A stretch of DNA of 64,000 nucleotides from a phage. How positions within the stretch are numbered: the stretch's first letter is position 1; the number at the start of each line of letters is the position of its first letter. Of this stretch, positions 1 to 64,000 are shown piece after piece. The position numbers and the translations under genes were made by a program. Below the pieces are notes generated by a model that was not told the DNA's origin, searched no databases, and was given only the letters and a program-made list of their open reading frames with translations. Location: the sequence record PZ338877.1; one strand, 5' to 3'.

Positions 1-115
1 TTTAAGCATTTTAACTTGCCTCTTAATTCACAATAAGAAAGTCCTAAAAAGAACCCTAGTAAGACAGAACCTATGAACAACCCAATAATACTCTCTGCCA
101 TGTCTAACATCCAAC

Positions 116-159
116 AAAAAAAAAAAAGGTGATGTAAGCCTATCAAGACCCACATCACC
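116..159 (-). terminator. rho-independent terminator downstream of nrdD
   Basis: 8-bp stem GGTGATGT/ACATCACC (128-135/152-159) followed on minus strand by a 12-nt U-tract (116-127). Confidence 0.65.
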
Positions 160-169
160 TTGTCAAGTT

Positions 170-2314
170 TTACATAGAAATTCTATCACGAATCTCAGCG
201 ATTTTTGCATCGTTCATTCGGGATTCACCTTTAATCTTAGTCCATCCAAGATACCCACATACCCTATTAATCACAGAGATATCATGTGAATGGCAAACCT
301 CACATTCTTCAACATCAGCCTTTGGTCTGTTGCCACAATGTTCGCAGATTGCTAAGTCAAAGTTAAGTCCTTGATAAAAACCTTTCAACATACCTCTTGT
401 AATACAACTTTTAAGTGCTGGTAAGTTTTCTGGGTTAGCTACCCTTACATACTGGATTCTGCCACCTCTACAGATATGGAAGAATGGTTCTTCTAAGTCC
501 TGCTTCTCAAATGGTGAGATGTCTGCTGCAACATTCATATGGAAACTGTTTGTAAAGTATTCCTTGTCAGAGACACCTTTAATAACGCCAAACATATCTC
601 TGAACTGTTTTAGCTGAGTCCCACAAAGTGATTCTGCTGGAGTACCATATACCGCATACAAGAAGCCATCTTCGTTCTTAAACTCTTCAGTTTTCATGTT
701 AATGTATGCCAGAACATCGTATGCAAAACTATAGCTTCCAACTTCATGAAGTCGTTTACCTTCAGCAAGAACAGACAGCTCATCAAGAGCAGTAACCCCA
801 AAAGAAGCTGTGAAGGACTTCACGATATCCCAACCAACCTTGTCAGTAGGTTTCTTAGTCCCTTTGTACAGACCACCTTGTGTGAATGCAAGAGGGTTAG
901 AACTTGCTGGCATATTAGCAATCATTTCGTAGCGTTTCTTGTGGAAGCTGCGAATCATCTCTAGGTACTTATCAAGCTCTTTCCAGAAATCTAAACCATT
1001 CTCTTTAGAATACTGGTAAATCATTGGCAAGTTCAAAGATACAGCACCAATGTTAGCACGTCCAACGTAGAACTCTTCTCCATTCTCGTTAAGATATGGG
1101 GATAAGAAAGCTCTGCAACCCATCGGTGAAATTACCTTGCCAGAACGCTCAAAAGCCTCTGCTACAGCACCATGACCAGATACACTTAAGAAATCTGGAT
1201 ACATAGCTTTAGAGCAACACTCAATAGCTTTACTGTACAGTTGACCTTGACAGATATTCTCATCGTGTCTCTTCTGGTCATGAATATAAACCAGTTTAGG
1301 GAATACAACAGGCTTCTTACTCTTACCTTGTCCATTCATGCGAACATCAAGAATGGTGTTTGCAATCATGTATTGTAGTCGGTTGTCTTCATTAGACATG
1401 TCTGAGTCAAGTAAACCAAATGTTAAAGTTGTGAATGCAAAATCACCACGGCTGCAAGGTACAGTATTCAGTTTCATCTCTAGTGACTGGAAGCCTTGAG
1501 TTAATTCAATCTGTAGCTGCTCCATGACATAATTATGGTAATGTTCTTTAGGAATACCGTAGGATGCTGCTTTCTCAGCATGATAGCGTAGAGACTTCTT
1601 AGCATACGGTACAAGTACCTTATCAATCTCTGCTAAAGTAAATCCACCAAATTGCTGTGCAGTTGCTGAAAGAACTACATCACCGATAACCTGTAAGGCT
1701 GACAGCACAGACTTTGGTTCACAGTATTCAATGCCGGACATTTCAAAGCCACCTTTCAGTACTTTACCAATGTCGAACAGACAACAGTTGATACCACCAA
1801 AAATTAGGTCTCTCAAGTCGTGAATGTAGATAAACCCTTTCTCAATGGCTTCAAGTTCCTCTGGTGTGAGATGGTACTGTTTAAAGATTTCTTTAGTCAG
1901 ATAACCACGAATAATTGAACCTTTTGTAGAAATTAAACTGCTGTCAAAGTTAGCATTTTCACGGTCACCTAAGAAGAGCGTGTCCTTAGTCTTTTGGTAA
2001 AGCTCATCCCAATTTTGAGCAACCTCTTTACGGTAATTTCTATATGTTGAGTAAGACTCATAAATCTCGTGATTGACTTCTGCCAAAGCACCTTCAACAA
2101 TACTGTGAATATCATTTACTGAAATGAGCAAATTATTCTGCTTAGTGGACTTTACCAGAATCCTCATAAATGCTGACTCAAGAGCTTGGGTAACATCTGG
2201 TGGGAGTTCTTTATATCCAACCCTGTTAGCTGACTTAGTTACTGCTGCTAAAACTTTTTTGATATCCGGTTCTTCAAGTGAGCCATTCTTTTTAATAATT
2301 TGTACTTTGTTCAT
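170..2314 (-). CDS. nrdD: anaerobic ribonucleoside-triphosphate reductase (class III RNR)
   Basis: 714 aa; C-terminal Zn-ribbon (CEHCG...CEVCH) followed by glycyl-radical motif RVCGYLG; overall NrdD-like length and layout. Confidence 0.88.
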   Translation of the reverse strand: MNKVQIIKKNGSLEEPDIKKVLAAVTKSANRVGYKELPPDVTQALESAFMRILVKSTKQNNLLISVNDIHSIVEGALAEVNHEIYESYSTYRNYRKEVAQNWDELYQKTKDTLFLGDRENANFDSSLISTKGSIIRGYLTKEIFKQYHLTPEELEAIEKGFIYIHDLRDLIFGGINCCLFDIGKVLKGGFEMSGIEYCEPKSVLSALQVIGDVVLSATAQQFGGFTLAEIDKVLVPYAKKSLRYHAEKAASYGIPKEHYHNYVMEQLQIELTQGFQSLEMKLNTVPCSRGDFAFTTLTFGLLDSDMSNEDNRLQYMIANTILDVRMNGQGKSKKPVVFPKLVYIHDQKRHDENICQGQLYSKAIECCSKAMYPDFLSVSGHGAVAEAFERSGKVISPMGCRAFLSPYLNENGEEFYVGRANIGAVSLNLPMIYQYSKENGLDFWKELDKYLEMIRSFHKKRYEMIANMPASSNPLAFTQGGLYKGTKKPTDKVGWDIVKSFTASFGVTALDELSVLAEGKRLHEVGSYSFAYDVLAYINMKTEEFKNEDGFLYAVYGTPAESLCGTQLKQFRDMFGVIKGVSDKEYFTNSFHMNVAADISPFEKQDLEEPFFHICRGGRIQYVRVANPENLPALKSCITRGMLKGFYQGLNFDLAICEHCGNRPKADVEECEVCHSHDISVINRVCGYLGWTKIKGESRMNDAKIAEIRDRISM

Positions 2315-2334
2315 TATTGCCCCTTTACATGCTA

Positions 2335-2356
2335 AAAAGGTCTCCGAAGAGACCCT
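2335..2356 (-). terminator. hairpin terminator between small ORF and nrdD
   Basis: stem GGTCTC/GAGACC with CGAA loop, A5 on plus side giving U-tract on minus strand. Confidence 0.45.
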
Positions 2357-2362
2357 TTCATT

Positions 2363-2569
2363 TTAAATCTTTTTAGAAAACTTCGAAAAGAGTTCTCTTA
2401 GTTTTTCAGTGATGCCTAACTGTATCTCTAATATTTCAAAGATAACCCATAGTAACATGGCTCCGAACAACGAACCTTGTTCAAAATCAGTAAATAGGTT
2501 AACAACAAGCATACCAATTACAATAGCTGGTGCATCAACAACCAAACCTTCCCAAAGGCGTTTAAGCAT
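2363..2569 (-). CDS. small hydrophobic (membrane) protein
   Basis: 68 aa ORF between nrdD and redoxin; hydrophobic core VVDAPAIVIGMLVVNLF and LFGAMLLWVIFEIL. Confidence 0.4.
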   Translation of the reverse strand: MLKRLWEGLVVDAPAIVIGMLVVNLFTDFEQGSLFGAMLLWVIFEILEIQLGITEKLRELFSKFSKKI

Positions 2570-2804
2570 TGTTCACCTCTGCCATGAAATTCTGTAGCGT
2601 TCCAACAGGTTTTAGGTTTTGACCGTCAGTTTTCATGATGAATGGCATCTGACGAACTGGCATCTGTGCAATATCCATCAGGTCTGACAGTTCATAATCC
2701 TGCCCTAACATTCTCACAACATGGTCAATACCACGAGCTTTCGCAAAATTCTTTGCAGTCTCACACTGAGGGCATCCAGTTTTGGAGTAAATTACATAAG
2801 TCAT
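2562..2804 (-). CDS. nrdH: glutaredoxin-like redoxin (NrdH-type) for RNR
   Basis: 80 aa, CPQC redox motif near N-terminus, located immediately upstream of nrdB/nrdA. Confidence 0.7.
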   Translation of the reverse strand: MTYVIYSKTGCPQCETAKNFAKARGIDHVVRMLGQDYELSDLMDIAQMPVRQMPFIMKTDGQNLKPVGTLQNFMAEVNNA

Positions 2805-3877
2805 TAAGGAACCTCTAAAAATCCACTATTCAAATCATCTACAACAGTATTCAATAAATACGCACCGTTCTGTTGCTCCTGATTAGCATTCTGCTCTTTA
2901 TCAATTTCCATCTTCTTAATCATATACTTCAAAGGTGGTTCTTTAGGAGCTACAAAATCTCTGGGAATGCCAAACATATCATACAGTGGGGCAGCATTAT
3001 AGTAAACCCACTCATGAAGAAGCTTTGTATTTAACCCAACTACAGCACGTCCTTCAGAGAAGATATAATACGACCATTTTTCTTCACTTTCAACTACTTC
3101 ATCTAAGATTACTTTAATCTCTGGAAGAATTTGTTGGAAAGCTTTTTGCCACTCATCATCTCTTAAAGTTTCTTTTAAAACTTCAATATCAATTTTAGTG
3201 TGAAGGATTTCATCAAGCATAATTTTCTGGACAGCTTGAGCAATACCTTGAAATTTATCTTGAGCATCAAGTGCAAAAGTACATGCAAAGGATGCCATAA
3301 AAGAAATGCCTTCAAGTGCAGTCACTGCAAATAGACCTTTTAGAATCACTTTATGGAAGTGTAAAGGGTCTTTGTCCAGAAGCGAGTCACGGACATAACT
3401 CAGACGATAGTTTATGCCTTCATCTAGTAATTCTTCAAGAACACGATTCACAGTTTTTAATCGGTCTTGTACAGCAATGTTCTGGTTAATCTCATCTAAG
3501 ATTGTTTCAGGATTTTTAATACATTGCCTTACAATCTCTGAGTAAGTAAGAGCATGTAGGTTTTCAATCTCAGACTGCTTCATAATTGCAGTTGCATAAA
3601 TATCATCAGAGATGAATGGTGCAAAGGCAAATGCTAAGCTCTTAGCAACTTGGGTGTCTGCTTCCCACTGCCACTTAAGAATCTCAAGCATTACACCTGA
3701 CATTGATGCTGGCACACTCTCAAAATCAAGACGTGATTGCTCAAAAGGGAACTCATCTTCTGACCAATCTTGTGCTTTTTGTTGTTTATAGAGTTCAAAG
3801 ATTTTTGGGTAGTGCTTATTAAGTGAGTCAAATGTTTTTCTCTCACCACCTAAAAAGATTGGGTGTTGGTTAATCAT
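2804..3877 (-). CDS. nrdB: ribonucleotide reductase class Ia beta subunit
   Basis: ferritin-like di-iron protein of NrdB length adjacent to nrdA; start moved to internal ATG (MINQHP) with AAGGAG RBS to remove overlap. Confidence 0.82.
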   Translation of the reverse strand: MINQHPIFLGGERKTFDSLNKHYPKIFELYKQQKAQDWSEDEFPFEQSRLDFESVPASMSGVMLEILKWQWEADTQVAKSLAFAFAPFISDDIYATAIMKQSEIENLHALTYSEIVRQCIKNPETILDEINQNIAVQDRLKTVNRVLEELLDEGINYRLSYVRDSLLDKDPLHFHKVILKGLFAVTALEGISFMASFACTFALDAQDKFQGIAQAVQKIMLDEILHTKIDIEVLKETLRDDEWQKAFQQILPEIKVILDEVVESEEKWSYYIFSEGRAVVGLNTKLLHEWVYYNAAPLYDMFGIPRDFVAPKEPPLKYMIKKMEIDKEQNANQEQQNGAYLLNTVVDDLNSGFLEVP

Positions 3878-4131
3878 AGTGTGATTTCTCCTTTCTTTAT
3901 CATCTCTAAGGCTTGTTTTCTGTCTAAAACTTCCCAATTTTCTTTGTTAAACATGTCATAAGGTCTTGCATAGATTTTACCATCTGCTGTAGAGATGTAA
4001 GAGACACCAGCGACCCATGAGTCATCATTTTGTTTTATCATCATATCTGTGCTACTCACATAGTACAGCGTTTTCCGAGGTTTATGGAGCAAATATATGG
4101 GCCACTCATGATTTGCTATTAAATCTTTCAT
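3874..4131 (-). CDS. hypothetical protein
   Basis: ORF between nrdA and nrdB; start set at MKDLIANHEW with GGAG RBS, ATGA overlap with nrdB start. Confidence 0.45.
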   Translation of the reverse strand: MKDLIANHEWPIYLLHKPRKTLYYVSSTDMMIKQNDDSWVAGVSYISTADGKIYARPYDMFNKENWEVLDRKQALEMIKKGEITL

Positions 4132-4186
4132 AGTTTCTCCAAAGTTAATTTTAGAGGGTCTTTTACGACCCTCGTAGTTATTAAAA

Positions 4187-6421
4187 CTAAACACCACAAC
4201 CCTCGCAATAAGCATCTTGCAGTGCAGATTTACCTACACCAATGCGACTGTTAAGGTAGTACATGGTTTTCATACCTACTGAGTTGGCATAAATCATGTA
4301 CTTCAAAGCTTGAGCCAATGATACCTTCTTAGACTTTGCATAGTCAACATAGAAATCTGAAGAGATAGCTTGACCAGTGAACTTTTGAAAAATTGCATAA
4401 CAATCAATCAGGTCAAAGGTGTCAATATCCCAAGCAATTTCATAGACATACTTCAACTCTTCGTAATCTGGAACAATAAACAGTACGTTACCAGTTGCAG
4501 ACTTTTTAGTTAAAATAAAGTCACGAATTGGGTACAAGCCATTTGTCGTATTAGTTGCCAGTGAAGAACTCTCATTAGGCATGTAAGCTTCTAATACAGA
4601 GTTACGGATTCCACCATTTTCTTTAATACGTTGTGCTAAGTCATCCCAATCATAACGAAGTTTTGCATCATGCTTCTCATCAATCTTCCTGTTAGCTGTC
4701 TTTGGAGGAACCCAACCTTCAGGATATTTAGTGAACTGCATATACTCAGGCACACCACGTTCTTTAGCAAGTCTTAAAGAAGCTTCGTGTAAGTAGTAAG
4801 AGTGCATTTCAGCAAGCTCATGAAGCTTCGTCTTACCTGCTCTTGAAGAGTAGTTCACGTAGTTTTTCGCAAGGTAATGAGCCACATTTGTAAGGCCAAT
4901 CCCAACAGAACGACGCTTCTGGACATGGTTACGCATCGACGGATACGGATAATCCATAAGGTCAATAACGGAGTCAACCATTGCAAGAGCATAATAAGCA
5001 ACGTCAGCGTATTCATCTTCTGAAATTCTCCCTGCAACCAAACTAGCTAGGAAGCAAAGAGCTACCTCACCATCCTCTTTCACAGCGTCATCTCTGTAAA
5101 GGTCTGTCTCTTTCTCAAAGCCGTACACTGGCAACACAATTTCCATACAAAGATTTGACATCTTCAAAGGCTCTTTAAATGGTGTATGTGTGTTTGCATT
5201 ATTTGTGAAGAATGGATACACACGGCCTGTTGCATAACGCTGCTGGATAAACAGTTTAGCAATTTCACGAGCCTTTACTCGTCTGTGCTTAACACCTGAA
5301 TGCACTGCATGACCAACTGCCATAGCAAACTCATCAGCAGATGCTGTGTAGAACATGTCATAGAGCTTTGGTGCATCCTTGTAAGAGAATAGTAACCAGT
5401 CTGTATCATATTGAACACACTGCCAGAAATAATCATTTGTACCAAATGAGTAGTCCATCTCGTTAATACGTTTAGAAGGAACCGTTGTAGGATGCTTCAA
5501 ACGCAGTAAATCTTCAATCTGCGGGTCTAGAGCAGTGTAGAAGTTGTTAGCTGAACCACCACGACTCTTCTGTTTGTTTGCCTCTACAGATGAGCGTACA
5601 AGCTTGTAATAAGGCAGTTTACCCATGTGCTCAATAGTATTTTGACGGATACCATCACCAATAGTACGAGTCTCCATCAGCATCCCAATGCCAGCTTGCT
5701 TTGTAGTCATATCATAAGCAACCTTTGCAGCAATGCCTAGAGATTCAGCGGTATCATTTGCCTTAATCAAACAGCACGACGCATAACCTGATTTAGTAGC
5801 TCTTAAACCATTCAGATAAGGCGTAGGAGCGTTAATCTTCAGGTCAGATAGGTAAGTGTACAGCTTAATCACATCTTGCAGCCTACGGTGCTTTGGTTGC
5901 TTCTCAAAGGCTTTCATAGCCATACCCATAAACATAAATTGTGGTGACTCAAAAAGTCTTCCTGTTTTAATATCACGGATACCATACTTGTCTCTGAACT
6001 GTTTCAGGACTGCATAACCGTAAGAGATGTCTTTTGAGTGCACAATGTACCCTTGCAGATATTCAAGCTCTTCCTGAGAATAGTCCATCTTCTCCCAAAG
6101 TCCTGCTCTCTCCATATTTTTAACAAAGGTAACCAGCGTAGGAACCTTAGTAAAGCCTCCAAAGGCTTCTTTGTAGATAATCCCCAGAAGTAGCCGTCCA
6201 GCCATGTCTGAGTACTCTTGAGTTTGTTTATCAACACAAACATCAATCATGGCTTGGTGCATCTCTTTTGTAGTGCAACCCTCGTAGACACGTTTCATGG
6301 CTTCCATAGTGACTTCTGACCAGATAATTCCACGCTTATCTGCCCATGATGCCCACTTATTCAGTCTTTCTGGGTCAAAGTTTACTACTGTACCGTTTGA
6401 TTTTTTAATTGTCTTAATCAT
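4187..6421 (-). CDS. nrdA: ribonucleotide reductase class Ia alpha subunit
   Basis: 744 aa; C-terminal CEGCGV redox cysteine pair; typical RNR large-subunit size and context with nrdB. Confidence 0.88.
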   Translation of the reverse strand: MIKTIKKSNGTVVNFDPERLNKWASWADKRGIIWSEVTMEAMKRVYEGCTTKEMHQAMIDVCVDKQTQEYSDMAGRLLLGIIYKEAFGGFTKVPTLVTFVKNMERAGLWEKMDYSQEELEYLQGYIVHSKDISYGYAVLKQFRDKYGIRDIKTGRLFESPQFMFMGMAMKAFEKQPKHRRLQDVIKLYTYLSDLKINAPTPYLNGLRATKSGYASCCLIKANDTAESLGIAAKVAYDMTTKQAGIGMLMETRTIGDGIRQNTIEHMGKLPYYKLVRSSVEANKQKSRGGSANNFYTALDPQIEDLLRLKHPTTVPSKRINEMDYSFGTNDYFWQCVQYDTDWLLFSYKDAPKLYDMFYTASADEFAMAVGHAVHSGVKHRRVKAREIAKLFIQQRYATGRVYPFFTNNANTHTPFKEPLKMSNLCMEIVLPVYGFEKETDLYRDDAVKEDGEVALCFLASLVAGRISEDEYADVAYYALAMVDSVIDLMDYPYPSMRNHVQKRRSVGIGLTNVAHYLAKNYVNYSSRAGKTKLHELAEMHSYYLHEASLRLAKERGVPEYMQFTKYPEGWVPPKTANRKIDEKHDAKLRYDWDDLAQRIKENGGIRNSVLEAYMPNESSSLATNTTNGLYPIRDFILTKKSATGNVLFIVPDYEELKYVYEIAWDIDTFDLIDCYAIFQKFTGQAISSDFYVDYAKSKKVSLAQALKYMIYANSVGMKTMYYLNSRIGVGKSALQDAYCEGCGV

Positions 6422-6440
6422 TTTTAAATCCTACAGATGA

Positions 6441-6461
6441 AAAGAGCCTCCGAAGAGGCTC
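6441..6461 (-). terminator. hairpin terminator
   Basis: stem GAGCCTC/GAGGCTC with CGAA loop between 112-aa ORF and nrdA. Confidence 0.4.
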
Positions 6462-6467
6462 CCTAGT

Positions 6468-6806
6468 TTAAATCTTGAAAATTTGCTCATTCTGCCACAT
6501 ATCGTAAAACTTATCACTTACCTTTGTGACTGAAGATGTGTGCATACAATTCAGGGAGAACCATGATGATGTATTATTATCCATAATTGTTTCAAGCTTT
6601 TGTGTAACGTTCACATCCATGTCTGCAACAACGTAATTACCTCGCATCTTGCAAACAATTCTCCCAAACAAGATTGCACTTCTACCTCTTCGGTCATCAC
6701 AGTACATAACTGTGTCTCCGTGCTTAACGTCTTGTCCGATACTGTCAACACCTAACTTAGCACCTGAGATAATGTCATCATAAGATAACTTTTTCGCTTT
6801 AGACAC
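6468..6806 (-). CDS. hypothetical protein
   Basis: 112 aa ORF in co-oriented gene string. Confidence 0.5.
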   Translation of the reverse strand: MSKAKKLSYDDIISGAKLGVDSIGQDVKHGDTVMYCDDRRGRSAILFGRIVCKMRGNYVVADMDVNVTQKLETIMDNNTSSWFSLNCMHTSSVTKVSDKFYDMWQNEQIFKI

Positions 6807-7131
6807 GGTATTTCTCCAAGTTTCTTTTTAGATATAACCAACCATAGTCAGTTCTTTCTACACCCATGAAGAGTGGAGCCATCACAACTTTCCCAAAAGT
6901 ATTTCTGTGTAGGCAGATTTCAAAGGAATACTCTTTCTCGATATCAATCCCATATTTGTACAGGACTGCTTTTAAAACTTGTTCATTATCCAGAAGTGTA
7001 TCTGGAGTCTCACCATACTTCTCAAGTAACGGGTCATTCATAAACACCGTCATAGAAATATTGTAGTTTGAGAAGTGGCTCTTCTGAGCCACAACCTCTT
7101 TATTAATGTTCTGTGAATCCATTATAACCAA
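6799..7131 (-). CDS. hypothetical protein
   Basis: 110 aa ORF, short overlap with neighbours typical of phage operons. Confidence 0.5.
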   Translation of the reverse strand: MVIMDSQNINKEVVAQKSHFSNYNISMTVFMNDPLLEKYGETPDTLLDNEQVLKAVLYKYGIDIEKEYSFEICLHRNTFGKVVMAPLFMGVERTDYGWLYLKRNLEKYRV

Positions 7132-7858
7132 CCCCTTTTAACCAGCACTTCAGGTTATTAGCATCATAATTCAGTTTCGGGTATGAGGTTACATGGAACT
7201 GCTCACCATCGTAGTAGACAATATCTGCAATCCATAGTCCATTCTCTTTACAGAAATCTTTATCTGCTTTAGAGGTAATTGGATTAACTTCTACAAAACC
7301 ATCTACACCCAAATCCTTTAAGCTACCTACAATACCTTTGCAGATAACGCATGTCTCAGATACTACCACAAAAAGTTCTTGGCTTTCAAGCTCTACAATG
7401 TATTCACCAAGCTGTACTTTAGGGAGATTTGATTGCTTCATAATCTTCCCATCGGCTGCACGAACAATTGCATACCACTCTTTACCATCAACTACTGACA
7501 TTCTGATAACACACTCTTGACCAGTACGCTTCTCAACATCTGCAAGACGTTTTAAAGCTTCTTCATAGTCGTCTGTGTACTTCAGGTCATTATTATGGCA
7601 AACAGCTTCCATAGCGCCATTGTGGTCATGTTGCGACAGATAAATTAGACCGTCAAGAACATATTGCAAATCTGCCTGAGCATCCAGTGTCTCAATGGGG
7701 TCTTTCTCTTCAATTGCTTTTACAAGCTCTTTTGCTTCTTCAAGCATACACAGAGACTGAGATTTCAAAGACTCCCAATACTCATCACTGTAAGGTTGCT
7801 TTTGAGTGTTCCCACAACGAAGGTTCCAGTTTTTTACTGATTCTCTTGAGTTAAACAT
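7103..7858 (-). CDS. MazG-like nucleotide pyrophosphohydrolase domain protein (putative)
   Basis: N-terminal region LEEAKELVKAIEEKD...DAQADLQYVLDGL resembles MazG/HisE EExxE...D motifs; C-terminal half uncharacterised. Confidence 0.4.
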   Translation of the reverse strand: MFNSRESVKNWNLRCGNTQKQPYSDEYWESLKSQSLCMLEEAKELVKAIEEKDPIETLDAQADLQYVLDGLIYLSQHDHNGAMEAVCHNNDLKYTDDYEEALKRLADVEKRTGQECVIRMSVVDGKEWYAIVRAADGKIMKQSNLPKVQLGEYIVELESQELFVVVSETCVICKGIVGSLKDLGVDGFVEVNPITSKADKDFCKENGLWIADIVYYDGEQFHVTSYPKLNYDANNLKCWLKGVGYNGFTEH

Positions 7859-8082
7859 TCTGACTCCTTAAAATATTTGTTAACCTTTAGCTCTCGCGTT
7901 TCAATATACTCCAGATGCTCACGTAGCTCTTGACGTTTAAGCATTAGGTGCTGCATTTGGGATTCAACAGCTTCAACTTCTTTAATTATTGACTCTCTGG
8001 CATTTGCAAGAATGCGCTCAAGTTCTTCAATCTTGCTGTCAACTTTTGCTACATGACTCACAGCTTTACTTTTGTTAAACAT
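7834..8082 (-). CDS. hypothetical coiled-coil protein
   Basis: ORF with start moved to first ATG (MFNKSK); track start is TTG. Confidence 0.4.
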   Translation of the reverse strand: MFNKSKAVSHVAKVDSKIEELERILANARESIIKEVEAVESQMQHLMLKRQELREHLEYIETRELKVNKYFKESECLTQENQ

Positions 8083-8103
8083 TTTATTCTCTCTCAATAG
8101 TTA

Positions 8104-8601
8104 TCAAGCACAGTTTGCTTTCATTACCTTATGGATTCTTTTTTCAGCATCTTCATAAGTTTCTTTAGTAATAAACTTAATTGCTGCAATGTTGGCATTG
8201 TAGAAGAGTCTGAGCTTAGAGTCAATCCTTTTTGTCATTACATCGAATTTATGTTGGAGGTTTGCTTCACCATAAACTAGGCCACCTTTCGTGTAGTAGG
8301 TTTGGATAATGTAAAAGTCAAAAAATTCTTTTCCAAAGCTCTCGATATCTTTTTTAATATACTCAGAAGAAGTCTCATAAGTCATCCAATCACTCTCCTT
8401 AGTGACTACCTTCTTCCGAGTCTTGCCAGCAACTTTTCTTTTGGTCACACTATTAAGCTGTTTCTTTCCGATATAATATTGTCCGGTCTTCTTACAGTGT
8501 ACTAAATAGACAAAACCAAAATGTTTAGTGGGGTCAACTTCCCCACATAAAGATACCCAATGACCATAGGTAGGACAATTACCAAATCCTTTAATCTTCA
8601 T
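8104..8601 (-). CDS. GIY-YIG nuclease domain protein (putative homing endonuclease-like)
   Basis: GFVYLVHCKKTGQYYIGKK matches GIY-(x9-11)-YIG motif. Confidence 0.45.
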   Translation of the reverse strand: MKIKGFGNCPTYGHWVSLCGEVDPTKHFGFVYLVHCKKTGQYYIGKKQLNSVTKRKVAGKTRKKVVTKESDWMTYETSSEYIKKDIESFGKEFFDFYIIQTYYTKGGLVYGEANLQHKFDVMTKRIDSKLRLFYNANIAAIKFITKETYEDAEKRIHKVMKANCA

Positions 8602-9631
8602 TCATACACGGCTCCCAATTATATTTCTTAAAAGAGAAATTATCTTTTGGATTTCTCTCTTGATATGCTATCCAGAAATGCTGTTCCATTAACTCTAATG
8701 GTGTTTTGGTAACAGTCTGTCCATCCCATGATACATAGGTATAAGACTCTTTTTTAGCATAGAGTTCATAGATAGCATCAAGACACTCTTTATAAGTCTC
8801 TTTACCATCTAAAGCATTCATCACAGCTACTTTTCCAGCACCTTTAAGTCCGAAGTAGTTGTCTGCATTATCCCCAGCAACAGCCTGATAACACAAGAAT
8901 TTAAAACCTACACCAACTGTTTTTGCAGCTTTTGGTTTTGATTTGATAGGGCAATCCCAGATATCACCAACATTATTATCAGCAATAAAAATTAGTGGTG
9001 ACTTTTCATAAGTCATATCAATACAATAAGTACCTTCAGCTTGTCGAAGGTCTTTGTCAATACTCATAAGAGCAGCTTTCTTACCCATCTTTTCAGCTTT
9101 AGCAATAACGATTGAGTCGGCTTCGAAGCCACCCTTTAAGAGTTTGAACTCTGGTCTGGATAAAAGATATTCACGACAAGCAACTAAGTGTGTTGGTGTG
9201 ACAGCCTCTTTACGGTTACCTTGATATTGGTGCTCAAGACCTTTAATGTCTTTATGTTTATGCACACCTTTCTCTGTTAAGTAACCTACCCAAATTCTTT
9301 CTTTACCAACAACCTTAAGCCATTCCTGAAGAACCTGCTGAGTAGCCATGATAGCTTCTTTTTCACTCTTAGCTTCTTTCCAAGTCTGTCTTTCCCATTC
9401 ATCCTCATCAAATGTTAGGCCAAGCTCTTCCACAAAGATTCTCTGGTCTGCTAACCATCTTGCAGCATCTTTTGCATTATCAAATGGTTCAGACTCTTCT
9501 GCTGTGAGTTTATTGACGTATTTATATTTTGCTTTCTCAACTACACAAGCACCTTTATAGGCAATACTGTCAGAGTCAATAAAGACATGTGTAACTGAAT
9601 CGGGAAGTTTTGTTAGCGTATACTTCTCCAT
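8591..9631 (-). CDS. 5'-3' exonuclease / flap endonuclease
   Basis: 346 aa; N-terminal acidic cluster VFIDSDSIAYK and H3TH-like GDNADNYFGLKGAGK typical of FEN/5'-3' exo family. Confidence 0.7.
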   Translation of the reverse strand: MEKYTLTKLPDSVTHVFIDSDSIAYKGACVVEKAKYKYVNKLTAEESEPFDNAKDAARWLADQRIFVEELGLTFDEDEWERQTWKEAKSEKEAIMATQQVLQEWLKVVGKERIWVGYLTEKGVHKHKDIKGLEHQYQGNRKEAVTPTHLVACREYLLSRPEFKLLKGGFEADSIVIAKAEKMGKKAALMSIDKDLRQAEGTYCIDMTYEKSPLIFIADNNVGDIWDCPIKSKPKAAKTVGVGFKFLCYQAVAGDNADNYFGLKGAGKVAVMNALDGKETYKECLDAIYELYAKKESYTYVSWDGQTVTKTPLELMEQHFWIAYQERNPKDNFSFKKYNWEPCMNED

Positions 9632-9693
9632 TGTGACTCTCCATATGAAAAAGCCCCATACTAAGTACAGGGCTTTAAAGTAACTTTTAGAGA

Positions 9694-10551
9694 TTAGTCT
9701 TCTGTATCGAAGTCTTCATCTTCTTCATCATCTGGGTCTGGCAAGTCTTCATCGTCACCATCATCAGAATCATTCGAAGGTTTGTGGTCTTTTGCGTCTT
9801 CTTCAGTGATTTCACCATTATCTTCAACACCATCAAGACCAAGCATAGCTAGTTCGTCTTCATCCAGTTCAGGTTCACCGTTAGCACCGTTACCACCAGT
9901 GTAAGGTACAAGAGTATCAATGATAAACTGTTCCTGAATAGGTTTTGTCAGAACATTGTTCTCAAAAGTGTAGAAGTGAGTAGAAAGAATCACACTACCA
10001 AAAGAACCGTTACCGACTGCAATATCTGGATGAATTACATCATAGTTCTTGTCATCTTCATGCTTATCAGATGCTTGAGCTTTGATTTTCTTCATCGGCT
10101 GTTTAACAGCTACACGCTTACCGTTTACTTCTTCAATCAGCATTACAGGGAATGACTGTTTAGCTGTCCACACAGCACCATCTTTATAAGCTGCTGCACG
10201 ACTTACTTTCAGGATGTAGTAAGTGTCTGCTTCAAATGGTGGTTTGCAACCAAACTTCTCTTCGAAGTCATCTGCATCAACTGCTTCAGTAGTAACTTTA
10301 TCCCAACCTTCTGGGTTTTTCTTAGACTTAGTGAACTCTTTAAACAGTTTGTTACCATCTTCTGCAAGAATTGAAACACTGTAGTTGCAGTCTTTGCCTG
10401 GGAATTTCTTATCAATGGATTTACCTTTTCCCGGACGTGGTGAAGTGTTCAGGTAATAAAACCAAACATCTTTCAGCAGGTAACGCAGAGTTTGACGTTC
10501 AGTACCGTTGTACTTCTCTACCGGAGCTTTCATTTTAACAACTTTAGACAT
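9694..10551 (-). CDS. single-stranded DNA-binding protein (putative)
   Basis: 285 aa with strongly acidic C-terminal tail (DEDLPDPDDEEDEDFDTED) like phage SSBs; sits in replication cluster. Confidence 0.4.
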   Translation of the reverse strand: MSKVVKMKAPVEKYNGTERQTLRYLLKDVWFYYLNTSPRPGKGKSIDKKFPGKDCNYSVSILAEDGNKLFKEFTKSKKNPEGWDKVTTEAVDADDFEEKFGCKPPFEADTYYILKVSRAAAYKDGAVWTAKQSFPVMLIEEVNGKRVAVKQPMKKIKAQASDKHEDDKNYDVIHPDIAVGNGSFGSVILSTHFYTFENNVLTKPIQEQFIIDTLVPYTGGNGANGEPELDEDELAMLGLDGVEDNGEITEEDAKDHKPSNDSDDGDDEDLPDPDDEEDEDFDTED

Positions 10552-10623
10552 TATTTAAACCTCTATCTCAATTTATGAAGAGTACCAATTCTAGTTTGTT
10601 GATACTCTATTGTCAAATATTAA

Positions 10624-10773
10624 TTACTGGAAGTTGTGCTTATCTTTAGAAGCTGCTTTACGTGCAGTTTTTCCAGTTCTTACACGTTTCTCTTCATAGT
10701 ATTTTGCTGGTTTACCAGCAGTGGCTTTTAAGGAATCCCCAAAAACTTTTTCAAATGCTTTAGAGTGTTTCAT
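10624..10773 (-). CDS. small basic protein (49 aa)
   Basis: ORF below track threshold: MKHSKAFEKVFGDSLKATAGKPAKYYEEKRVRTGKTARKAASKDKHNFQ with GGAG RBS 8 nt upstream. Confidence 0.3.
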   Translation of the reverse strand: MKHSKAFEKVFGDSLKATAGKPAKYYEEKRVRTGKTARKAASKDKHNFQ

Positions 10774-11025
10774 GATATTCTCCGATATACTTGATATTCA
10801 AACACATTTTCTTTAATTATAAACAGCCAACTAATATTATGCTGAGGTAGCGCAATGATGACCGTAATCATGCTCTGGTGGAAATCTTGTTTTATCTCAA
10901 CTCCCCCATTGCATTTCATGTGGAGCATTCTATAGAACCTATCAATCTTTGTCAAACACTCTTCCTGAAATTTATTTAAACTTTTTTCTTCAAAGAAGGG
11001 TGTGAACCCCTCTCTTTTATAACTA

Positions 11026-13011
11026 TCACTCAGTTTCGAATGGGTAGTCATCTGTATCCTCACTTAATACAGGTGGAATCGTTGAGCTTTGACGCTGTTC
11101 TTCAGTATAGACTTCACCAGTCTCATGGTCAAACACTTCATCCTCATAATGAGGTAAAGAGTCATCGTAATGGTCTTCAGCTTCACCAATACCAAACTGT
11201 TGGCGAATATTTTCTGCTGCACCATCAATGTCAACACCACATCCAGAAGCTTTGATAAGGCGTCCTGTATCTGGATTGTACCAAGTATGACCAGCAATAC
11301 CTGTTGACTTACCATGACGACGACACTTAGTTAACTTGATTTTTGTCAAGTTTTTCTTAACAGGGTCTGGGTCAACCTTGTTACGCATTAACAGAATGTT
11401 GTTCATAGAAATCTGGAAGTATGCACCAGAACCCTTGATATCCTCTTCAGAGATATCTCCACCTTCAGAGTTAGCTTTCTGACCACCTGCACTTTTACGA
11501 ACGTGACAGACGTTAACCTGTGCATACTGGTAGCGTTTGCAACGACGCAATAGCTCAGACAAAACTTCCTCTTCATCAGTATCTGAACGTGACAGAGCCA
11601 ACGTAATAGGGTCAAGAATAATAATCTTACAGTCTAAACTGTTAACAAGGTAGTCAACAAACTCTAGCAGGTTATCTTGGTCAATTGCCCCTTGATGGTC
11701 AACGATATGTATACGACGACCTTTAGACAGTTCTGCGTGTGCCCCTTTTAATTCATCCCAATCCCGTTCATCATAAGGAATCTCAGAAATCTGTTTGCTC
11801 AGGTGGATTGCACAGAGCATCTCCATCAACTCTTCATAGGTATCTTCTACAGGAATTACACCGATATTATAATCAGTTTCTTTCCAAGCGGAATAAATCA
11901 TCTCACGAGTGTAAGCTGACTTACCTACTGAAGATGGTGCTGCAATAGTTGTAATCTCACCTAAACCATAGCCACCATAAGTCAATCTGTTCAAATCACC
12001 GAAAGATTCTGGGAAAGGAATCAATGGAATCTGACCACGATTCTTCATTGCCTCAAAACCATCTGCAAAGTTCTTGATACCAGCAGGGCAGTAACGAGGA
12101 GCATTGTAGATACGCTGCTTAAATCCTTCCAGAACTGTATCTTTCTCTTTATAGAACTTTGTCCACCATTCGTTAAGGTCTTTTACACCTTCTGGATACT
12201 GGAATAAACGAACCTTCTCAATAGGGAGGATACCAGCAGCCTCTTTTGTAGCTTTAGCACCTGCTTCATCGTTATCAAAGCACAAGTAAATCTCATCAAA
12301 TGATGTGATGTACTGATAGTTGTCTTTGATAGACTTAATGTTTGCACCTGATGGAACAGATACGTGACAGTAATTCTTACGACGAGACTTATCTTTAATT
12401 GCCAGAGAAGTCATGTAGATTGCCGTGGCACACTCCATCTCACCTTCCCAGATGAATAGACGGTTACCACCTTCTGGAGCAATCCATGAACCGAACATTG
12501 CCAGTTCACCTTTAATGTCTCCAACACCACCTGAAAAGTCTTTTAACTTTCCACGTAGATGTTCTTTTGGGTGGTCTTCTGGGTAGCGGTGACGAACACG
12601 GTAACCAACATGCTCTAGCTTGCCATCTTCATTGCGTTTGTAAGTTGGGTAGAAATGTGCGTCAATTTCACCGTCACTGTCAATGTCAACCTTGATGCCT
12701 AAACGCTCAAGGACTTTTGCAGGAATCTTCCTGTCTTTCAAGTCCATTGCTTCTAGGTTTTCTTTTACATCATCTAAATCCATTCCACGGAAAGTACGGT
12801 TTTTATTATCTGAACCAGTAGAATAAGTACTCACGATTTGTCCTTTATCAAAATCCCACTCTGGGAAACCTTTGTTACAGCTAAAGCAAGTCATTGAATA
12901 AGAATCATCGTCATGATGGTAGATTGAACCAGCATCTGATGAACCACAACGTGGACATGCACAATGACCAATAAACTGACCAGCCTCTTTTAATTTACGA
13001 CCTTTAGACAT
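11026..13011 (-). CDS. DNA primase-helicase (T7 gp4-like)
   Basis: N-terminal Zn-ribbon CxxC...CxxC, central primase region, C-terminal helicase with Walker A APSSVGKS; start set at ATG (MSKGRK) with GAAGAGG RBS. Confidence 0.85.
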   Translation of the reverse strand: MSKGRKLKEAGQFIGHCACPRCGSSDAGSIYHHDDDSYSMTCFSCNKGFPEWDFDKGQIVSTYSTGSDNKNRTFRGMDLDDVKENLEAMDLKDRKIPAKVLERLGIKVDIDSDGEIDAHFYPTYKRNEDGKLEHVGYRVRHRYPEDHPKEHLRGKLKDFSGGVGDIKGELAMFGSWIAPEGGNRLFIWEGEMECATAIYMTSLAIKDKSRRKNYCHVSVPSGANIKSIKDNYQYITSFDEIYLCFDNDEAGAKATKEAAGILPIEKVRLFQYPEGVKDLNEWWTKFYKEKDTVLEGFKQRIYNAPRYCPAGIKNFADGFEAMKNRGQIPLIPFPESFGDLNRLTYGGYGLGEITTIAAPSSVGKSAYTREMIYSAWKETDYNIGVIPVEDTYEELMEMLCAIHLSKQISEIPYDERDWDELKGAHAELSKGRRIHIVDHQGAIDQDNLLEFVDYLVNSLDCKIIILDPITLALSRSDTDEEEVLSELLRRCKRYQYAQVNVCHVRKSAGGQKANSEGGDISEEDIKGSGAYFQISMNNILLMRNKVDPDPVKKNLTKIKLTKCRRHGKSTGIAGHTWYNPDTGRLIKASGCGVDIDGAAENIRQQFGIGEAEDHYDDSLPHYEDEVFDHETGEVYTEEQRQSSTIPPVLSEDTDDYPFETE

Positions 13012-13204
13012 TAGCACCTCTTCGTTGTAGTTCTGCCTTCAATCCATTTTCAATCTTGTCCAGTTCATGAATTTCATCTGCAATCTCTTTCCTTCGTGAT
13101 TCAACTCTCTTAAGACGTTCAATCATTACCTCATTGGAAAGAGATGAGAGTTCCACTAAACGATGGTCAATAACTTTGAAATTATCTTTTACTCTCATCT
13201 TCAT
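13004..13204 (-). CDS. hypothetical coiled-coil protein
   Basis: 66 aa ORF overlapping primase start by 8 nt. Confidence 0.4.
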   Translation of the reverse strand: MKMRVKDNFKVIDHRLVELSSLSNEVMIERLKRVESRRKEIADEIHELDKIENGLKAELQRRGANV

Positions 13205-13212
13205 TCTCTCTT

Positions 13213-13956
13213 TTAAATTTTCAGGATAGCTCTTAGCTTACTTTCAAGGTCTTCAAGAGTACCATTATTATGGATAATGTCACGTGCATATTTGGTAGAA
13301 ATTCCATTTTCTGAAACATGTGATGAAACTTTATCCACATTGTCTCTTTTTACTTCAATAGTTTGGTGTGCAAATCTGCTCAACCACTCAGCTTCAGAGT
13401 CAAACCTTAAGTCACTGATTAAAACAACACCCTCTTGATTCCTAAGTGAACAAGATTCAAAGAAGCGAACCATCCGTTTTTCGAGGTCTTTAGCCCAGAA
13501 TTTGTCACCCATAACTTTACGGATAACTTCAGTGCCCCAAATCTGTTGAATTTGTCTTGATGAGAATTTATACTTCTTGCTAAATCCAAGACGTGTCAAT
13601 AGAGTCGGTTTAGCAACTTTCTTAAGCTCCATGATTAATCGTCCGGTTAACTCTGACATAAGCTTAAAGTCCATATGGTAACGCTCATCTCTGAAGGTGA
13701 ACTCAATAGCTTCCGTAACTTTAGGCATAAGTTCAGGGTATGATAAATCAAAAACCTGTGGAGTCTCTTTAGTTTCGCCGTAAAGGTCATTCCATGTTAA
13801 GTCAAATATCTTTGATGCAGATAGTTTAAGATTGTCTGCATAGGCCATTACTGCAACATTGTAACCATACTCATCTTCTAAGATATTCTTGACAATAGAA
13901 CATGATGTGTCTTTTCCAGAACGTGCCTTTCCAGTAAATGCAATAATACTACTCAT
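13213..13956 (-). CDS. deoxynucleoside monophosphate kinase
   Basis: P-loop FTGKARSGKDT near N-terminus as in phage dNMP kinases; start set at MSSIIAF with AAGGGA RBS. Confidence 0.65.
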   Translation of the reverse strand: MSSIIAFTGKARSGKDTSCSIVKNILEDEYGYNVAVMAYADNLKLSASKIFDLTWNDLYGETKETPQVFDLSYPELMPKVTEAIEFTFRDERYHMDFKLMSELTGRLIMELKKVAKPTLLTRLGFSKKYKFSSRQIQQIWGTEVIRKVMGDKFWAKDLEKRMVRFFESCSLRNQEGVVLISDLRFDSEAEWLSRFAHQTIEVKRDNVDKVSSHVSENGISTKYARDIIHNNGTLEDLESKLRAILKI

Positions 13957-14017
13957 TCTATTTCCCTTCATTACTAAAAAGCCCCCAACTAAGGAGGCTT
14001 GTAAGGTTTATAAAGAC

Positions 14018-14830
14018 TTAGTGCAGTTGGTCGGTATTAATCTGTGAATACTCTTTTTCAGCCATAGCTGATACTTGCTTCACAAAATCATCACCGAAGT
14101 TAATACGCAGTTTCTCTTCAATGATTGAAGCACCAATATTTACCAAAACGTCATTGATTGCTTGCATACTGACACCACCAGTCATCTCCTCAACGAACTC
14201 AATGGTTACACCCAACATCTGAGAAAGTTGGATTAGTGCAACGATATTCATCATTGTAGAAATAGCTGGAATCATCAGAGCGACCTTCACCTGTAGTGGT
14301 TCTACATCAGCTACAGAATCATCTTTCACAGCTTCTTCTAAAGAATCTTTAGTTTGCTGGATAATCTCTTTGATTCGTGGGGTTAACTCTTCTACACCCC
14401 AATCAAGTTTTTCATATCGTGAAAGCTTCTCTTCCATGCGCTTCTCAAGAGCAGCCATAACAGCACTTGTTGATGTAATGATTGTATCAATAAGGGAATC
14501 ATTATCCTGAGTCAGCAACAGTTCTTTATTTTCGTCTGACATCCTGATATAGTCATTCTTTTGCATTTCATAAAAAATGAACTCAGCAAGTGCGTCAACA
14601 CCAACAGCGATAGATGCCAGAGCTAGTGAAGTGTCTGTCAACATCATGTTAACCTGTTCTGCAAAAGCACCGTTATCAGACTTGTCTTTAGGCAAGTTAT
14701 AGCTTGCAGGCATAAACCGTTCTGTGTAGTTGTTTCCACGAAGAATCATAGCCATGCTTTCTACGGCATTGATTAAGAATGCTTCGTCAACACCTTTTTC
14801 TTTAAGCATCTGGTCTACAGTAGTGTTCAT
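14018..14830 (-). CDS. hypothetical protein
   Basis: 270 aa ORF. Confidence 0.5.
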   Translation of the reverse strand: MNTTVDQMLKEKGVDEAFLINAVESMAMILRGNNYTERFMPASYNLPKDKSDNGAFAEQVNMMLTDTSLALASIAVGVDALAEFIFYEMQKNDYIRMSDENKELLLTQDNDSLIDTIITSTSAVMAALEKRMEEKLSRYEKLDWGVEELTPRIKEIIQQTKDSLEEAVKDDSVADVEPLQVKVALMIPAISTMMNIVALIQLSQMLGVTIEFVEEMTGGVSMQAINDVLVNIGASIIEEKLRINFGDDFVKQVSAMAEKEYSQINTDQLH

Positions 14831-14831
14831 A

Positions 14832-15254
14832 TTATTTCTCTCTCAGTTGGTTAAGTTTCTTTCTAGAACATTTTAAGTTTTCTGATGAAGAAAAGTCAAG
14901 TGTCTTTTCAGAACGTGGATAGTAATGTCTATCCCAAGAAGTTTCAACATCGTTAATCAGTGACGCTAGATTACACAGGTCTGTACCACTTTGCAACTTC
15001 TTTTTAAGAGAATCAAGTAAAGCAACTGTGTCTTTAGCTTTACGCCTCGCTGTAGCAACATCTTTCATATGCTCAAATACAGAGCATTTTAAGTCATCTT
15101 CATAGTTTTCAGACAACTCTATTTCATGTTGTATATCAACCATTCTCCTGTGATGGTGAGCATATTCCCGTTGAGCAGCAATGTCAAGTTCTTCCAACTT
15201 CTGCAAAGCTCTAACAAAGTCAGCTATGTCTGGGTGAACAAACATTTTCTGCAT
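14832..15254 (-). CDS. hypothetical protein
   Basis: 140 aa ORF, last gene of minus-strand block before divergent intergenic region. Confidence 0.5.
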   Translation of the reverse strand: MQKMFVHPDIADFVRALQKLEELDIAAQREYAHHHRRMVDIQHEIELSENYEDDLKCSVFEHMKDVATARRKAKDTVALLDSLKKKLQSGTDLCNLASLINDVETSWDRHYYPRSEKTLDFSSSENLKCSRKKLNQLREK

Positions 15255-15428
15255 GTAAGCCTCTTTTAAGTAACTATTAAGTTTTAATCTTTTATCTTAA
15301 CGTATTCTATACGTTATACTTTAAAGCTTTTTAAAAGCTATTAAATAATCTTTTAAGAGTTTTAAAGTATCTGTATAGTTAAACTGTTAAGTAACCTTTT
15401 AAGTAAAAACCCACTTCGCAAAGATTAA

Positions 15429-15466
15429 CACCTTGTCAAGTACATTGTCAACTTGCTTTTTATAAT
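15429..15466 (+). promoter_or_regulatory. conserved motif CACCTTGTCAAGTACATTGTCAAC plus TATAAT, upstream of DNA polymerase
   Basis: 24-nt motif repeated almost identically at 57419-57442; TATAAT at 15461-15466; spacing not canonical sigma70. Confidence 0.4.
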
Positions 15467-15511
15467 TTTTTGCAGTAATGTATGTGGTTAATGATTTTAG
15501 AGGGAGTAAAA

Positions 15512-18211
15512 ATGGAAAACGTAGATTTTAAAAACTTACATTTAGTTGGTGATACAGAAACTGATGGTTTACTCCTTGAGTTCACTAAAGTGCACGTAAT
15601 GGCTTTCGCAGACTATAAATCTGACGATGAAGAGCCACCTGTATGGGTCTTTACAGATGAGCCTATCCTCGGTCACAAGTATACCAAGTACATTAAGGGT
15701 GGTTTGCGTGAAGGTGTTGAGTTTGCGTTAAAGGCAAAACGACTTTGCATCCATAATGGTCTGGGGTATGACTGGTGGGTTTTCAATCACATTGCACCTG
15801 ATTTGTGGAACTTTGATAATCCAAAGTGTAAGCCGTGGAGTAATTTCTTTCAGGATTCTCTTATCCAGTCTCGTGTTCAGTGGATGGATAGACCAACTCC
15901 AAAGGGCTATAAAGGTGCTCATGGTTTGGCTGCATGGGGTGCTCGTGTTGGTGTCCGTAAACCAGAGATTGAACATTGGGGTGTGTGGAATGCAGAAATC
16001 TTCACTCGTGTTGTAGAAGATATCCGTATCAACGCCAAAACTAAACGTGCATTGGATAATGAATATCTGAAGCTAAAGAAGTGTGGCGTAGACACCTATG
16101 AAACCTATATGCGAGCTAAAGAGACATCTTTCTGGATGAGTCAACAGGCTATCAATGGTTGGAAAGCTGATAAAGAGCTTATGGAGTTCCATGTAAAGGA
16201 ACTTGACAAGTTGACTAATGAGCTTGCTTCAGAAGTTGAACCACACCTTCCACCAACTATTAAGACCAAAGGTAAAGTCACTGGAGAAGAGTTTGCAAAA
16301 GCTTGGAATGAGTATGTTGAAACATTCGGTCATGCAGATGGACTGAAGAGAATTACCAAGTACCCTAAGACAAAGTATCGTCAACAGGTACGTAACGGTG
16401 AGATGCAGACATATGAAATCAAGCCATTTGGTAAACCAACTACAAAGATTTTTAACATTGAAAAGAGAAATTGCTATACACCAACCAACTCTGTAACTGG
16501 TGAAGAGTACAAGGAAGGTTTTGTAGCAATGAAGGATGCTCGTGCAATTTGCAATGAGTTGAACGCAAAGATTGGTAAGAAATGCAAAGACTGGAAGCCA
16601 GTAAAAACAGTTAAAACTGTGAAGTACTATAACAGTCATGTTGTTAACCACTTTGAGCTTGAGTCAAGTCGCTACACAGGTTTGATTGATGCACCATATA
16701 CACCAATTGAGTTCGAAGTTTCTCGTATGACTCAGGTAGCAGTTGTTAAAGACTACTTGAAATCAGTTGGTTGGATTCCAGATGACTGGAACTACAAGAA
16801 AGACTCAGATGGTCGTCCTGTTAAGGTTTGTCGTTTTAAAGACAACAAAAAGATGATTACAAAACATCCTAAGTGGCAGGAGATGGTTGAACGGTGTGGT
16901 TTGAGTTATGTTGAACATGAAGGTGTCCAGTACATTGAGCATAACTGGTCTGTGAAGAAGTACACAGATTTGCTTGAACCTTGCTTAATCCGTACTTCAC
17001 CAAAACTTACTGAATCATCTTATGATACGATTGAAGGTGAGCTTGGACAGAAGATTGCTAAGTACTATACTTTGATGCACAGACGCAGAACTATTGAGAA
17101 CTCAAAGGATGATGAAAAAGGTTGGTTGAACCAGATTCGTCCTGATGGTCGCCTTAGTGCTGGTGCAATGGTGTTTGGTACTTCAACTGGACGTATGACA
17201 CAATATGGTATTGTAAACGTACCGTCTGGTGCTGCTGTCTATGGGGAACCAATGAGGGCAGTGTGGATTTGTGAAGAAGGCACTAATGTTGTCTCTGTAG
17301 ATATGAACTCAGCCCAGCTAGTTCTTCTTTGTAACTTTATGGGTGACAAAGACTTCACCAAAGCGGTAACGCAAGGTAAAGAAGAGATTGAGTTTATTCG
17401 TCAAGAAGATGGACGCTATTACTGCAAACACTTTGATGAGTACCTCAACCCAGAGATTGATAAGTACCTTCGCTATGACTCTGAGAATGACCTTTACGTT
17501 GTCTATTCAGGGACTGATGCACACACACTGAACAGTATTTACTTTAGCTTGAATGATGAGCAGGATATCTTGACTTGCCGAGCTACTCAGGATGAGAACC
17601 TTCTCCATGAGATTAGCAAGGGTCGTAAGAAAGCTAAGAATGGTATCTATGCACTGCTGTTCGGTGCAGGCGATGAGAAGTTTGCTAAGACGATTAAAGC
17701 TGCAACTACTCAGGAAGGCGCACTGACTAAACAGACTTACTTTATTCGTTTGCCTAAAATTAAGAAACTGCTAGATGACTTGGAAGCTGACTACAAAGCG
17801 ACTAAAAAGGCACTTGAAGAGGTGTTTGGTAAGACTGCTGCAATCTCTAAAGGGGGTTTTGTAAAGGTTGCTGGAGCTTGGTTGTGGTGTAAATCTCCAC
17901 ACAAACTGTTGAACTATCTTTTGATGGGTTCAGAGGCGCAGATTCAAAATGAGGCAATTAACCTTGCTTGTCGTCGTATGATTGACGAAGGTTTGATGAA
18001 GTTGAATGGTCGTCAACCAGCTATTGGTGCTCGTTTGCTCTGCGCATATCACGATGAGACGAGTTGGGAATGTCCAGAAAGTATGACGGCAGATGTGAAA
18101 GCAGTTACTGACTGGTATTATGGACAAGCTTCTAAAAACTTAGGTCTTAAGAAAGAAACACTTGTTACAGGTACTGGTAAGGTTGGTAAAAGCTGGCTTG
18201 AGGTGCACTAA
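15512..18211 (+). CDS. DNA polymerase, family A (Pol I-like) with 3'-5' exonuclease domain
   Basis: Exo I motif GDTETDG; motif B KKAKNGIYALLFG; motif C YHDE; AGGGAG RBS before ATG at 15512. Confidence 0.88.
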   Translation: MENVDFKNLHLVGDTETDGLLLEFTKVHVMAFADYKSDDEEPPVWVFTDEPILGHKYTKYIKGGLREGVEFALKAKRLCIHNGLGYDWWVFNHIAPDLWNFDNPKCKPWSNFFQDSLIQSRVQWMDRPTPKGYKGAHGLAAWGARVGVRKPEIEHWGVWNAEIFTRVVEDIRINAKTKRALDNEYLKLKKCGVDTYETYMRAKETSFWMSQQAINGWKADKELMEFHVKELDKLTNELASEVEPHLPPTIKTKGKVTGEEFAKAWNEYVETFGHADGLKRITKYPKTKYRQQVRNGEMQTYEIKPFGKPTTKIFNIEKRNCYTPTNSVTGEEYKEGFVAMKDARAICNELNAKIGKKCKDWKPVKTVKTVKYYNSHVVNHFELESSRYTGLIDAPYTPIEFEVSRMTQVAVVKDYLKSVGWIPDDWNYKKDSDGRPVKVCRFKDNKKMITKHPKWQEMVERCGLSYVEHEGVQYIEHNWSVKKYTDLLEPCLIRTSPKLTESSYDTIEGELGQKIAKYYTLMHRRRTIENSKDDEKGWLNQIRPDGRLSAGAMVFGTSTGRMTQYGIVNVPSGAAVYGEPMRAVWICEEGTNVVSVDMNSAQLVLLCNFMGDKDFTKAVTQGKEEIEFIRQEDGRYYCKHFDEYLNPEIDKYLRYDSENDLYVVYSGTDAHTLNSIYFSLNDEQDILTCRATQDENLLHEISKGRKKAKNGIYALLFGAGDEKFAKTIKAATTQEGALTKQTYFIRLPKIKKLLDDLEADYKATKKALEEVFGKTAAISKGGFVKVAGAWLWCKSPHKLLNYLLMGSEAQIQNEAINLACRRMIDEGLMKLNGRQPAIGARLLCAYHDETSWECPESMTADVKAVTDWYYGQASKNLGLKKETLVTGTGKVGKSWLEVH

Positions 18212-18272
18212 TTAGTATTGACAAGGTGCTCATGGAAGAGTACCTTATACAATATCTTATATAGGAGGGCTT

Positions 18273-18482
18273 ATGAGCCACCGTGGAAGAACCCATGCAG
18301 CGATGATGAAAGGTGCTTCAAAGGAAACTATCAAGAACCGTAAGCAGAAGTTGTTTGAGAGGATGAACAGACTAATTGACAATTCATCTCTTTCAGGTTC
18401 TGAGAAGGTTTTCTTGAAAGGTAACCTGAAAAGCATTGCACAAGAGCTTATTGATATTGAATATTGGAGACACCAAAAATGA
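18273..18482 (+). CDS. hypothetical protein
   Basis: 69 aa, AGGAGG RBS; preferred over antisense ORF 18257-18511. Confidence 0.5.
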   Translation: MSHRGRTHAAMMKGASKETIKNRKQKLFERMNRLIDNSSLSGSEKVFLKGNLKSIAQELIDIEYWRHQK

Positions 18483-18691
18483 CACTTGCAGACGTTATCC
18501 AGCAACTTCACGACAATTGCTATACTCCAGAGTTGATTCAGGAGATGCTTATTGTAGTGATGCCTAGCAAGTTCGTAAAAGGTTTTAATCGTGATTATTT
18601 AATGTCTGCGCATATCATTATCGTTGACGGTAAGATTGCAAGAGACCGCACAGGAGTCCTTAAGGGTGAACGTATTAGTATTGACCTCTGA
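18479..18691 (+). CDS. hypothetical protein
   Basis: start at ATG overlapping previous stop (ATGA), GGAG RBS. Confidence 0.45.
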   Translation: MTLADVIQQLHDNCYTPELIQEMLIVVMPSKFVKGFNRDYLMSAHIIIVDGKIARDRTGVLKGERISIDL

Positions 18692-18708
18692 GTATTGGGA
18701 ACACCAAA

Positions 18709-18864
18709 ATGAAACGCAAAGTAAAATTCTTTAGTTTATATGGAAGGGTCGGTAAAGGTTTTGATTGGCAACTGTTACGCTCAGATGTTAAAAGCAACGA
18801 ATTAGCACAACTCATCATAAACTACCGGCGTACATACAGAGAAGTAGAACATCGTGAACAATAA
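18709..18864 (+). CDS. small protein (51 aa)
   Basis: below track threshold; MKRKVKFFSLYGRVGKGFDWQLL...; preceded by same TATTGG(R)(R)ACACCAAAAATG context as previous gene. Confidence 0.3.
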   Translation: MKRKVKFFSLYGRVGKGFDWQLLRSDVKSNELAQLIINYRRTYREVEHREQ

Positions 18865-18879
18865 AACAGGAGATGTGTT

Positions 18880-19116
18880 ATGTGGAAAGCAGTAATTGCA
18901 CTTGGTGTTATTTTTCTAGCTGGCTGCAACCCTTCTTATGAGGATAAAAATGCTTCTTATAGCCTCCCACCAGAGATGCAAGATTGCAAAGTCTATAAGT
19001 TACATGGTGATGCCATAAGCAGAGATATTGTTGTTGTCAGATGTCCAAACTCTCAAACAACAACATCTTATAGCTATGGCAAAAATGGTCAATCACACAC
19101 TACTGTTATTGAGTGA
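18880..19116 (+). CDS. small lipoprotein (candidate superinfection-exclusion or receptor-masking protein)
   Basis: 78 aa; signal peptide with lipobox LAGC (MWKAVIALGVIFLAGC); CAGGAG RBS. Confidence 0.55.
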   Translation: MWKAVIALGVIFLAGCNPSYEDKNASYSLPPEMQDCKVYKLHGDAISRDIVVVRCPNSQTTTSYSYGKNGQSHTTVIE

Positions 19117-19126
19117 GGTTTTCAAG

Positions 19127-19333
19127 ATGGAAGTCCTAGTAAACTATATCTACTGTTATGATGTTGTTCACTCCACTACAACCGTAGCTCAACGTAACCC
19201 AATCGTCCCACGAGAAGGTGAGTTGGTTCGAATCGAGGGTTGGACTTACACTGTGGAAAGCATCATTCATAAGTTTGATGTTGCTGGTGATGTTCAAGTT
19301 ATTGACGTAGAGATTGGTGGTAAGAGAAAATGA
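19127..19333 (+). CDS. hypothetical protein
   Basis: start at MEVLVNY with GAGTGAGG RBS. Confidence 0.4.
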   Translation: MEVLVNYIYCYDVVHSTTTVAQRNPIVPREGELVRIEGWTYTVESIIHKFDVAGDVQVIDVEIGGKRK

Positions 19334-19548
19334 CTGTAGAAGATAAATTTAAGAACGCAGTTCTTACAGAAGATGGTGAGCTTGAAACATTCATTCTTCG
19401 TGTGGATGGTAAGCTATTCCGGTGTCGTTGTGGGTCAAACTGTTTCCATAAACCAGATAAAAATGACTTAGAGCTTTACGCATGTAATGCTTGTTACACT
19501 TGGTATCACTCAGAGGTTAAAAATGACAATTCTGTACAAACAAAATAA
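19330..19548 (+). CDS. zinc-ribbon protein
   Basis: 72 aa with CRCGSNC...CNAC cysteine pairs. Confidence 0.45.
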   Translation: MTVEDKFKNAVLTEDGELETFILRVDGKLFRCRCGSNCFHKPDKNDLELYACNACYTWYHSEVKNDNSVQTK

Positions 19549-20623
19549 AGACGGCTCATTCAACGTCTGGTCATGCATTGCTGTAGGTGACAAAGTTATT
19601 ACAACCTACGGTAAAGAAAATGGCAAGATGATGTTTGAGGAGTACACAGCAGAACCGAAGAACATTGGTAAAAAGAATGAGCGTAACGCTGAACAGCAAG
19701 CTCTCTTTGAAGTTGCTGCTAAGTATAAAAAGCAAGTTGACCGCAAGGGTTACGCTTACACAAAAGAGTCTGCACAGAACACTGAAAAGGTAGGTGTACA
19801 GCTTGCTCACGATGCTGCAAAGGTTAGCCATGCAAAGTATCTGAAGTTCCCTGCTGATGCTCAACCAAAACTTGATGGTGTACGTTGTAGAATTTCAAGA
19901 GATGCTGATTCAGTTAGCTTCACGGCTTATTCTCGTGAGAATACTGTTTACAACGTCCCAGCAGAACTAATCCCAGATTTACTTTTGTTGCTTAAACTGC
20001 ATCCACAAGTTGAAGACTTTGATGGTGAGATTTATGCTCATGGTTGGGACTTAGAAGATATTGTGTCTATGATTAAGAATGCTGACAACCCAGAACGTCA
20101 CCTTCTTAAATTCTACTGGTATGATATCTGTGACAATTTAAAAACTTGGCCTGAGCGTCGTGAAATTATTGATAGCTCACCCATTATTGAGCTTGGTGAT
20201 ACCTGTAGAGTAGTTCCTGTACAGACTATCCGTGTTAACTCTTGGGAAGAGTTTGATGAAGCTCATGATAAGTGGGTTGAAGCTAAGTTTGAAGGTGCAA
20301 TGTACCGTTCAATCTCTGAAGACTCCTTCTATGAGTGTTGTCACCGTTCATACTTCTTGATTAAGCACAAGAAGATGCACACTGAAGAGTTTAAAGTGAC
20401 TGGTGTCAAGACTGATAAACGTGGTCATGGCAAGTTCGTTGTAGAGACTCTTCCTAACGTTTTTGTAGATGTCTCATGGAAGACTACTCATGAGAAGAAA
20501 CAGTATCTTGCTGAGCATCCTGAAGAGTTTATCGGGAAACCTTTAACGGTTCAGTTCCAGAAGATGACTCGTAAAGGGTCTTTACAGTTCCCTGTTGGTC
20601 TCGTTATTAGGGATTATGAATAG
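19523..20623 (+). CDS. ATP-dependent DNA ligase
   Basis: nucleotidyltransferase motif I KLDGVR (compare T7 ligase KYDGVR); about 366 aa. Confidence 0.8.
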   Translation: MTILYKQNKDGSFNVWSCIAVGDKVITTYGKENGKMMFEEYTAEPKNIGKKNERNAEQQALFEVAAKYKKQVDRKGYAYTKESAQNTEKVGVQLAHDAAKVSHAKYLKFPADAQPKLDGVRCRISRDADSVSFTAYSRENTVYNVPAELIPDLLLLLKLHPQVEDFDGEIYAHGWDLEDIVSMIKNADNPERHLLKFYWYDICDNLKTWPERREIIDSSPIIELGDTCRVVPVQTIRVNSWEEFDEAHDKWVEAKFEGAMYRSISEDSFYECCHRSYFLIKHKKMHTEEFKVTGVKTDKRGHGKFVVETLPNVFVDVSWKTTHEKKQYLAEHPEEFIGKPLTVQFQKMTRKGSLQFPVGLVIRDYE

Positions 20624-20811
20624 TGAAAAGAGAGATTATCAAGTTTACAAATCCGGGTGGCTGTTGTCCGGTTCATGATAAGTACCCTAGCAACACTTAC
20701 AAGAATAGGCGCTCTATCAAGAAGAGGTCACTCTTTATTAAGAAAGAGCACAGGCATGTGAGGCGGGTCGTTAAGCAAAATCTTCATAAAACTTTATTAG
20801 AAAGTTGTTGA
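20623..20811 (+). CDS. hypothetical basic protein (GTG start)
   Basis: 62 aa ORF using GTG start; lysine/arginine-rich; weak support. Confidence 0.2.
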   Translation: MKREIIKFTNPGGCCPVHDKYPSNTYKNRRSIKKRSLFIKKEHRHVRRVVKQNLHKTLLESC

Positions 20812-20865
20812 CATAGAAAATTTGGTGAGTATACTGAGCAGCATAAACCAACGGGTACTCACCAG

Positions 20866-20904
20866 CATCACTTAAGGGTCTTCTAAGAGGGTTTTTAAGT
20901 GATG
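20866..20904. repeat. 39-bp palindromic element, copy 1
   Basis: CATCACTTAAGGGTCTTCTAAGAGGGTTTTTAAGTGATG; near-identical copy at 22396-22434. Confidence 0.8.
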
Positions 20905-21035
20905 TACGGCAATGCAAGGCTAGGTCCGGTTATGTCAGGTCGGGTCCGGTTAGGTTCTGTGCGGGTAGTTAGTCTCAGCTACATTAAAATGAGACTTACC
21001 TTTTTAAAAGGTCTTTAAACAGGGTCTTTTAATAA

Positions 21036-21118
21036 GGTTTGGTCTGGTAGGGTAGGTTGGGGTAAGGTTAGGTAAGGTGAGGTAAGGTCGGGTTTAGTAT
21101 GGTATGGGTGGATGGTAG
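21036..21118. repeat. G/T-rich tandem short repeats (GGTNNG units)
   Basis: GGTCTGGTAGGGTAGGTTGGGGTAAGGTTAGGTAAGGTGAGGTAAGGTCGGGTTTAGTATGGTATGGGTGGATGGTAG. Confidence 0.8.
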
Positions 21119-21197
21119 TAGCCACGTTAAAAATCTACCAAGTTTCTAAAGAGTCTTCTGTTGAGGGTTCTTTACAAACAACTTAACAATCAACTAA

Positions 21198-21803
<606 letters not shown>

Positions 21804-21805
21804 TT

Positions 21806-22246
21806 ATGAATACAAAAGCATTAGCAGCAAAGTTTAGTTACGGTGACACTGTATCACATTCTGAGATGGACACCTTCTTAGGGATTGTGAAGCCAACTTA
21901 TCAAGGTGACATTGTTAAGTACGAAGATGAAATGAAGGCTTATGCGCTTACACGTCTAAACCGACTTGAGAAGTTTATTGAGAAGCTTCTTAAAGAAGAG
22001 AAGATTTATCTGGTTGCTTCAATGGGTGTTGGTTATCGTGTGGTTGAACCTAAACATCAAGCAACTATTGCAAAACGCAAAATGTCTGGTAAGATTGGTC
22101 GTGCTTTAAAGCAAGCCACTCAAGCGATTGAGAATGTGAATACTATGGCACTTAGCCACCAAGAACGTTCACGACTAATTGAACAGCAAAACCACTTAGC
22201 TGCTATGAAAGCTAACATTAACAAGCAACGTAGAAAACCTTTCTAA
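21806..22246 (+). CDS. hypothetical protein (cassette gene 2)
   Basis: 146 aa; followed by strong terminator. Confidence 0.5.
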   Translation: MNTKALAAKFSYGDTVSHSEMDTFLGIVKPTYQGDIVKYEDEMKAYALTRLNRLEKFIEKLLKEEKIYLVASMGVGYRVVEPKHQATIAKRKMSGKIGRALKQATQAIENVNTMALSHQERSRLIEQQNHLAAMKANINKQRRKPF

Positions 22247-22257
22247 GTTGACTAGGT

Positions 22258-22280
22258 AGCCTCTTCGGAGGCTCCTTTTT
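22258..22280 (+). terminator. rho-independent terminator
   Basis: stem AGCCTC/GAGGCT with TTCG loop then TTTTT. Confidence 0.65.
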
Positions 22281-22310
22281 AAAAGGTCTTTTAAGAGGGT
22301 CTTTTAATGA

Positions 22311-22365
22311 GGTAAGGTGCGGTCTGGTAAGGCATGGTATGGTTGGGTGAGGTGAGGTATGGGTA
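22311..22365. repeat. G/T-rich tandem short repeats
   Basis: GGTAAGGTGCGGTCTGGTAAGGCATGGTATGGTTGGGTGAGGTGAGGTATGGGTAG. Confidence 0.8.
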
Positions 22366-22395
22366 GTTAATCGGAGCTACATTAAAATTCGATTA

Positions 22396-22434
22396 CATCA
22401 CTTAAGAGTCTTCTAAGAGGGTTTTTAAGTGATG
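22396..22434. repeat. 39-bp palindromic element, copy 2
   Basis: CATCACTTAAGAGTCTTCTAAGAGGGTTTTTAAGTGATG; 10-bp arms CATCACTTAA/TTAAGTGATG. Confidence 0.8.
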
Positions 22435-22437
22435 CTC

Positions 22438-22512
22438 GGTCGGGTTTGGTCGGGTTTGGTAGGGTGTGGTTCGGTATGGTGTGGTTTGGTGTGGTATGGT
22501 ATGGTATGGAAG
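22438..22512. repeat. G/T-rich pentamer-like tandem repeats (GGTNT)n
   Basis: GGGTTTGGTCGGGTTTGGTAGGGTGTGGTTCGGTATGGTGTGGTTTGGTGTGGTATGGTATGGTATGG. Confidence 0.8.
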
Positions 22513-22545
22513 GATGGCAGTAGCCTTATAAAAAATCTGCCAAAT

Positions 22546-22589
22546 AAGCTATAAAATCTGTTGACAAGTCAGGTGTTATAGCTTATTTT
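22546..22589 (+). promoter_or_regulatory. sigma70-like promoter with overlapping operator-like inverted repeat
   Basis: TTGACA (22561-22566) - 17 nt - TATTTT; flanked by 8-bp inverted repeat AAGCTATA/TATAGCTT; about 45 nt upstream of 22634 gene. Confidence 0.35.
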
Positions 22590-22633
22590 TATACTCAATG
22601 TAATACAAAATTTAATATAACTTTGAGGTCATT

Positions 22634-23017
22634 ATGAAAAAGATTTTATTAGCTGCTGCAATGGTTATGGCAATGAATTTATCAGTCAATGCAACAGAAC
22701 TCCCCAATGTGGACTTATCAGGTGTTCCAGAAGACACTTGCCAGATTGTAAAAGGTGTCGCTCTAGCTAATGGCGAGCTACTTAAACCAATCTCTGAAGA
22801 ATCTTTAACAGAGATGACGGATAAGGTAACTGACTATCAGTATCGTGTTCTTGCAGAGTATTTCCTGCAATCTGCAAACATTAAAGAGAAGCACCATGAG
22901 GATATTGATGTACAGGCTATGCTCAATCATCGTATTCAGTTTAAAGAAGATTTGATGCAAAAAGCTATGTACGGTGTTGAGTATTTCTTAGAAAACAGAA
23001 GCTGCACAGGTATTTGA
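22634..23017 (+). CDS. secreted/periplasmic protein
   Basis: 127 aa; N-terminal signal peptide MKKILLAAAMVMAMNLSVNA with A-x-A cleavage context. Confidence 0.5.
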   Translation: MKKILLAAAMVMAMNLSVNATELPNVDLSGVPEDTCQIVKGVALANGELLKPISEESLTEMTDKVTDYQYRVLAEYFLQSANIKEKHHEDIDVQAMLNHRIQFKEDLMQKAMYGVEYFLENRSCTGI

Positions 23018-23018
23018 T

Positions 23019-23231
23019 ATGGCTCTTAAAAAGTTACATCCCAGAAGCGGTTATGGTAAGATAATTGATGATACAGACGGCTTTACAGTCTTTACAGTTA
23101 TCTGTCAAGATGATTCACAGATTGAAAAGGCTCTTGATGATTATCTTAATGATGAACGTGAAAAGGTTAGGGCTACAAACATAGATTCATTGATTGACAC
23201 TTCACGCAAACGGAAGAAGAAAGATGAATGA
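23019..23231 (+). CDS. hypothetical protein
   Basis: 70 aa, basic C-terminus. Confidence 0.4.
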   Translation: MALKKLHPRSGYGKIIDDTDGFTVFTVICQDDSQIEKALDDYLNDEREKVRATNIDSLIDTSRKRKKKDE

Positions 23232-23523
23232 GGTTTTTGACCCTTATGCTCCACAAGATGATTGGGAGGCTGACAGAGAGGCTGAAATGGAAAGCTATAT
23301 TTGTCCAATGGATGTAGACGAAATGAGAGATTTCGTTGCACATCGTTTTAAGAGAGAGATTAAATCCAGAGGTCTTTCTCAAGAGCAAGTTGCTAAAATT
23401 TGTGGTATCTCTCAGGCTCGTGTATCCAACATAGTCAATCTCACTGGTAATGTCTCTCTTGAGTTTATGTTGGAAGTATGCGAAAAATTTGGTGTTAATT
23501 TTAATTTAAGGCTGGCAGATTAA
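23224..23523 (+). CDS. helix-turn-helix transcriptional regulator (XRE/Cro-like)
   Basis: HTH-like segment LSQEQVAKICGISQARVSNIVN; start at MNEVF overlapping previous stop. Confidence 0.55.
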   Translation: MNEVFDPYAPQDDWEADREAEMESYICPMDVDEMRDFVAHRFKREIKSRGLSQEQVAKICGISQARVSNIVNLTGNVSLEFMLEVCEKFGVNFNLRLAD

Positions 23524-23524
23524 T

Positions 23525-23884
23525 ATGAAACGTGAAAACATTATCCACTCTGAAAACTTCGCATTAGGCTTTTATGGTGTGCCTACTCACCTTGAAAAGC
23601 ATTACGGTGCTAAGATTCTTTCCAATCTCATTATGGCTTACAAAGATGGTAAGATTAAGCATACTGAGAAGAAGCGAGTCATGGGATACATGGCTGTAGG
23701 TTCAGCAATCTCGAACATTAAACTGGAAACAACAAGTAATAAAATTGTAAAAGACCACTTTATCCAAGAGCTTTACCACAATCTTGATGGTGTAGATGTT
23801 CAGGCTGTTTGGTTGGATGTTGATGGTCACAACTACACAAGTTTCGTTTTCAAAAATGATGACATCAAGTGTCTGTTCCCATAA
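23525..23884 (+). CDS. hypothetical protein
   Basis: 119 aa ORF. Confidence 0.5.
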   Translation: MKRENIIHSENFALGFYGVPTHLEKHYGAKILSNLIMAYKDGKIKHTEKKRVMGYMAVGSAISNIKLETTSNKIVKDHFIQELYHNLDGVDVQAVWLDVDGHNYTSFVFKNDDIKCLFP

Positions 23885-23897
23885 TAGGTGATTAGTT

Positions 23898-24413
23898 ATG
23901 ATTGATATCTTCTTACAAGATGCTCATGCAGATTTCCTTAAAGAGATGCTTAAAAAGTTTATGGCTTCACAGTATGAGAATGAAGCATCTTTTAAAATAG
24001 TTACGTGTGGCGACGAAGCTGGTTTTGTTGAGATTGAACATGAAGGTACTGGAAAGACTGTTTGCAAGTTACCTGATAGTATGTTCTCTAATACATTCTT
24101 AACAAAGACTAGTATCAATGTTAAGCTGGTTCCACAGATTGAAACATACTCTGGTACAGATTATCCTAAAGGCTTTAAATCACTGATGAAGCACTTCTTA
24201 GATGATTTCGTAAGTAATCTTATTAGTGAGGTAACAGAAAGCCGTACAATATTAACTGTAGAGAACATCGGAGGAACTATCAGGATTACTTCTGACCGCT
24301 ACTCTATGAGCCTCTTCGACTTCGTTCCTAAGAACTTTGATGGTATTCTGGATGAAGAAGATGACTGTGTAGACTTTATATTGGTTCTTGAGCCAGTTTT
24401 TGAGGTTAAATAA
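23898..24413 (+). CDS. hypothetical protein
   Basis: 171 aa ORF. Confidence 0.5.
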   Translation: MIDIFLQDAHADFLKEMLKKFMASQYENEASFKIVTCGDEAGFVEIEHEGTGKTVCKLPDSMFSNTFLTKTSINVKLVPQIETYSGTDYPKGFKSLMKHFLDDFVSNLISEVTESRTILTVENIGGTIRITSDRYSMSLFDFVPKNFDGILDEEDDCVDFILVLEPVFEVK

Positions 24414-24674
24414 ATGAAAATTGAACACTGCTATGAGTCTGATGGAACACCTATCCGTTGTCCACATTGTGGATGTACAGACTTGCAAGGTGAAGTTCAT
24501 GTGATTGTTAATGGTCATATAGCTGAAGAAAGTACTACATGTGTTGGTTGTGGTGAGCATCTATCATTCTGGGCTTATGGTTCATACCAACCTACACCAC
24601 ACTTAATCTACCATAGTAATAAAGCTGTGAAGAATGTTATCAACTGGTTCATTAAGAAAGGATTTATAAAATGA
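24414..24674 (+). CDS. zinc-ribbon protein
   Basis: CPHCGC...CVGCGE cysteine pairs. Confidence 0.45.
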   Translation: MKIEHCYESDGTPIRCPHCGCTDLQGEVHVIVNGHIAEESTTCVGCGEHLSFWAYGSYQPTPHLIYHSNKAVKNVINWFIKKGFIK

Positions 24675-25216
24675 TTAAACTAATTTTTGCAAGTGGTGAA
24701 AATGGGGAGTTTGGTACTCCAACTGGTATGCCGTGGCCTCGACATAAACAGGACATGCAAGAGTTTAAGAGGCTCACTAAAAATAACTTAGTAGTGATGG
24801 GTAATGAGACTTTTAAGACTCTGGGGAGTAAACCTTTACCAGAACGTGCAAACCTCATCTTAACAAACTCTGTACCATACTTAGGCATAGACTTTGGCAA
24901 AGATGAAGTAATGTATGCTAAAGCCAGCAAAGAATCCTTTGGAGCATTTTTGAAGTATCTTGATAGCTCTATTGATGAAGATGTCTTTGTAATTGGTGGT
25001 GCAGGTGTCCTTGTCGATGCTTTACCGTATGCTGATGTAGTGTTCCATACAGTTTTCCATAAAGTTACTGAAGAGGCCACTGTACATTTACCTTTTGAAA
25101 ACTTCTTTGAGAAGTTGTATGATAACCGTGTATTTACAAAGGTACAGTCAAAACCATCAGAGGATGGTAAAGCAACTTTTGAAATTTATGTTCCACAAGT
25201 AAAAGGACAATTTTGA
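24671..25216 (+). CDS. folA: dihydrofolate reductase
   Basis: 181 aa; N-terminal IFASGENGEFG...MPWP motif typical of DHFR; directly upstream of thymidylate synthase. Confidence 0.8.
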   Translation: MIKLIFASGENGEFGTPTGMPWPRHKQDMQEFKRLTKNNLVVMGNETFKTLGSKPLPERANLILTNSVPYLGIDFGKDEVMYAKASKESFGAFLKYLDSSIDEDVFVIGGAGVLVDALPYADVVFHTVFHKVTEEATVHLPFENFFEKLYDNRVFTKVQSKPSEDGKATFEIYVPQVKGQF

Positions 25217-25217
25217 T

Positions 25218-26117
25218 ATGTCACAAGCAGATTCGAGTTACAAAAATATCCTGAACCATGTTTTGTCAGTTGGTGAACTGCGTACTACACGAACTGGAGA
25301 TGTTATCTCTGCATTTGCTCCACCTCAGTTTCGTTTTGATATGCGAACTGGTTTCCCGCTCTTAACATCTAAACAGGTGTTTACACGGCAAGTTATTGGG
25401 GAAGCTTTATGGTTCCTGAATGGTGAGAATAAGCTGGGTGAACTCCGTTACCGCACTTGGGGTGAAAATGATGGAGAACGTTGGACTATCTGGTCAGATG
25501 ATTTTAAACGCTGGTTAAGCTCTAATTATTCTTCTGAACAGGATTGGTTAGAGGATGCAGGTGGAAGAATCTACGGAGTTCAGTGGAGAAACTTTGAAGG
25601 TCATAATGGTTGTGTTGTAGACCAGTTAGAAACCTTAGTAACAAAGATGAAGGGTGATATCACAGACCGTTACATGCTAGTTAATGCTTGGAATGCAGCA
25701 GATATTGCAGCAAACTCAATGGCTTTAGCACCTTGTCATGTTCTGTTTCAGATTTATATCACTAATGAAGGTGAAGTTGACTTACAATGGTATCAGCGTT
25801 CAGTAGACACCTTTTTAGGACTTCCGTTTAATATTGCATCTTATGGTTTTATTCTGGAAGTTCTTTGTAAGATGACTGGATACACTCCACGGTACTTGAT
25901 AGGTGTCTTTGGAGATACTCAGATTTATCAGAACCATATGAAGCAGGTTTATGAACTGATGAGCAATGAAGAGTTCCATGCACCTACTTTTGAGATTGGT
26001 CTACAACTTAATACTTTAAGTGACCTGAAACATCTCACTGCAAGTGACTTTATTGGTGGCATTATCAACTACCAACATGCAGGGAAGATTGAAGCACCTT
26101 TGTCAGTAGGTAAATAA
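25218..26117 (+). CDS. thyA: thymidylate synthase
   Basis: 299 aa; active-site region ALAPCH and conserved ThyA-like blocks; ORF uninterrupted (no intron). Confidence 0.85.
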   Translation: MSQADSSYKNILNHVLSVGELRTTRTGDVISAFAPPQFRFDMRTGFPLLTSKQVFTRQVIGEALWFLNGENKLGELRYRTWGENDGERWTIWSDDFKRWLSSNYSSEQDWLEDAGGRIYGVQWRNFEGHNGCVVDQLETLVTKMKGDITDRYMLVNAWNAADIAANSMALAPCHVLFQIYITNEGEVDLQWYQRSVDTFLGLPFNIASYGFILEVLCKMTGYTPRYLIGVFGDTQIYQNHMKQVYELMSNEEFHAPTFEIGLQLNTLSDLKHLTASDFIGGIINYQHAGKIEAPLSVGK

Positions 26118-26124
26118 AACAAAA

Positions 26125-26148
26125 AAGGCTCCCGTAAGAAGGAGCCTT
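26125..26148. terminator. hairpin terminator between convergent genes
   Basis: 8-bp stem AAGGCTCC/GGAGCCTT; A-tract on plus side gives U-tract for the minus-strand gene. Confidence 0.5.
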
Positions 26149-26153
26149 AAACT

Positions 26154-26525
26154 TTACTTTTCAGTATTCTTTGTGTTCTTCTCAGTAATAGCTTGGAGGG
26201 CTGATACTGATTGAGCCAGATTGTTAACACTATCAGAGAATTTATCAAGAGTCTTAGTAAGTTTTGCGTTCTCACCCTTAACATTCTCTAACTGGACTTT
26301 CTGGTTCTCCATCCCTAGCTGAAGCAGCCTCATATCAGACTGTAAATCACGAATAGCTGAATAATTACTTTTGGAATAATTATCTAACTGCTGTAACTTT
26401 GTTGTGATAGACACTTCTTGCTTACCATCCGAGACTTGCATGGTGGTATACATCCCAATAACACTAAAAATACCAACTACAATTGCACCAATATTATTTT
26501 TAAAAGCTTCCTCTAGCCACTTCAT
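26154..26525 (-). CDS. membrane-anchored coiled-coil protein (candidate lysis/spanin-like or fibre-assembly)
   Basis: 123 aa; N-terminal TM IGAIVVGIFSVIGMYTTM then coiled-coil region. Confidence 0.4.
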   Translation of the reverse strand: MKWLEEAFKNNIGAIVVGIFSVIGMYTTMQVSDGKQEVSITTKLQQLDNYSKSNYSAIRDLQSDMRLLQLGMENQKVQLENVKGENAKLTKTLDKFSDSVNNLAQSVSALQAITEKNTKNTEK

Positions 26526-26719
26526 TTATTCTCCCCCTTAAAAGCTTTTTCTAAGTTATCTACGAACTCATCATCAATAGGTGTGTCTGTCTTACTCGCA
26601 AGGTATCTTGCAAGCCTAAAGAACACTTTCTCAATCATGTATTCACTTAGAAGGGATAAAATGAGTTTCCAGAAGAAGCTACCTAGATTTTTTAGAAGAA
26701 TTGCTAGGATTGTAGGCAT
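26522..26719 (-). CDS. small membrane protein
   Basis: 65 aa, hydrophobic N-terminus; ATGA overlap with downstream gene. Confidence 0.35.
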   Translation of the reverse strand: MPTILAILLKNLGSFFWKLILSLLSEYMIEKVFFRLARYLASKTDTPIDDEFVDNLEKAFKGENK

Positions 26720-26798
26720 TTAATCACCTCATCAGCCAAGATGGTGAGAATACCCATAAAGAATATTAACACCATCTTAACAATCAGTCAATAAGGGA

Positions 26799-29144
26799 TT
26801 AAGCAGTTCTTACCCAAGCCATTAACTTGTAGAACTGGTTAGTAACACTAAATGCTGAACCAGAACCTGTACCCCCAGTGTTACCACTTACTGTGTGACT
26901 GTGAGCACCAATACCAACTGAGTGAGCGTGGTTACCAGCAGACGCAGCAGTACCACTTACAGAGTGGGTGTGAGCACCGTTAGCATCAGTGTAACCCGGC
27001 CCTGAACCAACGTATGCACCACCACCACCAGAATAGTGCTGTGAGTTCTGACCAATCCACGAAATAGAGTGGTTGTGGTTACCAGCAGATGAAGTAGAGC
27101 CACTTACAGAGTGACTGTGAGCACCAGTTGTGTTAGTGTTTTTTGTTCCGTAGTCAAAAGATGAAGTGGTAGCAGAAAAACTGTGAGTGTGTGAAGGCAA
27201 GTTCCCAACAGCTAACGTCACAGAGTCTGAACCACCAGTTGTAGCAACATCTGAACCGTTTGCTGCTGCAATTCTGATAGTTCTACCAACACCATTGTTG
27301 AGGTACGTCCAAGTTAGACCAGGCAGTGCTGTATTAGGGTCAACATTACTGTTAAACCATGTCACAATACCCACTGGATAGATTTTATTAAGGTCTGTAG
27401 AATCACTTACTGCCTGTGCAATCTTCTGGTCAGTTTCAGTTTTAGTGTATGCACCAAGCTCTGAAGGGGTTGGTTTAAATGCCGTTGAATACAACTGTGC
27501 AGTTCCAACATATTCTCCATCTGACCCATAAGCATATGTGAAGACATCAAGACCTTTAGACCCATATGTAAAAGAAATACCTCTAGCATGAGCAATACCA
27601 GCAGAATGTGCTACATGGATGGCTAAATCTTTCATACCCTGCTCAATATCGTTGTTTCTTACAAACCCTGAATAGTCTTTATTGAATGATGCTGTGTCAT
27701 CCAACCTATTAGTTGTCCTTACCATTAAAGATTGGTTTAACAGTTTTGTTTTTAAGAAATATCTAGCATCAATGTTAGTCCAATCTGAAGGCTGAACTTG
27801 ACCAATGATTTTCACATTTTTATTCAACAAGAAAACATCTTGCATATAAATCGTAGTTGCAGTGCTGCTGTTATGGATAATAAGTCTTTCTGGGTTGGAT
27901 GATTCCCCATTCCCAATGTACCACCTTCTAACACCATCAGCATTATGACCAGCAAAGTATAGCTCTCCGTCTTGTGTAGTATTCTTTAGCTGTAACAATG
28001 AGCCATTCTGATTAATAATCTGTGCAGACCTGAAAGTGTTCACATCACTTAACTTAGCAAGATTACTCAAAGTTCCTGCTGGGATGTATCTAGCGTCAAT
28101 GTTAGTCCAATCTGAAGGCTGAACTTGACCAGTGATTTTCACAGTCTTAGTAGTGGTAATCACATTTGACAAAGAGATAGTTGTACTCGTGGTGTAGTTA
28201 TGTAGGTTGACTACAGAATCAGAGTTATCAGTCCCTAAGTAGAACTTGTTTGTCCCATCAGCTTTCTGACCAAGCAGGTATAGCCCAGTTGCATCAGAGG
28301 CATTTTTAATAACTAGCACAGCATTATCTCTAGTGATATTGAACTCTCCTACAAAATTATTAATACCCCTGAAGGTGTTATTACCAACTAGCTGTGCAAA
28401 TCTCTGATTAGCTGCCGTCTGTGTGAAGTATCTAGCATCTAAGTTAGACCAATCAGAAGGTTGAACTTGACCAGTAATCTGGAGAGACTTGTTCACAGTG
28501 ATTAAGCTATCCAAAATAGCTACATATGCACCAGATTTAACATTTTTTAAAACAAGATTGTCTGTACCTTTGTTATCATTACCTAGATACCACCTGTTAG
28601 TACCATCTGCATCTTGACCGCGAATATACAGCGGCATTCCTTGTGTAATATTCTTAACAATAATAGTTTCATTATCAGATAGAATATTTTGAGTACCTCT
28701 AAAGGTGTTACTTGCAGCCAATCTTGAGTATCTTGCATCATTCTCTTCATTAGTTCTCATCCCAAGCTCATTAGGGCTTGGCTTATTCAGAGTATGATAA
28801 ACAGTTGCCGACCTTGAAGCATCTGCAATAGTTAGTTTAAGGCCATTTGCGTTAATTTTAAAAGTCTTTAAAACATCCCCGATATTAATCTCAGAAGAGC
28901 CTGTTGGGTCAAAGACTGCCTTACCACCATAAAGTAACTTAACAATCCCTAAGTCACCCGTCATAGTACTACCAGCAATCTGGACAAATCTCTCAAGCTT
29001 AAAAGACGCTAAGAAGTCTTGATAGGTCATTCGACGGTCTTCATCACCTAGCATTTCAGGTCTCTTTTTAACCCTGACATGGAGAAGGTCGTCTGAACGA
29101 ATTGTATCAATTGAGTTTAATTCACTCAACTTGTAATCTGCCAT
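26799..29144 (-). CDS. long tail fibre with HxH-rich distal tip
   Basis: about 782 aa from internal ATG ([10 protein letters not shown]) with AAGAGG RBS; three tandem ~110-aa repeats each ending QVQPSDW(S/T)N(L/I)DARY; C-terminal Gly/Ser/His-rich HxH repeats. Confidence 0.7.
27700..28750 (-). repeat. three tandem ~330-bp intragenic repeats in tail fibre gene
   Basis: near-identical DNA blocks TATCTAGC(A/G)TC(A/T)A(T/A)GTTAG(T/A)CCAATC(T/A)GAAGG(C/T)TGAACTTGACC at 27762, 28087, 28429. Confidence 0.8.
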
Positions 29145-29190
29145 TATAAATTTTCCTCTTAAAAGGGGCTTTATAGCCCCTGTAAAGAAA

Positions 29191-30339
29191 TTAAGCTGTT
29201 CTCTGCCATACATACAATACGAAGGATGGCTGTTCAACACTAAATGCTTGACCAGAACCAGTTGTACCAGTTGTACCAGAGTGTGAATGCTCACCTGCTC
29301 CGGTTACTGTTACTGTTGCTGAGTGGTTGTGGGAACCAATTGCAACAGTATGGCTGTGAGCACCAATACCAACCGTGTGATTATGCGCACCAATTGCTAC
29401 AGAGTGAGTGTGGTTGTTAGCTGTTGTCAATGTAGCTCTTGGGTCATAGCTTGCCCCCTCAACCGATAAACCTCTCCAGCCACCATCAGCATAGCCACGG
29501 TTAATGAATGTTGTTTGTGTTAAACCAGCAGAACTTGTTGTTCTGTTGCCATAGTCATAAGTAGATACGGTCTTGGTTCCGTAGTCAAACGTGGTAGTTC
29601 CTTTAGTACCATAATCAAAAGCACTGATAGAGGCCGTTGCACCATGAGTGTGACCACCACCAGTGACGTACACTGAGTGGGTATGTGCAGGGATGTTATT
29701 AACCGTCAGTGCAGTAGTCTGTGAACCAAACGTTGAACCAACTGGCCTAGAATCACTATCATAACCTACAAGTGCTCTCCCTTTTGAGACTAACTCCCAA
29801 GTACCTCCACAAATTAAATATGTAGAGGGGTTTGCAGGATTCATAGAGAGATGGATAGTACCTACTGGATAAGAAGCCTGAACAGCCTTGTACAAGTTAT
29901 TTACTGCTCTTGCTGTAGCATACTTATCTGCATCTTCATTATAAAGGTTAGATGTTGTCCAGTTCTGGACATTACTTAAACCAACCTGTGCCTTAGTTGT
30001 ATTGTGTGGGTTGCTCTTGTCATTAATATGCTCTTGAATAAGGCTATTAACCTCTTCTGAAGACATAATCTGGAGATTTTTTCTTGCCTCAGCTACATTA
30101 ACAATATCTGATAAGTTATTTGCAGCGACTAACTGAAGAGCATTAATAACATTATCTAAACCAATTTGTGTCTTAGTAACACCATGAGGGTTATTTCTTA
30201 GGCTTGAGTGTGGAGCAAGTAATTGCTCAAGAGTACATCTCTTATCCTCAATACCCTGCTTAAGATGGAAGATATCACTAAGGTCAATTGGTAAGGCTGC
30301 TTGAGGCAAGGCACTAATTTGAATTTCACCTACTGCCAT
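29191..30339 (-). CDS. tail fibre / receptor-binding protein with HxH-rich tip
   Basis: 382 aa; C-terminal HTHSV...GAHNHTV...GAHSHTV repeats and C-terminal end homologous to long fibre. Confidence 0.65.
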
Positions 30340-30341
30340 TA

Positions 30342-38360
<8,019 letters not shown>

Positions 38361-38361
<1 letters not shown>

Positions 38362-38600
38362 TACATTTTTCCTGCTCTTCTAAGTTCGTTGTAAGCAATT
38401 TCCTCTTTATACGACCTCTGAATTTCAAGAAATTGTCTCAATGATAATAAATCAGAGAATGTCATAGCAAAGAGTTGGTCAAGTGTTTCTTTACACCCTT
38501 CCATACCATAAATAGCAAGCACAAATTTCATCTCGTCTGCTTCTTCATAGGTTGCCTCTACAGCAGCATCAGTCAGTGGTGTCTGTAGAGTGTTACCCAT
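38361..38600 (-). CDS. tail assembly chaperone, frameshift extension (T part of G-T)
   Basis: 79-aa ORF in -1 frame relative to upstream chaperone; reachable by -1 slip at UUUUUUC. Confidence 0.6.
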
Positions 38601-38602
38601 GT

Positions 38603-39001
38603 TTACTGAGAAGTTAGGCTTTTGAAAATGCTTGCTTCGAAAAAACTTCCGAAGTTTGCCTCCAGCGCAAATGCTAAGTAATCAATAAATTCACCATAGT
38701 TTGCTTGGAAGTATGTATCAATATTGAGTGGGAAGTCATCAACAGTTGCCCCTTGAAATAGCAGGGTAGCCATTTCTTCTAGGTTAATTTCCTCAATTCT
38801 GTCAAAACAAGCTTCAACAAGTTCTTTAAATGGAACCATTGGAGCTTCTTTCTTATCTTTATCCGTCAGACTTGATAGCATCTGTGCAAATGTTGGAACA
38901 ACAATTTTACCCAACTTCATAGACATCTTAATACCGTCTCTTGCCCCAAGCAGAATGATATTTACTTTCTTACCATTAATTACTCTAGATTCTGTTTTCA
39001 T
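38603..39001 (-). CDS. tail assembly chaperone (G-like)
   Basis: 132 aa between tail tube and tape measure, contains slippery site near 3' end. Confidence 0.65.
   Translation of the reverse strand: MKTESRVINGKKVNIILLGARDGIKMSMKLGKIVVPTFAQMLSSLTDKDKKEAPMVPFKELVEACFDRIEEINLEEMATLLFQGATVDDFPLNIDTYFQANYGEFIDYLAFALEANFGSFFEASIFKSLTSQ
38639..38645 (-). promoter_or_regulatory. programmed -1 ribosomal frameshift slippery heptamer U_UUU_UUC
   Basis: heptamer in zero frame (codons UUU UUC = FF of ...GSFFEAS) 12 codons before stop of 132-aa ORF; -1 frame continues without stop into 79-aa ORF. Confidence 0.6.
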
Positions 39002-39030
39002 TGTGATTCCTTAATACTTTTAAAAGAAAC

Positions 39031-39062
39031 AAAAAAGGGGAAGACCTTTTAAAGTCTCCCCC
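39031..39062 (-). terminator. rho-independent terminator after tail tube gene
   Basis: stem GGGGAAGAC/GTCTCCCCC with U-tract on minus strand. Confidence 0.55.
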
Positions 39063-39074
39063 TTATAGGATTTA

Positions 39075-39521
39075 TTAAACACTTGACGCTGGAATTGTAG
39101 AAGTGTAGTCTAGCTTCTCACAACCAAAAATCCAAGTTTTAGAGTTCTGGTCACGACCAAGTTCAATCTGTGGCAATTCCTGCAACCAAGCATTAATACC
39201 AGTTGCCAGAACAGAGCCTGATGGGTCGTAGATTACGAAGTTAGAAGAGATATCTTCTTCAAGTTCCATATTGTCTTGTTTAGCTTGAATTGCAGAAAGC
39301 ATCTGGTTAGAGAGAGAAGTCTGCATTAGCTCAATCTCAATAGTACCTGTCTTGTCTGCATTTCTTGTCAGAGCAACTTGACCACCTGCACCTACAACTG
39401 GTGTAATAAGTGGTGATGTTCTCTGTAGACGTAAGAATGAGTCTGGGGCAAAGCCTTCAATAGCAATGCCGTTCCAGCTACATACAACGTCTTTAGGGGA
39501 ATATTGCTGATACATAGCCAT
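39075..39521 (-). CDS. tail tube protein
   Basis: 148 aa directly downstream of sheath gene, followed by terminator. Confidence 0.6.
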   Translation of the reverse strand: MAMYQQYSPKDVVCSWNGIAIEGFAPDSFLRLQRTSPLITPVVGAGGQVALTRNADKTGTIEIELMQTSLSNQMLSAIQAKQDNMELEEDISSNFVIYDPSGSVLATGINAWLQELPQIELGRDQNSKTWIFGCEKLDYTSTIPASSV

Positions 39522-39536
39522 TCCAATTTACCTCTA

Positions 39537-40889
39537 TTATTCGTAAGCCACTGTACCTTTCAAGTCAACATCCAAGATAGCACCTGCTAAGATACCTGCG
39601 AAGGTAACGTCTTTCAGGATACGAGCTTTCTTGTCTGCCAAAGCAACTTGAGAGGCTTTAGGAACATTAACTGTGTAAGATGACAGGAAGTTTCTGTTAA
39701 CTGCTCTTTGTAGAGAGGTTTCAATGACTTGACGAATACGGGTAATACCAGTATCATCATAAGTAATCTTACCACCCTTCTGATTAATTAGCAAGTCTCT
39801 CAGAGAAGTTTTCAGGTCTGATTCTAACCAGTCAACACCACGGATGATGTCAATCCATTCCCCACCAGAAGTAATCCCTCTACGAACCACTGGAACACCA
39901 CCATCAAGGTCAATAAAGTTACAGTGACGTGCATCTAAAGCAGACTTCTGAATACTTGTCAGAGGTCTCTGATTAGATGGCTGTAGAGAAGCAGTTACAC
40001 CAGTTAACTGCGCATTACCCCAAGCAATTGAACCTGCATCATATGGAGCACCATAAGCAATGTATGCCATCTCTGGATAATCTTCTGCCGCTGTGTGATG
40101 CCACAAACAAACTGTACGAGTGTACATATTCTTAGCAAGCTGTGCTGGGACATCATTTGCACTAGCCAATTCTGTACCTTGTAGTGCTGCTACATCAGAG
40201 TTAGCCGTGAAGAAGACTTTCTTACGAGCCTGAATCTCGGAAGCCATTGCTAAGACAAACTGTTGAGTTCTATCTTCTGCTGCAATGAAATACCAGTCGG
40301 TAGAGTAAGTTTCGATGGCTGCCAGAGCAGTTGATGCTGTATCAGCAGTTGTACTTGCAACATATACAGTCTGTGCTGTAGTTGTTACTTTCACAAAGTC
40401 ATTATCACCAGCTTTGGTAATAATCATTGTGGCAGAACCATTGCTACCAGTTACGTTCACAGAAACCTTATCTTTGATTGTTGGGTCAGCTTCAATCTGT
40501 GTTTTAAACTGTTGCAACACGTTTTCAGCAGTGTCTTCAGATTGTGCTGTATACTGATATGGTTGAGAAATTCCACCGCCAGCAGCTACAGTAATTGAGT
40601 AGTCTGTACTTTCAGTAACGGCATTAGGAATTGATACAGTGTACTGCATAGCACGTCTACCAATATAAAGCTGAGTTACTTTAGGAGTCTGACTCCAAAG
40701 TTGTTTAGCAGCCTTATATGCAGCAGTATTCTCATCGAAATCTTCAGCAACTTCAGTTAAGGAAGTGTAACCACGAACTCTTTCTTCAAAATTATCTGTT
40801 GAAGCTAAGAATAGTGGCAAACCAAAACCTTCTCTTGTAGTTCCTGCGGTGTTCAATGTAATATCTACATTAACAATTGGATTCCACAT
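39537..40889 (-). CDS. tail sheath protein
   Basis: 450 aa, position upstream of tube; sheath-like size. Confidence 0.65.
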   Translation of the reverse strand: MWNPIVNVDITLNTAGTTREGFGLPLFLASTDNFEERVRGYTSLTEVAEDFDENTAAYKAAKQLWSQTPKVTQLYIGRRAMQYTVSIPNAVTESTDYSITVAAGGGISQPYQYTAQSEDTAENVLQQFKTQIEADPTIKDKVSVNVTGSNGSATMIITKAGDNDFVKVTTTAQTVYVASTTADTASTALAAIETYSTDWYFIAAEDRTQQFVLAMASEIQARKKVFFTANSDVAALQGTELASANDVPAQLAKNMYTRTVCLWHHTAAEDYPEMAYIAYGAPYDAGSIAWGNAQLTGVTASLQPSNQRPLTSIQKSALDARHCNFIDLDGGVPVVRRGITSGGEWIDIIRGVDWLESDLKTSLRDLLINQKGGKITYDDTGITRIRQVIETSLQRAVNRNFLSSYTVNVPKASQVALADKKARILKDVTFAGILAGAILDVDLKGTVAYE

Positions 40890-41489
40890 TTATTTTACCC
40901 CTTTGGAGTCTACATCTAGATGGATAGTATATTCTGGTGGCTCTTGTCCTTCTTCATAAACCAACTCACCATCAACAATGACACGCTCAATAATACTTCC
41001 ACGTTCATCTTTCAGGACTGAGTTTTTTACAAGTGTTACAACAAGAGGTGCAGAATTTTCGAAATCTGTATTGAGATAAGTATAATCATTTGGGATTGCT
41101 CCAGTGTCTAGCACTGTAGCTCCTGTTTCTTCAAGGATTAAATCTCTGACTGAACTCATCTCTAATCGTTGTTTAAGCTCAAGCATAATACTGTGAGCAC
41201 CTTTACCATTTACCGTAATCAATACAGGAATCTGAAAAGCAATTCTGTAACAAACTACATCATCCTCAACAAACTTATCAAGAACCCAACCATAAGGTGT
41301 TGCAGCATCTTGACAGTATACGGTGATAAATGGTTGGTCAGGTTTTAAACCTTTGTCATTTGAGTTATCAGAAGGGTAAGCTCTAATTACGTTTGGCCTA
41401 TTATTTTTATCACGAGCTAGTCTGTGACCAATAACATCCACTAAGGTTCTAACTAGACCTTTTTCAAGTTCTGCTGTTTCTAACTGCAT
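40890..41489 (-). CDS. tail completion / neck protein (putative)
   Basis: 199 aa between head and tail modules. Confidence 0.35.
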   Translation of the reverse strand: MQLETAELEKGLVRTLVDVIGHRLARDKNNRPNVIRAYPSDNSNDKGLKPDQPFITVYCQDAATPYGWVLDKFVEDDVVCYRIAFQIPVLITVNGKGAHSIMLELKQRLEMSSVRDLILEETGATVLDTGAIPNDYTYLNTDFENSAPLVVTLVKNSVLKDERGSIIERVIVDGELVYEEGQEPPEYTIHLDVDSKGVK

Positions 41490-41865
41490 TCATTTTATCC
41501 CTTCTAATAATGATATATTCGTAATGGGACGTATGGGCTAATTGTTGTGACCAATCCATAGTCATAAATACTTCATACTCATGACCATCAATCATAACAA
41601 TGTCAGACTCATTCCACTCTACATCATCTGAAGTTCTAAGTTTATATGTAGTATACAGGATTCTTGTATCGGTGAGTCTAATACCTTCCGGTAAAGCAAT
41701 CTGTGTACCGTTCTTTACAGAACCTTTGATGTATGGCTGAATATTACCTTTGCAGTTAACCTCAACAATATCTTGTGAAGATACCCAATCACCATCATCA
41801 TTATAATAACCGTCTTCAGAGACTTTACGCTTTACTACAAAGCTGTGTCTGTTTAAGAGTCTCAT
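41464..41865 (-). CDS. head-tail joining protein (putative)
   Basis: 133 aa, ATGA overlap with upstream gene. Confidence 0.35.
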   Translation of the reverse strand: MRLLNRHSFVVKRKVSEDGYYNDDGDWVSSQDIVEVNCKGNIQPYIKGSVKNGTQIALPEGIRLTDTRILYTTYKLRTSDDVEWNESDIVMIDGHEYEVFMTMDWSQQLAHTSHYEYIIIRRDKMNAVRNSRT

Positions 41866-42344
41866 TTTTTAATACCCTTCTTAGTAGAAATTTTATAAGC
41901 AAGGTTCTCCCTTAAGTCACCTGTCTCAACAAGAGGTGCGTTAAAACCTTTTTTCTTGACTGTGGAAGGTGCGTTAGGAGGGAGGATAGCAGAATTACCA
42001 AAACCTCTTTTAATTGCCTTTTGAGCATTCTTTGCAAATGCTTCTAAGGTATCTGAAGGGTCTGTGTTGAGACTGCTAAGTTGCTTATATAGATTCTTCT
42101 TAGTCTGCTCTAACAAGGTCTGTCTGTTTAGCATCATAGTGATTTCAAACAACCTACGATATACTTTACCAGAAGCTGAGGGAACCCCAATAACTTCTTG
42201 TAAATACATTAAAGCAGGATAAGAAAAACCAGAGCTATGTTGACCTTGTTCTTGAAAATACCCAACTTGAGCATTAGCCGTTTGCAAGTTCTTCATAGCC
42301 CCGACTAATTTTGCTCTAGCGGGGTGAATAACCCTTTTAACCAT
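41862..42344 (-). CDS. head-tail adaptor / virion morphogenesis protein (putative)
   Basis: 160 aa. Confidence 0.4.
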   Translation of the reverse strand: MVKRVIHPARAKLVGAMKNLQTANAQVGYFQEQGQHSSGFSYPALMYLQEVIGVPSASGKVYRRLFEITMMLNRQTLLEQTKKNLYKQLSSLNTDPSDTLEAFAKNAQKAIKRGFGNSAILPPNAPSTVKKKGFNAPLVETGDLRENLAYKISTKKGIKK

Positions 42345-42793
42345 TATTCATCTCGCTCGATAATAAATACGCCATTAACACGGTTGCAGTAATCTCTGCC
42401 TTCGTATCTGGCAGCATCACCATATTCTGTGTATTTCTTGACAGAGCAAGGATTCTGACGACGCATGTCAATGTCACACTGATTAATACCACCTGCATAT
42501 GGCAGTCCTGAAACAGAGCTTTTAACAAGGTCGTCATAAACAGCTTTCAGAGATTTGAATCTGGAAGAGTTACGTAAATAAACACCACCAACCTTCTCAT
42601 CTCCCATCTTGGCTACTTGAAAGAGTAAATATTTAAGAGCTTTGATGGCTGCTTTCTTTTCATCCTTTCCAGATTCTAGATAGAACCACTCTAGCACAGA
42701 CTGCTCAATAAGAATCTCATCATTATTGGTGTCTGTGCAGAGGATTCTTACTCTATCAAGAGGGTTATTGGCTGGGTCGCCTGTATAACACAT
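42344..42793 (-). CDS. head completion / connector protein (putative)
   Basis: 149 aa downstream of major capsid. Confidence 0.4.
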   Translation of the reverse strand: MCYTGDPANNPLDRVRILCTDTNNDEILIEQSVLEWFYLESGKDEKKAAIKALKYLLFQVAKMGDEKVGGVYLRNSSRFKSLKAVYDDLVKSSVSGLPYAGGINQCDIDMRRQNPCSVKKYTEYGDAARYEGRDYCNRVNGVFIIERDE

Positions 42794-42813
42794 TCATAAC
42801 CCTCCTAAATTTA

Positions 42814-43920
42814 TCAGCCACCTTTAGCGTCAGCACGAACATCTACCAGCAACTGAGGACGAGTACAGTATGGCAGCATGTAAGAGTGAGCTTCGAAGTC
42901 AATACCTTCGTCACGGTCTTTTTCGTATTCGAATACGTACAGTTCCTGACCAAGTGTATTTGCATAACCCATCTTAGGACATGGGCCATATGCCACTTCG
43001 AAGATGTTGTTTGCTTCACCCAGCATAGAAACGTTAGGGAAAGCATGGCCTACACCAACAGTTGCTGCTACGCTATCAATGCTCACCAGAGTGTGAACCT
43101 TACCACGCTTGTCTTTGAACTTACCGTTGTACTGGACAAACTTAACACCACCGTAGTAGAAAGTGTTCATATGAGCCTGAACGCCGTCAGTACCACCAGT
43201 TCTCAGAGAACCAGTAATCTGTTGCCAAGCCAGTGGAGTCTGCTGTGCAAGATAAGCGTCACGAATCTTAGGATGCTTAACCAGTTTGCTGAAGAATACA
43301 CGGTCAACAACTACGTGAATTTCTTCACCGTTGATTACAGTGCCAGTCTTCGCTTCGTCTTCCATGTGCATACGCAGTTCTTCAATAGATGCGTCGATGT
43401 CAGCATTAGGGTTGTCAAGGTCGAAGTAAACAGTCTTCTTCTCAACGTCGAACTGCTTGTACAGGTCAGCATACAGCGTACCACGAGCATCAACAACTTT
43501 ACCCTTCAGAGCTTGCATAAATAGGAACTCACGAGTAATATCGAACTTGGTACGAATCTTCATCAGCTTCTTAGCACGTACTACAGCTTCAGTAGTCAGT
43601 TCGTTTGCAGTGCCTGGCTGACGTACACCCTGAATTTCATCAGGAGTGATGCTTTCAACTTCTTTGAAGTACATCATTGGGAAGCTGATTTGACGAACAC
43701 GCTCAGGTGCGCTAGTCTCTGCTTTACGGCTATCACGGTCTACCGCATCAAGCAAGCTAACATCCCAATCAGTCAAGTCCATAAGGAAAGTAGTTTGGGT
43801 GATTGGTGCTGAACGGAACAGACCTAAGTTGGAAATATACCCATAAGTATTTGGGATAGACTGGACTTCACCAGTCAGGTCAGCAAGGAAAAATCTGCTT
43901 TTTTCAGAATTAGTCAACAT
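42814..43920 (-). CDS. major capsid protein
   Basis: 368 aa, downstream of protease/scaffold and decoration-like gene. Confidence 0.7.
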   Translation of the reverse strand: MLTNSEKSRFFLADLTGEVQSIPNTYGYISNLGLFRSAPITQTTFLMDLTDWDVSLLDAVDRDSRKAETSAPERVRQISFPMMYFKEVESITPDEIQGVRQPGTANELTTEAVVRAKKLMKIRTKFDITREFLFMQALKGKVVDARGTLYADLYKQFDVEKKTVYFDLDNPNADIDASIEELRMHMEDEAKTGTVINGEEIHVVVDRVFFSKLVKHPKIRDAYLAQQTPLAWQQITGSLRTGGTDGVQAHMNTFYYGGVKFVQYNGKFKDKRGKVHTLVSIDSVAATVGVGHAFPNVSMLGEANNIFEVAYGPCPKMGYANTLGQELYVFEYEKDRDEGIDFEAHSYMLPYCTRPQLLVDVRADAKGG

Positions 43921-43953
43921 TGTAAAATTCTCCAGAATGTCTTATTATTGTTA

Positions 43954-44331
43954 TTACAGGCCAGTTGGTACGAAATCAATACCTTTAGCAGCCAGAGCTT
44001 TCTTGACTTCAGTAGCGTCAACGCTTGATTCAAGAGTCAGCATGTCTTTCAGTTCTGCGTCACGGTAAATACCAACAACTTTCAACTGACCATGATAAGA
44101 CAGTTGCAGGTCTGCGTAGAAATTAACGATACATACAGAGTCTGCTTGGGCTTCTTCTCCAGCTTGTACCTTAGTACCATCTGCTTTCAGAACTTCGCCT
44201 ACACGGTATTCTGTAGATGCCTGTGGGGTGTACTCTTTACGAGAGTGGCCTGTTGGGGTAACCTGTTCCCAAAGAATGATATCATTCAGAGGTTCTCTTT
44301 TACCTAACTTAGTAAAACCTTGATATGCCAT
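43954..44331 (-). CDS. head decoration / scaffold-associated protein (putative)
   Basis: 125 aa between protease and capsid genes. Confidence 0.35.
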   Translation of the reverse strand: MAYQGFTKLGKREPLNDIILWEQVTPTGHSRKEYTPQASTEYRVGEVLKADGTKVQAGEEAQADSVCIVNFYADLQLSYHGQLKVVGIYRDAELKDMLTLESSVDATEVKKALAAKGIDFVPTGL

Positions 44332-44342
44332 TATTGTGTTCC

Positions 44343-45689
44343 TTATTTGATAAGAGATTTTAGAGCATTCTGGAGAGCCAGTTTGCGTTGTTCAGCGGTG
44401 TCTTCGGAAGCATTCTTAGCTGGTTCTTTTTCTTCTTCAACCAAATCAGCTTCGCCGTCATTACCCACTTCTTCCATAGCGTTGGAATGTTCAAGAACAG
44501 CACCAGCAGTTTCTTTCAGCTTGGTAATTTCTGATTCTTTTTCTTCCATTGCAGAAGCATGGGATGCGATAGTTTCATTAAGTTTCTGGTTAGCACCTTC
44601 CATAGCATTCATAAACAGAACACTCAGAGGGTTATCAAGACCAGCACCTAAAATAGTCGTTGCAGCTTCTTTTGCATCAAATCCAAAAGCTTCAGCAGAA
44701 GCAGAAATCTTATTAGTCAAATCTGACAAAGCAGCTTCCTGTTCTTTAGCTTTCATTTGAGCAACCTGAAGACGCAAAGCTTCTAGTTCTTGCTTTTCTT
44801 GTTCAGTCATTTCTTCACCTGAATTGTTAACGTTTAAACTTACAGGAGCCTCTTCAGAACCTTGTAAGTAATTTAAGAAATCATCTTGAGACATGATTGA
44901 GTTAATTAAACCAAGTTCAAGAGCTTCCTGAGCAGAATAAACATTCGCCTCAGTATTCTTTACAGCTTCTTCAGAGAGATTACGAGATTCAGCTACAAAA
45001 CCTGTGAAGGTTGCGTAGGTATCATTAATTCTCTTTTGAAGTCTTTCTTTGCTTTCTTCTGAAAGTGCTTGGAATGGTGAACCCATACCTTTAAACTCAC
45101 CAGCTTTGATGACGTTAATTGTTACGCCATTCTTTTCAAATGCCTTAGTCAATTCCTGATGAACCATGATTACACCAATAGAACCAACATCTGCATCTGG
45201 TGATGCAATAATTTCTTCAGCAGAAGATGCAAGAGCATATGCAGCGGAACAAGCGAACTCATCTACATAAGCAATAATTTTCTTTTGGCCTCTTGAAGCC
45301 ATAATGTGACGTGCTAATTCAAAGCAACCTGAAGCTTCACCACCACCAGAATCAATATGCAGAACAATAGTCTTAATTGACTCATCTGCTAAAGCTTCGT
45401 CAAAGCCTCTACGTAAACCTTCATAAGAGCTTAAACCACCTGTACACATTGCATCAATGAATGTCATACGATGAGTTAAACCACCCATAATAGGAATAAT
45501 AGCAATGTCATCTTTTACTTTTAAAAGACTTCTTGCTTCACCTTTGGGTTTATCAAAGTTTACTGCTGCTTGGACATCACCCAGCAATCTGTTATTCACA
45601 TAAGTTGCTGCTGAGTGAGCTAATGATTCAGTGGCTAGTAAAGGTTGGTTGAATAATCTATCAGCAAGTCTGAAGATATTCGAACTCAT
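44343..45689 (-). CDS. prohead protease (S49/ClpP-like) fused to scaffold-like C-terminal domain
   Basis: 448 aa; protease-like N-terminal domain (GGGEASGCFELA, SAAYALA) and C-terminal coiled-coil Glu/Ala/Lys-rich region. Confidence 0.65.
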   Translation of the reverse strand: MSSNIFRLADRLFNQPLLATESLAHSAATYVNNRLLGDVQAAVNFDKPKGEARSLLKVKDDIAIIPIMGGLTHRMTFIDAMCTGGLSSYEGLRRGFDEALADESIKTIVLHIDSGGGEASGCFELARHIMASRGQKKIIAYVDEFACSAAYALASSAEEIIASPDADVGSIGVIMVHQELTKAFEKNGVTINVIKAGEFKGMGSPFQALSEESKERLQKRINDTYATFTGFVAESRNLSEEAVKNTEANVYSAQEALELGLINSIMSQDDFLNYLQGSEEAPVSLNVNNSGEEMTEQEKQELEALRLQVAQMKAKEQEAALSDLTNKISASAEAFGFDAKEAATTILGAGLDNPLSVLFMNAMEGANQKLNETIASHASAMEEKESEITKLKETAGAVLEHSNAMEEVGNDGEADLVEEEKEPAKNASEDTAEQRKLALQNALKSLIK

Positions 45690-45700
45690 TTTTACTCACC

Positions 45701-46033
45701 CTATTTGTTTAAATCTACAGAGACTGAAGAGATAACATAGATACCTTCTTCAGCAAAGAATTGAGGTTTGCTAAGAGCACCAGTTGCCACGCATTTATTG
45801 TTAGCATCCCACAAGCTATAGTGTGAGACCGTTGCAGAAGCTGGGACAGTAATATTAACTGTGTCTTCTGAGGCAATTAAGCCATTATCCGGTTCAGAAA
45901 AATAAATAGCCACTGGCTGAGTAACCTTATTTGCTGTAGGGTCTGCCGTTGGGTCTACATTGTGTAAAATAATAGTCGTTGGGGTTAGCGTGGCGAGGAT
46001 TTTATTCTTACCATCAATAGTTAATGTTCCCAT
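45701..46033 (-). CDS. hypothetical head protein
   Basis: 110 aa. Confidence 0.4.
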   Translation of the reverse strand: MGTLTIDGKNKILATLTPTTIILHNVDPTADPTANKVTQPVAIYFSEPDNGLIASEDTVNITVPASATVSHYSLWDANNKCVATGALSKPQFFAEEGIYVISSVSVDLNK

Positions 46034-46533
46034 TAATTAAACCTTACTTTTTGTTTAAGGACTGTTGAATGGTTACCAGATTCATCTACCACATTTACAA
46101 TCATATCATATACTTTACCTTTGACAAGTACTTTGTAATCATTTTGTGAAAAAATGTATTCAAGTCTGTTTGTTTCTTTATTAACTGTCATTGGAGATTG
46201 AAATGCAGTGTCGAGGGTAATGAAAGCGGCTTCAATGCTATTAACATTGATACGTTTATTCTCGCAGTTATATAACTTTACACCCAAAAGGCATGAACTG
46301 TCAAATGGAATTTTAACAATTTCACTACAATTTCCTGAAATAAACGGTTTTCCACTCATTGGTGCATCAAGTAACCTACAAATAGTGAAAACGTCAGAGA
46401 TTCCACCATCACTAACATAACCTGAAAGGCTGACCCTTGAGCCAGCCTCTACAGATAGCTTATCAGTAATGATAAGGACACCTCTATACGAATGCACTCG
46501 TGTAGCATTTGAAATAGAGATAACTTCAGCCAT
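46033..46533 (-). CDS. hypothetical head protein
   Basis: 166 aa. Confidence 0.4.
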   Translation of the reverse strand: MAEVISISNATRVHSYRGVLIITDKLSVEAGSRVSLSGYVSDGGISDVFTICRLLDAPMSGKPFISGNCSEIVKIPFDSSCLLGVKLYNCENKRINVNSIEAAFITLDTAFQSPMTVNKETNRLEYIFSQNDYKVLVKGKVYDMIVNVVDESGNHSTVLKQKVRFN

Positions 46534-48008
46534 TATTTATTTGCCTTATTTGCTGTGCTTGGGTCTTTTGCTGAAGGTGTCTTTGCAGTACCTTCTCCAG
46601 CGGTCTTATAACCATCTCCTGAACGGCTTTGGCTATTCGGAGAAAGCTTTTCAGATACTGGCTGAGACTCATCAGCAGGAGGAAGACCAATATGCTCTCT
46701 AAGTTTGTTAGATAGCTCTTTGTCAACTTCCAAAGCACCTACTGCAACAGTCTTCTGAATATAAGAACCAATTGCTTCAAGGTCTGGAGTTTCGATATCA
46801 TCATATGTGATTTGTACATGTTCTTCATCATCCCACATATTAAGAGCATAAGTCTGCGCAACTAAATCACGGTTAATTACGTTCTTAATTTGCTTCAGCA
46901 GAATATCTACTGACATTGCTAATAAGCTTGTCTTAGAATCTGCAAGAGAGAATGAACCATATTTTGACTGACCCATAGCAAGAACATCTGACATAAATGC
47001 CATCATAATCTGCTTAGAATACCTGTCAATAATAGAACCTGTGTCATATGCTTTAGCACCCTGTCTAGAAACTAATGAGAACTCAAAAATATCCTCTTTA
47101 GTATCTGGGTCGATATATCTAGGCCAGATTAAACCTGCTCTGTCGTTAGCAATCATATCATTAACAACAGTTTTGCAGTATTGTACGAAAGCTTTCTTTT
47201 CAGGTTCTGCATTTTCATCCAGATAATCTGGTGGTAAACCAATCTTTGGCATACCCACTAAGTCTCTTGAAACACCAACAGCTTCATACTCTTCAATCTG
47301 TACTTTATACTTCCACGGTACATAAGCATTAAGTAATGGTGAACGACCTTCTGGGTTACCATACTCATCATCATACTTAAACAGCATGAATTTAGCTCGT
47401 GGGAGTTTTCTTGTTAGTGGTCTTTCTCCAAGATTAATTGCTCCAGCAATATGTGAAACATTTCTCAGATTTTGTCTTACACCAGTAACTTTTCTAAAGT
47501 CTTCGTCAAAATACCACTTATCAAGTGTTGACTGGTTTCTGATTGGTAATTTAGCCCACCCAATTAGACCATCATCAAATTTTGACTGATACTTTCCTTT
47601 CTTACCCTGACGTTTCTTATAAACCTTTTCGTTAACACAGAACCCATAAGTGCAGAATGACATTACAGAGTTAATAAAATCTGCCCAATCATGCTCCATG
47701 TCATCCATTAAAGAATTAAAGAAGTCTGCTCTTTCAAGCATTTTAGGGTCTTGCTCTTTTCCCTTTGGAGGTACGAATCTCCAGTTGACTTTTCTGACAA
47801 ACATCTTAATAATATTTACAGATGCTGCTACAGCAGGGTCACGCATCATTAATTGGAAAGTTTTAATACTTTCAGGGAACCTTAGTGCCTGACGAGGTTC
47901 TTCATAGATTCTACCATTCTTAACCTTCAGACCCAAAGAACCTACTTCACCCATTCTAAATGGTGGTAAGCTTTCTTGTGTTTCTGTAATTTCTGCCATT
48001 CTTCTCAC
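46533..48008 (-). CDS. portal protein
   Basis: 491 aa immediately downstream of terminase large subunit. Confidence 0.75.
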   Translation of the reverse strand: MRRMAEITETQESLPPFRMGEVGSLGLKVKNGRIYEEPRQALRFPESIKTFQLMMRDPAVAASVNIIKMFVRKVNWRFVPPKGKEQDPKMLERADFFNSLMDDMEHDWADFINSVMSFCTYGFCVNEKVYKKRQGKKGKYQSKFDDGLIGWAKLPIRNQSTLDKWYFDEDFRKVTGVRQNLRNVSHIAGAINLGERPLTRKLPRAKFMLFKYDDEYGNPEGRSPLLNAYVPWKYKVQIEEYEAVGVSRDLVGMPKIGLPPDYLDENAEPEKKAFVQYCKTVVNDMIANDRAGLIWPRYIDPDTKEDIFEFSLVSRQGAKAYDTGSIIDRYSKQIMMAFMSDVLAMGQSKYGSFSLADSKTSLLAMSVDILLKQIKNVINRDLVAQTYALNMWDDEEHVQITYDDIETPDLEAIGSYIQKTVAVGALEVDKELSNKLREHIGLPPADESQPVSEKLSPNSQSRSGDGYKTAGEGTAKTPSAKDPSTANKANK

Positions 48009-48015
48009 CTAGCTA

Positions 48016-49632
48016 TCAACGTCTAAGCCCCTCATATGGGTTTCCTCTCACTAAGTCTGTGTGAGCACCCATTGATGGTGGCTTGAATAATTTAACTTCG
48101 TTAAGACTGTTGAAAGCATCACTGGTAGCATCCACTTGGTCATCTTTAGTTTTACCGTCACCACAAAAACCTTCAAGTTCTTGAAAGTAAGCTTCGTTCC
48201 AACTGCCTCTCAAGACTTTTACAAGTCCAGCTTCAGAAGCAGCAGAAAATCCCGCAAAGCGGGTAACTTTATCTTTATTTGTTGGTTTAGCTCTTGCGCG
48301 ATAACCTTTCTCGGCAAGTTTCCTGATGAGGGATGTTGCATAGGATTTACCAGCAGCGCCTGGGTCTTGAGGGATAAAAATACCAGTTCGCTTACCGTCA
48401 CTTTCAGCAGTCAAATTAATTTGTGTTTCGACTCCAGAGGGTCTATCTCTAAATCTTACTACATCAATGATATAATAGCAACCGTCTTTTTTAGATTTAC
48501 CCATCTTAACACCCGCTGTCCAGTCTGGGTTAGGGTTAATTTCAGATGGTAAAGTTGCTGCTAAGTCCCATGCTCTGACATCAAACACATCTTCTGGGAG
48601 TGAATCAACAATCTCACACCATTGTCTTTGCCAATAGTTTGAACCTTCTGCACGAGCCTTCCAGTTACCGAAACGAAGTCTTGCAACGTTTACAGGTGTG
48701 TTGTTTTCCAACTTACCACGATACTTAGGCTCTAAGAAGTCAAGAATTGGGTTATCATCAATCGTACCAGAGATGAAGGTGTATGTCTGAGGAATCTCAA
48801 GAGGGAACATTTCAAGAATCTTGTCTCTCTCCCAATCAGAAACCATCACACCATCATTCATAACATACCAACGAATACGACCACATTTCTCAGGGTCTGG
48901 GTAACCTTCTTCATCTAAGAATGGCTCTACCCAATCATAAATGAAGTGGTCTCTATCTGGGTTCATAGAAATCTTCATGTATGAATCGCCTTCAGCACCA
49001 GAACGTAGACGGGTCTGTAGGTATGAAATCTGTGAAGCAGAAAAGTGCGTACCTTCGTCAAAGTAGATAGCTGAGTACTCAATACCCTGATGACCTTCAG
49101 CGTGCTTTTCAAGTTCTAGGTAGGTAAACTTAATAGTTGCCCCAGAAGGGAACGTGATAGTCATCTTCTGCTCGTGAGGAACCCCACCAAACTTACCAAA
49201 TAGTTTCTTTGCAGCAGGCCATAAACCACCTTGTAACTGTGTTGTATTTCGACGGAAATATACAGCGTTATAGTTAGGGTCTTCAATAAACCTTAAAGAG
49301 TCCATTAACAATGCAGCAGTCTTACCAGCACCAGCAGCACCACCATATAGAACCAAGTCAGCATTAGTATTTAAAAAGACCTCTTGAGAACCCGGCTGAG
49401 GGGCTACATAGTTCTTATCAGTCATCAATTTGAAGATAAGTCTAACTTGGTCTGGTGTGTATCTTAATAAAGTCAGAATTTGAGTTGGAAGGAATTTAGA
49501 GGGGTCTTTACCGAATGATTTGATAATTTCTTTTACTTCATCAGAAAGCCCCAACTCTCCAGCTAGGACTTTCCTAACATCTTCCACTCGCTTCTGCTTA
49601 ACAGCATTTAAGTCCATTAAGCACCTCCGCAA
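48016..49632 (-). CDS. terminase large subunit
   Basis: 538 aa; Walker A LYGGAAGAGKTAAL; C-terminal nuclease-like region. Confidence 0.85.
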   Translation of the reverse strand: MRRCLMDLNAVKQKRVEDVRKVLAGELGLSDEVKEIIKSFGKDPSKFLPTQILTLLRYTPDQVRLIFKLMTDKNYVAPQPGSQEVFLNTNADLVLYGGAAGAGKTAALLMDSLRFIEDPNYNAVYFRRNTTQLQGGLWPAAKKLFGKFGGVPHEQKMTITFPSGATIKFTYLELEKHAEGHQGIEYSAIYFDEGTHFSASQISYLQTRLRSGAEGDSYMKISMNPDRDHFIYDWVEPFLDEEGYPDPEKCGRIRWYVMNDGVMVSDWERDKILEMFPLEIPQTYTFISGTIDDNPILDFLEPKYRGKLENNTPVNVARLRFGNWKARAEGSNYWQRQWCEIVDSLPEDVFDVRAWDLAATLPSEINPNPDWTAGVKMGKSKKDGCYYIIDVVRFRDRPSGVETQINLTAESDGKRTGIFIPQDPGAAGKSYATSLIRKLAEKGYRARAKPTNKDKVTRFAGFSAASEAGLVKVLRGSWNEAYFQELEGFCGDGKTKDDQVDATSDAFNSLNEVKLFKPPSMGAHTDLVRGNPYEGLRR

Positions 49633-49638
49633 ATAGAA

Positions 49639-49839
49639 TTATTCAGAGTCTGTAGCAGTCTCTTCTTTCTTAACTTCGAACTTTGCATCAACAGCATCAA
49701 GAAGTGCATCCATAGATGCTTCTTTGATATCAATACCTGTTGCTACAGACAATCTGTCTGCAATTGCCATGATAGTATTCTGCATAAATTCTAGCTTCTT
49801 ATTAGCTTCATAAAGTTCTTTATAAACGGTCTCGCTCAT
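49639..49839 (-). CDS. hypothetical small protein upstream of terminase (possible small terminase-associated)
   Basis: 66 aa. Confidence 0.3.
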   Translation of the reverse strand: MSETVYKELYEANKKLEFMQNTIMAIADRLSVATGIDIKEASMDALLDAVDAKFEVKKEETATDSE

Positions 49840-49964
49840 TATGTTTTCTCCAAATAATTAACCATGTTTCCCCTTAAAAAAGACGGTACAGAGACCGTCA
49901 AGGAGAAACCACAATGTACGTCAGAGACATACTGTATAAGGCTTCTTATAAAGTATAACTCTGT

Positions 49965-50024
49965 AAAAAAGCCCTGTCTAAAAATACTCTTCGGTAGCGA
50001 AAGGAAGAATACTTATAGCAGGGC
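49965..50024 (-). terminator. terminator at 3' end of tRNA array
   Basis: long imperfect hairpin closed by GCCCTG/CAGGGC followed by U6 on minus strand, about 40 nt downstream of tRNA-Cys. Confidence 0.55.
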
Positions 50025-50061
50025 ATTATTATTATTTTAATTGAGAGAGAGTAAAATAACT

Positions 50062-50137
50062 TGGAGAATCCGAAGGGACTCGAACCCTTATAAACCTGTT
50101 TTGCAGACAGGCACATATCCATTTCTGTCACGGATTC
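50062..50137 (-). tRNA. tRNA-Cys (anticodon GCA)
   Basis: minus-strand cloverleaf: T-arm AAGGG-ACTCGAA-CCCTT, anticodon arm CCTGT-TTTGCAG-ACAGG, acceptor CGGATTC, CCA encoded. Confidence 0.8.
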
Positions 50138-50141
50138 AAAT

Positions 50142-50234
50142 TGGAGGAAGATACCAGACTTGAACTGGTACACCGATTTCTCAGCTACTGGCAGTTTAGC
50201 AAACTGCTCCCTTACCTTTTAGGGTTAATCTTCC
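50142..50234 (-). tRNA. tRNA-Ser (anticodon GCU), class II
   Basis: T-arm ACCAG-ACTTGAA-CTGGT, anticodon arm GCAGT-TTAGCAA-ACTGC, 21-nt variable arm, 7-bp acceptor, CCA encoded. Confidence 0.75.
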
Positions 50235-50235
50235 A

Positions 50236-51033
50236 TTATTTCTGTAATGCGTTCTTCATTTCTGGTGTTGCAATAGTGTCAATCACACCAGTTTTACAAG
50301 CATCATCAAACCAGTCTGGTAAGATACCTGCTAAGAACCCATTGATATTCGTTTTAAGGTACTCTGCAATAAGGGCAGCTTCTTCTTCAATCATCTGCAC
50401 AACTTCATCTGCATAAGCTGTAATCTTCGAGATACCTTCATTAATCTTACTAACAGCTTGATTAGCTAAATCAGAAATAGTATCAAGACCTTTATCAATA
50501 GCATCCTGTAAGTCGCTTAATACACCATTAACGCCATCTAGTGTGCTGTTAATTGTATCCATAGCTTTTTGACCATACTCTGTAGCAACACCCATAATAC
50601 CACTAAATGGTGTACAACCAACTTGCTCTCCTGCTGCACCCATAACATTGGAGTAGCCTTTTGCTACCTGCATACGTGAGGAAAACTCATCAATAGATTT
50701 TTGACCATAATCTGTCAATGTTTTAGTAGTTGCTGTAGTGCTTGTCAGACTCGTTGTAAAGCTATTAAGCAGAACTGTTGTAAGTCCAGCAGCAATGAGC
50801 TTATCCTTCATTGTAGGGTCTGTTACAGAGCTAATAGAGCTTACAAGTGATGTAGAGGCAGCTACGGTTCCACCTAGAACTGCTGCACCAGTAATAAGGG
50901 GATTAGAAAACCCTCTACCGGTTTTTAAGAGATTAAAAATCTCCTTACCTTGTTCTGTCATCTCTTTCATTAAGCACCTTTGAAATTGGTAGTCCAGTGG
51001 GATTTGAACCCTCTTCTCATGTTTTTCAGACAC
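50236..51033 (-). CDS. hypothetical Ser/Thr/Ala-rich protein embedded in tRNA array
   Basis: 265 aa ORF between tRNA-Ser and tRNA-Phe. Confidence 0.45.
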   Translation of the reverse strand: MSEKHEKRVQIPLDYQFQRCLMKEMTEQGKEIFNLLKTGRGFSNPLITGAAVLGGTVAASTSLVSSISSVTDPTMKDKLIAAGLTTVLLNSFTTSLTSTTATTKTLTDYGQKSIDEFSSRMQVAKGYSNVMGAAGEQVGCTPFSGIMGVATEYGQKAMDTINSTLDGVNGVLSDLQDAIDKGLDTISDLANQAVSKINEGISKITAYADEVVQMIEEEAALIAEYLKTNINGFLAGILPDWFDDACKTGVIDTIATPEMKNALQK

Positions 51034-51063
51034 GCGCTTTAACCATATAAGCTACTTGGACTA
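50987..51063 (-). tRNA. tRNA-Phe (anticodon GAA)
   Basis: T-arm GTGGG-ATTTGAA-CCCTC, anticodon arm CATGT-TTTTCAG-ACACG; ends approximate. Confidence 0.65.
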
Positions 51064-51068
51064 TAAAT

Positions 51069-51144
51069 TGGGGTGACCTACGGGATTTGAACCCGTATAG
51101 ACCATGTTCACAGCATGGGTCATTACCATTTATGATAAGGCCAC
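51069..51144 (-). tRNA. tRNA-His (anticodon GUG)
   Basis: T-arm ACGGG-ATTTGAA-CCCGT, anticodon arm CCATG-TTCACAG-CATGG, D-stem TCAT/ATGA, CCA encoded. Confidence 0.8.
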
Positions 51145-51175
51145 ATTTAAGGACTCTCGTAAGAATCCTTAGAAG

Positions 51176-51251
51176 TGGCAGCGGCATAAGGATTTGAACC
51201 TTAATAAGACAGCTTCAGAGACTGCTGCATTGCCAGTTATGCTATACCGCT
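51176..51251 (-). tRNA. tRNA-Gln (anticodon CUG)
   Basis: T-arm TAAGG-ATTTGAA-CCTTA, anticodon loop TTCAGAG (rc CTCTGAA), D-stem GCAT/ATGC, CCA encoded. Confidence 0.75.
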
Positions 51252-51256
51252 AAATT

Positions 51257-51335
51257 TGGTACTCCATATCGGATTCGAACCGATACATAACACAGATTTT
51301 AAGTCTGGCCTCTCTGCCAATTGGAGTAATGGAGC
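51257..51335 (-). tRNA. tRNA with Leu-type anticodon UAA, short variable region
   Basis: T-arm ATCGG-ATTCGAA-CCGAT, anticodon loop TTTTAAG (rc CTTAAAA), 7-bp acceptor; only 79 nt. Confidence 0.6.
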
Positions 51336-51337
51336 AT

Positions 51338-51413
51338 TGGCGGGGGATGTTGGAATTGAACCAACTTCTTCGATTTCAAAGACCGAGGTTTTAACCTTGT
51401 AAACTAATCCCCT
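51338..51413 (-). tRNA. tRNA-Gln (anticodon UUG)
   Basis: T-arm GTTGG-AATTGAA-CCAAC, anticodon arm TCGAT-TTCAAAG-ACCGA, D-stem GTTT/AAAC, CCA encoded. Confidence 0.75.
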
Positions 51414-51421
51414 TTAAATCT

Positions 51422-51979
51422 TTACTTTCTTAGTGGATGAATAAAGAATGCCAACATAACTCTTTCCCTTGAGAATGCTCTTTCTTCTGGGACAACACTT
51501 TTAAGTTTCCATCCAACATAAATTCTCCAGTAGAATTGTTTACCAAAGACTTTAATTGATGGGATAAAGGCGAATAATCCCCAAGCATTACTGTTCCACA
51601 TTAGGAGATAACCTGTCTGATTATCTTCAGGGTCAGAACTTACGTTGATATTACCTTTCCACTTAGTAACATCTTTTACATCTCTTCCTAACACATGGTA
51701 AGAGAAGTTATAAGCTTTGTTTCTCCAGAGCCATCCAACTCTCTGCAAATAGACACCCAGCTTACCAATCTTTCTAATCTTAGCCCATCTTTTAATGTGA
51801 CCTTCATCACCATCAATTGGGTTGTCATATGTCTCCATCCATCTGAATCCGAAAGGTAGATGTCCTTTCTTCTCACTATAGAATGGAACTACAAAAGGTG
51901 CTAAGATAACTGCTAAGGTTGCTGCCAATGGGTCTAACAAAGCTAGGAAAATCCATGAAGCATACTTCAAATATCTCAT
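51422..51979 (-). CDS. membrane protein embedded in tRNA array
   Basis: 185 aa; N-terminal hydrophobic helices (ASWIFLALLDPLAATLAVILAPFVVPF). Confidence 0.45.
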   Translation of the reverse strand: MRYLKYASWIFLALLDPLAATLAVILAPFVVPFYSEKKGHLPFGFRWMETYDNPIDGDEGHIKRWAKIRKIGKLGVYLQRVGWLWRNKAYNFSYHVLGRDVKDVTKWKGNINVSSDPEDNQTGYLLMWNSNAWGLFAFIPSIKVFGKQFYWRIYVGWKLKSVVPEERAFSRERVMLAFFIHPLRK

Positions 51980-51998
51980 CTAAATAGCCTCTTTAAAT

Positions 51999-52074
51999 TG
52001 GTGCAGGATAAGGGATTCGAACCCCTATTAACAGCTTCGTAGACTGCTGCTCTATCCATTTGAACTAATCCTGC
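51999..52074 (-). tRNA. tRNA-Arg (anticodon ACG)
   Basis: T-arm AAGGG-ATTCGAA-CCCCT, anticodon loop TTCGTAG (rc CTACGAA), acceptor GCAGGAT/ATCCTGC, CCA encoded. Confidence 0.8.
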
Positions 52075-52188
52075 TTACCTACAAGAACACCATACAGTTT
52101 TTCACAATCTTTGTTTTTACGTCTGTTTAGGTATGACGCTCTAAACTTTTTTGCTATTGACTTATCACTCATAGTGCTCTCCCAAAAT

Positions 52189-52266
52189 TGGTGTTCCAAG
52201 ACGGATTCGAACCGTCACTAGTACAAGGTTTGAGCTTGCATCCTCTGCCAATTGGGATATTGGAAC
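52189..52266 (-). tRNA. tRNA with Leu-type anticodon CAA, class I-like (78 nt)
   Basis: T-arm GACGG-ATTCGAA-CCGTC, anticodon arm ACAAG-GTTTGAG-CTTGC, perfect acceptor GTTCCAA/TTGGAAC, A73, CCA encoded. Confidence 0.65.
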
Positions 52267-52267
52267 A

Positions 52268-52342
52268 TGGTGCTCACTAAAGGACTTGAACCTTTTTCTT
52301 CATCTTGTAAGGGTGATGTTTTACCATATAAACTAAGCGAGT
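52268..52342 (-). tRNA. tRNA-Val (anticodon UAC)
   Basis: T-arm AAAGG-ACTTGAA-CCTTT, anticodon loop TTGTAAG (rc CTTACAA), D-stem GTTT/AAAC. Confidence 0.7.
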
Positions 52343-52437
52343 ATGAAAGAGGTCTGAAGTTGTGCCGCTCACTCAACTCCGTGGAATTTGTTACGGTCTT
52401 CAGTTGACACCAGCGGTCTTTCACTTGACCTCTGAAT
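52343..52437 (-). ncRNA. structured non-tRNA element inside tRNA array (candidate small RNA)
   Basis: 95 nt between tRNA-Val and tRNA-Thr; closing 7-bp helix AGAGGUC/GACCUCU plus internal inverted repeats; lacks T-loop consensus; contains a GGTCTTCAG motif copy. Confidence 0.3.
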
Positions 52438-52513
52438 TGGTGCTCCCACAAGGATTCGAACCCTGATAAGTTGCTTACAAGGCAACCGTAATAGCCAATT
52501 ATACGATAGGAGC
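52438..52513 (-). tRNA. tRNA-Thr (anticodon UGU)
   Basis: T-arm CAAGG-ATTCGAA-CCCTG, perfect anticodon stem GTTGC/GCAAC with loop TTACAAG. Confidence 0.8.
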
Positions 52514-52520
52514 ATTAATT

Positions 52521-52595
52521 TGGAGCATCCAGAGGGAATCGAACCCTCAACCTCAGTTTGGAAGACTGTAATTTTCCCGTTTAAACTATGGATGC
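52521..52595 (-). tRNA. tRNA-Gly (anticodon UCC)
   Basis: T-arm GAGGG-AATCGAA-CCCTC, anticodon loop TTGGAAG, perfect acceptor GCATCCA/TGGATGC. Confidence 0.8.
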
Positions 52596-52601
52596 ACTAA
52601 T

Positions 52602-52677
52602 TGGTGGAGTCACTGAGAATTGAACTCAGTTCCCAAGTTTGCAAAACTCGAATTTTAACCATATAAACTATGACCCC
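52602..52677 (-). tRNA. tRNA-Ala (anticodon UGC)
   Basis: T-arm CTGAG-AATTGAA-CTCAG, anticodon arm CAAGT-TTGCAAA-ACTCG. Confidence 0.7.
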
Positions 52678-52683
52678 AATGTT

Positions 52684-52759
52684 TGGTACAGGTGGAGGGA
52701 ATTGAACCCATCGTCTTACTGATTAAGAGTCAGCCGCATAACCATTTTGCTACACCTGC
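52684..52759 (-). tRNA. tRNA-Lys (anticodon CUU)
   Basis: anticodon stem CTGA/TCAG with loop TTAAGAG; acceptor ACAGGTG/CACCTGC; paralogous to tRNA at 53998-54073. Confidence 0.7.
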
Positions 52760-52766
52760 ATTGATT

Positions 52767-52844
52767 TGGTAGGAGACAAGGGATTCGAACCCTCAAACAC
52801 CAACTTCTAAGGATGGTAGGTTTACCAATTACCGTCAATCTCCC
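52767..52844 (-). tRNA. tRNA with Leu-type anticodon UAG, class I-like (78 nt)
   Basis: T-arm AAGGG-ATTCGAA-CCCTC, anticodon arm CCAAC-TTCTAAG-GATGG, A73, CCA encoded. Confidence 0.6.
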
Positions 52845-53097
52845 ATTAAATCTTTTTAGAGAACTTCTAAGAACCTAAGCAACAAGGTTCCACAACAAGC
52901 TGTAATAACCTTAGAAGCCCTCTAAAAAGACCTAAATATGTCTTTGCATAGTCTTGTTTAATCCGGTGACTAGAACCTTTGGAGAGCTTGATATTATCTC
53001 TTCTCCGTGACACCTACTAGGTGCTTTATCAGTGTGTACGACAATACACGAGGGATAAACCGAAAATGCGAGCAAGCATGACGGTGTAAATCTTATT

Positions 53098-53188
53098 AGG
53101 CGGTAAGTAAAGGAGTCGAACCCTCACCGTATCTCTACAGTGGCAACAGTTTTCAAGACTGTTTGGCTGCCATTAGCCGCTACCTACC
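53098..53188 (-). tRNA. tRNA-Ser (anticodon UGA), class II
   Basis: T-arm AAAGG-AGTCGAA-CCCTC, perfect anticodon stem ACAGT/ACTGT with loop TTTCAAG, long variable arm. Confidence 0.7.
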
Positions 53189-53201
53189 CCTAATAAGACT
53201 T

Positions 53202-53284
53202 TGGCATGGGACGGAGGAGTTGAACCCCTTTGAAACGGTTTTGGAGGCCGTTGCTCATGCCTTAGAGTCTTAACATCGTCCCAC
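53202..53284 (-). tRNA. atypical tRNA-Trp-like gene (anticodon core CCA, 9-nt anticodon loop)
   Basis: T-arm GGAGG-AGTTGAA-CCCCT, acceptor ATGGGAC/GTCCCAC, CCA encoded; anticodon stem AACGG/CCGTT encloses 9 nt (tRNA sense CCUCCAAAA); D region about 8 nt longer than canonical. Confidence 0.5.
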
Positions 53285-53426
53285 ACTATAATTCGAAGCT
53301 TACCGTATTTTCGCAACACTGTAAAGCCCCTTCTCAGATTATTTACATGTTCTGGAAAACATGAGATACAGACCACCTCCTTACACGGAGACCCGATAAG
53401 GTCGTCTAAGCAATCTGCTAACTATT

Positions 53427-53503
53427 TGGCACACCCTACAGGATTCGAACCTGTAACTAACGATTTAGAAGACCGTTGCTCTATCCAATTGAACTAAGGG
53501 TGC
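53427..53503 (-). tRNA. tRNA-Arg (anticodon UCU)
   Basis: T-arm ACAGG-ATTCGAA-CCTGT, anticodon arm ACGAT-TTAGAAG-ACCGT, D-stem GCTC/GAAC. Confidence 0.8.
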
Positions 53504-53839
53504 ATTAATCTTTAAAGACTCTCTTAGAAAGCCCTTAAAGATGCCCACCTTATTAATCATACCGTGGGCGAGTACGCCAAATTCTTTGATGAGGGATTGG
53601 AAGACCTCACTGGTGTTTAGCCTATCAAGCTACTGCCAGAAAAACATTGTCGTTTGCATTTATTTTAAATTTGCAAAATAGACGCTACGCAACGAAAACT
53701 ATTCAGAATATGTACAACAAATTTCCCCACATTGTGTTACGTCTAACGCTCATGTATTGGTGTTTGAATTATACATATTGTGAAGTATTTTAGTTACTAT
53801 AAAGTGGTCACATCTTAATGTCAACAACTTTATTGAAAT

Positions 53840-53915
53840 TGGTACTGGTAGGTGGAATCGAACCACCGATGTTCCCTTATCAGGGGAGTGTTATAACCTT
53901 CTTAACTATACCAGC
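53840..53915 (-). tRNA. tRNA-Ile (anticodon GAU)
   Basis: T-arm GGTGG-AATCGAA-CCACC, anticodon loop TTATCAG, acceptor ACTGGTA/TACCAGC. Confidence 0.8.
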
Positions 53916-53916
53916 T

Positions 53917-53993
53917 TGGAGGTTCAGATGGGAATCGAACCCACATTCATAGGGCTTATGAGACCCCTGCATTACCTTATCTGCGACTGAACC
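53917..53993 (-). tRNA. tRNA with CAU anticodon (Met/fMet; three G-C pairs in anticodon stem)
   Basis: T-arm ATGGG-AATCGAA-CCCAC, anticodon arm AGGGC-TTATGAG-ACCCC, perfect acceptor GGTTCAG/CTGAACC. Confidence 0.75.
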
Positions 53994-53997
53994 ATAT

Positions 53998-54073
53998 TGG
54001 TAGAAGTGGAGGGATTCGAACCCATCGCCTGTCAGATTAAAAGTCTGCCGCATCACCATTCTGCTACACTTCC
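53998..54073 (-). tRNA. tRNA-Lys (anticodon UUU)
   Basis: anticodon stem CAGA/TCTG with loop TTAAAAG; acceptor AGAAGTG/CACTTCC. Confidence 0.7.
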
Positions 54074-54275
54074 ATTAAATTACCTTTGCAGTAACCTACG
54101 CAGACCTTGCTAAAGGGTCTGTAGAGTCATTTCCTCTTAAGCTAATCTAGAATCATGCTAAGGAAATTCATCGGCACTCATGGGACGACATAATTAGCCA
54201 CATAAGCTACTGCAAAGATAATTACCAGACCGTTGTTTATCATCTTAAGTGCTACCATTACACCAACTCGACATC

Positions 54276-54321
54276 TGCCGAGTGAAGGAATCGAACCTTC
54301 GCCTTTTCTTTACCGGAGAAA
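54276..54321 (-). pseudogene. tRNA-like fragment (3' half only)
   Basis: intact T-arm GAAGG-AATCGAA-CCTTC and 3' acceptor strand plus a 5-7-5 hairpin, but no complementary 5' acceptor strand; anticodon loop has C at position 33. Confidence 0.35.
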
Positions 54322-54336
54322 TAGATTGTTTAAGTT

Positions 54337-54360
54337 TTGCTGTAAACGGTCTTCTGTAAA
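54337..54360. repeat. short repeat family copy (TTGCTGTAAACGGTCTTCTGTAAA)
   Basis: one of 4-5 copies of TTGCTG(Y)A(W)(W)(Y)GGTCTTCTG within tRNA array. Confidence 0.7.
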
Positions 54361-54423
54361 TTTGTTGAGCCAGACCAAGTTTTAAATTTTTCAAAATTAA
54401 ATTGGCTTGAAATTTTAAGTAAC

Positions 54424-54444
54424 TTGCTGTATTTGGTCTTCTGC
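54424..54444. repeat. short repeat family copy (TTGCTGTATTTGGTCTTCTGC)
   Basis: same motif family. Confidence 0.7.
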
Positions 54445-54530
54445 TCCTTTAAAGAATACTCGTAAGAACTCTTTAAGGGAGGGGCTAAATAGCCCTCTCA
54501 AAACATCATCTTGAAATACTTATTATAATT

Positions 54531-54608
54531 TGGCGGTTACGAAGGGATTTGAACCCTCATCATCTCCCGTGACAGGGGAGTATTTTAACCAGATTAAACT
54601 ACATAACC
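54531..54608 (-). tRNA. tRNA-Asp (anticodon GUC)
   Basis: T-arm AAGGG-ATTTGAA-CCCTC, perfect anticodon stem CTCCC/GGGAG with loop GTGACAG. Confidence 0.8.
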
Positions 54609-54614
54609 TTTATT

Positions 54615-54702
54615 TGGTGTGCCGTGTAGGAGTCGAACCTACCGAGTCTCAATGACAAGGGATTTACAGTCCCCACCGCTACCATCTACGGGATAACGAC
54701 AC
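54615..54702 (-). tRNA. tRNA-Tyr (anticodon GUA), class II
   Basis: T-arm GTAGG-AGTCGAA-CCTAC, anticodon arm AGGGA-TTTACAG-TCCCC, 15-nt variable arm. Confidence 0.75.
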
Positions 54703-54773
54703 ATTTTATTATTCTATTCAGGCTAAGGACTTGCACCTTACAAATCGGTGAGCAATCGCTTCTCTCCTAAATT

Positions 54774-54850
54774 TGGCGGTTAGTCAGGGATTCGAACCCT
54801 GTGCCATTCGCTTAACAGGCGACCGCACATACCTTATGTGCTTCCTAACC
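54774..54850 (-). tRNA. tRNA-Asn (anticodon GUU)
   Basis: T-arm CAGGG-ATTCGAA-CCCTG, anticodon loop TTAACAG, D-stem GCAC/GTGC. Confidence 0.7.
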
Positions 54851-54902
54851 TTAATACATTGCCAGACCGTGTTTTTTTCTTTTATCCGCAAAAAGTAGTT
54901 TG

Positions 54903-54927
54903 TTGCTGCATACGGTCTTCTGCAAAA
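54903..54927. repeat. short repeat family copy (TTGCTGCATACGGTCTTCTGCAAA)
   Basis: same motif family, immediately 3' of tRNA at 54929. Confidence 0.7.
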
Positions 54928-54928
54928 T

Positions 54929-55005
54929 TGGAGGCGGGTGCAGGAGTCGAACCTGCCGATACCATGCTAATGAGACATGTGAGACGCCCTTTCTCTATAC
55001 CCGCA
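54929..55005 (-). tRNA. tRNA with CAU anticodon (second copy; Met or Ile2-type)
   Basis: T-arm GCAGG-AGTCGAA-CCTGC, anticodon arm CATGC-TAATGAG-ACATG; 1:72 unpaired; U at position 37. Confidence 0.6.
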
Positions 55006-55069
55006 ATTCTTAATGACCAGACCAAATCTCTTCTTTGTCCGATTTACCTTCAGATGAATAAGATTAAGT

Positions 55070-55094
55070 TTGCTGTAATTGGTCTTCTGTCAAA
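55070..55094. repeat. short repeat family copy (TTGCTGTAATTGGTCTTCTGTCAAA)
   Basis: same motif family, immediately 3' of tRNA-Glu. Confidence 0.7.
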
Positions 55095-55096
55095 AC

Positions 55097-55174
55097 TGGC
55101 GTTCCAGAAGGGATTTGAACCCTCAAATATCCACTTTGAAAGAGTGGTGACTTTACCATTTTGTCTACTGGAAC
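55097..55174 (-). tRNA. tRNA-Glu (anticodon UUC)
   Basis: T-arm AAGGG-ATTTGAA-CCCTC, perfect anticodon stem CCACT/AGTGG with loop TTGAAAG, perfect acceptor. Confidence 0.8.
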
Positions 55175-55181
55175 ATTAATT

Positions 55182-55258
55182 TGGTCTCTGTTGGAGGACT
55201 TGAACCTCCGGCCTTACCGCCCCAAACGGAACGCTCTACCAAGCTGAGCTAAACAGAG
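55182..55258 (-). tRNA. tRNA-Pro (anticodon UGG)
   Basis: T-arm GGAGG-ACTTGAA-CCTCC, anticodon loop CCCCAAA, D-stem GCTC/GAGC, perfect acceptor. Confidence 0.8.
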
Positions 55259-55423
55259 ATAAACTTTTCAAACTCTATGTAACCACTTTAACATTATTTT
55301 TTAGTGGTTGTCAAGAACTTTTTTAAAATATTTTTCAGTATCTTAGAAAAGCTCTCATTTCGTTTCTATGTAGAACATATTAAAGGGTATCAAACACATT
55401 GTCAATACCCTTTTTAAAACTTT

Positions 55424-56839
55424 TTACCAGATGTAACGGTCAATCATTACTGCTTTGAGCATTACGCTGATTGGGTCAAACTTCTCACCGCCAAGAAGAG
55501 CTTTTAAAGTGGCTGGAGAGAACCCTGATACCATTGCTACACCATTATCCTTAACAGATACTTCGCAAGTACCATTACGGTTTGCTAAGTACCAGAATAC
55601 TAGTTGCGGCATTTCGTATCCAGCTTTTTTGTACTTACTCTGAATTGCTTCAAAGTTTGTACGACCATTTGCACCATCAACCTGATTAAACTCCATATCA
55701 GAGAAGATAATGAGCTTACTTGGCATATCTTTCTGAGTCAAGTTGTTTCTCTTACCTACCTCAAGGATACGGTCAAAAGCTGCTTGTAAGTTAGTTGAGC
55801 CATATTCAACATGACGCATTACCTGACGGTGACGGTTTCGTAAATCACCACTCAGTTCAATGAAATGAGGGTTTGTTGAATAGACCATTAACTCATCTTT
55901 AAAGCAACCTGTATTGCGTTCTGCTACATACAAGGCAAGTGATACACCAATATCAAGGGCAGTAATTGAGCCAAGATTCACCCAAGACATTGAGCTTGAA
56001 ACATCAGTCATACATAAGATGTTTTCACCTTCTGCCATCCAGTTTGGTAGTGCTTTCCACTGCTCATTAGCGACATCAGCATTACCATACTTGATAGATT
56101 TAATCACATCGTATGGGTAAACAGCACCAGCGTTAATCTTGGCCTCACCTTTTGAGAGGGACTCGATGTAAGCTTTGTAACGTTCCCCATCTTTACGGCT
56201 AAAGAGCTTTTGGTAACGTGCAGCAGCGAGTGAAGGAATCTTGCTGTAGTCAATCTTACCAAACTCATTAGCAGAGATTTTTTGCTCAACCGTATCAGAT
56301 AGTGCAGATAACAGTGTGCGATACTCCTTCTCACTTAAGTTTGCAAACTTACAGAAACGTTTTACAAACTGTTTATGGCGTGGTTTTACTCGTGGCAACC
56401 ACTTAGCTGCTAAACCTGCTGTTGCAGGGTCTAGTAATGCTGATTCTAAATGTTTGAAGGCATCTGTCTCAAAACGAGTACCTACGAAGATTTTGAAGTC
56501 ATCAAAACGACCAAGTTCTGCAATCTTATCCATAATGCGAAGAACCTGTGTAGGTTCTAAAACTTTATCTTCAATTGCTTGAAGTAAAACAGTTCGGAAA
56601 GCTTTACGCTCACCCATACCTTCTCGTACATCTCGCATATGCAGTAAAATACGAACTGCAACATCAACATCCTCACGCAAAGCTTTGTAGAACAGGTCTG
56701 GTAAGATTTCTACATTGCTACGGCTTGAGCCAGCGGCTTTGTAAAAATCTACCAGAGCAGACATTGATGAAGTATGGTTTACAGCACCATTTTCAGTTCG
56801 ACCTGCATGAAGGTGCGCATGTTTAAATAACTCGCTCAT
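55424..56839 (-). CDS. vWA-domain protein with N-terminal helical domain (Ro60/TROVE-like or DUF2828-like, putative)
   Basis: 471 aa; C-terminal von Willebrand A fold with MIDAS-like DVSSSMS and later LIIFSDMEFN; N-terminal about 270-aa helical region; first gene upstream of tRNA array. Confidence 0.55.
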   Translation of the reverse strand: MSELFKHAHLHAGRTENGAVNHTSSMSALVDFYKAAGSSRSNVEILPDLFYKALREDVDVAVRILLHMRDVREGMGERKAFRTVLLQAIEDKVLEPTQVLRIMDKIAELGRFDDFKIFVGTRFETDAFKHLESALLDPATAGLAAKWLPRVKPRHKQFVKRFCKFANLSEKEYRTLLSALSDTVEQKISANEFGKIDYSKIPSLAAARYQKLFSRKDGERYKAYIESLSKGEAKINAGAVYPYDVIKSIKYGNADVANEQWKALPNWMAEGENILCMTDVSSSMSWVNLGSITALDIGVSLALYVAERNTGCFKDELMVYSTNPHFIELSGDLRNRHRQVMRHVEYGSTNLQAAFDRILEVGKRNNLTQKDMPSKLIIFSDMEFNQVDGANGRTNFEAIQSKYKKAGYEMPQLVFWYLANRNGTCEVSVKDNGVAMVSGFSPATLKALLGGEKFDPISVMLKAVMIDRYIW

Positions 56840-56919
56840 ATTTTACTCTCTTCTCTCATTGTTGTTTGATGTGACAGACTTTAGAGCAACTTTGTAGAGT
56901 CTGTCAACACCTTTTAAAA

Positions 56920-57291
56920 TTATTTTTTGAGAGTCGCTACAGCAGAGAACGTTGGTTTGTTATCTGTCTGTGGCTGACCACCATTATCAGTGGTCTTCTT
57001 AGTGTCTGCTGCAAGTGCTTTCATCTCACCTGCTGAGTGAGTAAAGATAGTTTTACCGACCTCAATCATGCTCTTGATGGTTACGTCATCTGTGTTTAAC
57101 CCGAACTCTGCAAGTTTGGCAGCGTCCCTTGTAACAATCGCCTCAAACAACTTTGCAGCAAACTCAGCAGAATTATCAATGGTCAGTTGAGCTTTTACGA
57201 GTGAGCTTTTGTTACGTGAACCTTTTGGTCTTCCAGATGGGTTACCAGACTGGCCTTTTTTAAACTGGCCTTTGTTTGTTCTGTTTTTCAT
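56920..57291 (-). CDS. hypothetical protein with basic N-terminal GNPSGRPKG (AT-hook-like) motif
   Basis: 123 aa; N-terminus KGQFKKGQSGNPSGRPKGSRNK. Confidence 0.45.
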   Translation of the reverse strand: MKNRTNKGQFKKGQSGNPSGRPKGSRNKSSLVKAQLTIDNSAEFAAKLFEAIVTRDAAKLAEFGLNTDDVTIKSMIEVGKTIFTHSAGEMKALAADTKKTTDNGGQPQTDNKPTFSAVATLKK

Positions 57292-57418
57292 TGGTATGCC
57301 TCTTATAAGACCTCTTAAAAGGCTTTTAAGATAAAAGATAGATATCCAGAAAGATATCTGTTTAAATAGCCTTTTTAGAGGAACCTTTTAAGTTATCTTC
57401 TAAGTATTTATAAGCCTA

Positions 57419-57495
57419 CACCTTGTCAAGTACTTTGTCAACAACTTTTTTAGCTTGCAATAGTTCTTGACTTGTTGTATGGATTACTGTACCAT
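57419..57495 (+). promoter_or_regulatory. conserved motif CACCTTGTCAAGTACTTTGTCAAC followed by sigma70-like promoter
   Basis: motif near-identical to 15429-15452; downstream TTGACT (57467-57472) - 17 nt - TACCAT (57490-57495). Confidence 0.45.
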
Positions 57496-57540
57496 CTTAC
57501 TTAAAGCTGTAGGTCTGCCTTGTTCTACAAAGGAGACTTA

Positions 57541-57702
57541 ATGAGAAAATCAAACAACCCGAAGAAAGGTAAAAATACCAATCACTGTAAGGAATCAAAA
57601 AGGGTAGAGTTACTCTACTATTCATCCTCTGAAATTGGTCTGTACCTGTTCTTTCAAAATTACAGAAGACAAGAGGATTATCTATGTGTAGTTCCCAATT
57701 AG
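57541..57702 (+). CDS. hypothetical small basic protein
   Basis: 53 aa from ATG with AAGGAG RBS. Confidence 0.3.
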   Translation: MRKSNNPKKGKNTNHCKESKRVELLYYSSSEIGLYLFFQNYRRQEDYLCVVPN

Positions 57703-57917
57703 AAATCGCAGATATTATAGATTTATATCAAACTGCAAAGAGTCATGGCTATATAACCTCAATTGGAAAGAATAGTCACTACGATGCTTTGACTGGAATG
57801 TATTTCAGGGCAATGGCTCAATCTAGTGAACAGCACTTGATGGTTTCTTCCAGTGAGTTTACTTCGTTTCTCTATTGCAGCAAAATCATAAATCGCAGGA
57901 GAACTGAAAAATGTTAA
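57684..57917 (+). CDS. hypothetical protein
   Basis: 77 aa, AAGAGG RBS. Confidence 0.4.
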   Translation: MCSSQLEIADIIDLYQTAKSHGYITSIGKNSHYDALTGMYFRAMAQSSEQHLMVSSSEFTSFLYCSKIINRRRTEKC

Positions 57918-58501
57918 CAGTAAGTTTTAATTACAATAGTGATGGCTCTGTATCAATTAATTCACCATATGCAAATGACCTATTGAAAGAGCTAGTTAAT
58001 CAGTGTGATAGAGGTCTTCACTATGTCCCAAATTCTTTCAAGCAGAAGACTATTGCTAATAACTTGATGCGTGTGACGGTTACAACATCAAATCCAAACT
58101 ACGACATTGATAGTGAAAGCCCTTATTCTTTAGTGGCTCTTGGAGAGTGCAGTCAATTTAAACTTGTATGCCACGACTCAGAAACATTTCTTAAGGTGTT
58201 TTCCAACCTTATTCACAATAATAAGTACGGGTATGTTGACGGTAGTGCAAACTTCTATCCAGCAAACTATACATGCCTATTGATTGATAATATGAGAAGT
58301 AGCAAGCAAGAGCCTACAGAAATCTCATTTGATGTGAACTCTAGTCCAGACGCAGAAACAAGTAACAACTTTGATATGAGTTACGCGCTATCACTTAGCA
58401 AGAAATCCGAGTTCATTGATTATGTCAATGGATTTGGTTTTAAGTTTGACGAGAACATGAATCTCAAAAAACTTAAGAACCTACTTAAGACCAAAGCTTA
58501 A
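57911..58501 (+). CDS. hypothetical protein
   Basis: 196 aa, AGGAG RBS. Confidence 0.5.
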   Translation: MLTVSFNYNSDGSVSINSPYANDLLKELVNQCDRGLHYVPNSFKQKTIANNLMRVTVTTSNPNYDIDSESPYSLVALGECSQFKLVCHDSETFLKVFSNLIHNNKYGYVDGSANFYPANYTCLLIDNMRSSKQEPTEISFDVNSSPDAETSNNFDMSYALSLSKKSEFIDYVNGFGFKFDENMNLKKLKNLLKTKA

Positions 58502-58548
58502 GTATAAACAGGGGCTAATGCCCCTTTATCTATTTATAAGGATATTTA

Positions 58549-58920
58549 ATGAAGGCTAAGAGTGCAAAAGACTTTTATTGCTTCCTACAATCCTATATCA
58601 ATTCCGTGGAGAAAGGTGATAGATATAATCTTAAAGATGTTATTGCATCACCTTTAACATGGAGACTTAGCAAATGGCCTGAAGAAGATATCACACCCAC
58701 TAGTAAACAACCTACCTACATCCCAGATATTAATCTCCCAGATTCAGATAAGTTATTGTACCCAATGTTCCACATTGTTGGGCTTGGTACATTTCTTATG
58801 GATATCCAGTATGTAATCGGTAAAGGTTATAAGGTTGAAGGTATCGTTGTTGGTGATGTGTCTCCACAACATAAAGGCTATTTTAGATTAAACGCACGTT
58901 TAGAGGCTAAAAAGAAATGA
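58549..58920 (+). CDS. hypothetical protein, paralog of N-terminal domain of downstream Ig-like protein
   Basis: 123 aa; shares motif (F)(L/F)MD(I/L)QYVI..GK with 58917-59801 product. Confidence 0.5.
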   Translation: MKAKSAKDFYCFLQSYINSVEKGDRYNLKDVIASPLTWRLSKWPEEDITPTSKQPTYIPDINLPDSDKLLYPMFHIVGLGTFLMDIQYVIGKGYKVEGIVVGDVSPQHKGYFRLNARLEAKKK

Positions 58921-59801
58921 TTAAAGCAAAGACTTACCCAGACTTCAAAGAATTTGTAAAGGGCTTCATTGCAAATGTAAAAGCTGGTAAGAGATATGAT
59001 TTTAGAACATATCAAGAAGCTATTTTACCACTCACCTATAGCTCATATTGGCCTGAAGCTGATATTGCAGAGGTTAAGAAGTTTGACTACAAACCAGACT
59101 ACAAAGTTCCTTTTAGTGATGAACTCCTTTACAGTGTTGGCGCACAGATGAGAACTGCTGATTTCTTCATGGATTTACAGTATGTAATCATCAACGGTAA
59201 AGATGTTGACACAATTTACTGTGAATGGTTGGCAAGAGTTAAGCCGTTCTCAATGCTGAATGCTAAGTTGAAAGATGCCATCACACCACCATCAATCACT
59301 CAGCAACCAACAAACCAAACAGTCAATGAAGGTGGAACGCTTACTCTAAGTGTTGTTGCATCTAATGCCACTGGTTATCAGTGGAAGAAAGATGGTGAGG
59401 ACATCTCCAGTGCCACTTCTGCAACTTACACAAAACAATCCGTAGCGCCTGCTGATGCTGGTTCATATACTTGTGTTGTATCTGGAGAGGGTGGGACAAG
59501 TGTCACCTCAGATGCAGCAACAGTGACTGTGAATGCCTTACCAGTTATCACTCAACAACCATCCAATCAAGAAATCACTGAAGGTGATACCTTAACACTG
59601 AGTGTTGTGGCAACAGGTGCAACAGGTTACCAGTGGAAGAAAGGTGAGGAAGTCATCCCAGACGCAACTGCTGCAACTTACACTAAAGAAGGTGCAACCG
59701 CTGCTGATGCAGGAAGCTACACCTGTGTAGTAACTGGCGCAGGTGGCTCTGTAACATCTAATGCAGCAACAGTTACAGTTAACCCAACAGGGGAGGCATA
59801 A
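58917..59801 (+). CDS. protein with two tandem immunoglobulin-like domains
   Basis: 294 aa; C-terminal half has two about 83-aa repeats (...TLTLSVVA..ATGYQWKK.GE.I..AT.ATYTK...A.AADAGSYTCVV.G.GG..TS.AATVTVN) with I-set-like W and C. Confidence 0.6.
   Translation: MIKAKTYPDFKEFVKGFIANVKAGKRYDFRTYQEAILPLTYSSYWPEADIAEVKKFDYKPDYKVPFSDELLYSVGAQMRTADFFMDLQYVIINGKDVDTIYCEWLARVKPFSMLNAKLKDAITPPSITQQPTNQTVNEGGTLTLSVVASNATGYQWKKDGEDISSATSATYTKQSVAPADAGSYTCVVSGEGGTSVTSDAATVTVNALPVITQQPSNQEITEGDTLTLSVVATGATGYQWKKGEEVIPDATAATYTKEGATAADAGSYTCVVTGAGGSVTSNAATVTVNPTGEA
59281..59780 (+). repeat. tandem ~250-bp intragenic repeat encoding Ig-like domains
   Basis: two near-identical DNA/protein units. Confidence 0.7.
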
Positions 59802-60265
59802 TGCAACTCTCAAGAAAAGGTTTAGAAGCCATTAAGTTCTTTGAAGGTCTGAAGTTAGAGGCTTACGAAGACTCTGCCGGAATCCCAACAATTGGGTATG
59901 GTACAATCCGTATTGACGGAAAACCTGTTAAGATGGGTATGAAAATTACTGCTGAACAGGCTGAACAGTATCTTCTTGCAGATGTTGAGAAGTTCGTTGC
60001 AGCAGTGAATAAAGCTATCAAGGTTCCAACTTCTCAGAACGAGTTCGATGCACTTGTAAGTGAAACATACAACATCGGTATCACAGCTATGCAGGATTCT
60101 ACATTTATCAAGCGCCACAATACTGGTAATAAGGTAGGTTGTGCAGAAGCTATGCAGTGGTGGAACAAGGTTACAGTCAAAGGTAAGAAGGTCACTTCAA
60201 ACGGCCTGAAAAACAGACGTAGAATGGAAGCTGACATTTATCTTGACAGTGTATATCCAAAGTAA
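59801..60265 (+). CDS. endolysin, GH24 lysozyme
   Basis: 154 aa; catalytic triad spacing E-x8-D-x5-T in FEGLKLEAYEDSAGIPTIGYG; no N-terminal TM. Confidence 0.8.
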   Translation: MQLSRKGLEAIKFFEGLKLEAYEDSAGIPTIGYGTIRIDGKPVKMGMKITAEQAEQYLLADVEKFVAAVNKAIKVPTSQNEFDALVSETYNIGITAMQDSTFIKRHNTGNKVGCAEAMQWWNKVTVKGKKVTSNGLKNRRRMEADIYLDSVYPK

Positions 60266-60274
60266 TATCTTCAT

Positions 60275-60299
60275 AGGCTCCTTCGGGAGCCTTTTTTAT
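60275..60299 (+). terminator. rho-independent terminator after endolysin
   Basis: stem AGGCTCC/GGAGCCT with TTCG loop followed by TTTTTT. Confidence 0.7.
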
Positions 60300-60316
60300 T
60301 TTCTAAGGAGAAAATT

Positions 60317-60715
60317 ATGAAGCTTTGGGCTAGTGACTTTGGGACTTTTAAGTACACTCGTAATGGTTCACTTGTACGCATCATTGGGAGTAACGTTGTT
60401 ACAGTTGGTGATAGGGTACATACAATGTTCACCGTTGAATTGGTTGAACTCTCACCTATTGAGGCTGCTAATAACGGTTTATTCAAATTTGAGACTTACC
60501 ATGTAAATGAGCATGGACAATTTAATACTCTAGGTGAAAGTGGCCTTGATATTATTTCAGAGAACCCATTGACAAGAGAGCAGCTTGCAGGTTACTATAA
60601 AACCATTCTTGAGAGAACTTTGGCAACACATGAGAATGAAGCCAGATATCACATTGAACGGTGTGAAGTTCTAAAAGCAAAAATCGAACAAGCAGAGAGA
60701 GGTTTTTATGAATAA
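60317..60715 (+). CDS. hypothetical protein
   Basis: 132 aa, AAGGAG RBS. Confidence 0.5.
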   Translation: MKLWASDFGTFKYTRNGSLVRIIGSNVVTVGDRVHTMFTVELVELSPIEAANNGLFKFETYHVNEHGQFNTLGESGLDIISENPLTREQLAGYYKTILERTLATHENEARYHIERCEVLKAKIEQAERGFYE

Positions 60716-61115
60716 AGATGTTAGAGATATTAAAGTAAAGGTTGACACATTTGGTCATGATGGTCGAGAAGACATTGGTTTTGCCGACGCAGTAATATTC
60801 AAGTGCAATGGAGATTTATGCCTTTGTTTTACAGGGTCTGGAAGCACCCTTCATCGAGTGCGAGATGATGAAGATGGTTGCCCTGTATTTGGTTGGTTTG
60901 ACAGGGAGTTCCCTCTTTACGCAATCCACTACCCAGATGGTAGTGAAGACTGGACGACTCAATCAATCTTTGATGAGCTTAACGGTGTTCCAGTTGAGCA
61001 AGAAGAAGAAGAAGAGCAAGAACCTGTTGAACTCACCTTCACTTTTATCAAAGAAGAGACTGTTGGGGACTTATCAGTAACTGAAGCAATCCAAGTTACA
61101 CAGGTTATTCGTTAA
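60708..61115 (+). CDS. hypothetical acidic protein
   Basis: 135 aa with EQEEEEEQE stretch. Confidence 0.5.
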   Translation: MNKDVRDIKVKVDTFGHDGREDIGFADAVIFKCNGDLCLCFTGSGSTLHRVRDDEDGCPVFGWFDREFPLYAIHYPDGSEDWTTQSIFDELNGVPVEQEEEEEQEPVELTFTFIKEETVGDLSVTEAIQVTQVIR

Positions 61116-61408
61116 TGAGTAAAGTACAGGTTATTTTCCCTATTTGTGACTTCTCACTAGAGCGTGAACTTGACCTGTACGAAGAAATTACTGACGAAAT
61201 CATCTGGTCTGTTGTAGAAGAGGCTATCAAGAAACTGTATGGTGGCCTCTTAAATCCATCAAGTAAAAAGCTCAACACTAAACAAGTAGCTGATACGTAC
61301 ACTTCATACGATGCCTACAACAAACCTTTTGAGAATACCTGCTTTGACCTTATGGTAGGTAATAATAAAGTCAACTATTTCTTCGTCAGAGAGTTTAACG
61401 ATGAGTAA
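61115..61408 (+). CDS. hypothetical protein
   Basis: 97 aa. Confidence 0.45.
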   Translation: MSKVQVIFPICDFSLERELDLYEEITDEIIWSVVEEAIKKLYGGLLNPSSKKLNTKQVADTYTSYDAYNKPFENTCFDLMVGNNKVNYFFVREFNDE

Positions 61409-61745
61409 GCTCCACGTAACGGTCTATAAAAACTTCTCAGATATCAAAGAGTCTTTAACCAATAAGCTTGACATGCAACGGAAAAGACTCTTTTTGATGT
61501 ATGACATTGACAACTACAACCATCCTAAAGAGTTTAACTACAAAGATGGTACAAAGGTTGTTGAATTTGAAGATTCTGTAACGGTGTATGTCAAACACGA
61601 CTTACCAGCAAAGTATATAGGGATGTTAGAGTACTACATATTCAAACATACAGGTATGCGTGGTGAATCTGTCAAGATATCTTCTATAGAAGTTTTTGAG
61701 AAACCTAACACACAACTTAAAAAGTATTTAATGAGGAAACTGTAA
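61401..61745 (+). CDS. hypothetical protein
   Basis: 114 aa. Confidence 0.45.
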   Translation: MSKLHVTVYKNFSDIKESLTNKLDMQRKRLFLMYDIDNYNHPKEFNYKDGTKVVEFEDSVTVYVKHDLPAKYIGMLEYYIFKHTGMRGESVKISSIEVFEKPNTQLKKYLMRKL

Positions 61746-62326
61746 TGTCCGAAGAGCAACAGGATATTATCCCACAAGTAACATTAGTCCAACATTTTGG
61801 AAACATTGAAGGGTGTGTTGCACTTTTTCAACCAAGTATCAATTCCCCTGCAAAAGTTTGCAAGTTGACTATGAATGTTAATAACATTAGTGTCTGCCTT
61901 GTTGATGAAGTCCAGTACTTCAAGTTTAATGACAGAGAAGTTGATGCTGCACTTTTGAAGTATCGAGCTAGTCTCGAAAAAGATATTGACCATAAAGAAC
62001 TTGTAACACTGTTTGGTGACCTTCACAAGCTTCTTGAAAAGGTTATGAAGCGTACATACTACATGAATAATGGTTCAATTATCACCACCCTAATTTCACC
62101 GTGTATCTCAGAGCCAATTCTGACCGATGATGGCGGGTACTATGTTGTAGCATCAGCAGATTCTGACTGGTGGATGAAAAATACAGCACTGAAGACAGTG
62201 ATTGAAGCCATTCGTGAGCATATCCCTTCATTCAGCCCGTGGAAAGGGAAAGGTGATGAATTTATCGCACTATTGAGTGAAGAGAGCAACAAGCGCAGCG
62301 CATTACTGCCTAAAAAATACTCTTGA
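61745..62326 (+). CDS. hypothetical protein
   Basis: 193 aa. Confidence 0.5.
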   Translation: MSEEQQDIIPQVTLVQHFGNIEGCVALFQPSINSPAKVCKLTMNVNNISVCLVDEVQYFKFNDREVDAALLKYRASLEKDIDHKELVTLFGDLHKLLEKVMKRTYYMNNGSIITTLISPCISEPILTDDGGYYVVASADSDWWMKNTALKTVIEAIREHIPSFSPWKGKGDEFIALLSEESNKRSALLPKKYS

Positions 62327-62398
62327 CCAAGTATACAATATTAACTATGATGGGAGCTATCGAGAGGTAGTTCCCTTTTTAGTTTCTGGAGAATAGAT

Positions 62399-62944
62399 AT
62401 GCCTAAAGTGAAAGAACACGATAAAATTATTTTGTATGTTAAACAGAACCCTTCAAAGAGTGTGGAGGCTGTTGTAACACATATCTCGCATACTGGCACA
62501 GTTTATTTTCGACCACTGAAGAACTTAGACTTTGACATAACACCAAACCACACATTTAGTACCTCCGCAAGACTGTGTGCAGGAACTGTATACTCAACTG
62601 CTGAGATTGAGTCTTTAGCTTTCACAGGTGCTTACAAGAACTTTATAGGGATTGCTTTAAAGGACTCTGAGGAATCTTTTAAATTTTTCATGGATGCTGC
62701 CAATGGTGGTCGTAGATATACCATGCCAGTCTTTAAGAAAGTTGATACAGAGATTGTCAACAAGTGCGAAGAAATTAGCAGTGACCTGAAGGAACTTAAG
62801 GCATCTGTGCAGAATGCAATTTACATTATTGAAAAGAATCACTTAGAAGTTCTTTTCAGAGATATGCTGAAAGCAGGGTTTACTCCAGACGAAATTACAA
62901 GAGAAACTCAACGTCAGTTCAGAAATGCTATGGTGAAAGAATGA
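62399..62944 (+). CDS. hypothetical protein
   Basis: 181 aa. Confidence 0.5.
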   Translation: MPKVKEHDKIILYVKQNPSKSVEAVVTHISHTGTVYFRPLKNLDFDITPNHTFSTSARLCAGTVYSTAEIESLAFTGAYKNFIGIALKDSEESFKFFMDAANGGRRYTMPVFKKVDTEIVNKCEEISSDLKELKASVQNAIYIIEKNHLEVLFRDMLKAGFTPDEITRETQRQFRNAMVKE

Positions 62945-63159
62945 AAAAGCTAACTACAGTTGAAGATTACTACAGGCTGTCTCTATTAGAACAATACCGT
63001 AGAAGTCAGAATATCAGAAAATGCTATGGTAAACACGCTGAAGGTGACTTTTACCGTTGCTACGATGCAGATTTAAAAGGTGTAACACCTAGAGGGAAAG
63101 TCCTGCAAAGACTTGTTGACCTTGAGTGGAACAAACGATTGAGAGAGGTTGGAAAATGA
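62941..63159 (+). CDS. hypothetical protein
   Basis: 72 aa. Confidence 0.4.
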   Translation: MKKLTTVEDYYRLSLLEQYRRSQNIRKCYGKHAEGDFYRCYDADLKGVTPRGKVLQRLVDLEWNKRLREVGK

Positions 63160-63659
63160 TTTACGAAGAAAGATACAAGATAGATTATCAGGATACTCGT
63201 CATCATACTTCTTTGAGAGTAACCAAACCAAATGGAGATACCGGTATCATAGCACATTTTGGTGGTGATTATTGGTACGGTACAGGTTGCTTTGAAGGCT
63301 ACAATAAAGAATACTTGAAAGCTTTCTACAGAGACTTTACAAATGACTACAACAGGGTTGTTGATGAAAAGAATAAGTGCATTAAGCATGAACACCATGC
63401 CAGAGGTTGTTTAAGTACGGTAATGGTACTGGCATTTTTCCTAGCAACATTACTGGCAGTGTTAGCAATCAGTTCCATAGCTCAAGACTTAACCATTGCA
63501 CAGATTACTGCAAAGGTATATGATGTTTGGTACTTGTATGCTGTCCCTTTAGTTGGTATCATCATCGCACTAATGAGATTCAGAGTTCATAAGAAACGTC
63601 TTAAGGATTCTGAGGTTAAACTTGAAGAGGTAAGTAAAGAATGCAACCTACAATTATAG
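63156..63659 (+). CDS. membrane protein (two predicted TM helices)
   Basis: start at MIYEERY with GAGAGG RBS; C-terminal hydrophobic segments VMVLAFFLATLLAVLAISSIA and LYAVPLVGIIIALM. Confidence 0.45.
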   Translation: MIYEERYKIDYQDTRHHTSLRVTKPNGDTGIIAHFGGDYWYGTGCFEGYNKEYLKAFYRDFTNDYNRVVDEKNKCIKHEHHARGCLSTVMVLAFFLATLLAVLAISSIAQDLTIAQITAKVYDVWYLYAVPLVGIIIALMRFRVHKKRLKDSEVKLEEVSKECNLQL

Positions 63660-63735
63660 CTGTATGTGTTCGTTTTGCAATCGCTGAAATGATTAACAAG
63701 GCAATCTTAAAAGATGCCTATGGAGAAACTAAGTA

Positions 63736-63960
63736 ATGATTAAGACACCTGTACCAATTTTTGGATTTCCTTCTATTGAAGAGTTCAAAGTTTATCTTGA
63801 CAAAAACTTTTACAATGAGCAGCCTGTTACTCTACTGAAGAGTGACTTATCAGAGCTTCTTGATATGGTTATCAAGGCAACTTCTGAGAAGGAACCTGAA
63901 CAGAAAGCTGAGAAGAAGACTAGTAAGAAATCTGAAAAGAAGACTGAAAAGTCTGAGTAG
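63736..63960 (+). CDS. hypothetical protein with Lys/Glu-rich C-terminus
   Basis: 74 aa. Confidence 0.45.
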   Translation: MIKTPVPIFGFPSIEEFKVYLDKNFYNEQPVTLLKSDLSELLDMVIKATSEKEPEQKAEKKTSKKSEKKTEKSE

Positions 63961-64000
63961 TAGCTTGAGGGGTTACTTGATAGCCCCTTTGTAGAAACTT

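What the first reader, a model, noticed from the sequence alone, without database searches (positions are those of the whole stretch)
53202..53284. Trp-type tRNA with a 9-nt anticodon loop and expanded D region
This gene has a canonical T-arm, a 7-bp acceptor stem and encoded CCA. Its anticodon stem (AACGG/CCGTT) encloses 9 nt (tRNA sense C-CUCCAAA-A): the canonical tRNA-Trp loop CUCCAAA flanked by a C-A mismatch. The segment between acceptor and anticodon stems is about 8 nt longer than a standard D-arm. It is the only Trp-decoding candidate in the array. It could be a functional but unusual tRNA-Trp, a frameshift-prone variant, or a pseudogene.
Basis: seen in the sequence. Interest (0 to 1): 0.55.

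Follow-up and report, generated by a model that had tools for sequence, protein, structure and literature searches.

The report
Hidden, oddly built phage tRNA-Trp gene
Felix O1-type phages carry a conserved tryptophan-type tRNA gene that every tRNA finder and annotation sampled misses because extra bases sit in front of its D-arm; it would be the twentieth amino-acid specificity in a tRNA set described as covering only nineteen.

Summary
Window 53202-53284 (minus strand) encodes an 83-nt RNA with a tRNA cloverleaf, anticodon CCA, discriminator G and an encoded CCA end.

- **Missed by tools.** ARAGORN and Rfam's tRNA model do not call it, and none of the 60 sampled phage records annotates it as a tRNA.
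- **Conserved.** It sits between tRNA-Arg(UCU) and tRNA-Ser(UGA) in Felixounavirus, Mooglevirus, Suspvirus, Pectobacterium and Yersinia phages and in metagenomic relatives.
- **Under selection.** All four helices are kept by compensatory changes: 8 of 20 pairs changed on both sides, 99.6% of cells paired. It is not a pseudogene.
- **Extra bases.** They lie 5' of a normal 3-bp D-stem, not inside the D-arm. The stretch GAUGUUAAGA never varies and looks like the displaced 5' strand of the ancestral D-stem. Deleting 6 nt makes ARAGORN call tRNA-Trp(CCA).
- **The "9-nt loop".** This is a normal 7-nt loop closed by a never-paired 31/39 position (C·A or C·C). Canonical tRNA-Trp genes of sister Erwinia phages share it.

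Most likely it is a working but unusual tRNA-Trp, possibly with an 8/4 acceptor/T branch. Charging and decoding are untested, and some lineages have irregular acceptor stems.

The parts
53202..53284 (-). Whole 83-nt tRNA-Trp-like gene
   Evidence: Covariance model R1 hit at 110.9 bits, exactly these ends. Same cloverleaf from RNAalifold. Not called by ARAGORN. Rfam best match is tRNA-Sec at 23 bits, below threshold.
53278..53284 (-). Acceptor stem, 5' strand GUGGGAC (G1.U72 in this phage, A1-U72 in most relatives)
   Evidence: Pairs 1-7 are 100% paired in 14 sequences. Pairs 1-72 and 2-71 change on both sides in the Pectobacterium and Yersinia phages.
53268..53277 (-). Invariant connector GAUGUUAAGA. 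G8 can pair with C65 (53213). The rest is the 6-7 nt excess and resembles the ancestral U8 A9 G10 U11 U12 / A14 A15 segment
   Evidence: 0 of 10 positions vary in 13 divergent sequences, while 21 of 38 stem positions vary. Aligns with the 5' half of the D-arm of the phiEa21-4 and E. coli tRNA-Trp genes. Deleting 6 nt here makes ARAGORN call tRNA-Trp.
53254..53267 (-). D-arm: stem CUC/GAG (53265-53267 with 53254-53256) and 8-nt loop UAAGGCAU containing the invariant GG
   Evidence: 100% paired, with U-A to A-U in 6 of 14 sequences and G-C / U-A in metagenomic L170. D-loop is 8-10 nt in relatives.
53248..53252 (-). Anticodon stem, 5' strand AACGG
   Evidence: 4 of 5 pairs change on both sides across lineages: AACGG/CCGUU, GUAAG/CUUAC, GUAGG/CCUAC, ACUUG/CAAGU.
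53239..53247 (-). Nine unpaired bases C-CUCCAAA-A, meaning a 7-nt loop (U33, anticodon, A37) closed by a C31.A39 mismatch
   Evidence: The closing position is C.A or C.C in every sequence and never a Watson-Crick pair. The same holds in the canonical Kolesnikvirus tRNA-Trp genes.
53242..53244 (-). Anticodon CCA (reads UGG, Trp)
   Evidence: Invariant in all variants.
53234..53238 (-). Anticodon stem, 3' strand CCGUU
   Evidence: Covaries with 53248-53252.
53229..53233 (-). Variable loop UCAAA
   Evidence: 0 of 5 positions vary.
53214..53228 (-). T-arm: stem GGGG/CCUC (4 pairs) and loop UUCAACU
   Evidence: The outermost pair changes G-C to U-A in Moogle and Sf13. Loop follows UUCRANU.
53205..53213 (-). 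C65 (53213; partner of G8 or mismatched with A49), acceptor 3' strand GUCCCAU (53206-53212) and discriminator G73 (53205)
   Evidence: G8-C65 is invariant and complementary in all sequences. In the canonical Kolesnikvirus tRNA-Trp genes position 8 is U and 49-65 is G-C.
53202..53204 (-). Encoded 3' CCA
   Evidence: Invariant together with G73.
53796..53824 (-). Context: sigma-70-like promoter TTGACA-17-TATAGT upstream of tRNA-Arg(UCU), this gene and tRNA-Ser(UGA)
   Evidence: 11 of 12 consensus match. Its role is inferred, not shown.

Best explanation
It is a conserved, functional descendant of a phage tRNA-Trp gene with a rebuilt 5' half.

An insertion of about 7 nt in the ancestral D-loop supplied a new 5' strand (CUC). 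That strand now pairs with the old 3' strand (GAG). The old 5' strand and its neighbours were pushed out as an invariant 9-10-nt connector, GAUGUUAAGA.

U8 became G and G49 became A, so C65 can pair with G8. This gives an 8-bp acceptor stem over a 4-bp T-stem, still 12 stacked pairs in all. Positions 31 and 39 stay unpaired, as in the other Ounavirinae tRNA-Trp genes examined.

The proposed working, all of it inferred:
- The RNA is transcribed with its neighbours in the tRNA operon and trimmed to an 83-nt molecule ending in G-CCA.
- The host TrpRS charges it through the anticodon CCA, G73 and, in most lineages, A1-U72.
- It reads UGG in phage mRNAs, which completes a phage tRNA set for all 20 amino acids.

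Shown here: the gene, its cloverleaf, selection on that structure, and its kinship with tRNA-Trp. Not shown: transcription, processing, charging and decoding.
For: - **Covariation.** 20 pairs are 99.6% paired in 14 distinct sequences. 8 pairs changed on both sides, 0 of 500 shuffles reached the observed score, and the slid controls are near zero. RNAalifold gives the same structure de novo, with further compensatory changes in the metagenomic lineage L170.
- **Invariant functional positions.** U33, CCA, A37, G18G19, the T-loop core, G73 and the CCA end never vary.
- **Synteny.** The order Arg(UCU) - element - Ser(UGA) holds in every lineage examined.
- **Completing the set.** ARAGORN finds 26 tRNAs for 19 amino acids in the window and in Yersinia phage P778, with Trp the only one missing in both. 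In Pectobacterium phage Arno162 it finds 23, lacking Trp and Ser. The literature describes the Moogle-like phage Sf14 as having 26 tRNAs for 19 amino acids (PMC12482277).
- **Kinship with tRNA-Trp.** Outside its own family, model R1 scores the annotated tRNA-Trp of Erwinia phage phiEa21-4 highest (35 bits), narrowly ahead of other full-length tRNAs (33.7 bits and below). The two share CGGCCUCCAAAACCG and the C31.A39 mismatch.
- **Mutual exclusivity.** The one Kolesnikvirus tRNA array searched with R1 (phiEa21-4) has the canonical tRNA-Trp and no copy of this form. Felix-type phages have this form and no canonical tRNA-Trp.
- **Only the extra bases block detection.** Deleting any of several 6-nt blocks in the connector makes ARAGORN call tRNA-Trp(CCA).
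- **Not coding.** Indels of +2 and +1 nt in relatives rule out a conserved reading frame.
- **Precedent.** 8/4 tRNAs, including phage tRNA-Ser and tRNA-His and forms with one bulged base, are described in PMC5389517.
Against: - No expression, processing or charging data exist for this locus. Literature searches found none.
- A 9-nt connector replaces the 2-nt U8-N9 linker. Position 8 is G and the first D-loop base is U, so the usual U8-A14 core contact cannot form as such.
- The top of the acceptor stem is irregular in some lineages: a one-base bulge in the Pectobacterium and Yersinia phages, and U2.U71 plus C3.U70 in metagenomic L170. This is where TrpRS, RNase P and EF-Tu act.
- Irregular 8/4 tRNA-like RNAs with an extra loop between the acceptor and D stems, found in Acidobacteria, could not be charged by E. 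coli enzymes in vitro (PMC7609411).
- The absolute invariance of the connector and the variable loop could point to a ligand other than the translation machinery.
- Trp codon use in the phage is ordinary (1.24%), so no special demand is evident.
Confidence: 0.6

Rival explanations
1. It is a tRNA-derived structured RNA that no longer works in decoding. It would act as a mimic or decoy, for example by binding or diverting a host tRNA-directed defence nuclease, a tRNA-modifying or repair enzyme, TrpRS, or a phage RNA-binding protein. The invariant connector and variable loop would be the recognition surface.
For: - The connector (0 of 10 positions variable) and the variable loop (0 of 5) are far more constrained than the stems.
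- The acceptor-stem top is irregular in three lineages, while the other three helices are kept perfectly.
- The same array holds other non-canonical tRNA-like RNAs: a circularly permuted tRNA-like region at about 54120-54400 and a tmRNA-tag-like region at 53504-53700.
- The gene just upstream of the array belongs to a PHROG family annotated as RNA-binding protein.
- tRNA-targeting defences and phage tRNA counter-measures are documented (PMC10264068, PMC11555353).
Against: - Every feature that matters only for charging and decoding is invariant: U33, CCA, A37, G73 and the CCA end.
- Positions 32 and 38 change together, C32/A38 to U32/C38, as expected for a loop tuned for the ribosome.
- It fills exactly the one missing amino acid, and it is mutually exclusive with a canonical tRNA-Trp in the one sister-genus array searched.
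- No partner has been identified.
Confidence: 0.22
2. It is a decoding-altered tRNA-Trp. The unpaired 31/39 position (an effective 9-nt loop) and the loosened hinge next to the D-stem would make it read UGA as Trp, as the Hirsh D-arm suppressor does, or shift the reading frame at particular phage sites.
For: - Nine bases are unpaired between five covarying pairs in every lineage.
- The change sits at positions 8-10, next to the D-stem. From established knowledge, the G24A (Hirsh) mutation of E. coli tRNA-Trp in that stem relaxes decoding.
- The 31/39 mismatch is conserved even in the canonical Ounavirinae tRNA-Trp genes, whereas the host gene has U31-A39.
Against: - The 7-nt loop core is the normal tRNA-Trp loop, with no extra base next to the anticodon.
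- UGA is an ordinary stop codon here (13 of 66 long ORFs).
- I did not search for a phage gene interrupted by in-frame UGA, or for one needing a frameshift at UGG, and none was noticed.
- The mismatch is shared with tRNAs that have a standard hinge.
Confidence: 0.1
3. It is a decaying tRNA-Trp pseudogene, or a chance tRNA-like fold, or part of a small protein-coding ORF (some records annotate a hypothetical protein here).
For: - It fails ARAGORN and Rfam's tRNA threshold.
- The single-sequence folding z-score is only -1.5.
- A 67-codon GTG-start ORF overlaps it.
Against: - Compensatory substitutions in all four helices arose after the insertion.
- It is more conserved than the flanking spacers: 0.92 mean column identity against about 0.79-0.81.
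- Indels of 2 nt and 1 nt break any reading frame.
- The overlapping ORF runs on into the genuine tRNA-Ser.
Confidence: 0.03

Closest known systems
Canonical tRNA-Trp of Kolesnikvirus phages (Erwinia phages phiEa21-4 and Hena2) and E. coli trpT
   Same: - Anticodon CCA, loop YUCCAAA, G73 and a class I 5-nt variable loop.
- A1-U72 in most copies.
- With the phage genes it also shares the never-paired 31/39 position (C.A or C.C) and the core CGGCYUCCAAA.
   Different: - A 9-10-nt connector replaces U8-A9.
- The D-stem uses a new 5' strand.
- G8 and A49 replace U8 and G49.
- 26-44 is a covarying Watson-Crick pair.
- The position in the array differs: between Arg(UCU) and Ser(UGA), rather than between Gly and Thr.
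(8/4) tRNAs and allo-tRNA-like RNAs (Mukai et al. 2017, PMC5389517; review PMC7609411)
   Same: - Possibly an 8-bp acceptor stem with a 4-bp T-stem, a 12-bp branch.
- Such tRNAs are found in phage tRNA clusters.
- Variants with one bulged base exist, as do variants with an extra loop between the acceptor and D stems.
   Different: - The known ones are Ser, His, Cys or Sec types, many with long variable arms. This one is class I with a Trp anticodon.
- The 8/4 reading rests here on an invariant G8-C65, which covariation cannot test.
Frameshift-suppressor tRNAs with 8- or 9-nt anticodon loops (sufD/sufJ type and engineered quadruplet decoders)
   Same: More than seven unpaired bases between the anticodon-stem strands.
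   Different: The extra bases are positions 31 and 39 at the stem end, not an insertion beside the anticodon. The 7-nt core is canonical.
Hirsh UGA-suppressor tRNA-Trp (G24A in the D-stem; from established knowledge)
   Same: A tRNA-Trp altered in the D-stem and hinge region while the anticodon is unchanged.
   Different: Hirsh is a point mutation in a standard cloverleaf. Here a whole strand has been replaced and 6-7 nt added. No suppression is shown.

Membership tests
tRNA (Rfam RF00005; ARAGORN and tRNAscan-SE definition) | Score above the detection threshold of standard tools | tested here: not met
   ARAGORN makes no call even at relaxed thresholds. The Rfam tRNA model scores below the 23-bit tRNA-Sec match, against a threshold of 29. 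Records annotated with tRNAscan-SE or ARAGORN have no feature here.
tRNA | Four-helix cloverleaf maintained by evolution | tested here: met
   99.6% of cells paired and 8 pairs with compensatory changes. RNAalifold gives the same fold. Canonical tRNAs align end to end with model R1.
tRNA | 7-nt anticodon loop with U33 and purine 37 on a 5-bp stem | tested here: inconclusive
   The core YUCCAAM with U33 and A37 is invariant. Position 31/39 is never a standard pair (C.A or C.C), and the fifth covarying pair sits at 26-44.
tRNA | Two-base connector (U8, N9) and the U8-A14 core contact | tested here: not met
   The connector is GAUGUUAAGA, 9-10 nt. Position 8 is G and the first D-loop base is U.
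tRNA | G18G19 in the D-loop and a T-loop of the form UUCRANY | tested here: met
   GG is invariant. T-loops seen are UUCAACU, UUCGAAU, UUCGACU, UUCAAAU and UUCGAUU.
tRNA | Aminoacylation and use on the ribosome | not testable with these tools
   No tRNA-seq or charging data were found.
tRNA-Trp identity (E. coli TrpRS; elements recalled from Himeno et al. 1991) | Anticodon C34 C35 A36 and discriminator G73 | tested here: met
   Invariant in all variants and the same as in E. coli trpT.
tRNA-Trp identity | A1-U72 (minor element) | tested here: inconclusive
   A-U in 8, G.U in 4 (this window included) and G-C in 2 of 14 variants.
(8/4) tRNA architecture | 8-bp acceptor stem plus 4-bp T-stem | tested here: inconclusive
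   G8-C65 is complementary and A49.C65 mismatched in all sequences. Neither position ever varies, so covariation cannot decide. The canonical relatives have U8 and G49-C65.
Allo-tRNA | Long variable arm (class II) with Ser/Leu-type identity | tested here: not met
   The variable loop is 5 nt, UCAAA.
Expanded-anticodon-loop frameshift suppressor | Extra nucleotide within or next to the anticodon | tested here: not met
   The loop core is the canonical 7 nt. The extra unpaired bases are positions 31 and 39.
tRNA pseudogene | No selection for structure | tested here: not met
   Compensatory changes in all four helices, and more conserved than the flanking spacers.

The most novel reading that the evidence does not exclude
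Ounavirinae phages keep a purpose-built tRNA-Trp that differs from the host's in two ways. The 31/39 pair is deliberately left open in every lineage examined. In the Felix O1 clade, an invariant displaced strand also sits at the acceptor/D hinge.

These features would do more than supply Trp. They could make the RNA resistant to, or a decoy for, a host nuclease or toxin aimed at tRNA-Trp. Alternatively they could loosen decoding, in a Hirsh-like way, so that the phage reads UGA or shifts frame at chosen sites. Either way this would be a natural, functional class I tRNA with an architecture not described before: 8/4 with a 9-nt connector.
Probability: 0.2. Interest if true: 0.8.

Novelty: new variant of a known kind. 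Interest (0 to 1): 0.6.

Why it matters
- **It corrects the record.** Felix O1, Moogle and related phages are described as encoding tRNAs for 19 amino acids and lacking Trp. If this RNA is charged, they encode a complete set of 20. That bears on the debate over whether phage tRNAs serve codon supply or replace host tRNAs destroyed by defence systems.
- **It exposes a blind spot.** Standard tRNA finders miss a gene that covariation shows to be under strong selection. The same may be true in other phage tRNA arrays.
- **It is a natural structural experiment.** The RNA carries a strand-replaced D-stem, a 9-nt acceptor/D connector, a possible 8/4 branch and an open 31/39 position. It tests how much change the tRNA core tolerates, which is useful for tRNA engineering.

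Tried and rejected
- **Alternative D-helix AUGU/GCAU with a 12-nt loop.** Only wobble-compatible changes support it, and in the Pectobacterium and Yersinia phages it would be one A-U pair plus three G.U pairs. It cannot coexist with CUC/GAG, which shows true compensation. Rejected.
- **Ancestral-type D-stem GUU/AGC with a 16-nt loop.** This is the register Rfam's tRNA-Sec alignment uses. It is broken in 6 of 14 sequences. Rejected as the conserved fold, though it may be a minor conformer in Felixounavirus.
- **Protein-coding reading.** The overlapping ORFs are short, run into the neighbouring tRNA-Ser, and are broken by 2-nt and 1-nt indels in relatives.
- **Genome-wide UGA recoding.** UGA ends 13 of 66 long ORFs.
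- **Special Trp demand.** UGG makes up 1.24% of codons, which is unremarkable.
- **Exact 14-mer scan of IMG/VR.** It returned mostly chance matches.
- **Two wasted collection scans.** Searches returned nothing because I miscounted a spacer in the pattern. I corrected it after a local check. The single genome contigs match was a chance match.
- **Expression data.** Literature searches on Felixounavirus tRNAs and transcriptomes found nothing for this locus.
- **Neighbouring gene.** The PDB sequence search and the DUF2828 literature search for the adjacent RNA-binding-protein gene gave nothing useful.

Full report
**What the window is.** The region is 99% identical to Escherichia phage HMD-P10, vB_EcoM_Shy and other Felixounavirus genomes of about 88 kb, in the subfamily Ounavirinae. 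On the minus strand, 50062-55258 is a tRNA array. ARAGORN finds 26 tRNAs there, covering every amino acid except Trp.

**The observation.** In tRNA sense, 53284-53202 reads GUGGGAC GAUGUUAAGA CUC UAAGGCAU GAG C AACGG C-CUCCAAA-A CCGUU UCAAA GGGG UUCAACU CCUC C GUCCCAU G CCA.
- ARAGORN does not call the gene, even at relaxed thresholds.
- Rfam's tRNA model stays below threshold. The best Rfam match is tRNA-Sec at 23 bits against a threshold of 47.
- The minimum-free-energy fold is the cloverleaf, but its stability alone is unremarkable (z = -1.5).

**Conservation.**
- blastn finds the 101-nt stretch in 236 phage records. These are Felixounavirus (95% identity or more), Mooglevirus and Suspvirus (86-92%) and Pectobacterium phages (77%). 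None of the 60 sampled records annotates a tRNA there.
- Further copies came from Yersinia phage P778, from IMG/VR and from metagenomes. The metagenomic contig L170 is clearly more divergent.
- ARAGORN misses the gene in every one of these loci.
- In each lineage it lies between tRNA-Arg(UCU) and tRNA-Ser(UGA).
- In a 900-nt multi-genus alignment it is more conserved (0.92 mean column identity) than the spacers on either side (about 0.79-0.81). It is slightly less conserved than tRNA-Ser (0.97), and its differences are mostly paired changes.

**Structure and covariation.**
- On 14 distinct sequences the cloverleaf has 20 pairs and 99.6% of cells paired. Eight pairs changed on both sides. None of 500 shuffles reached the observed score, and the controls with slid partners are essentially zero.
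- The anticodon stem runs through AACGG/CCGUU, GACGG/CCGUU, GUAAG/CUUAC, GUAGG/CCUAC and ACUUG/CAAGU.
- The D-stem runs through CUC/GAG, CAC/GUG, UAC/GUG and CGU/ACG.
- T-stem pair 50-64 switches from G-C to U-A.
- Acceptor pair 2-71 switches from U-A to C-G.
- RNAalifold predicts the same structure without being given it.
- A covariance model built on the alignment hits the window once, at exactly 53202-53284 (110.9 bits). It then hits the annotated tRNA-Trp of Erwinia phage phiEa21-4 (35 bits), narrowly ahead of ordinary tRNAs (33.7 bits and below). All of these align over the full model length.
- The RNA is therefore a tRNA homologue under selection for its fold, and tRNA-Trp is its nearest relative. 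A pseudogene, a chance fold or a coding region does not fit. Indels of 2 nt and 1 nt in relatives also exclude a conserved reading frame.

**Where the extra bases are.**
- The D-arm proper is ordinary: a 3-bp stem and an 8-10-nt loop with an invariant GG.
- The excess of 6-7 nt lies between the acceptor stem and the D-stem.
- Deleting any of several 6-nt blocks there makes ARAGORN call a 77-nt tRNA-Trp(CCA). That call has a 7-nt loop, a C31.A39 mismatch and an A49.C65 mismatch.
- The stretch GAUGUUAAGA is invariant in all 13 divergent sequences (0 of 10 positions), as is the variable loop UCAAA (0 of 5). By contrast, 21 of 38 stem positions vary.
- Aligned with the phiEa21-4 and E. coli tRNA-Trp genes, this stretch matches the ancestral U8 A9 G10 U11 U12 / A14 A15 segment.
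- My reading, which is inference, is that an insertion in the ancestral D-loop supplied a new 5' strand that captured the old 3' strand. The old 5' strand was left displaced.
- Two alternative D-helices were tested and fit worse. AUGU/GCAU shows only wobble-compatible changes. The ancestral register GUU/AGC is broken in 6 of 14 sequences.

**The "9-nt loop".**
The next position is C.A, or C.C in the Pectobacterium and Yersinia phages, and is never a standard pair.
- In standard numbering, the same secondary structure has a Watson-Crick 26-44 pair, 27-30/40-43, and mismatches at 31/39, 10/25 and 49/65.
- The canonical tRNA-Trp genes of the sister genus Kolesnikvirus, which are detected by software and annotated, carry the same open 31/39 position. 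It is C.A with CUCCAAA in phiEa21-4 and C.C with UUCCAAA in Hena2. The single-copy host gene has U31-A39.
- The open 31/39 position is thus a family trait of the Ounavirinae tRNA-Trp genes examined. It is not a peculiarity of this gene and not an inserted base beside the anticodon. This weakens the frameshift reading.
- Positions 32 and 38 change together, C/A to U/C.

**Possible 8/4 branch.** The canonical relatives have U8 and G49-C65. This gene has G8, A49 and C65 in every lineage, so C65 can pair with G8. That would give an 8-bp acceptor stem on a 4-bp T-stem, still 12 pairs. None of these positions varies, so covariation cannot decide. Precedents exist:
- 8/4 tRNAs, including tRNA-Ser and tRNA-His in phage clusters.
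- 8/4 variants with a bulged base.
- 8/4 forms with an extra loop between the acceptor and D stems.

These are described in PMC5389517 and PMC7609411. The extra-loop forms could not be charged by E. coli enzymes in vitro.

**For and against a working tRNA-Trp.**
- For: U33, CCA, A37, G73 and the CCA end are invariant. A1-U72 is present in most copies. The gene supplies the one missing specificity. It is mutually exclusive with a canonical tRNA-Trp in the one sister-genus array searched. It lies in an operon-like run of genuine tRNAs, downstream of a strong sigma-70-like promoter match at 53824-53796.
- Against: there are no expression or charging data. The core contacts around position 8 must differ. 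The top of the acceptor stem has a one-base bulge in the Pectobacterium and Yersinia phages and two pyrimidine mismatches in L170.
- Other checks: UGA is an ordinary stop codon (13 of 66 long ORFs) and Trp codon use is ordinary (1.24%). Nothing points to recoding or to special demand.

**What is known.** The Felix O1 genome paper lists 22 tRNAs and does not mention Trp (PMC3185647). A 2025 study of the Moogle-like phage Sf14 states 26 tRNAs for 19 amino acids (PMC12482277). I found no description of this gene. The TrpRS identity elements I cite (CCA, G73, A1-U72) are from memory of Himeno et al. 1991, not from a tool.

**Verdict.** The gene is real, conserved and so far unrecognised. It is tRNA-Trp-derived and has a new architecture.

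| Reading | My estimate |
|---|---|
| Working tRNA-Trp | about 0.6 |
| Non-decoding tRNA mimic | about 0.2 |
| Decoding-altered tRNA | about 0.1 |
| Pseudogene, chance fold or ORF | about 0.03 |

I class it as a new variant of a known kind.

Noticed in passing
window 53504-53700 (minus strand); L153:24100-24290: Downstream of the promoter-like site there is a conserved non-coding stretch holding a tmRNA-tag-like frame: AAAUAAAU GCA AAC GAC AAU GUU UUU CUG GCA GUA GCU UGA, which translates to ANDNVFLAVA*. Erwinia phage phiEa21-4 has the homologous ANDAQFLAVA*. Rfam gives only weak partial tmRNA matches (15.9 and 20.3 bits) and ARAGORN calls no tmRNA. It may be an unannotated phage tmRNA-like gene.
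   Followed up: partly
window about 54120-54400 (minus strand): In the 457-nt gap between tRNA-Asp and tRNA-Lys(UUU) lies a circularly permuted tRNA-like layout. The order is anticodon-arm-like hairpin, T-arm GGUUCGAUUCC, 3' acceptor strand ACUCGGC, then the complementary 5' strand GUCGAGU and a D-arm-like UGGUGUAAUGGUAGCAC. After that comes GCAGUAGCUUAUGUGGCUAA, which resembles the end of the tag-like frame at 53620-53640. The order recalls two-piece tmRNA or Y-RNA-like tRNA mimics. Rfam sees only a partial tRNA match (22 bits).
   Followed up: partly
window 55424-56839 (minus strand): The 471-aa gene directly upstream of the tRNA array, in the same orientation, matches PHROG 850 (annotated as RNA-binding protein; E = 1e-183) and Pfam DUF2828 plus DUF7788. 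It has no relative in the PDB by sequence. It could be a partner of the non-canonical RNAs in the array.
   Followed up: partly
L153:23877-24045 (Erwinia phage phiEa21-4): Just after tRNA-Arg(UCU) sits a closed tRNA-like RNA of about 169 nt. It runs from GGGUGAUU, through about 150 nt, to GGUUCGAAUCC and AAUCACUC G CCA. It is unannotated and lies directly upstream of the tag-like region.
   Followed up: no
L002:3109-3200 (Pectobacterium phage Arno162): A tRNA-Ser(UGA)-like sequence follows the Trp-like gene. ARAGORN does not call it and it ends in GCCU rather than GCCA. ARAGORN finds neither Ser nor Trp in that phage.
   Followed up: no
window 53285-53426 (minus strand); L002:2886-2999; L134:3983-4108; L170:1101-1225: The spacer upstream of the gene holds a near-perfect extended Shine-Dalgarno-like motif, UAAGGAGGUGGUC, which is also present in L170. 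In the Pectobacterium, Yersinia and L170 lineages a conserved 37-41-codon ORF (MDR..KRFAICFPSG...) sits here. In the window only a 7-codon remnant, MFSRTCK*, is left.
   Followed up: no
L001 (phage Shy annotation) against window 50062-50137 and 51069-51144: tRNA-Cys(GCA) and tRNA-His(GUG) of this array are labelled pseudo by tRNAscan-SE in the Shy record, although ARAGORN and Rfam score them well (53-56 bits).
   Followed up: no

What the first reader, a model, noticed from the sequence alone, without database searches (positions are those of the whole stretch)
54337..55094. Repeated 21-25-nt motif TTGCTG(Y)A(W)(W)(Y)GGTCTTCTG scattered through the tRNA array
At least four copies (54337-54360, 54424-54444, 54903-54927, 55070-55094), plus a variant at 52388-52403, share the core GGTCTTCTG preceded by TTGCTGYA. 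Two copies abut the 3' ends of tRNAs. In RNA sense the motif is CAGAAGACC...UACAGCAA. Candidates are a processing signal, a protein-binding site, a mini-promoter family, or remnants of a small mobile element. The same GGTCTTCT core also occurs in the loop of the 39-bp palindromes at 20866 and 22396.
Basis: seen in the sequence. Interest (0 to 1): 0.55.

Follow-up and report, generated by a model that had tools for sequence, protein, structure and literature searches.

The report
Y-RNA-like small RNAs between phage tRNAs
The repeated motif is the conserved 5' end of four small structured RNAs lying between the tRNA genes of a Felix O1-like phage, and they are most likely the so far unidentified RNA partners of the Ro60-like protein encoded just upstream, which was recently reported as an anti-defence factor.

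Summary
In detail: TTGCTGNANNNGGTCTTCTG occurs four times (expected 0.07), only inside the tRNA array.

Read on the tRNA-sense (minus) strand, each copy is the 5' half of a terminal module: outer stem, AGA bulge, helix AGACCNN(N), unpaired U(A/G)CAGCAA box. It pairs 60-130 nt downstream with NNGGUCU-G-outer stem. The variable positions covary.

One element (54222-54359) encloses a permuted tRNA-like domain in the order variable arm, T arm, closed acceptor hairpin, D arm. That is the YrlA (bacterial Y RNA) architecture. The other three are short.

The gene immediately upstream (55424-56839, DUF2828+DUF7788) models as a Ro60/TROVE+vWA protein. It is 97.5% identical to Bas63 gp130, a published Ro60-like anti-defence factor whose RNA partners were only guessed at.

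The same module, with different helix sequences and the same (A/U)ACAGCAA box, lies next to DUF2828 genes in every other gene-bearing phage lineage where I read the non-coding DNA. Those phages infect Yersinia, Vibrio, Listeria, Campylobacter, Sinorhizobium and Mycobacterium. Erwinia phage Omen, a subfamily relative, lacks both the gene and the module.

Verdict: new members of a known kind (phage Y-RNA-like RNAs). Binding is inferred, not shown. Untested lead: Dictyostelium Class I RNAs share the same stem, box and 3' CUG layout.

The parts
54222..54359 (-). E1: long Y-RNA-like element. Terminal module UUAC-AGA-AGACCGUU-UACAGCAA...AACGGUCU-G-GUAA encloses a permuted tRNA-like domain: variable-arm hairpin, T arm GAAGG-UUCGAUU-CCUUC, 7-bp acceptor-like hairpin closed by a tetraloop, D arm GUGU-AAUGGUA-GCAC. 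Holds the motif copy at 54337-54356.
   Evidence: Fold. Over six relatives all 27 pairs are kept in 100% of cells, and 3 pairs of the acceptor-like hairpin change on both sides. A cross-genus alignment gives 15 of 22 pairs with compensatory change. A model built from it finds full-length matches in unrelated DUF2828 phages.
54367..54446 (-). E2: short element. GAGC-AGA-AGACCAA-AUACAGCAA...UUGGUCU-G-GCUC. Holds the motif copy at 54424-54443.
   Evidence: Conserved in SUSP2, Mordin, Mijalis and L124, with a G-U change in the outer stem (GCUC to GUUC).
54859..54925 (-). E3: short element between tRNA-Met and tRNA-Asn. UUGC-AGA-AGACCGU-AUGCAGCAA...ACGGUCU-G-GCAA. Holds the motif copy at 54903-54922.
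   Evidence: R1 match of 41.1 bits. The outer stem covaries between relatives (UUGC/GCAA against UUAC/GUAA).
55014..55092 (-). E4: short element between tRNA-Glu and tRNA-Met. UGAC-AGA-AGACCAA-UUACAGCAA...UUGGUCU-G-GUCA. Holds the motif copy at 55070-55089.
   Evidence: R1 match of 42.2 bits. In Mordin and Mijalis the helix is AGGCCAA/UUGGUCU, a G-U pair that is valid only in the tRNA-sense RNA.
55424..56839 (-). Gene for a 471-aa Ro60-like protein (TROVE-like ring plus vWA domain with a complete MIDAS motif: D279, S281, S283, T349, D381). It is the presumed protein partner and the orthologue of Bas63 gp130.
   Evidence: Pfam DUF2828 + DUF7788. PHROG 850 'RNA-binding protein'. AlphaFold model with pLDDT 88.6. 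The top 12 Foldseek PDB hits are all Ro60/TROVE over the full length, E 3e-8 to 3e-6, TM 0.40-0.66. Invariant MIDAS residues. 97.5% identity to bas63_0130.
55285..55405 (-). Two sigma-70-type promoters (TTGACA-17-TAATAT at 55405-55377; TTGACA-18-TAAAGT with TG at 55314-55285). They lie between the Ro60-like gene and tRNA-Pro and presumably drive the tRNA / Y-like RNA array.
   Evidence: 10 of 12 matches each. Function is inferred.
54096..54126 (-). Possible fifth, minimal copy: hairpin CUAC-AGACC-[CUUUAGCAA]-GGUCU-GC-GUAG, with the box variant in the loop. It lies inside a 149-nt strongly folded spacer (54074-54222).
   Evidence: spacer z = -6.6. Compensatory change AGACC/GGUCU to AAACC/GGUUU in Mijalis. 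Analogous CUUAGCAA-loop hairpins occur in L124 and L125.

Best explanation
The motif is the conserved 5' half of the protein-binding end of four Y-RNA-like small RNAs, called E1-E4 here.

They are transcribed with the phage tRNAs from two promoters just downstream of a Ro60-like gene. They are set free when RNase P and the 3' trimming enzymes cut out the neighbouring tRNAs. Each element begins 3-5 nt after one tRNA and ends 6-8 nt before the next, or abuts another element.

In each RNA the 5' and 3' ends pair. The result is a short outer stem, a 3-nt 5' bulge (AGA) opposite a single bulged G, and a 7-8 bp helix (AGACCNN/NNGGUCU). This is followed directly by an unpaired U(A/G)CAGCAA box.

I propose that this bulged helix plus box is what the phage Ro60-like protein (55424-56839) recognises, in the way Ro60 binds the bulged terminal helix of Y RNAs.

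E1 also carries a tRNA-shaped domain with a closed acceptor stem and no anticodon loop, as in bacterial YrlA. This domain could tether the protein to a tRNA-recognising enzyme or exoribonuclease, or act as a tRNA decoy. E2-E4 are short versions, comparable to YrlB or the phiLo Yrl RNAs, that could gate or titrate the protein.

Shown: the repeat, the structure and its covariation, the fold class of the protein, and the co-occurrence of protein and module across phages. Inferred: transcription and processing, physical binding, and every downstream function.
For: (1) Statistics. Four copies against 0.07 expected.

(2) Structure. All four fold with the same terminal module. Across 26 distinct modules from 14 loci, every tabulated position is a standard pair in every module. 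Several pair types occur at most positions: 5-6 types at inner position 6 and outer position 2. The changes AGACUGU/ACGGUCU and AGGCCAA/UUGGUCU give G-U pairs only in the tRNA-sense RNA.

(3) E1. All 27 pairs are kept in 100% of cells, against 38-48% when the partners are slid, and the acceptor-like hairpin is rewritten three times.

(4) The protein. The adjacent protein has the Ro60 fold. It is 31-34% identical to mycobacteriophage proteins annotated 'Ro-like RNA binding protein'.

(5) Co-occurrence. In Yersinia phage P778 and in L126 the gene is followed by a tRNA array. That array holds the same module with other helices (GGACUGU, GGAUUC, GAAGCU, GUAGUU...) and the same box. Using the background rate of a permissive descriptor in about 1 Mb of control DNA (6.3e-5 per base and strand), I expect about 0.04-0.06 hits in each of these stretches. 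The counts are 4, 3 and 4, giving Poisson P of about 1e-5 to 1e-7 (my arithmetic). The module also lies beside the gene in Vibrio phi-pp2 and L128, LeBron, and Listeria AG20, Campylobacter F358 and Sinorhizobium phiM7.

(6) Co-absence. Erwinia phage Omen, of the same subfamily and with 27 tRNAs, has neither the gene nor the module.

(7) Bridge to YrlA. A model built only from Felix-group E1 finds L126 9680-9818 at 56.9 bits and L126 9993-10116 at 65.8 bits. Rfam YrlA matches L126 9707-9815 (40.9 bits, E 2.7e-7), LeBron 4511-4619 (39.8 bits) and phiM7 (35.2 bits).

(8) Literature. YrlA has the order V-T-AS-D with a closed acceptor and lies next to Ro60 (PMC4201824; bioRxiv 10.1101/312249). Bas63 gp130 is Ro60-like and counters the ppl defence, and its authors guessed that Y RNAs hide among the tRNA genes (PMC11482910).
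Against: There are no expression, end-mapping or binding data for these RNAs.

Rfam YrlA gives no match to any window element even at E <= 10. The relatives that do match stay below the gathering score (about 35-41 bits against 69).

The published Ro-binding motif GNCGAAN0-1G / CGAA is absent. The conserved letters here are AGAAGACC and ACAGCAA, so recognition, if it exists, differs in detail.

gp130 expressed alone from a plasmid or from T7 restores plaquing on the ppl strain (PMC11482910). Its only tested activity therefore does not need these RNAs.

Fold energies of the short elements are not unusual (z -0.7 to -1.8). The case rests on covariation, not on stability.

In L129 I found no clear module within 6 kb of the gene.
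Confidence: 0.72

Rival explanations
1. The elements are structured spacers that serve tRNA precursor processing or stability, and have nothing to do with the Ro60-like protein. They could be entry or stop sites for RNase E, RNase III or exonucleases, or folding insulators between tRNAs.
For: They exactly fill tRNA spacers in tRNA sense. A neighbouring spacer (54074-54222) is a very stable long hairpin that looks like a processing site. gp130 works against ppl without them.
Against: This does not explain three things. First, why the same box and bulged-helix layout recurs next to DUF2828 genes where there is no tRNA array, as in the gene leaders of Listeria AG20, Campylobacter F358 and L128, and downstream of the gene in LeBron. 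Second, why E1 keeps a complete tRNA-like core with a closed acceptor. Third, why Omen's array, which lacks the gene, also lacks the module. The helices of 7-8 bp are too short for RNase III.
Confidence: 0.14
2. The elements are tRNA-derived decoys or pseudo-tRNAs that act on their own, for example as baits for host tRNA-targeting nucleases or tRNA-modifying enzymes. The terminal helix would serve only to protect the ends.
For: E1 has a tRNA-like T arm, D arm and acceptor-like stem. L126 10563-10692 is an unpermuted tRNA whose anticodon arm is replaced by the module's helix and box. Phage tRNA arrays are linked in the literature to defence evasion (cited in PMC11482910).
Against: Three of the four elements have no tRNA-like part, yet they keep the terminal module and box. 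That module is the most conserved feature across phyla, and it tracks the protein gene rather than the tRNAs.
Confidence: 0.08
3. It is a DNA-level feature: a family of weak promoters or operators, or the inverted-repeat ends of a small mobile element that spread through the array.
For: TTGCTG resembles a -35 hexamer. Each element has complementary ends, like terminal inverted repeats.
Against: No promoter-like site is found at any copy. All copies have one orientation. Positions are syntenic across Felixounavirus, Suspvirus and Mooglevirus. Substitutions are compensatory or G-U, which selects for RNA pairing. There are no copies elsewhere in the 64 kb.
Confidence: 0.03

Closest known systems
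YrlA, the bacterial and phage Y RNA-like A (Rfam RF02553; Chen et al. 2014, PMC4201824; structure in bioRxiv 10.1101/312249)
   Same: It is encoded next to a Ro60-type gene. The 5' and 3' ends pair into a terminal stem. It has a tRNA-like domain in the order variable arm, T arm, closed acceptor stem, D arm, with no CCA end and no anticodon loop. E1 has all of these. Relatives of E1 in L126, LeBron and phiM7 match the Rfam model with E from 2e-4 to 3e-7.
   Different: No window element matches RF02553, and the relatives are below its gathering score. The GNCGAAN0-1G motif is replaced by AGAAGACC plus an unpaired (A/U)ACAGCAA box. The elements sit inside a tRNA array rather than in an rsr-rtcBA operon. 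The protein is the DUF2828 type, not a Pfam TROVE match.
Short Y RNAs without a tRNA-like domain: Salmonella YrlB, and Thermus phage phiLo Yrl1/Yrl2, which bind the phage Ro60 (PMC12135203)
   Same: E2-E4 are short RNAs (67-80 nt) that share only the terminal module with the long form and are encoded beside a phage Ro60 homologue. The phiLo Ro60 structures (9kop, 9l5y) are the two best structural matches of the window protein.
   Different: The phiLo RNAs were picked by a CGAA motif in a large internal bulge, and binding was shown by experiment. Here the box is ACAGCAA and nothing has been tested.
Mycobacteriophage 'Ro-like RNA binding protein' loci (for example LeBron gp53)
   Same: The protein is 31-34% identical over its full length. 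Downstream of LeBron gp53 lie three elements, each a stem followed by (A)CAGCAA, and the middle one has T, closed-acceptor and D arms.
   Different: The helix sequences differ (GGACUC, GGUCAC, GAGCGC). There is no tRNA array around them, and no AGA/G bulge pair.
Dictyostelid Class I RNAs (Rfam RF01414; Kjellin et al. 2021, PMC7919456)
   Same: These are about 60-nt RNAs with a 6-bp 5'-3' stem of variable, covarying sequence. An unpaired 11-nt box CCUUACAGCAA lies directly after the 5' strand, and its near-invariant positions are U3, C6, C9, A10 and A11. The ends are conserved as AAG...CUGU. The phage box keeps exactly C6, C9, A10 and A11, and many elements end ...CU-G-(U/G/A). RF01414 is the only non-tRNA Rfam family that the short elements hit repeatedly: 26.8 and 26.3 bits in L126, 22.8 in L137, 15.3 for window E2.
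   Different: All scores are below the gathering score of 41.5. They are eukaryotic nuclear genes with their own promoter element. The known direct binder is an RRM protein. Whether Dictyostelium has a DUF2828 protein was not testable here. The resemblance may be convergent or due to chance.
Permuted tRNA genes (Cyanidioschyzon type), recalled from general knowledge
   Same: In E1 the 3' half of a tRNA (T arm, 3' acceptor strand) precedes the 5' half (5' acceptor strand, D arm).
   Different: There is no anticodon loop and no bulge-helix-bulge junction. The acceptor is closed by a 4-nt loop without CCA, so it cannot mature into a decoding tRNA.

Membership tests
Y RNA / YrlA (RF02553) | Encoded next to a Ro60 (TROVE + vWA) gene | tested here: met
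   The gene at 55424-56839 lies 165 nt upstream of the first tRNA. Its model matches Ro60 structures over the full length. The family includes annotated mycobacteriophage Ro-like proteins.
Y RNA / YrlA (RF02553) | 5' and 3' ends pair into a terminal, bulged stem that carries the protein-binding site | tested here: met
   The structure is met: outer stem, AGA bulge opposite a bulged G, and a 7-8 bp helix in all four elements, with covariation. That this stem is the binding site is inferred.
Y RNA / YrlA (RF02553) | tRNA-like domain in the order V arm, T arm, closed acceptor stem, D arm | tested here: met
   Met for E1 only: 27 of 27 pairs kept and the acceptor-like stem changed on both sides. 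E2-E4 lack this domain, as YrlB does.
Y RNA / YrlA (RF02553) | Conserved 5' motif GNCGAAN0-1G (CGAA) | tested here: not met
   The conserved letters are C-AGA-AGACC and U(A/G)CAGCAA. Only a loose likeness exists (AGAAG against CGAAG).
Y RNA / YrlA (RF02553) | Score at or above Rfam's gathering threshold (69 bits) | tested here: not met
   There is no YrlA match in the window at E <= 1 over 6.1 kb or at E <= 10 over 261 nt. Homologous elements in L126, LeBron and phiM7 reach 35-41 bits.
Y RNA / YrlA (RF02553) | Physical association with the Ro60 protein | not testable with these tools
   This needs RIP/CLIP or gel shifts.
Dictyostelid Class I RNA (RF01414) | Short 5'-3' stem, adjacent unpaired CCUUACAGCAA box, AAG...CUGU ends, about 60 nt | tested here: inconclusive
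   The layout and 7-9 of the 11 box letters are shared. Scores of 15-27 bits are below the gathering score of 41.5.
Sigma-70 promoter family | -35 and -10 hexamers with 16-18 nt spacing at the motif | tested here: not met
   No site is found at any copy. The sites found lie upstream of the array.
Miniature mobile element | Variable presence between relatives, both orientations, copies outside one locus | tested here: not met
   Positions are syntenic in three genera, the orientation is single, and there are no copies elsewhere in the window. Target-site duplications were not examined.
Permuted tRNA gene | Both halves of a decodable tRNA, including the anticodon loop, joined after processing | tested here: not met
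   E1 has no anticodon loop, and its acceptor is a closed hairpin. ARAGORN does not call it.

The most novel reading that the evidence does not exclude
The unpaired (A/U)ACAGCAA box beside a covarying terminal helix may be the universal recognition element of the DUF2828 branch of Ro60-like proteins. On that reading, the abundant Dictyostelium Class I RNAs are eukaryotic members of the same RNA class and partner a DUF2828-type protein. Class I RNAs have a stem, a CCUUACAGCAA box, a 3' CUGU end and no known function. DDB_G0281243, a protein of unknown function pulled down with a Class I RNA, would be the first candidate to check. This would link a phage counter-defence RNP to a developmental non-coding RNA family thought to be unique to social amoebae.
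Probability: 0.2. Interest if true: 0.85.

Novelty: new member of a known kind. Interest (0 to 1): 0.62.

Why it matters
Felix O1-like phages are widely used Salmonella and E. coli phages. Their Ro60-like protein (Bas63 gp130) was recently reported to defeat a bacterial defence system and to boost an unrelated phage, and its authors could only guess that Y RNAs hide among the tRNA genes.

This analysis gives exact coordinates, structures and a consensus for four candidate partner RNAs. It shows that the same box-plus-helix module accompanies the protein family in phages of at least five bacterial phyla or classes; 710 records in the phage collection carry a homologue. It also supplies mutations to test: the box, the bulge and the helix.

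It flags regions that current annotations either leave blank or cover with small antisense ORFs.

If the Dictyostelium parallel holds, it would give a first molecular handle on Class I RNAs.

Tried and rejected
- Rfam scans of the array and of the elements alone found no curated family for E1-E4. E1 gives only a partial tRNA hit of 22 bits.
- The IMG/VR scan for CAGAAGACCNNNNNCAGCAA returned mostly single chance matches. Only Felix-like contigs had 2-4 copies.
- My first structural descriptors were too loose. The CAGCA-based one was swamped. The CAGCAA one is passed by about 10% of CAGCAA sites in control DNA (128 of 1218), so I used it only as a background rate.
- The promoter, terminator and mobile-element readings were rejected.
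- The variant at 52388 and the palindromes at 20866/22396 were rejected as members.
- No box was found in the leader of the window's own Ro60-like gene, unlike L127, L128, AG20 and F358.
- Model R1 did not list E2 in the window. I did not resolve why; E2 meets the descriptor.
- Unavailable: the AlphaFold-database fold library, the supplement of Chen et al. 2014, and Avesson et al. 2011. For that reason I could not check phage lists, Dictyostelium DUF2828 or DDB_G0281243.
Full report
**What the window is.** The region around the finding is 100% identical over 236 nt to Salmonella phage GE_vB_7A and 95-99% identical to many Felix O1-like phages. ARAGORN finds 26 tRNA genes at 50062-55258, all on the minus strand. 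RNA sense therefore runs from high to low coordinates.

- The 'variant' at 52388 lacks the rest of the signature.
- The palindromes at 20866 and 22396 are copies of an unrelated repeat, and only one of them contains GGTCTTCT.

On the minus strand each copy reads NNNC-AGA-AGACCNN(N)-U(A/G)CAGCAA. It is matched 60-130 nt downstream by NN(N)GGUCU-G-GNNN.
- The variable letters are complementary within each element: UUAC/GUAA, GAGC/GCUC, UUGC/GCAA, UGAC/GUCA for the outer stem; GUU/AAC, AA/UU, GU/AC, AA/UU for the inner extension.
- The unit is therefore a 67-138 nt element closed by a two-part helix. A 3-nt bulge lies on the 5' side and a single G on the 3' side, and an unpaired box follows the helix.
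- The four elements are E1 54222-54359, E2 54367-54446, E3 54859-54925 and E4 55014-55092. They fill tRNA spacers. E4 and E3 start 4 and 3 nt after tRNA-Glu and tRNA-Met, and end 8 nt before the next tRNA.

**E1 contains a permuted tRNA-like domain.** Inside its terminal module lie, in order:
- a variable-arm-like hairpin (UUUCU-CCGGUAA-AGAAA);
- a canonical T arm (GAAGG-UUCGAUU-CCUUC);
- a 7-bp hairpin closed by a tetraloop, in the place of the acceptor stem;
- the dinucleotide UG, then a D arm (GUGU-AAUGGUA-GCAC).

Rfam sees only the V and T part, as a partial tRNA match of 22 bits. This order (V, T, closed acceptor, D, with the anticodon stem opening into the terminal helix) is the published architecture of YrlA, the tRNA-mimicking bacterial Y RNA (PMC4201824; bioRxiv 10.1101/312249).

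**Conservation and covariation.**
- All four elements are present at the same positions in Suspvirus SUSP2 and in Mooglevirus Mordin, Mijalis, 3HA14 and Sf16.
- In E1 the acceptor-like hairpin is ACUCGGC/GUCGAGU here. It is ACACG/CGUGU in SUSP2 and ACCCUUC/GAAGGGU in Mordin.
- Over six sequences all 27 pairs are standard in every cell, against 38-48% when partners are slid by 1-3 columns. Three pairs change on both sides.
- Single changes give AGACUGU/ACGGUCU (Mijalis) and AGGCCAA/UUGGUCU (Mordin, Mijalis). These are G-U pairs only in the tRNA-sense transcript, which fixes the functional strand.

**The neighbouring gene.** The ORF at 55424-56839 (minus strand, 471 aa) ends 165 nt before tRNA-Pro.
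- It matches Pfam DUF2828 and DUF7788 and PHROG 850 'RNA-binding protein'.
- An AlphaFold model built on 42 homologues has mean pLDDT 88.6.
- Its twelve best Foldseek matches in the PDB are all Ro60/TROVE proteins aligned over the full length. They include Thermus phage phiLo, Xenopus, human and Deinococcus Ro60, with E 3e-8 to 3e-6 and TM 0.40-0.66. Generic vWA domains follow only at E of about 4e-3.
- A sequence profile touches only the Ro60 vWA/MIDAS region weakly, at E 0.5. The MIDAS residues are invariant in the family.
- tblastn finds homologues in 710 phage records. These include mycobacteriophage proteins annotated 'Ro-like RNA binding protein' at 31-34% identity.
- The orthologue in Bas63 (bas63_0130, 97.5% identity) is the gp130 of the PhageMaP preprint. 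That work reports structural similarity to Ro60 and a role in countering the ppl defence. [quoted passage not shown] No RNA was identified there.

**Does the module travel with the gene?** I read the DNA around more distant homologues.
- L124 (63% identity): same motif, three copies in the array after the gene.
- Yersinia phage P778 (54%): the gene is followed by an array of 26 tRNAs. Three spacers hold UGC-ACA-GGACUGU-UUACAGCAA...ACAGUCC-A-GCA, UGC-ACA-GGAUUC-UAUUCAGCAA...GAAUCC-A-GCA and AAGC-AUA-GGACUC-UAUUCAGCAA...(T arm)...GAGUCC-A-GCUU.
- L126 (51%, a 143-kb phage): five elements in the 690 nt directly after the gene, with helices GAAGAU, AGAAGAA, AGAAGCU, GUAGUU and AGAAGGU and boxes UUACAGCAA, AUACAGCAA and UUUCCGCAA. 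Three of them have T, closed-acceptor and D arms. There is also an unpermuted tRNA-like gene whose anticodon arm is replaced by the helix and box.
- Vibrio phage phi-pp2: GGUA-GAG-AGACAAUAU-ACAGCAA...GUAUUGUCU-G-UACU inside its tRNA array, and a box in the leader of the gene itself.
- L128: a 175-nt element between the promoter and the gene.
- Mycobacteriophage LeBron: three elements after gp53, each a stem followed by (A)CAGCAA, the middle one YrlA-like.
- Listeria phage AG20: three tandem elements in the gene leader (AGGAAUC-UAACAGCAA...GAUUCCU-G, and two more).
- Campylobacter phage F358: two elements in the leader.
- Sinorhizobium phage phiM7: one element after tRNA-Lys and one YrlA-like element.
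- L129: I saw no clear module within 6 kb of the gene.
- Erwinia phage Omen, a member of the same subfamily with a 27-tRNA array: no homologue of the protein (best tblastn E 0.078 over 57 residues) and no module in the array.

**Statistics for that comparison.** A deliberately loose descriptor was used: CAGCAA, inner helix of at least 6 bp, 2-3 nt 5' bulge, 1-nt 3' bulge, outer stem of at least 3 bp. It hits 128 times in 1,015,330 control bases on both strands, or 6.3e-5 per base and strand. I then expect 0.04-0.06 hits in the relevant single-strand stretches of the window (900 nt), L125 (800 nt) and L126 (690 nt). The counts are 4, 3 and 4. Poisson tails are about 4e-7, 2e-5 and 1.5e-7 (my arithmetic).

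Across the 26 distinct modules, every one of the nine tabulated stem positions is a standard pair in all of them, with up to six pair types per position. The box keeps C, C, A, A at fixed places.

**Formal link to YrlA.**
- Rfam's YrlA model does not match the window.
- It does match L126 9707-9815 over its full length (40.9 bits, E 2.7e-7), LeBron 4511-4619 (39.8 bits) and phiM7 1062-1126 (35.2 bits). All are below the gathering score of 69.
- A covariance model built only from six Felix-group E1 sequences (R1) finds the same L126 element at 56.9 bits and another at 65.8 bits. It also finds two elements in the Yersinia phage (about 32 bits), the T-acceptor-D core of the LeBron RNA (30.8 bits) and the phiM7 RNA (27.2 bits).
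- R1 finds nothing in Omen. In 34 control loci of about 0.35 Mb it also finds nothing at E <= 1. R1's E-values are rough by construction.
- In the window R1 finds E1, E4 and E3 and no further copies.
- E1 is therefore connected to YrlA through intermediates, but it fails the curated threshold and lacks the published GNCGAAN0-1G motif. I call the elements Y-RNA-like and do not file them in RF02553.

**Mechanism.** Two strong sigma-70-type promoters lie between the gene and tRNA-Pro. None lies at the motif copies.
- I infer co-transcription with the tRNAs and release by tRNA processing, with the paired ends protecting the RNAs.
- I infer that the bulged helix plus ACAGCAA box is the binding site of the Ro60-like protein. 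This is by analogy with Ro60 binding the bulged terminal helix of Y RNAs, and because this is the only feature shared by all elements in all lineages.
- E1's tRNA-like domain would act as YrlA's is proposed to act: as a tether to a tRNA-recognising factor or exoribonuclease (compare the phiLo Ro60-Yrl-PNPase complexes, PMC12135203), or as a decoy.
- A caution: gp130 alone rescues T7 on the ppl strain. The RNAs are therefore not needed for that activity. They may gate, localise or retarget the protein instead.

**Novelty.** Phage Ro60 homologues with Y-RNA-like partners are known in mycobacteriophages, CcrColossus, Bacillus phage G and phiLo. For Felix O1-like phages I found only the guess in the PhageMaP preprint. 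In the Felix-group records I read, the annotation either leaves these spacers blank or places small antisense ORFs over them.

The elements are thus new members of a known kind. Two additions appear to be new in the literature held here: the (A/U)ACAGCAA box as a shared hallmark of RNAs beside DUF2828-type Ro-like genes, and their interleaving with tRNAs.

**An unexpected resemblance.** The only non-tRNA Rfam family hit repeatedly by the short elements is the Dictyostelium Class I RNA family: 26.8 and 26.3 bits in L126, 22.8 in AG20 and 15.3 for E2. All are below the gathering score of 41.5.
- Class I RNAs are described as about 60-nt RNAs with a covarying 6-bp terminal stem and an unpaired CCUUACAGCAA box directly after the 5' strand. 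The near-invariant box positions are U3, C6, C9, A10 and A11, and the conserved ends are AAG...CUGU (PMC7919456).
- The phage box keeps the same C6, C9, A10 and A11. Many phage elements end ...CU-G-U/G/A.
- One of four proteins pulled down with a Class I RNA, DDB_G0281243, has no known function (bioRxiv 10.1101/2020.04.05.026054).
- DUF2828 is mentioned in several plant papers. I could not check Dictyostelium, so this remains a lead and not a result.

Noticed in passing
window 54074-54222 (-): The 149-nt spacer between E1 and tRNA-Lys folds into a very stable long hairpin (MFE -55.2 kcal/mol, z -6.6) with a closing helix of about 22 bp and internal branches, one of which is the mini hairpin with a CUUUAGCAA loop. 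It is unannotated. It may be an RNase III-type processing site or another small RNA.
   Followed up: partly
window 53205-53285 (-): A tRNA-like sequence (GGGACG...GGGGUUCAACUCCUCCGUCCCAUGCCA) is not called by ARAGORN. Rfam gives only a weak tRNA-Sec-type match (23 bits). It is conserved in L124 and L125.
   Followed up: no
window 56920-57291 (-): A DUF5681 gene sits directly upstream of the Ro60-like gene here, and also in L124 and in Yersinia phage P778. This conserved gene pair might be functionally linked.
   Followed up: no
L126 10563-10692: An unpermuted tRNA-like gene (Rfam tRNA 47.8 bits with a 50-nt insertion) has its anticodon arm replaced by AACUUC-UUAGA-GAAGUU followed by UUACAGCA. 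It looks like an evolutionary intermediate between a tRNA and the permuted Y-like RNAs.
   Followed up: partly
L127 ~5973; L128 5810-6000; L137 2100-2400; L138 2340-2530: In Vibrio phi-pp2, L128, Listeria AG20 and Campylobacter F358 the box-plus-helix module lies in the 5' leader of the DUF2828 gene itself, in one case overlapping the ribosome-binding site. This suggests autoregulation. The window's own leader has no box.
   Followed up: partly
L136 4430-4704 (Bas63 record MZ501086.1): Two small antisense ORFs (bas63_0137 and bas63_0138) are annotated over the E1/E2 region. They are probably spurious calls on RNA genes.
   Followed up: no
window 20866-21140 and 22274-22545 (+): A separate repeat family: 39-nt palindromes (CATCACTTAAG...CTTAAGTGATG) and CCTTTTTAAAAGGTC units, each followed by GGT-rich, roughly 6-nt periodic tracts, in 3-4 copies. 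It is unrelated to the tRNA-array motif.
   Followed up: partly
L137 5213-6455 (Listeria phage AG20): An RtcB-type 'tRNA splicing ligase' gene lies about 1.2 kb downstream of the DUF2828 gene. This echoes the bacterial rsr-yrlBA-rtcBA arrangement.
   Followed up: no
RF01414 matches: L126 9534-9592 and 9619-9670; L137 2123-2178; window 54371-54438: The short elements repeatedly give sub-threshold matches to the Dictyostelium Class I RNA model, through a shared layout of stem, UUACAGCAA box and 3' CUG.
   Followed up: partly

What the first reader, a model, noticed from the sequence alone, without database searches (positions are those of the whole stretch)
55424..56839. vWA-domain protein (possible Ro60/TROVE-like) directly beside the 27-gene tRNA array
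The 471-aa product has a C-terminal von Willebrand A fold with a MIDAS-like DxSxS motif (DVSSSMS) and an N-terminal about 270-aa helical domain. That layout resembles Ro60/Rsr (TROVE + vWA) and DUF2828-type phage proteins. It is the first gene upstream of, and co-oriented with, a tRNA array that also holds structured non-tRNA elements. In bacteria Ro60 orthologues work with Y RNAs that have tRNA-like modules and are encoded next to the protein gene. A phage-encoded RNA-binding or RNA quality-control module acting on its own tRNAs would be noteworthy.
Basis: partly seen in the sequence, partly recalled or inferred. Interest (0 to 1): 0.7.

Follow-up and report, generated by a model that had tools for sequence, protein, structure and literature searches.

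The report
Phage Ro60-like protein with Y-RNA partner
This Felix-O1-type phage gene encodes a compact look-alike of the RNA-binding ring protein Ro60; its near-identical twin in phage Bas63 is already reported to block a bacterial defence, and a conserved tRNA-mimicking small RNA of the kind that partners Ro60 lies 1.1 kb downstream inside the tRNA array.

Summary
Window 55424-56839 (-) encodes a 471-aa protein (Pfam DUF2828 + DUF7788, PHROG 850) with a complete MIDAS motif. It ends 165 nt upstream of a co-oriented array of 26 tRNA genes in a Felixounavirus genome.

The protein is 97% identical to Bas63 gp130. A 2024 preprint already called gp130 Ro60-like, noted the tRNA adjacency, suggested Y RNAs, and showed that it counters the Ppl defence, even in T7.

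New here: Y-RNA-like permuted tRNA mimics lie beside DUF2828-type genes on the same strand in about 10 viral lineages, including Enterococcus phage EFDG1 and mycobacteriophage Archie, and in 10 of 80 bacterial loci. The window has a candidate at 54218-54320 (-) with compensatory changes among relatives.

Another flagged segment (53508-53701) is instead a tmRNA-tag-like element found in 612 phage records.

RNA binding and expression remain untested.

The parts
55424..56839 (-). Ro60-like protein gene (DUF2828 + DUF7788/vWA with MIDAS), 471 aa; ortholog of Bas63 gp130
56878..56907 (-). Sigma-70-type promoter-like site (TTGACA-18-TAAAGT) between the DUF5681 gene and the Ro-like gene; embedded in a hairpin
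   Evidence: Consensus scan and fold of the 80-nt spacer. Total site counts in the region are not above chance, so the site is suggestive only.
55382..55413 (-). 12-bp hairpin directly after the stop codon (terminator-like), overlapping the -35 of the first of two promoter-like sites ahead of tRNA-Pro
   Evidence: Terminator-like and promoter-like hits at 55405-55377 and 55314-55285. The spacer has MFE z = -3.8.
54218..54320 (-). Candidate Y-RNA-like tRNA mimic: closing stem, T-arm GAAGG-UUCGAUU-CCUUC, variable hairpin, D-arm-like hairpin
   Evidence: Custom YrlA-derived covariance model R2 with filters off: 28.0 bits, E about 1e-6, full-length, no tRNA overlap. Homologs in 252 Ounavirinae records. 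Compensatory changes at 3 of 6 pairs in the middle hairpin; 97% of cells paired against 41-57% in slid controls. A syntenic clean hit follows tRNA-Asp in L089.
50062..55258 (-). Array of 26 tRNA genes, co-oriented with the Ro-like gene, interrupted by two ORFs (DUF7338, DUF7217) and several non-tRNA segments
   Evidence: ARAGORN, Rfam, Pfam on the embedded ORFs.
56920..57291 (-). DUF5681 gene (123 aa, basic N-terminus); conserved immediate upstream neighbour within the Ounavirinae only
   Evidence: Pfam. Same gene order in L088 and L089, SUSP2 and Bas63. It is a neighbour in only 2 of 19 lineages overall.

Best explanation
The gene encodes a compact Ro60-like ring protein: an alpha-helical solenoid closed by a vWA domain with an intact metal-binding MIDAS site. 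It appears to be made early from its own sigma-70-type promoter. By analogy with Ro60/Rsr it binds structured RNAs or single-stranded 3' ends. It most likely forms a ribonucleoprotein with a phage-encoded Y-RNA-like tRNA mimic (window 54218-54320) that is transcribed and processed together with the tRNA array. The RNA would gate the ring or tether it to host tRNA-recognising or exonucleolytic enzymes such as PNPase. The net role is to protect the infection against host defences: the 97%-identical Bas63 gp130 neutralises the Ppl 3'-5' exonuclease defence. What is shown here: the fold, the conserved MIDAS, the orthology, the recurrent linkage to tRNA genes, and the presence and covariation of Y-like RNAs next to family members. 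What comes from the literature: the anti-Ppl activity. What is inferred: RNA binding, RNP formation, and the molecular step that blocks Ppl.
Against: gp130 alone protects T7, which carries none of these RNAs, so the anti-Ppl activity does not need a phage Y-like RNA. The window candidate scores only 28 bits, close to the artefact hits that overlap annotated tRNAs (up to 24.4 bits in the window, up to about 40 bits elsewhere). The default filters missed it, and its single-sequence MFE is not better than shuffles (z = -0.43). No clean Y-like hit was found in the Ounavirinae relatives L088 and L009, and about half of the viral loci have neither a tRNA nor a Y-like hit nearby. The canonical Rsr-binding GNCGAA motif is not conserved in these RNAs. 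The N-terminal domain has no sequence-level similarity to TROVE. There are no expression or binding data. The structure is a prediction.
Confidence: 0.55

Rival explanations
1. The protein is a stand-alone anti-defence protein. The ring caps single-stranded 3' ends, or the vWA/MIDAS face binds Ppl directly, and no dedicated RNA partner is needed. The nearby tRNA-like RNA is unrelated or only co-located in an accessory-gene island.
For: gp130 expressed from a plasmid or from the T7 genome restores T7 growth on a ppl host without any Bas63 RNA. Ppl acts on 3'-OH ssDNA ends, and the Ro60 ring is known to thread single-stranded 3' ends (established knowledge of Ro60 structures 1YVP and 2I91). vWA MIDAS sites commonly mediate protein-protein contacts. 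About half of the family loci show no Y-like hit.
Against: Y-like RNAs recur next to the gene, on the same strand and mostly within 1 kb, in many independent lineages, including loci with no tRNAs. Canonical Ro60 also has Y-RNA-free activities, so the T7 result does not exclude an RNP in the native phage. Host RNAs could substitute in the T7 experiment.
Confidence: 0.25
2. The protein is a tRNA quality-control or repair scaffold. It binds damaged or misfolded phage or host tRNAs and hands them to RNA ligases (RtcB, Rnl) or nucleases, countering anticodon-nuclease defences, in analogy to the bacterial rsr-yrlBA-rtcBA operon.
For: In Listeria phage LP-083-2 the gene sits between the tRNA array and RtcB, an RNA ligase and a phosphohydrolase. 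LeBron, which carries the same family, encodes an RNA ligase and a polynucleotide kinase. The Aravind-lab survey treats phage ROT/TROVE proteins as RNA-repair platforms. The gene is strongly linked to tRNA arrays.
Against: No RNA ligase, kinase or RtcB lies in this window's neighbourhood, and none is a recurrent neighbour across lineages. The only tested phenotype concerns a DNA exonuclease defence. In Bas63 the tRNAs are mostly dispensable.
Confidence: 0.12
3. The position next to tRNAs has no functional meaning. The gene and the tRNAs simply share a hot spot for accessory genes and homing endonucleases, and the vWA protein has some unrelated (for example structural or assembly) role.
For: Homing endonucleases are the most frequent protein neighbours, in 5 of 19 lineages. 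40 of 75 viral loci have no tRNA in the available flank. Other vWA proteins act as assembly co-chaperones in phages.
Against: The full-length fold match is specific to Ro60, not to structural or MoxR-type vWA proteins. The gene lies 235 nt from the only three tRNAs annotated within 5 kb either side in Campylobacter PC5, and it is adjacent to tRNAs in unrelated phage families. Y-like RNAs occur beside it even where no tRNAs are present. The locus sits among early and accessory genes rather than virion genes.
Confidence: 0.05

Closest known systems
Bas63 (Escherichia phage JohannRWettstein) gp130, PhageMaP preprint PMC11482910
   Same: 97% identical (459/471), same length, same position between the DUF5681 gene and tRNA-Pro. 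The preprint describes it as structurally similar to Ro60, notes that it lies directly upstream of the tRNAs, speculates about Y RNAs, and shows that it counters the ppl defence.
   Different: The preprint guessed that some annotated tRNAs might be Y RNAs. Here the candidate is a separate, unannotated permuted tRNA mimic in an inter-tRNA gap (in Bas63 it overlaps the dubious antisense ORF bas63_0137). Family-wide Y-like RNAs and sequence-level homology to TROVE/vWA were not reported there.
Ro60/Rsr with Y RNAs (TROVE PF05731 + vWA; Xenopus 1YVP, human 9NEN, Deinococcus 2NVO; YrlA RF02553)
   Same: Ring of helical repeats closed by a vWA domain with MIDAS. Tends to be encoded within a few kb of tRNA-like Y RNAs with T-arm-then-D-arm order, on the same strand (Chen et al. 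2014).
   Different: About 70 residues shorter. The N-terminal domain is not recognisable as TROVE by Pfam or hhalign. The Y-like RNAs lack the conserved GNCGAA Rsr-binding motif. Canonical TROVE Ro60 occurs in 358 phage records, almost all actinophages; this family occurs in 710 records with no overlap among the organisms listed.
Thermus phage phiLo Ro60 with Yrl1/Yrl2 (PDB 9KOP, 9L5Y; PMC12135203)
   Different: phiLo Ro60 is a canonical TROVE protein with CGAA-containing Yrls. Identity to this protein is only 15-16%, and a family profile does not find it by sequence.
Mycobacteriophage 'Ro-like RNA binding protein' genes: cluster C (TROVE type, e.g. ET08 gp220 with YrlA) and cluster L (DUF2828 type, e.g. 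Archie gp55, LeBron gp53)
   Same: The cluster L proteins are true homologs (33-34% identity over the full length). Archie has a clean Y-like hit 161 nt downstream of its gene.
   Different: The cluster C proteins belong to the other (TROVE) family. The cluster L genes are not next to tRNAs. LeBron gp53 is only known to be moderately toxic on overexpression.

Membership tests
Ro60/Rsr (TROVE) ribonucleoprotein family | TROVE domain recognisable by sequence (Pfam PF05731) | tested here: not met
   No TROVE hit at E <= 1 in Pfam. hhalign of the N-terminal 236 residues against the TROVE N-terminal profile gives probability 0.2%. A family profile against PDB sequences gives only a vWA match to Ro60 at E 0.58.
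Ro60/Rsr (TROVE) ribonucleoprotein family | Ring-shaped helical-repeat domain closed by a vWA domain (three-dimensional architecture) | tested here: met
Ro60/Rsr (TROVE) ribonucleoprotein family | vWA domain with MIDAS motif DxSxS...T...D, homologous to the Ro60 vWA | tested here: met
   D279, S281, S283, T349 and D381 are invariant. hhalign gives 91.7%, E 7.8e-7, over the last TROVE helix plus vWA, with DVSGSM aligned to DVSGSM.
Ro60/Rsr (TROVE) ribonucleoprotein family | Y RNA gene(s) with a tRNA-like module within about 4 kb on the same strand | tested here: met
   Family level: EFDG1, Archie, about 10 viral lineages and 10 of 80 bacterial loci. Window: candidate at 54218-54320, 1.1 kb downstream, with covariation. 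Expression is unverified, and the window hit scores a modest 28 bits.
Ro60/Rsr (TROVE) ribonucleoprotein family | Conserved Ro-binding motif (GNCGAAN0-1G / GGUCCGA) in the Y RNA closing stem | tested here: not met
   The EFDG1 copies have no CGAA in the stem. In the window group a 'GGCGAAG' string is part of the T-arm, and it is lost in ESh22 and Moogle.
Ro60/Rsr (TROVE) ribonucleoprotein family | Demonstrated binding of Y RNA or misfolded RNA, and association with an exoribonuclease such as PNPase | not testable with these tools
   This needs RIP or CLIP, EMSA and pull-downs.
DUF2828/DUF7788 family (PHROG 850 'RNA-binding protein') | Both Pfam domains above the gathering score, and a full-length match to the PHROG profile | tested here: met
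   PF11443 at 102.7 bits (cut-off 29) and PF25043 at 148.9 bits (cut-off 27.1). phrog_850 at E 1.1e-183 over residues 1-471.
Anti-Ppl counter-defence proteins (Bas63 gp130 type) | Orthology to gp130 (sequence and synteny) | tested here: met
   97% identity, same flanking genes and the same tRNA order.
Anti-Ppl counter-defence proteins (Bas63 gp130 type) | Neutralises Ppl in vivo | not testable with these tools
   Reported for gp130 only. Inferred for this protein from the 97% identity.

The most novel reading that the evidence does not exclude
DUF2828/DUF7788 proteins are a second, widespread branch of Ro60-like ribonucleoproteins, found in phages of Proteobacteria, Firmicutes, Actinobacteria and Campylobacter and in many bacterial genomes. 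Their Y-like tRNA-mimic partners are embedded in or beside phage tRNA arrays. The RNP acts as a counter-defence device, for example by capping or decoying 3' ends against Ppl-type exonucleases or by shielding the phage translation-RNA set. That would give the long-unclear bacterial Ro60/Y RNA system a tractable E. coli phage model with a clear phenotype.
Probability: 0.3. Interest if true: 0.75.

Novelty: new variant of a known kind. Interest (0 to 1): 0.55.

Why it matters
What Ro60 and Y RNAs do in bacteria is still poorly defined, and canonical examples sit in organisms that are hard to work with. This protein family is more common in phages than canonical Ro60 (710 phage records against 358). 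It occurs in model coliphages (Felix O1, Bas63) and already has a plaque phenotype (anti-Ppl). If the Y-like RNAs found here are real partners, the system offers a direct genetic and biochemical route to how a Ro-type ring and a tRNA mimic cooperate. It would also explain why the gene so often accompanies phage tRNA arrays. On the practical side, gp130-type genes can be moved between phages to extend host range on defended strains.

Tried and rejected
- Searching PDB sequences with the protein alone or with the family profile gave nothing significant; Ro60 vWA appeared only at E 0.58.
- The Rfam scan of 49500-57600 at E <= 1 gave no YrlA, Y_RNA or ROOL hit in the window. The consensus-only model R1 also found nothing there.
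- The MAFFT alignment of YrlA sequences (A4) misaligned the D-arm, so I did not use it for a model.
- The default Infernal filters missed the window candidate. It was recovered only with filters off.
- BLAST clustering of neighbour proteins found no conserved partner. The best clusters were GIY-YIG homing endonucleases (5 of 19 lineages) and an RNase H-like protein, PF04308 (4 of 19).
- The DUF5681 upstream gene is conserved only within the Ounavirinae, so I rejected it as a general partner.
- hhalign of the N-terminal domain against TROVE was negative.
- A literature search on 'DUF2828' returned only incidental mentions, mostly in plant studies. The primary Ppl mechanism paper is not in the library. 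The supplement tables of Chen et al. 2014 are not held, so I could not check whether any DUF2828-type phage Y RNA was already listed. PhageMaP has no text on g137/g138.
- I considered segment 53504-53839 as a Y RNA and rejected it. It is a tmRNA-tag-like element found in many phages that appear to lack the Ro-like gene.
- I could not compute a rigorous genome-wide baseline for tRNA proximity. The argument rests on dereplicated lineages and a rough geometric expectation of about 5-10% per lineage.

Full report
**1. Observation**

The window is a Felixounavirus genome. The 7.4-kb stretch around the finding is 95-97% identical to many Felix-O1-like phages, and the protein is 97.7% identical to that of Felix O1.

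ORF 55424-56839 (-) encodes 471 aa. Pfam assigns DUF2828 (PF11443) and DUF7788 (PF25043), both well above their gathering scores. PHROG 850, labelled 'RNA-binding protein', matches end to end.

ARAGORN finds 26 tRNA genes at 50062-55258, all on the minus strand. The first, tRNA-Pro, lies 165 nt after the stop codon. The MIDAS residues D279, S281, S283, T349 and D381 are invariant in a 62-sequence alignment.

**2. What the protein is**

An AlphaFold2 model built on that alignment is confident (pLDDT 90.2, pTM 0.90).

- In Foldseek against the PDB, the ten best matches are exclusively Ro60 family structures: Thermus phage phiLo Ro60 (9KOP), Xenopus and human Ro60, and Deinococcus Rsr. They align over the whole length with E 7.5e-8 to 3e-6. 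Scores then drop about 1000-fold to isolated vWA domains.
- At the sequence level, a profile-profile comparison with canonical TROVE proteins gives 91.7% probability (E 7.8e-7). The TROVE alignment was seeded from mycobacteriophage ET08 gp220 and included human Ro60, whose recalled sequence I verified against PDB 9NEN. The aligned region covers the last TROVE helix ('RVHP' aligned with 'AVYPYDV') and the entire vWA domain, including an identical DVSGSM.
- The N-terminal 236 residues alone show no profile similarity to TROVE (probability 0.2%), and Pfam TROVE does not hit.

The protein is therefore Ro60-like in architecture and homologous in its C-terminal half. By sequence it is not a TROVE family member. 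It belongs to a separate, compact branch.

**3. Prior knowledge**

The family is annotated 'RNA-binding protein' or 'Ro-like RNA binding protein' in many of the 710 phage records that carry it.

The protein is 97% identical to Bas63 gp130 and sits in the same place. The PhageMaP preprint (PMC11482910) states that gp130 has high structural similarity to Ro60 and lies directly upstream of the tRNA genes, and that some of those might be Y RNAs. It shows that deleting gp130 sensitises Bas63 to the Ppl defence, and that gp130 alone, from a plasmid or inserted in T7, restores T7 growth on a ppl host. A 2026 review describes Ppl as a ssDNA 3'-5' exonuclease activated by nucleotide depletion and by 3'-OH ends (PMC12904381).

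Canonical TROVE Ro60 with YrlA RNAs was known in mycobacteriophages (Chen et al. 2014). A Thermus phage Ro60 with two Y-like RNAs and PNPase recruitment was characterised in 2025.

**4. Linkage to tRNA genes**

I examined 80 IMG/VR loci, 75 of them only 39-47% identical to the query.

- 16 have a tRNA within 1 kb, 35 have a tRNA or tmRNA within 10 kb, and every tRNA is on the gene's strand.
- After dereplication at 60% protein identity there are 19 lineages. Of these, 9 have a tRNA within 1 kb and 13 within 3 kb.

Cultured phages from unrelated taxa show the same pattern:

| Phage | Context |
|---|---|
| Campylobacter PC5 | The only three tRNAs within 5 kb either side end 235 nt upstream |
| Bacillus Tsamsa | 19-tRNA array ends 612 nt upstream |
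| Enterococcus EFDG1 | Array 1.7 kb upstream |
| Listeria LP-083-2 | Last tRNA of the array about 620 nt upstream; RtcB and an RNA ligase downstream |
| Staphylococcus S-CoN_Ph6 | tRNA 2.3 kb downstream |
| Vibrio D486 | Array 4.4 kb upstream |
| Mycobacteriophage Archie | No tRNA within 6 kb |

No protein neighbour is comparably conserved. The best clusters are homing endonucleases in 5 of 19 lineages and an RNase H-like protein in 4 of 19. I could not compute a formal genome-wide baseline. A rough geometric expectation is 5-10% per lineage, so the excess is large but not rigorously quantified.

**5. Y-RNA-like partners**

*Positive control.* Rfam's YrlA model detects the published ET08 Y RNA just upstream of its TROVE gene (37.4 bits).

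*First hit in the DUF2828 family.* In EFDG1 the unannotated 678-nt spacer upstream of the DUF2828-type gene holds two full-length YrlA matches (44.9 and 34.2 bits). A third copy lies in the array. All have the YrlA hallmark of a T-arm, then a stem, then a D-arm, enclosed by a closing stem.

*Viral loci.* I built a covariance model from the Rfam consensus (R1), realigned the true hits and rebuilt it (R2). I then scanned 1.4 Mb of loci. After removing hits that overlap ARAGORN tRNAs or tmRNAs (the known tandem-tRNA artefact), 25 clean hits remain. They fall in 10 lineages at E <= 1e-4, and in 8 of those the hit is within 1.5 kb of the gene. All are on the gene's strand. Examples are L024 (55 nt upstream, 49.7 bits), L049 (41-158 nt downstream) and Archie (161 nt downstream, 33.8 bits).

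*Independent replication.* In 80 bacterial or MAG loci, 10 loci have clean hits, mostly within 1 kb of the gene, and 5 of those loci contain no tRNA at all.

*Covariation.* The family alignment is 86% paired, against 39-47% in slid controls, and 22 of 24 pairs show compensatory changes. This alignment is model-fitted and contains six artefact rows, so it is supportive only.

**6. The window's candidate**

With filters off, the best R2 hit in 49500-57600 is 54218-54320 (-), at 28.0 bits and full length. It lies in the 457-nt gap between tRNA-Asp and tRNA-Lys and overlaps no tRNA. The other high-scoring hits there overlap annotated tRNAs and reach at most 24.4 bits.

Its homologs occur in 252 phage records with the same organism profile as the Felix-like carriers of the protein. 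In an alignment of seven Ounavirinae, the T-arm and D-arm are invariant while the middle hairpin changes from CUCGG/UCGAG to ACACG/CGUGU to CCCUUC/GAAGGG. Three of its six pairs are compensatory and pairing is 100%. The whole structure is 97% paired against 41-57% in slid controls. A syntenic clean hit follows tRNA-Asp in a relative whose protein is 56% identical (L089).

Weaknesses:
- The score is modest, and the MFE z-score is only -0.43.
- No clean hit was found in two other relatives (L088, L009).
- The canonical CGAA motif is absent.
- Nothing is known about expression.

**7. Transcription context**

Perfect TTGACA promoter-like sites on the minus strand lie just upstream of the Ro-like gene (56907-56878) and twice in the 165-nt spacer before tRNA-Pro. 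A 12-bp hairpin follows the stop codon directly. This suggests the gene is a separate early unit and is not necessarily co-transcribed with the array. Site counts in the region do not exceed chance, so this point is tentative.

**8. Mechanism**

The best-supported view is a Ro60-type ring that binds structured RNA or 3' tails and pairs, in its native phage, with a Y-like tRNA mimic produced from the tRNA array, with the outcome of protecting the infection from host defences.

The T7 result shows that the anti-Ppl step itself does not need phage RNAs. That keeps a protein-only mechanism (3'-end capping, or direct MIDAS-mediated inhibition) as the main rival. A tRNA-repair scaffold role is suggested by the Listeria and LeBron contexts but has no support in this window. 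A purely coincidental location is unlikely.

**9.

Segment 53504-53839 contains a promoter-like site (TTGACA-17-TATAGT) and a 194-nt element (53508-53701). That element is 97% conserved even where the Ro-like protein is only 63% identical.

It carries a 10-codon tmRNA-tag-like frame, ANDNVFLAVA*. The frame is conserved with synonymous and conservative variation, and with all three stop codons, in HK620, Cba120, a T5-like phage, phiEa104, a Vibrio phage and PJ16. Helices in the element show covariation. It occurs in 612 phage records, many of which appear to lack the Ro-like gene, so it is not a specific partner.

Segments 52846-53097 and 53189-53426 are conserved but remain unexplained.

**10. 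Verdict**

The added value here is:
- sequence-level homology to Ro60 in the C-terminal half;
- a quantified linkage to tRNA genes across lineages;
- the first systematic evidence that this DUF2828 branch has Y-like tRNA-mimic RNAs, including a specific candidate in this window.

Interest is moderate (0.55). I classify it as a new variant of a known kind.

Noticed in passing
window 53508-53701 (-); tag-like frame 53657-53625: A 194-nt element with a tmRNA-like mRNA domain: resume-type GCA codon, a 10-codon frame ANDNVFLAVA* (E. coli tmRNA encodes ANDENYALAA*) and a helix enclosing the stop codon. Neither ARAGORN nor Rfam finds a tRNA-like domain. The frame is conserved in HK620 (between pR'/qut and tQ), Cba120, a T5-like Klebsiella phage, Erwinia phiEa104, Vibrio pYD38-A and PJ16, as ANEEMYLAVA, ANDNTFLAVA, ANDNQYLAVA, ANDAQFLAVA and ANEERFLMAA. 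It occurs in 612 phage records, is mostly unannotated, and I found no description of it in the library.
   Followed up: partly
L003 4429-4980 (Listeria phage LP-083-2): A ROOL RNA (RF03087; 87.4 bits, E 2e-16, just under the gathering score) lies inside the tRNA array about 1 kb upstream of the DUF2828-type gene. RtcB, an RNA ligase and a phosphohydrolase lie downstream.
   Followed up: no
L096 1071-1421; L028, L032, L036, L037, L047, L050: Complete phage-encoded tmRNA genes lie 3-7 kb from DUF2828-type genes on the same strand in EFDG1 and in six IMG/VR loci. Several of their tags end in ...ELAVA, like the tag-like element in the window.
   Followed up: no
window 56878-56907, 55377-55413, 55285-55314, 53796-53824 (-): There are repeated perfect TTGACA promoter-like sites. 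At least two (56878-56907 and 55377-55413) have the -35 hexamer in one arm of a hairpin that reaches toward the -10 region. They are reminiscent of the promoter-stem-loop elements of T4-type phages.
   Followed up: no
window 53702-53792 (-): The window and Bas63 carry an insertion of about 91 nt between the promoter-like site and the tmRNA-tag-like element. It is absent from L008, L087 and L088.
   Followed up: no
window 52845-53098 and 53189-53426 (-): Two further non-tRNA gaps in the array are 88-91% identical in a relative whose Ro-like protein is only 63% identical (L088). One has a weak tRNA-Sec-like hit (53208-53282). Their nature is unexplained.
   Followed up: no
window 54703-54773 and 52343-52437 (-): There are short conserved spacers with tRNA-fragment-like or long-stem folds. 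By eye, one contains a T-arm-like AAGG-UGCAAGU-CCUU hairpin, and the other is a 95-nt element closed by CAGAGGUC/GACCUCU. No model matched either.
   Followed up: no
window 51422-51979 and 50236-51033 (-): Two protein genes are embedded in the tRNA array: DUF7338 (185 aa, membrane-like) and DUF7217 (265 aa). Both are conserved in relatives.
   Followed up: no
L129, L131 (Chloroflexi genome bins): 23 to 25 tRNA genes are packed within the 4 kb flanks around a DUF2828-type gene on contigs assigned to bacterial genomes, one of them 522 kb long. These may be prophages or mis-binned phage DNA.
   Followed up: no
L002, L096, L099, L028 and others: GIY-YIG and HNH homing endonuclease genes are the most frequent protein neighbours of the family (5 of 19 lineages). 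According to a review, Ppl senses 3'-OH ends made by phage homing endonucleases. The possible connection was not pursued.
   Followed up: no

What the first reader, a model, noticed from the sequence alone, without database searches (positions are those of the whole stretch)
57296..57495. Second copy of the duplicated regulatory module
This is the paralogue of 15256-15466. It contains the palindrome AGATATC...GATATCT, the 24-nt motif at 57419-57442, and a downstream sigma70-like TTGACT-17-TACCAT promoter before the gene at 57541.
Basis: seen in the sequence. Interest (0 to 1): 0.45.

Follow-up and report, generated by a model that had tools for sequence, protein, structure and literature searches.

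The report
Duplicated double-hexamer promoter module, Felix-O1 phage

Summary
The window is a Felixounavirus (Felix O1-like) genome. Positions 57292-57540 and 15255-15511 are its only two divergent intergenic regions.

The 25-nt motif occurs exactly twice per genome. It is conserved across the Felixounavirus, Suspvirus and Mooglevirus genera.

Conservation falls on two TGTCAA hexamers 12 bp apart, and the 4 nt between them vary. On the minus strand these read TTGACA-N6-TTGACA. The distal hexamer lies 17-18 nt from a TAnnnT hexamer. That spacing holds at both regions in every Ounavirinae lineage checked.

I therefore read the motif as the core of a leftward sigma-70-type promoter with an extra -35-like hexamer in its spacer. 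I do not read it as an operator for the rightward TTGACT-17-TACCAT promoter. That rightward promoter is conserved, but it is not part of the duplication.

The duplicated part continues about 45 nt into the leftward leader. The leader is AT-rich, hairpin-forming, packed with CTTTTAAG octamers, and more conserved than the neighbouring genes.

The role of the second hexamer is unknown, and no transcription start sites are available. Interest is moderate.

The parts
57418..57442 (-). Shared 25-nt motif. On the minus strand it reads GTTGACAAAGTACTTGACAAGGTGT. It holds a distal -35 hexamer TTGACA (57441->57436), a variable spacer, and a second proximal TTGACA (57429->57424) followed by GGTGT.
   Evidence: Two copies in the window against 0 expected. 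Two copies in the whole JH2 genome. The hexamers are invariant and the spacer between them varies in relatives.
57413..57418 (-). Inferred -10 hexamer TAGGCT of the leftward promoter, 17 nt from the distal TTGACA. The transcription start is inferred near 57406.
   Evidence: TAnnnT is kept in relatives as TAGGCT, TAGCCT, TAGTGT or TAAGTT. The same 16-18 nt spacing holds in the Hafnia, Erwinia and Pectobacterium phages. No transcription start data exist.
57292..57406 (-). Inferred 5' leader of the leftward transcript (DUF5681 gene, RNA-binding protein gene, tRNA cluster, structural genes). It is 70% A+T, rich in CTTTTAAG-type octamers, and folds into one long imperfect hairpin.
   Evidence: Positions 57313-57400 are 94-95% identical to relatives whose adjacent DUF5681 gene is 76-81% identical. 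Octamers are enriched. The RNA fold has z = -2.66.
57340..57359 (.).
   Evidence: pair I13. It is invariant in 16 distinct relatives' sequences, so there is no covariation to test.
57313..57331 (.). Perfect 9-bp-arm palindrome TCTTAAAAG-G-CTTTTAAGA, formed by two opposed octamers.
   Evidence: pair I6. It is nearly invariant in relatives.
57382..57393 (+). 12-nt block AACCTTTTAAGT, identical to 15393-15404. It lies 23-24 nt to the left of the motif in both copies, at about +11 to +24 of the inferred leftward transcripts.
57467..57495 (+). It is not part of the duplication.
   Evidence: 9 of 12. It is invariant in relatives. Pectobacterium phage Wc4-1 has TTGACA-17-TACCAT at the same locus. The two window copies show no similarity on this side of the motif.
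57455..57483 (+). A second -35-like hexamer TTGCAA lies 12 bp upstream of TTGACT, and TATGGA lies 17 nt after TTGCAA. This rightward pair of hexamers mirrors the leftward pair.
   Evidence: pair I1: 25-nt arms, 72% complementary to the motif. It is conserved in relatives.
57508..57529 (+). Small hairpin TGTAG-N12-CTACA in the 5' UTR, just before the AAGGAG ribosome-binding site of the gene at 57541.
   Evidence: In relatives the stem is kept while the loop length varies.
15428..15452 (-). Copy 1 of the motif. The distal TTGACA is 18 nt from TAATCT (15427->15422), with TG at -15/-14. The rightward DNA polymerase promoter TTGCTT-17-TAATGT (15453-15481) abuts it back to back.
15255..15415 (-). 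Copy 1 inferred leftward leader. It is 77% A+T and holds an octamer array. The hairpin TAACGTAT-TCT-ATACGTTA lies at 15298-15316.
   Evidence: Octamers. Two compensatory base-pair changes occur in the hairpin among relatives. The RNA fold has z = -2.14.

Best explanation
Positions 57292-57540 are one of the two bidirectional promoter regions of a Felix O1-type phage. The part duplicated at 15255-15511 is a leftward host sigma-70-type promoter plus the first 70 nt or so of its transcript.

The 25-nt motif, read on the minus strand, holds the -35 hexamer TTGACA. It also holds a promoter spacer that contains a second TTGACA 12 bp downstream, and it ends at the -10 hexamer (TAGGCT here, TGT-TAATCT in copy 1).

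Host RNA polymerase would start near 57406. It would transcribe an AT-rich, hairpin-forming leader full of CTTTTAAG octamers, then the DUF5681 gene, the tRNA cluster and beyond.

The rightward TTGACT-17-TACCAT promoter is a separate, conserved, non-duplicated promoter for the small genes starting at 57541.

Shown: the sequence pattern, its conservation and its recurrence. Inferred: promoter activity, direction and start site. Unexplained: why a second -35-like hexamer is kept in the spacer.
For: 1. The window is a Felixounavirus. The genome has four transcription blocks and only two divergent junctions (PMC3185647). The motif occurs only at those two junctions, in the same orientation.
2. In relatives the invariant positions are exactly the two TGTCAA hexamers. 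The 4 nt between them vary freely.
3. The distal TTGACA is followed by TAnnnT after 16-18 nt at both junctions in five lineages: Felixounavirus, Hafnia phage Zyzzx, Erwinia phage phiEa104 with the related contig L030, and Pectobacterium phage Wc4-1. This includes lineages that have only one hexamer.
4. Exact TTGACA pairs 10-13 bp apart occur 8 times in four Ounavirinae genomes, against about 0.9 expected. Seven of the 8 have TAnnnT 17-18 nt after the distal hexamer.
5. The same arrangement turns up in unrelated uncultured T4-like viral contigs. Of 77 distinct non-Ounavirinae matches, 36 have TAnnnT at 16-18 nt, and 23 of those 36 have TG at -15/-14. This points to host polymerase recognition, not a Felix-specific factor.
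6. Similarity between the two copies extends only to the left of the motif.
7. The Felix O1 genome paper predicted a promoter, P41, using this same TTGACA (sequence checked).
Against: - No transcription start data exist for any Felix O1-type phage in the literature I could search.
- The inferred -10 hexamers are weak: TAGGCT and TAATCT each match the consensus at 3 of 6 positions. The generic promoter scan did not list them.
- A standard sigma-70 promoter does not need a conserved hexamer inside its spacer, so the model leaves the most distinctive feature unexplained.
- The leader is 94-95% identical between genera, which is more than promoter function alone requires.
- In the uncultured T4-like contigs the same architecture points antisense to the flanking genes. 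That is odd for an ordinary promoter.
Confidence: 0.6

Rival explanations
1. The two hexamers, or the 11-mer TTGACAAGGTG, form an operator for a phage-encoded DNA-binding protein. The candidate is the 99-aa Xre-type helix-turn-helix protein at 23224-23523. It would switch both divergent regions off or on during infection, giving the temporal control that is still unexplained for Felix O1.
For: - Conserved half-sites with a variable spacer are typical of protein-binding sites.
- There are exactly two sites per genome, at the two control regions.
- TTGACAAGGTG occurs 4 times in the window. All four are intergenic and point the same way as transcription.
- The helix-turn-helix protein matches Pfam HTH_3 at E = 7.5e-11. 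It is present in the Felixounavirus, Suspvirus and Mooglevirus phages and is not detected in Erwinia, Hafnia or Pectobacterium relatives.
- Its gene lies in the operon driven from copy 1.
- The Felix O1 paper states that temporal regulation is unknown.
Against: - The invariant positions coincide exactly with the sigma-70 -35 hexamer, not with a wider or different site.
- The half-sites are direct repeats, whereas Xre/Cro dimers normally bind inverted repeats.
- Hafnia phage Zyzzx has paired hexamers at both junctions, with periods of 10 and 11 bp, but has no homologue of the protein.
- phiEa104 has paired-hexamer promoters elsewhere in its genome and also lacks the protein.
- The same architecture occurs in unrelated marine T4-like contigs.
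Confidence: 0.2
2. The conserved promoter plus AT-rich leader is a replication origin of the T4 oriF/oriG type. The leftward transcript would stay hybridised in the easily unwound leader and prime DNA synthesis. The octamer array would serve as the unwinding or initiator-binding region.
For: - The leaders are 70-77% A+T against 61% for the genome.
- They are more conserved than the flanking genes.
- They carry dense arrays of CTTTTAAG-type octamers: 6 of the 20 exact copies in the window lie in 299 bp, p about 1e-9.
- They form long imperfect palindromes.
- Both lie at strand-switch points of GC skew, and one lies next to the replication genes.
- In the marine T4-like contigs the same promoter type points antisense to the genes, as a priming promoter could.
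Against: - GC skew here simply follows the direction of transcription.
- I read no convincing DnaA box in either region; this was by eye, with no dedicated scan.
- The octamers are much shorter than typical iterons.
- Nothing is known about origins in this phage group.
- A leader that regulates translation or RNA stability explains the same conservation.
Confidence: 0.08
3. The main conserved function lies in the leftward leader RNA. It would be a structured 5' UTR, with SD-like AAGAGG/AAGG and anti-SD-like CCUCU/CCUUU segments, that controls translation or stability of the first gene. The DNA motif would be only its promoter. This is compatible with the best explanation and adds a layer to it.
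For: - Predicted folds are more stable than shuffles, with z = -2.66 and -2.14.
- The copy 1 hairpin at 15298-15316 keeps its pairing through two compensatory changes in relatives.
- Both leaders have a 7-8 bp hairpin 46-68 nt upstream of the start codon.
- The leader is 94-95% identical between genera.
Against: - Copy 2 is invariant, so it offers no covariation.
- The z-scores are modest.
- There is no Rfam match.
- AT-rich quasi-palindromic octamers produce hairpins automatically.
Confidence: 0.1

Closest known systems
Back-to-back divergent sigma-70 early promoters of virulent coliphages, including the P41 promoter predicted in the Felix O1 genome paper (PMC3185647)
   Same: A consensus TTGACA -35 hexamer, a 17-18 nt spacer and a TAnnnT -10 hexamer, sitting in a divergent intergenic region and read by unmodified host polymerase. 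P41 uses the same distal TTGACA.
   Different: A second perfect TTGACA is conserved inside the spacer. The promoter core plus the start of its leader is duplicated at the second divergent junction. The paper paired the hexamer with TATAGG at 15 nt, and it reported no other shared sequence in the two regions.
Phage operator regions bound by Cro/CI/Xre-type repressors (lambda OR, P22, 434)
   Same: Short repeated sites overlap divergent promoters, and an Xre-type protein is encoded by the phage.
   Different: The sites are direct repeats, not inverted repeats. They coincide with the -35 hexamer. They occur in relatives that lack the protein. The phage is virulent.
T4 middle promoters (MotA box at -30 with AsiA-remodelled sigma-70)
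   Same: A conserved element lies between the usual -35 position and the -10 hexamer, suggesting a factor that contacts the spacer.
   Different: There is no TGCTT-type MotA box. A perfect -35 is kept. The extra hexamer is centred near -21, not -30. The Felix O1 paper reports no polymerase-modifying proteins.
T4 origins oriF/oriG (promoter followed by a DNA unwinding element)
   Same: A strong promoter is followed by a conserved AT-rich untranslated stretch.
   Different: There is no evidence of origin activity, and here the leader also precedes ordinary genes.
PeSL cassettes of T4-type phages (early promoter combined with a stem-loop), recalled from memory and not checked in a paper
   Same: A repeated promoter-containing cassette is found at several places in a phage genome. 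Two other sites in this window place a TTGACA inside a terminator-like hairpin.
   Different: At 57418-57442 the hexamers are not inside a stem-loop, and the cassette is found only at the divergent junctions.

Membership tests
Sigma-70-type promoter (leftward, minus strand) | -35 hexamer close to TTGACA | tested here: met
   The hexamer is a perfect TTGACA at 57441->57436 and at 15451->15446. It is invariant in all relatives.
Sigma-70-type promoter (leftward, minus strand) | -10 hexamer TAnnnT 16-18 nt downstream of the -35 | tested here: met
   TAGGCT at 17 nt and TAATCT at 18 nt (the latter with TG at -15/-14). The same spacing holds at both junctions in five lineages. The hexamers match the consensus at only 3 of 6 positions.
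Sigma-70-type promoter (leftward, minus strand) | Transcripts start 6-8 nt after the -10 hexamer, and activity depends on the hexamers | not testable with these tools
   No transcription start data were found for Felix O1-type phages.
   It scores 9 of 12. It is invariant in the Felixounavirus/Suspvirus/Mooglevirus relatives. Pectobacterium phage Wc4-1 has TTGACA-17-TACCAT. Such matches are not above chance as a class.
Cro/CI/Xre-type operator | Dyad-symmetric site of about 14-18 bp | tested here: not met
   The two half-sites are direct repeats with a 12-bp period. The spacer, which would form the centre of any dyad, is variable.
Cro/CI/Xre-type operator | The site co-occurs with its cognate regulator across genomes | tested here: not met
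   The helix-turn-helix protein is absent from Hafnia phage Zyzzx, which has paired hexamers at both junctions. It is also absent from phiEa104, which has paired-hexamer promoters elsewhere.
T4 late promoter (TATAAATA, gp55-dependent) | TATAAATA at -10, recurring upstream of late genes | tested here: not met
   TATAAATA occurs next to the motif at 57405-57412 but only 3 times in the window. It is not kept in relatives, which have TAATAAAT or TAATAAAA.
T4 middle promoter (MotA/AsiA) | MotA box (a/t)(a/t)(a/t)TGCTT(t/c)A centred at -30, replacing the -35 | tested here: not met
   No such box lies upstream of the leftward -10 hexamers, and a perfect -35 is present. MotA/AsiA homologues were not searched for here. 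The Felix O1 paper reports none.
Replication origin (iterons plus AT-rich unwinding element) | AT-rich region next to repeated initiator sites | tested here: inconclusive
   The leaders are 70-77% A+T and octamers are enriched. The octamers are short, and I read no clear DnaA box by eye.
Known RNA families (Rfam 15) | A match to a covariance model | tested here: not met
   Only one sub-threshold miRNA-precursor match, E = 0.21, in 57200-57620. Nothing in 15200-15560.

The most novel reading that the evidence does not exclude
The paired TTGACA hexamers, the 11-mer TTGACAAGGTG and the CTTnnAAG octamer arrays could be the DNA targets of an as yet unidentified factor. That factor would reprogramme host sigma-70 polymerase at a small set of promoters. 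It could be a protein that engages a -35-like hexamer centred near -21, as MotA does at -30 in T4, or a switch that doubles as an R-loop replication origin. This would supply the missing early-to-late control of Felix O1-type phages. Because the same promoter architecture recurs in uncultured marine T4-like phages, it would define a widespread and undescribed class of phage promoter.
Probability: 0.15. Interest if true: 0.7.

Novelty: new variant of a known kind. Interest (0 to 1): 0.4.

Why it matters
Felix O1-type phages are widely used for Salmonella and E. coli typing, biocontrol and therapy. The reference genome paper says it is not known how their transcription is timed, and it reported no shared sequence in the two divergent control regions.

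This analysis does four things.
- It locates a shared, strongly conserved module at exactly those two regions.
- It assigns the module a direction.
- It defines the elements to mutate.
- It shows that a promoter with a second -35-like hexamer in its spacer recurs in several phage groups.

If the extra hexamer proves functional, it would be a new promoter element or factor target. If it does not, the region is an ordinary pair of strong host-type promoters.

Tried and rejected
- **Motif as a rightward promoter or upstream element.** On the plus strand the TTGTCA hexamers pair with no conserved -10 hexamer in copy 1. The distance from the motif to the rightward -35 differs between the copies, 0 nt against 12-25 nt.
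- **Proximal TTGACA as the -35 of a second leftward promoter.** There is no TAnnnT 16-18 nt downstream of it in copy 1, in Hafnia, or at the other paired-hexamer sites. Copy 2 has only TACTTA.
- **T4-type late promoter TATAAATA.** It is not recurrent and not conserved.
- **Host regulator sites.** From memory I compared the motif with the Pho box, PhoP, OmpR, CpxR, FNR, CRP, Fis, IHF, DnaA and sigma-32/24/28 consensus sequences. None fits. The Pho box is the nearest, with CTGTCAT repeats, but its period is 11 bp, not 12. These were not scanned formally.
- **A trans-acting factor found by phyletic profile.** The only real proteins shared by the Felix-like and Hafnia phages but absent from phiEa104 and Wc4-1 are a DUF7338 protein (51422-51979, minus strand) and a 66-aa protein of unknown function. 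Neither has a DNA-binding signature.
- **Helix-turn-helix protein against solved structures.** Only a 'CAP REPEAT' chain (8vd6) and PezA (2p5t) matched, which says nothing about specificity.
- **Literature.** I searched for transcriptomics of Felixounavirus and for the motif string. I found nothing relevant.
- **Cultured-phage BLAST with the marine T4-like version of the motif.** It returned only Felix-like phages.
- **Failed scripts.** One search failed on a file name. The dinucleotide-shuffle script timed out and was replaced by first-order Markov simulations.

Full report
**What the window is.** BLAST of both loci gives 98-99% identity to many Felixounavirus genomes, such as JH2 and BPS17W1, which are Felix O1-like myoviruses of about 87 kb. 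The annotated relative JH2 has four blocks of co-oriented genes and therefore two divergent and two convergent junctions. The Felix O1 genome paper describes the same four 'transcriptons'. It says that apart from one predicted promoter, P41, no obviously homologous sequences were found in the two divergent regions, and that temporal regulation is unknown (PMC3185647). In the window the divergent junctions are at two places.
- 15255-15511 lies between a 140-aa gene and the DNA polymerase gene.
- 57292-57540 lies between a DUF5681 gene and a run of small genes.

GC skew changes sign at both junctions, following the direction of transcription.

**Checking the observation.**
- The palindrome AGATATC-N6-GATATCT lies at 57340-57359.
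- The motif lies at 57418-57442.
- TTGACT-17-TACCAT lies at 57467-57495.
- The gene start lies at 57541.

The motif ACACCTTGTCAAGTACWTTGTCAAC occurs twice in the window, against none in 100 shuffles. It occurs only twice in the complete JH2 genome, where the next best site has 7 mismatches. Both copies are in the same orientation relative to the flanking genes.

**How far the duplication extends.** Local alignment of the two regions is highly significant for the motif (46 against 21.5 +/- 2.8). It is modestly significant for about 45 nt to its left, the stretch AAAG-TATCTGT...AACCTTTTAAGT (32 against 20.6 +/- 3.4, reached by 4 of 300 shuffles). It is not significant to the right.

**Conservation.** I fetched both loci from 28-29 IMG/VR contigs that span the Felixounavirus, Suspvirus and Mooglevirus genera. 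Three results stand out.
- The intergenic regions are more conserved than the genes beside them. The whole of 57292-57540 is 87-90% identical to relatives. Positions 57313-57400 are 94-95% identical and 57465-57540 are 95-97% identical. The DUF5681 gene is 76-81% identical (alignments).
- Within the motif, the invariant positions are the two TGTCAA hexamers. The 4 nt between them take at least eight different forms.
The hairpin at the equivalent place in copy 1 (TAACGTAT-TCT-ATACGTTA, 15298-15316) keeps its pairing through two compensatory changes: A.T to T.A at the outer pair, and C.G to T.A at an inner pair.

**Reading the motif.** On the minus strand the motif is GTTGACA-AAGTAC-TTGACA-AGGTG-TAGGCT, that is, two perfect -35 hexamers 12 bp apart followed by a TAnnnT hexamer.

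The distal hexamer lies 17 nt from TAGGCT in copy 2. In copy 1 it lies 18 nt from TAATCT, with TG at -15/-14.

I tested this reading in more distant Ounavirinae. These were Erwinia phage phiEa104 with the related contig L030, Hafnia phage Zyzzx and Pectobacterium phage Wc4-1. At both junctions of every lineage, a TTGACA on the strand of the leftward genes is followed by TAnnnT after 16-18 nt. The -10 hexamers seen are TACATT, TAGAAT, TATTGT, TACTCT, TAGGCT and TACCCT.

The lineages differ in how many hexamers they carry.
- Erwinia and Pectobacterium phages have a single hexamer.
- The Hafnia phage has two at both junctions, but 10 and 11 bp apart instead of 12.

The distance from the distal hexamer to the -10 hexamer is thus held constant while the inner hexamer shifts. 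That is what a sigma-70-type promoter predicts.

The Felix O1 paper's P41 uses this same TTGACA, paired with TATAGG at 15 nt. Felix O1 itself has ATACC where the window has ACACC.

**The extra hexamer.** Exact TTGACA pairs 10-13 bp apart occur 8 times in four Ounavirinae genomes, against about 0.9 expected from Markov simulations. Seven of the 8 have TAnnnT 17-18 nt after the distal hexamer. These include a third JH2 site outside the window and two phiEa104 sites away from the junctions. The proximal hexamer has no -10 hexamer of its own at 16-18 nt in most cases.

In the window the proximal hexamer with its flank, TTGACAAGGTG, occurs four times. All four are intergenic and point the same way as transcription. 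At two of them (156-166 and 18218-18228) it is the only -35 hexamer of a promoter-like site.

The rightward side of 57292-57540 mirrors this arrangement. TTGCAA and TTGACT lie 12 bp apart, followed by TATGGA and TACCAT (pair I1).

**The same architecture in unrelated phages.** A pattern scan of IMG/VR for CTTGTCAAG-N4-TTGTCAA returned, besides Felix-like contigs, many low-GC uncultured contigs. At least one of them is T4-like: it encodes a gp55-type late sigma factor about 51% identical to those of cyanomyoviruses. Of 77 distinct non-Ounavirinae matches, 36 have TAnnnT 16-18 nt after the distal hexamer, where chance would give about 8%. Of those 36, 23 have TG at -15/-14. In those contigs the promoter-like sites mostly point antisense to the flanking genes, which I cannot explain.

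This recurrence argues that the arrangement is read by host polymerase and not by a Felix-specific protein.

**The leader.** The 115-160 nt between the inferred starts and the leftward start codons are 70-77% A+T, against 61% for the genome. They carry arrays of CTTTTAAG-type octamers. Six of the 20 exact copies in the 64-kb window lie in these 299 bp (expected 0.09). The two regions are the densest windows for this motif in the whole sequence.

Because the octamers are quasi-palindromic, the leaders fold into long imperfect hairpins as RNA, with z = -2.66 and -2.14. They form the equivalent inverted repeats as DNA. Related octamers (CTGTTAAG, CTTTAAAG) fill the same regions in the Erwinia, Hafnia and Pectobacterium phages. 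There is no Rfam match.

Whether this conservation reflects an RNA leader, a protein-binding array or an origin-like unwinding element cannot be decided here.

**Candidate regulator.** The only recognisable DNA-binding protein near these operons is a 99-aa Xre-type helix-turn-helix protein at 23224-23523. It is present in 261 phage records of the Felixounavirus/Suspvirus/Mooglevirus group. It is absent from the Erwinia, Hafnia and Pectobacterium relatives.

That distribution matches the exact 12-bp form of the motif. It does not match the paired-hexamer architecture in general, and the half-sites are direct repeats identical to the -35 consensus. I therefore rank an operator role second. A phyletic-profile search for other factors gave nothing convincing.

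**Verdict.** However, the shared motif is best explained as the core of a leftward sigma-70-type promoter with an unexplained, conserved second -35-like hexamer, together with the start of a highly conserved leader.

It is a new variant of a known kind of element. I found no description of it in the literature I could search. Everything about activity, direction and start sites is inferred from sequence.

Noticed in passing
IMG/VR loci L073-L192, for example L110:1520-1548: Dozens of uncultured low-GC viral contigs carry TTGACAAAG-N3-CTTGACAAG-TGn-TAnnnT. This is the same paired-hexamer promoter architecture. L110 encodes a gp55-type late sigma factor and so is T4-like. The sites lie in short gaps between co-oriented genes and mostly point antisense to them.
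   Followed up: partly
window 156-166 (-), 18218-18228 (+), 15429-15439 (-), 57419-57429 (-): The 11-mer TTGACAAGGTG occurs four times. All four copies are intergenic and point the same way as transcription. Two of them are the sole -35 hexamer of a promoter-like site (TTGACA-18-TAGGCT and TTGACA-17-TACCTT).
   Followed up: partly
window 55382-55413 (-) and about 120-160 (-): Terminator-like hairpins that enclose a TTGACA -35 hexamer. One is AAAGGGTATTGACAATGTGTTTGATACCCTT; the homologous Felix O1 sequence is listed as a terminator in the genome paper. The other is AAGGTGATGT...ACATCACCTT followed by a T-run. They recall the promoter-plus-stem-loop cassettes of T4-type phages.
   Followed up: no
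JH2 87259-87277 (-), locus L002; outside the window: A third paired-hexamer promoter in the Felixounavirus genome: TTGACA-N7-TTGACA, with TAACTT 17 nt after the distal hexamer. It lies between two small leftward genes.
   Followed up: partly
window 15298-15316: The hairpin or palindrome TAACGTAT-TCT-ATACGTTA in the copy 1 leader keeps its pairing through two compensatory changes in Suspvirus- and Mooglevirus-like relatives.
   Followed up: yes
window 57508-57535: A small hairpin TGTAG-N12-CTACA lies directly upstream of the AAGGAG ribosome-binding site of the 53-aa gene at 57541. In relatives the stem is kept while the loop length varies.
   Followed up: partly
window 23224-23523 (+): A 99-aa Xre-type helix-turn-helix protein (HTH_3, E = 7.5e-11; weak sub-threshold similarity to sigma-70 region 4). 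It is restricted to the Felixounavirus, Suspvirus and Mooglevirus phages and was not detected in Erwinia, Hafnia or Pectobacterium Ounavirinae.
   Followed up: partly
window 51422-51979 (-): A DUF7338 protein inside the tRNA cluster is 86% identical between the Felix-like phage JH2 and Hafnia phage Zyzzx, far above the roughly 55% typical for these genomes. It was not detected in phiEa104 or Wc4-1. This suggests a recent exchange.
   Followed up: no
window 50062-55258 (-): A cluster of 26 tRNA genes on the minus strand, downstream of the leftward promoter discussed here.
   Followed up: no
window 15482-18211 (+): The DNA polymerase ORF is uninterrupted here (909 codons from the first ATG). In JH2 the gene is annotated in two pieces flanking an endonuclease VII gene. 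The real start is probably the ATG at 15512, after the GAGGGAG ribosome-binding site, not the one at 15482.
   Followed up: no
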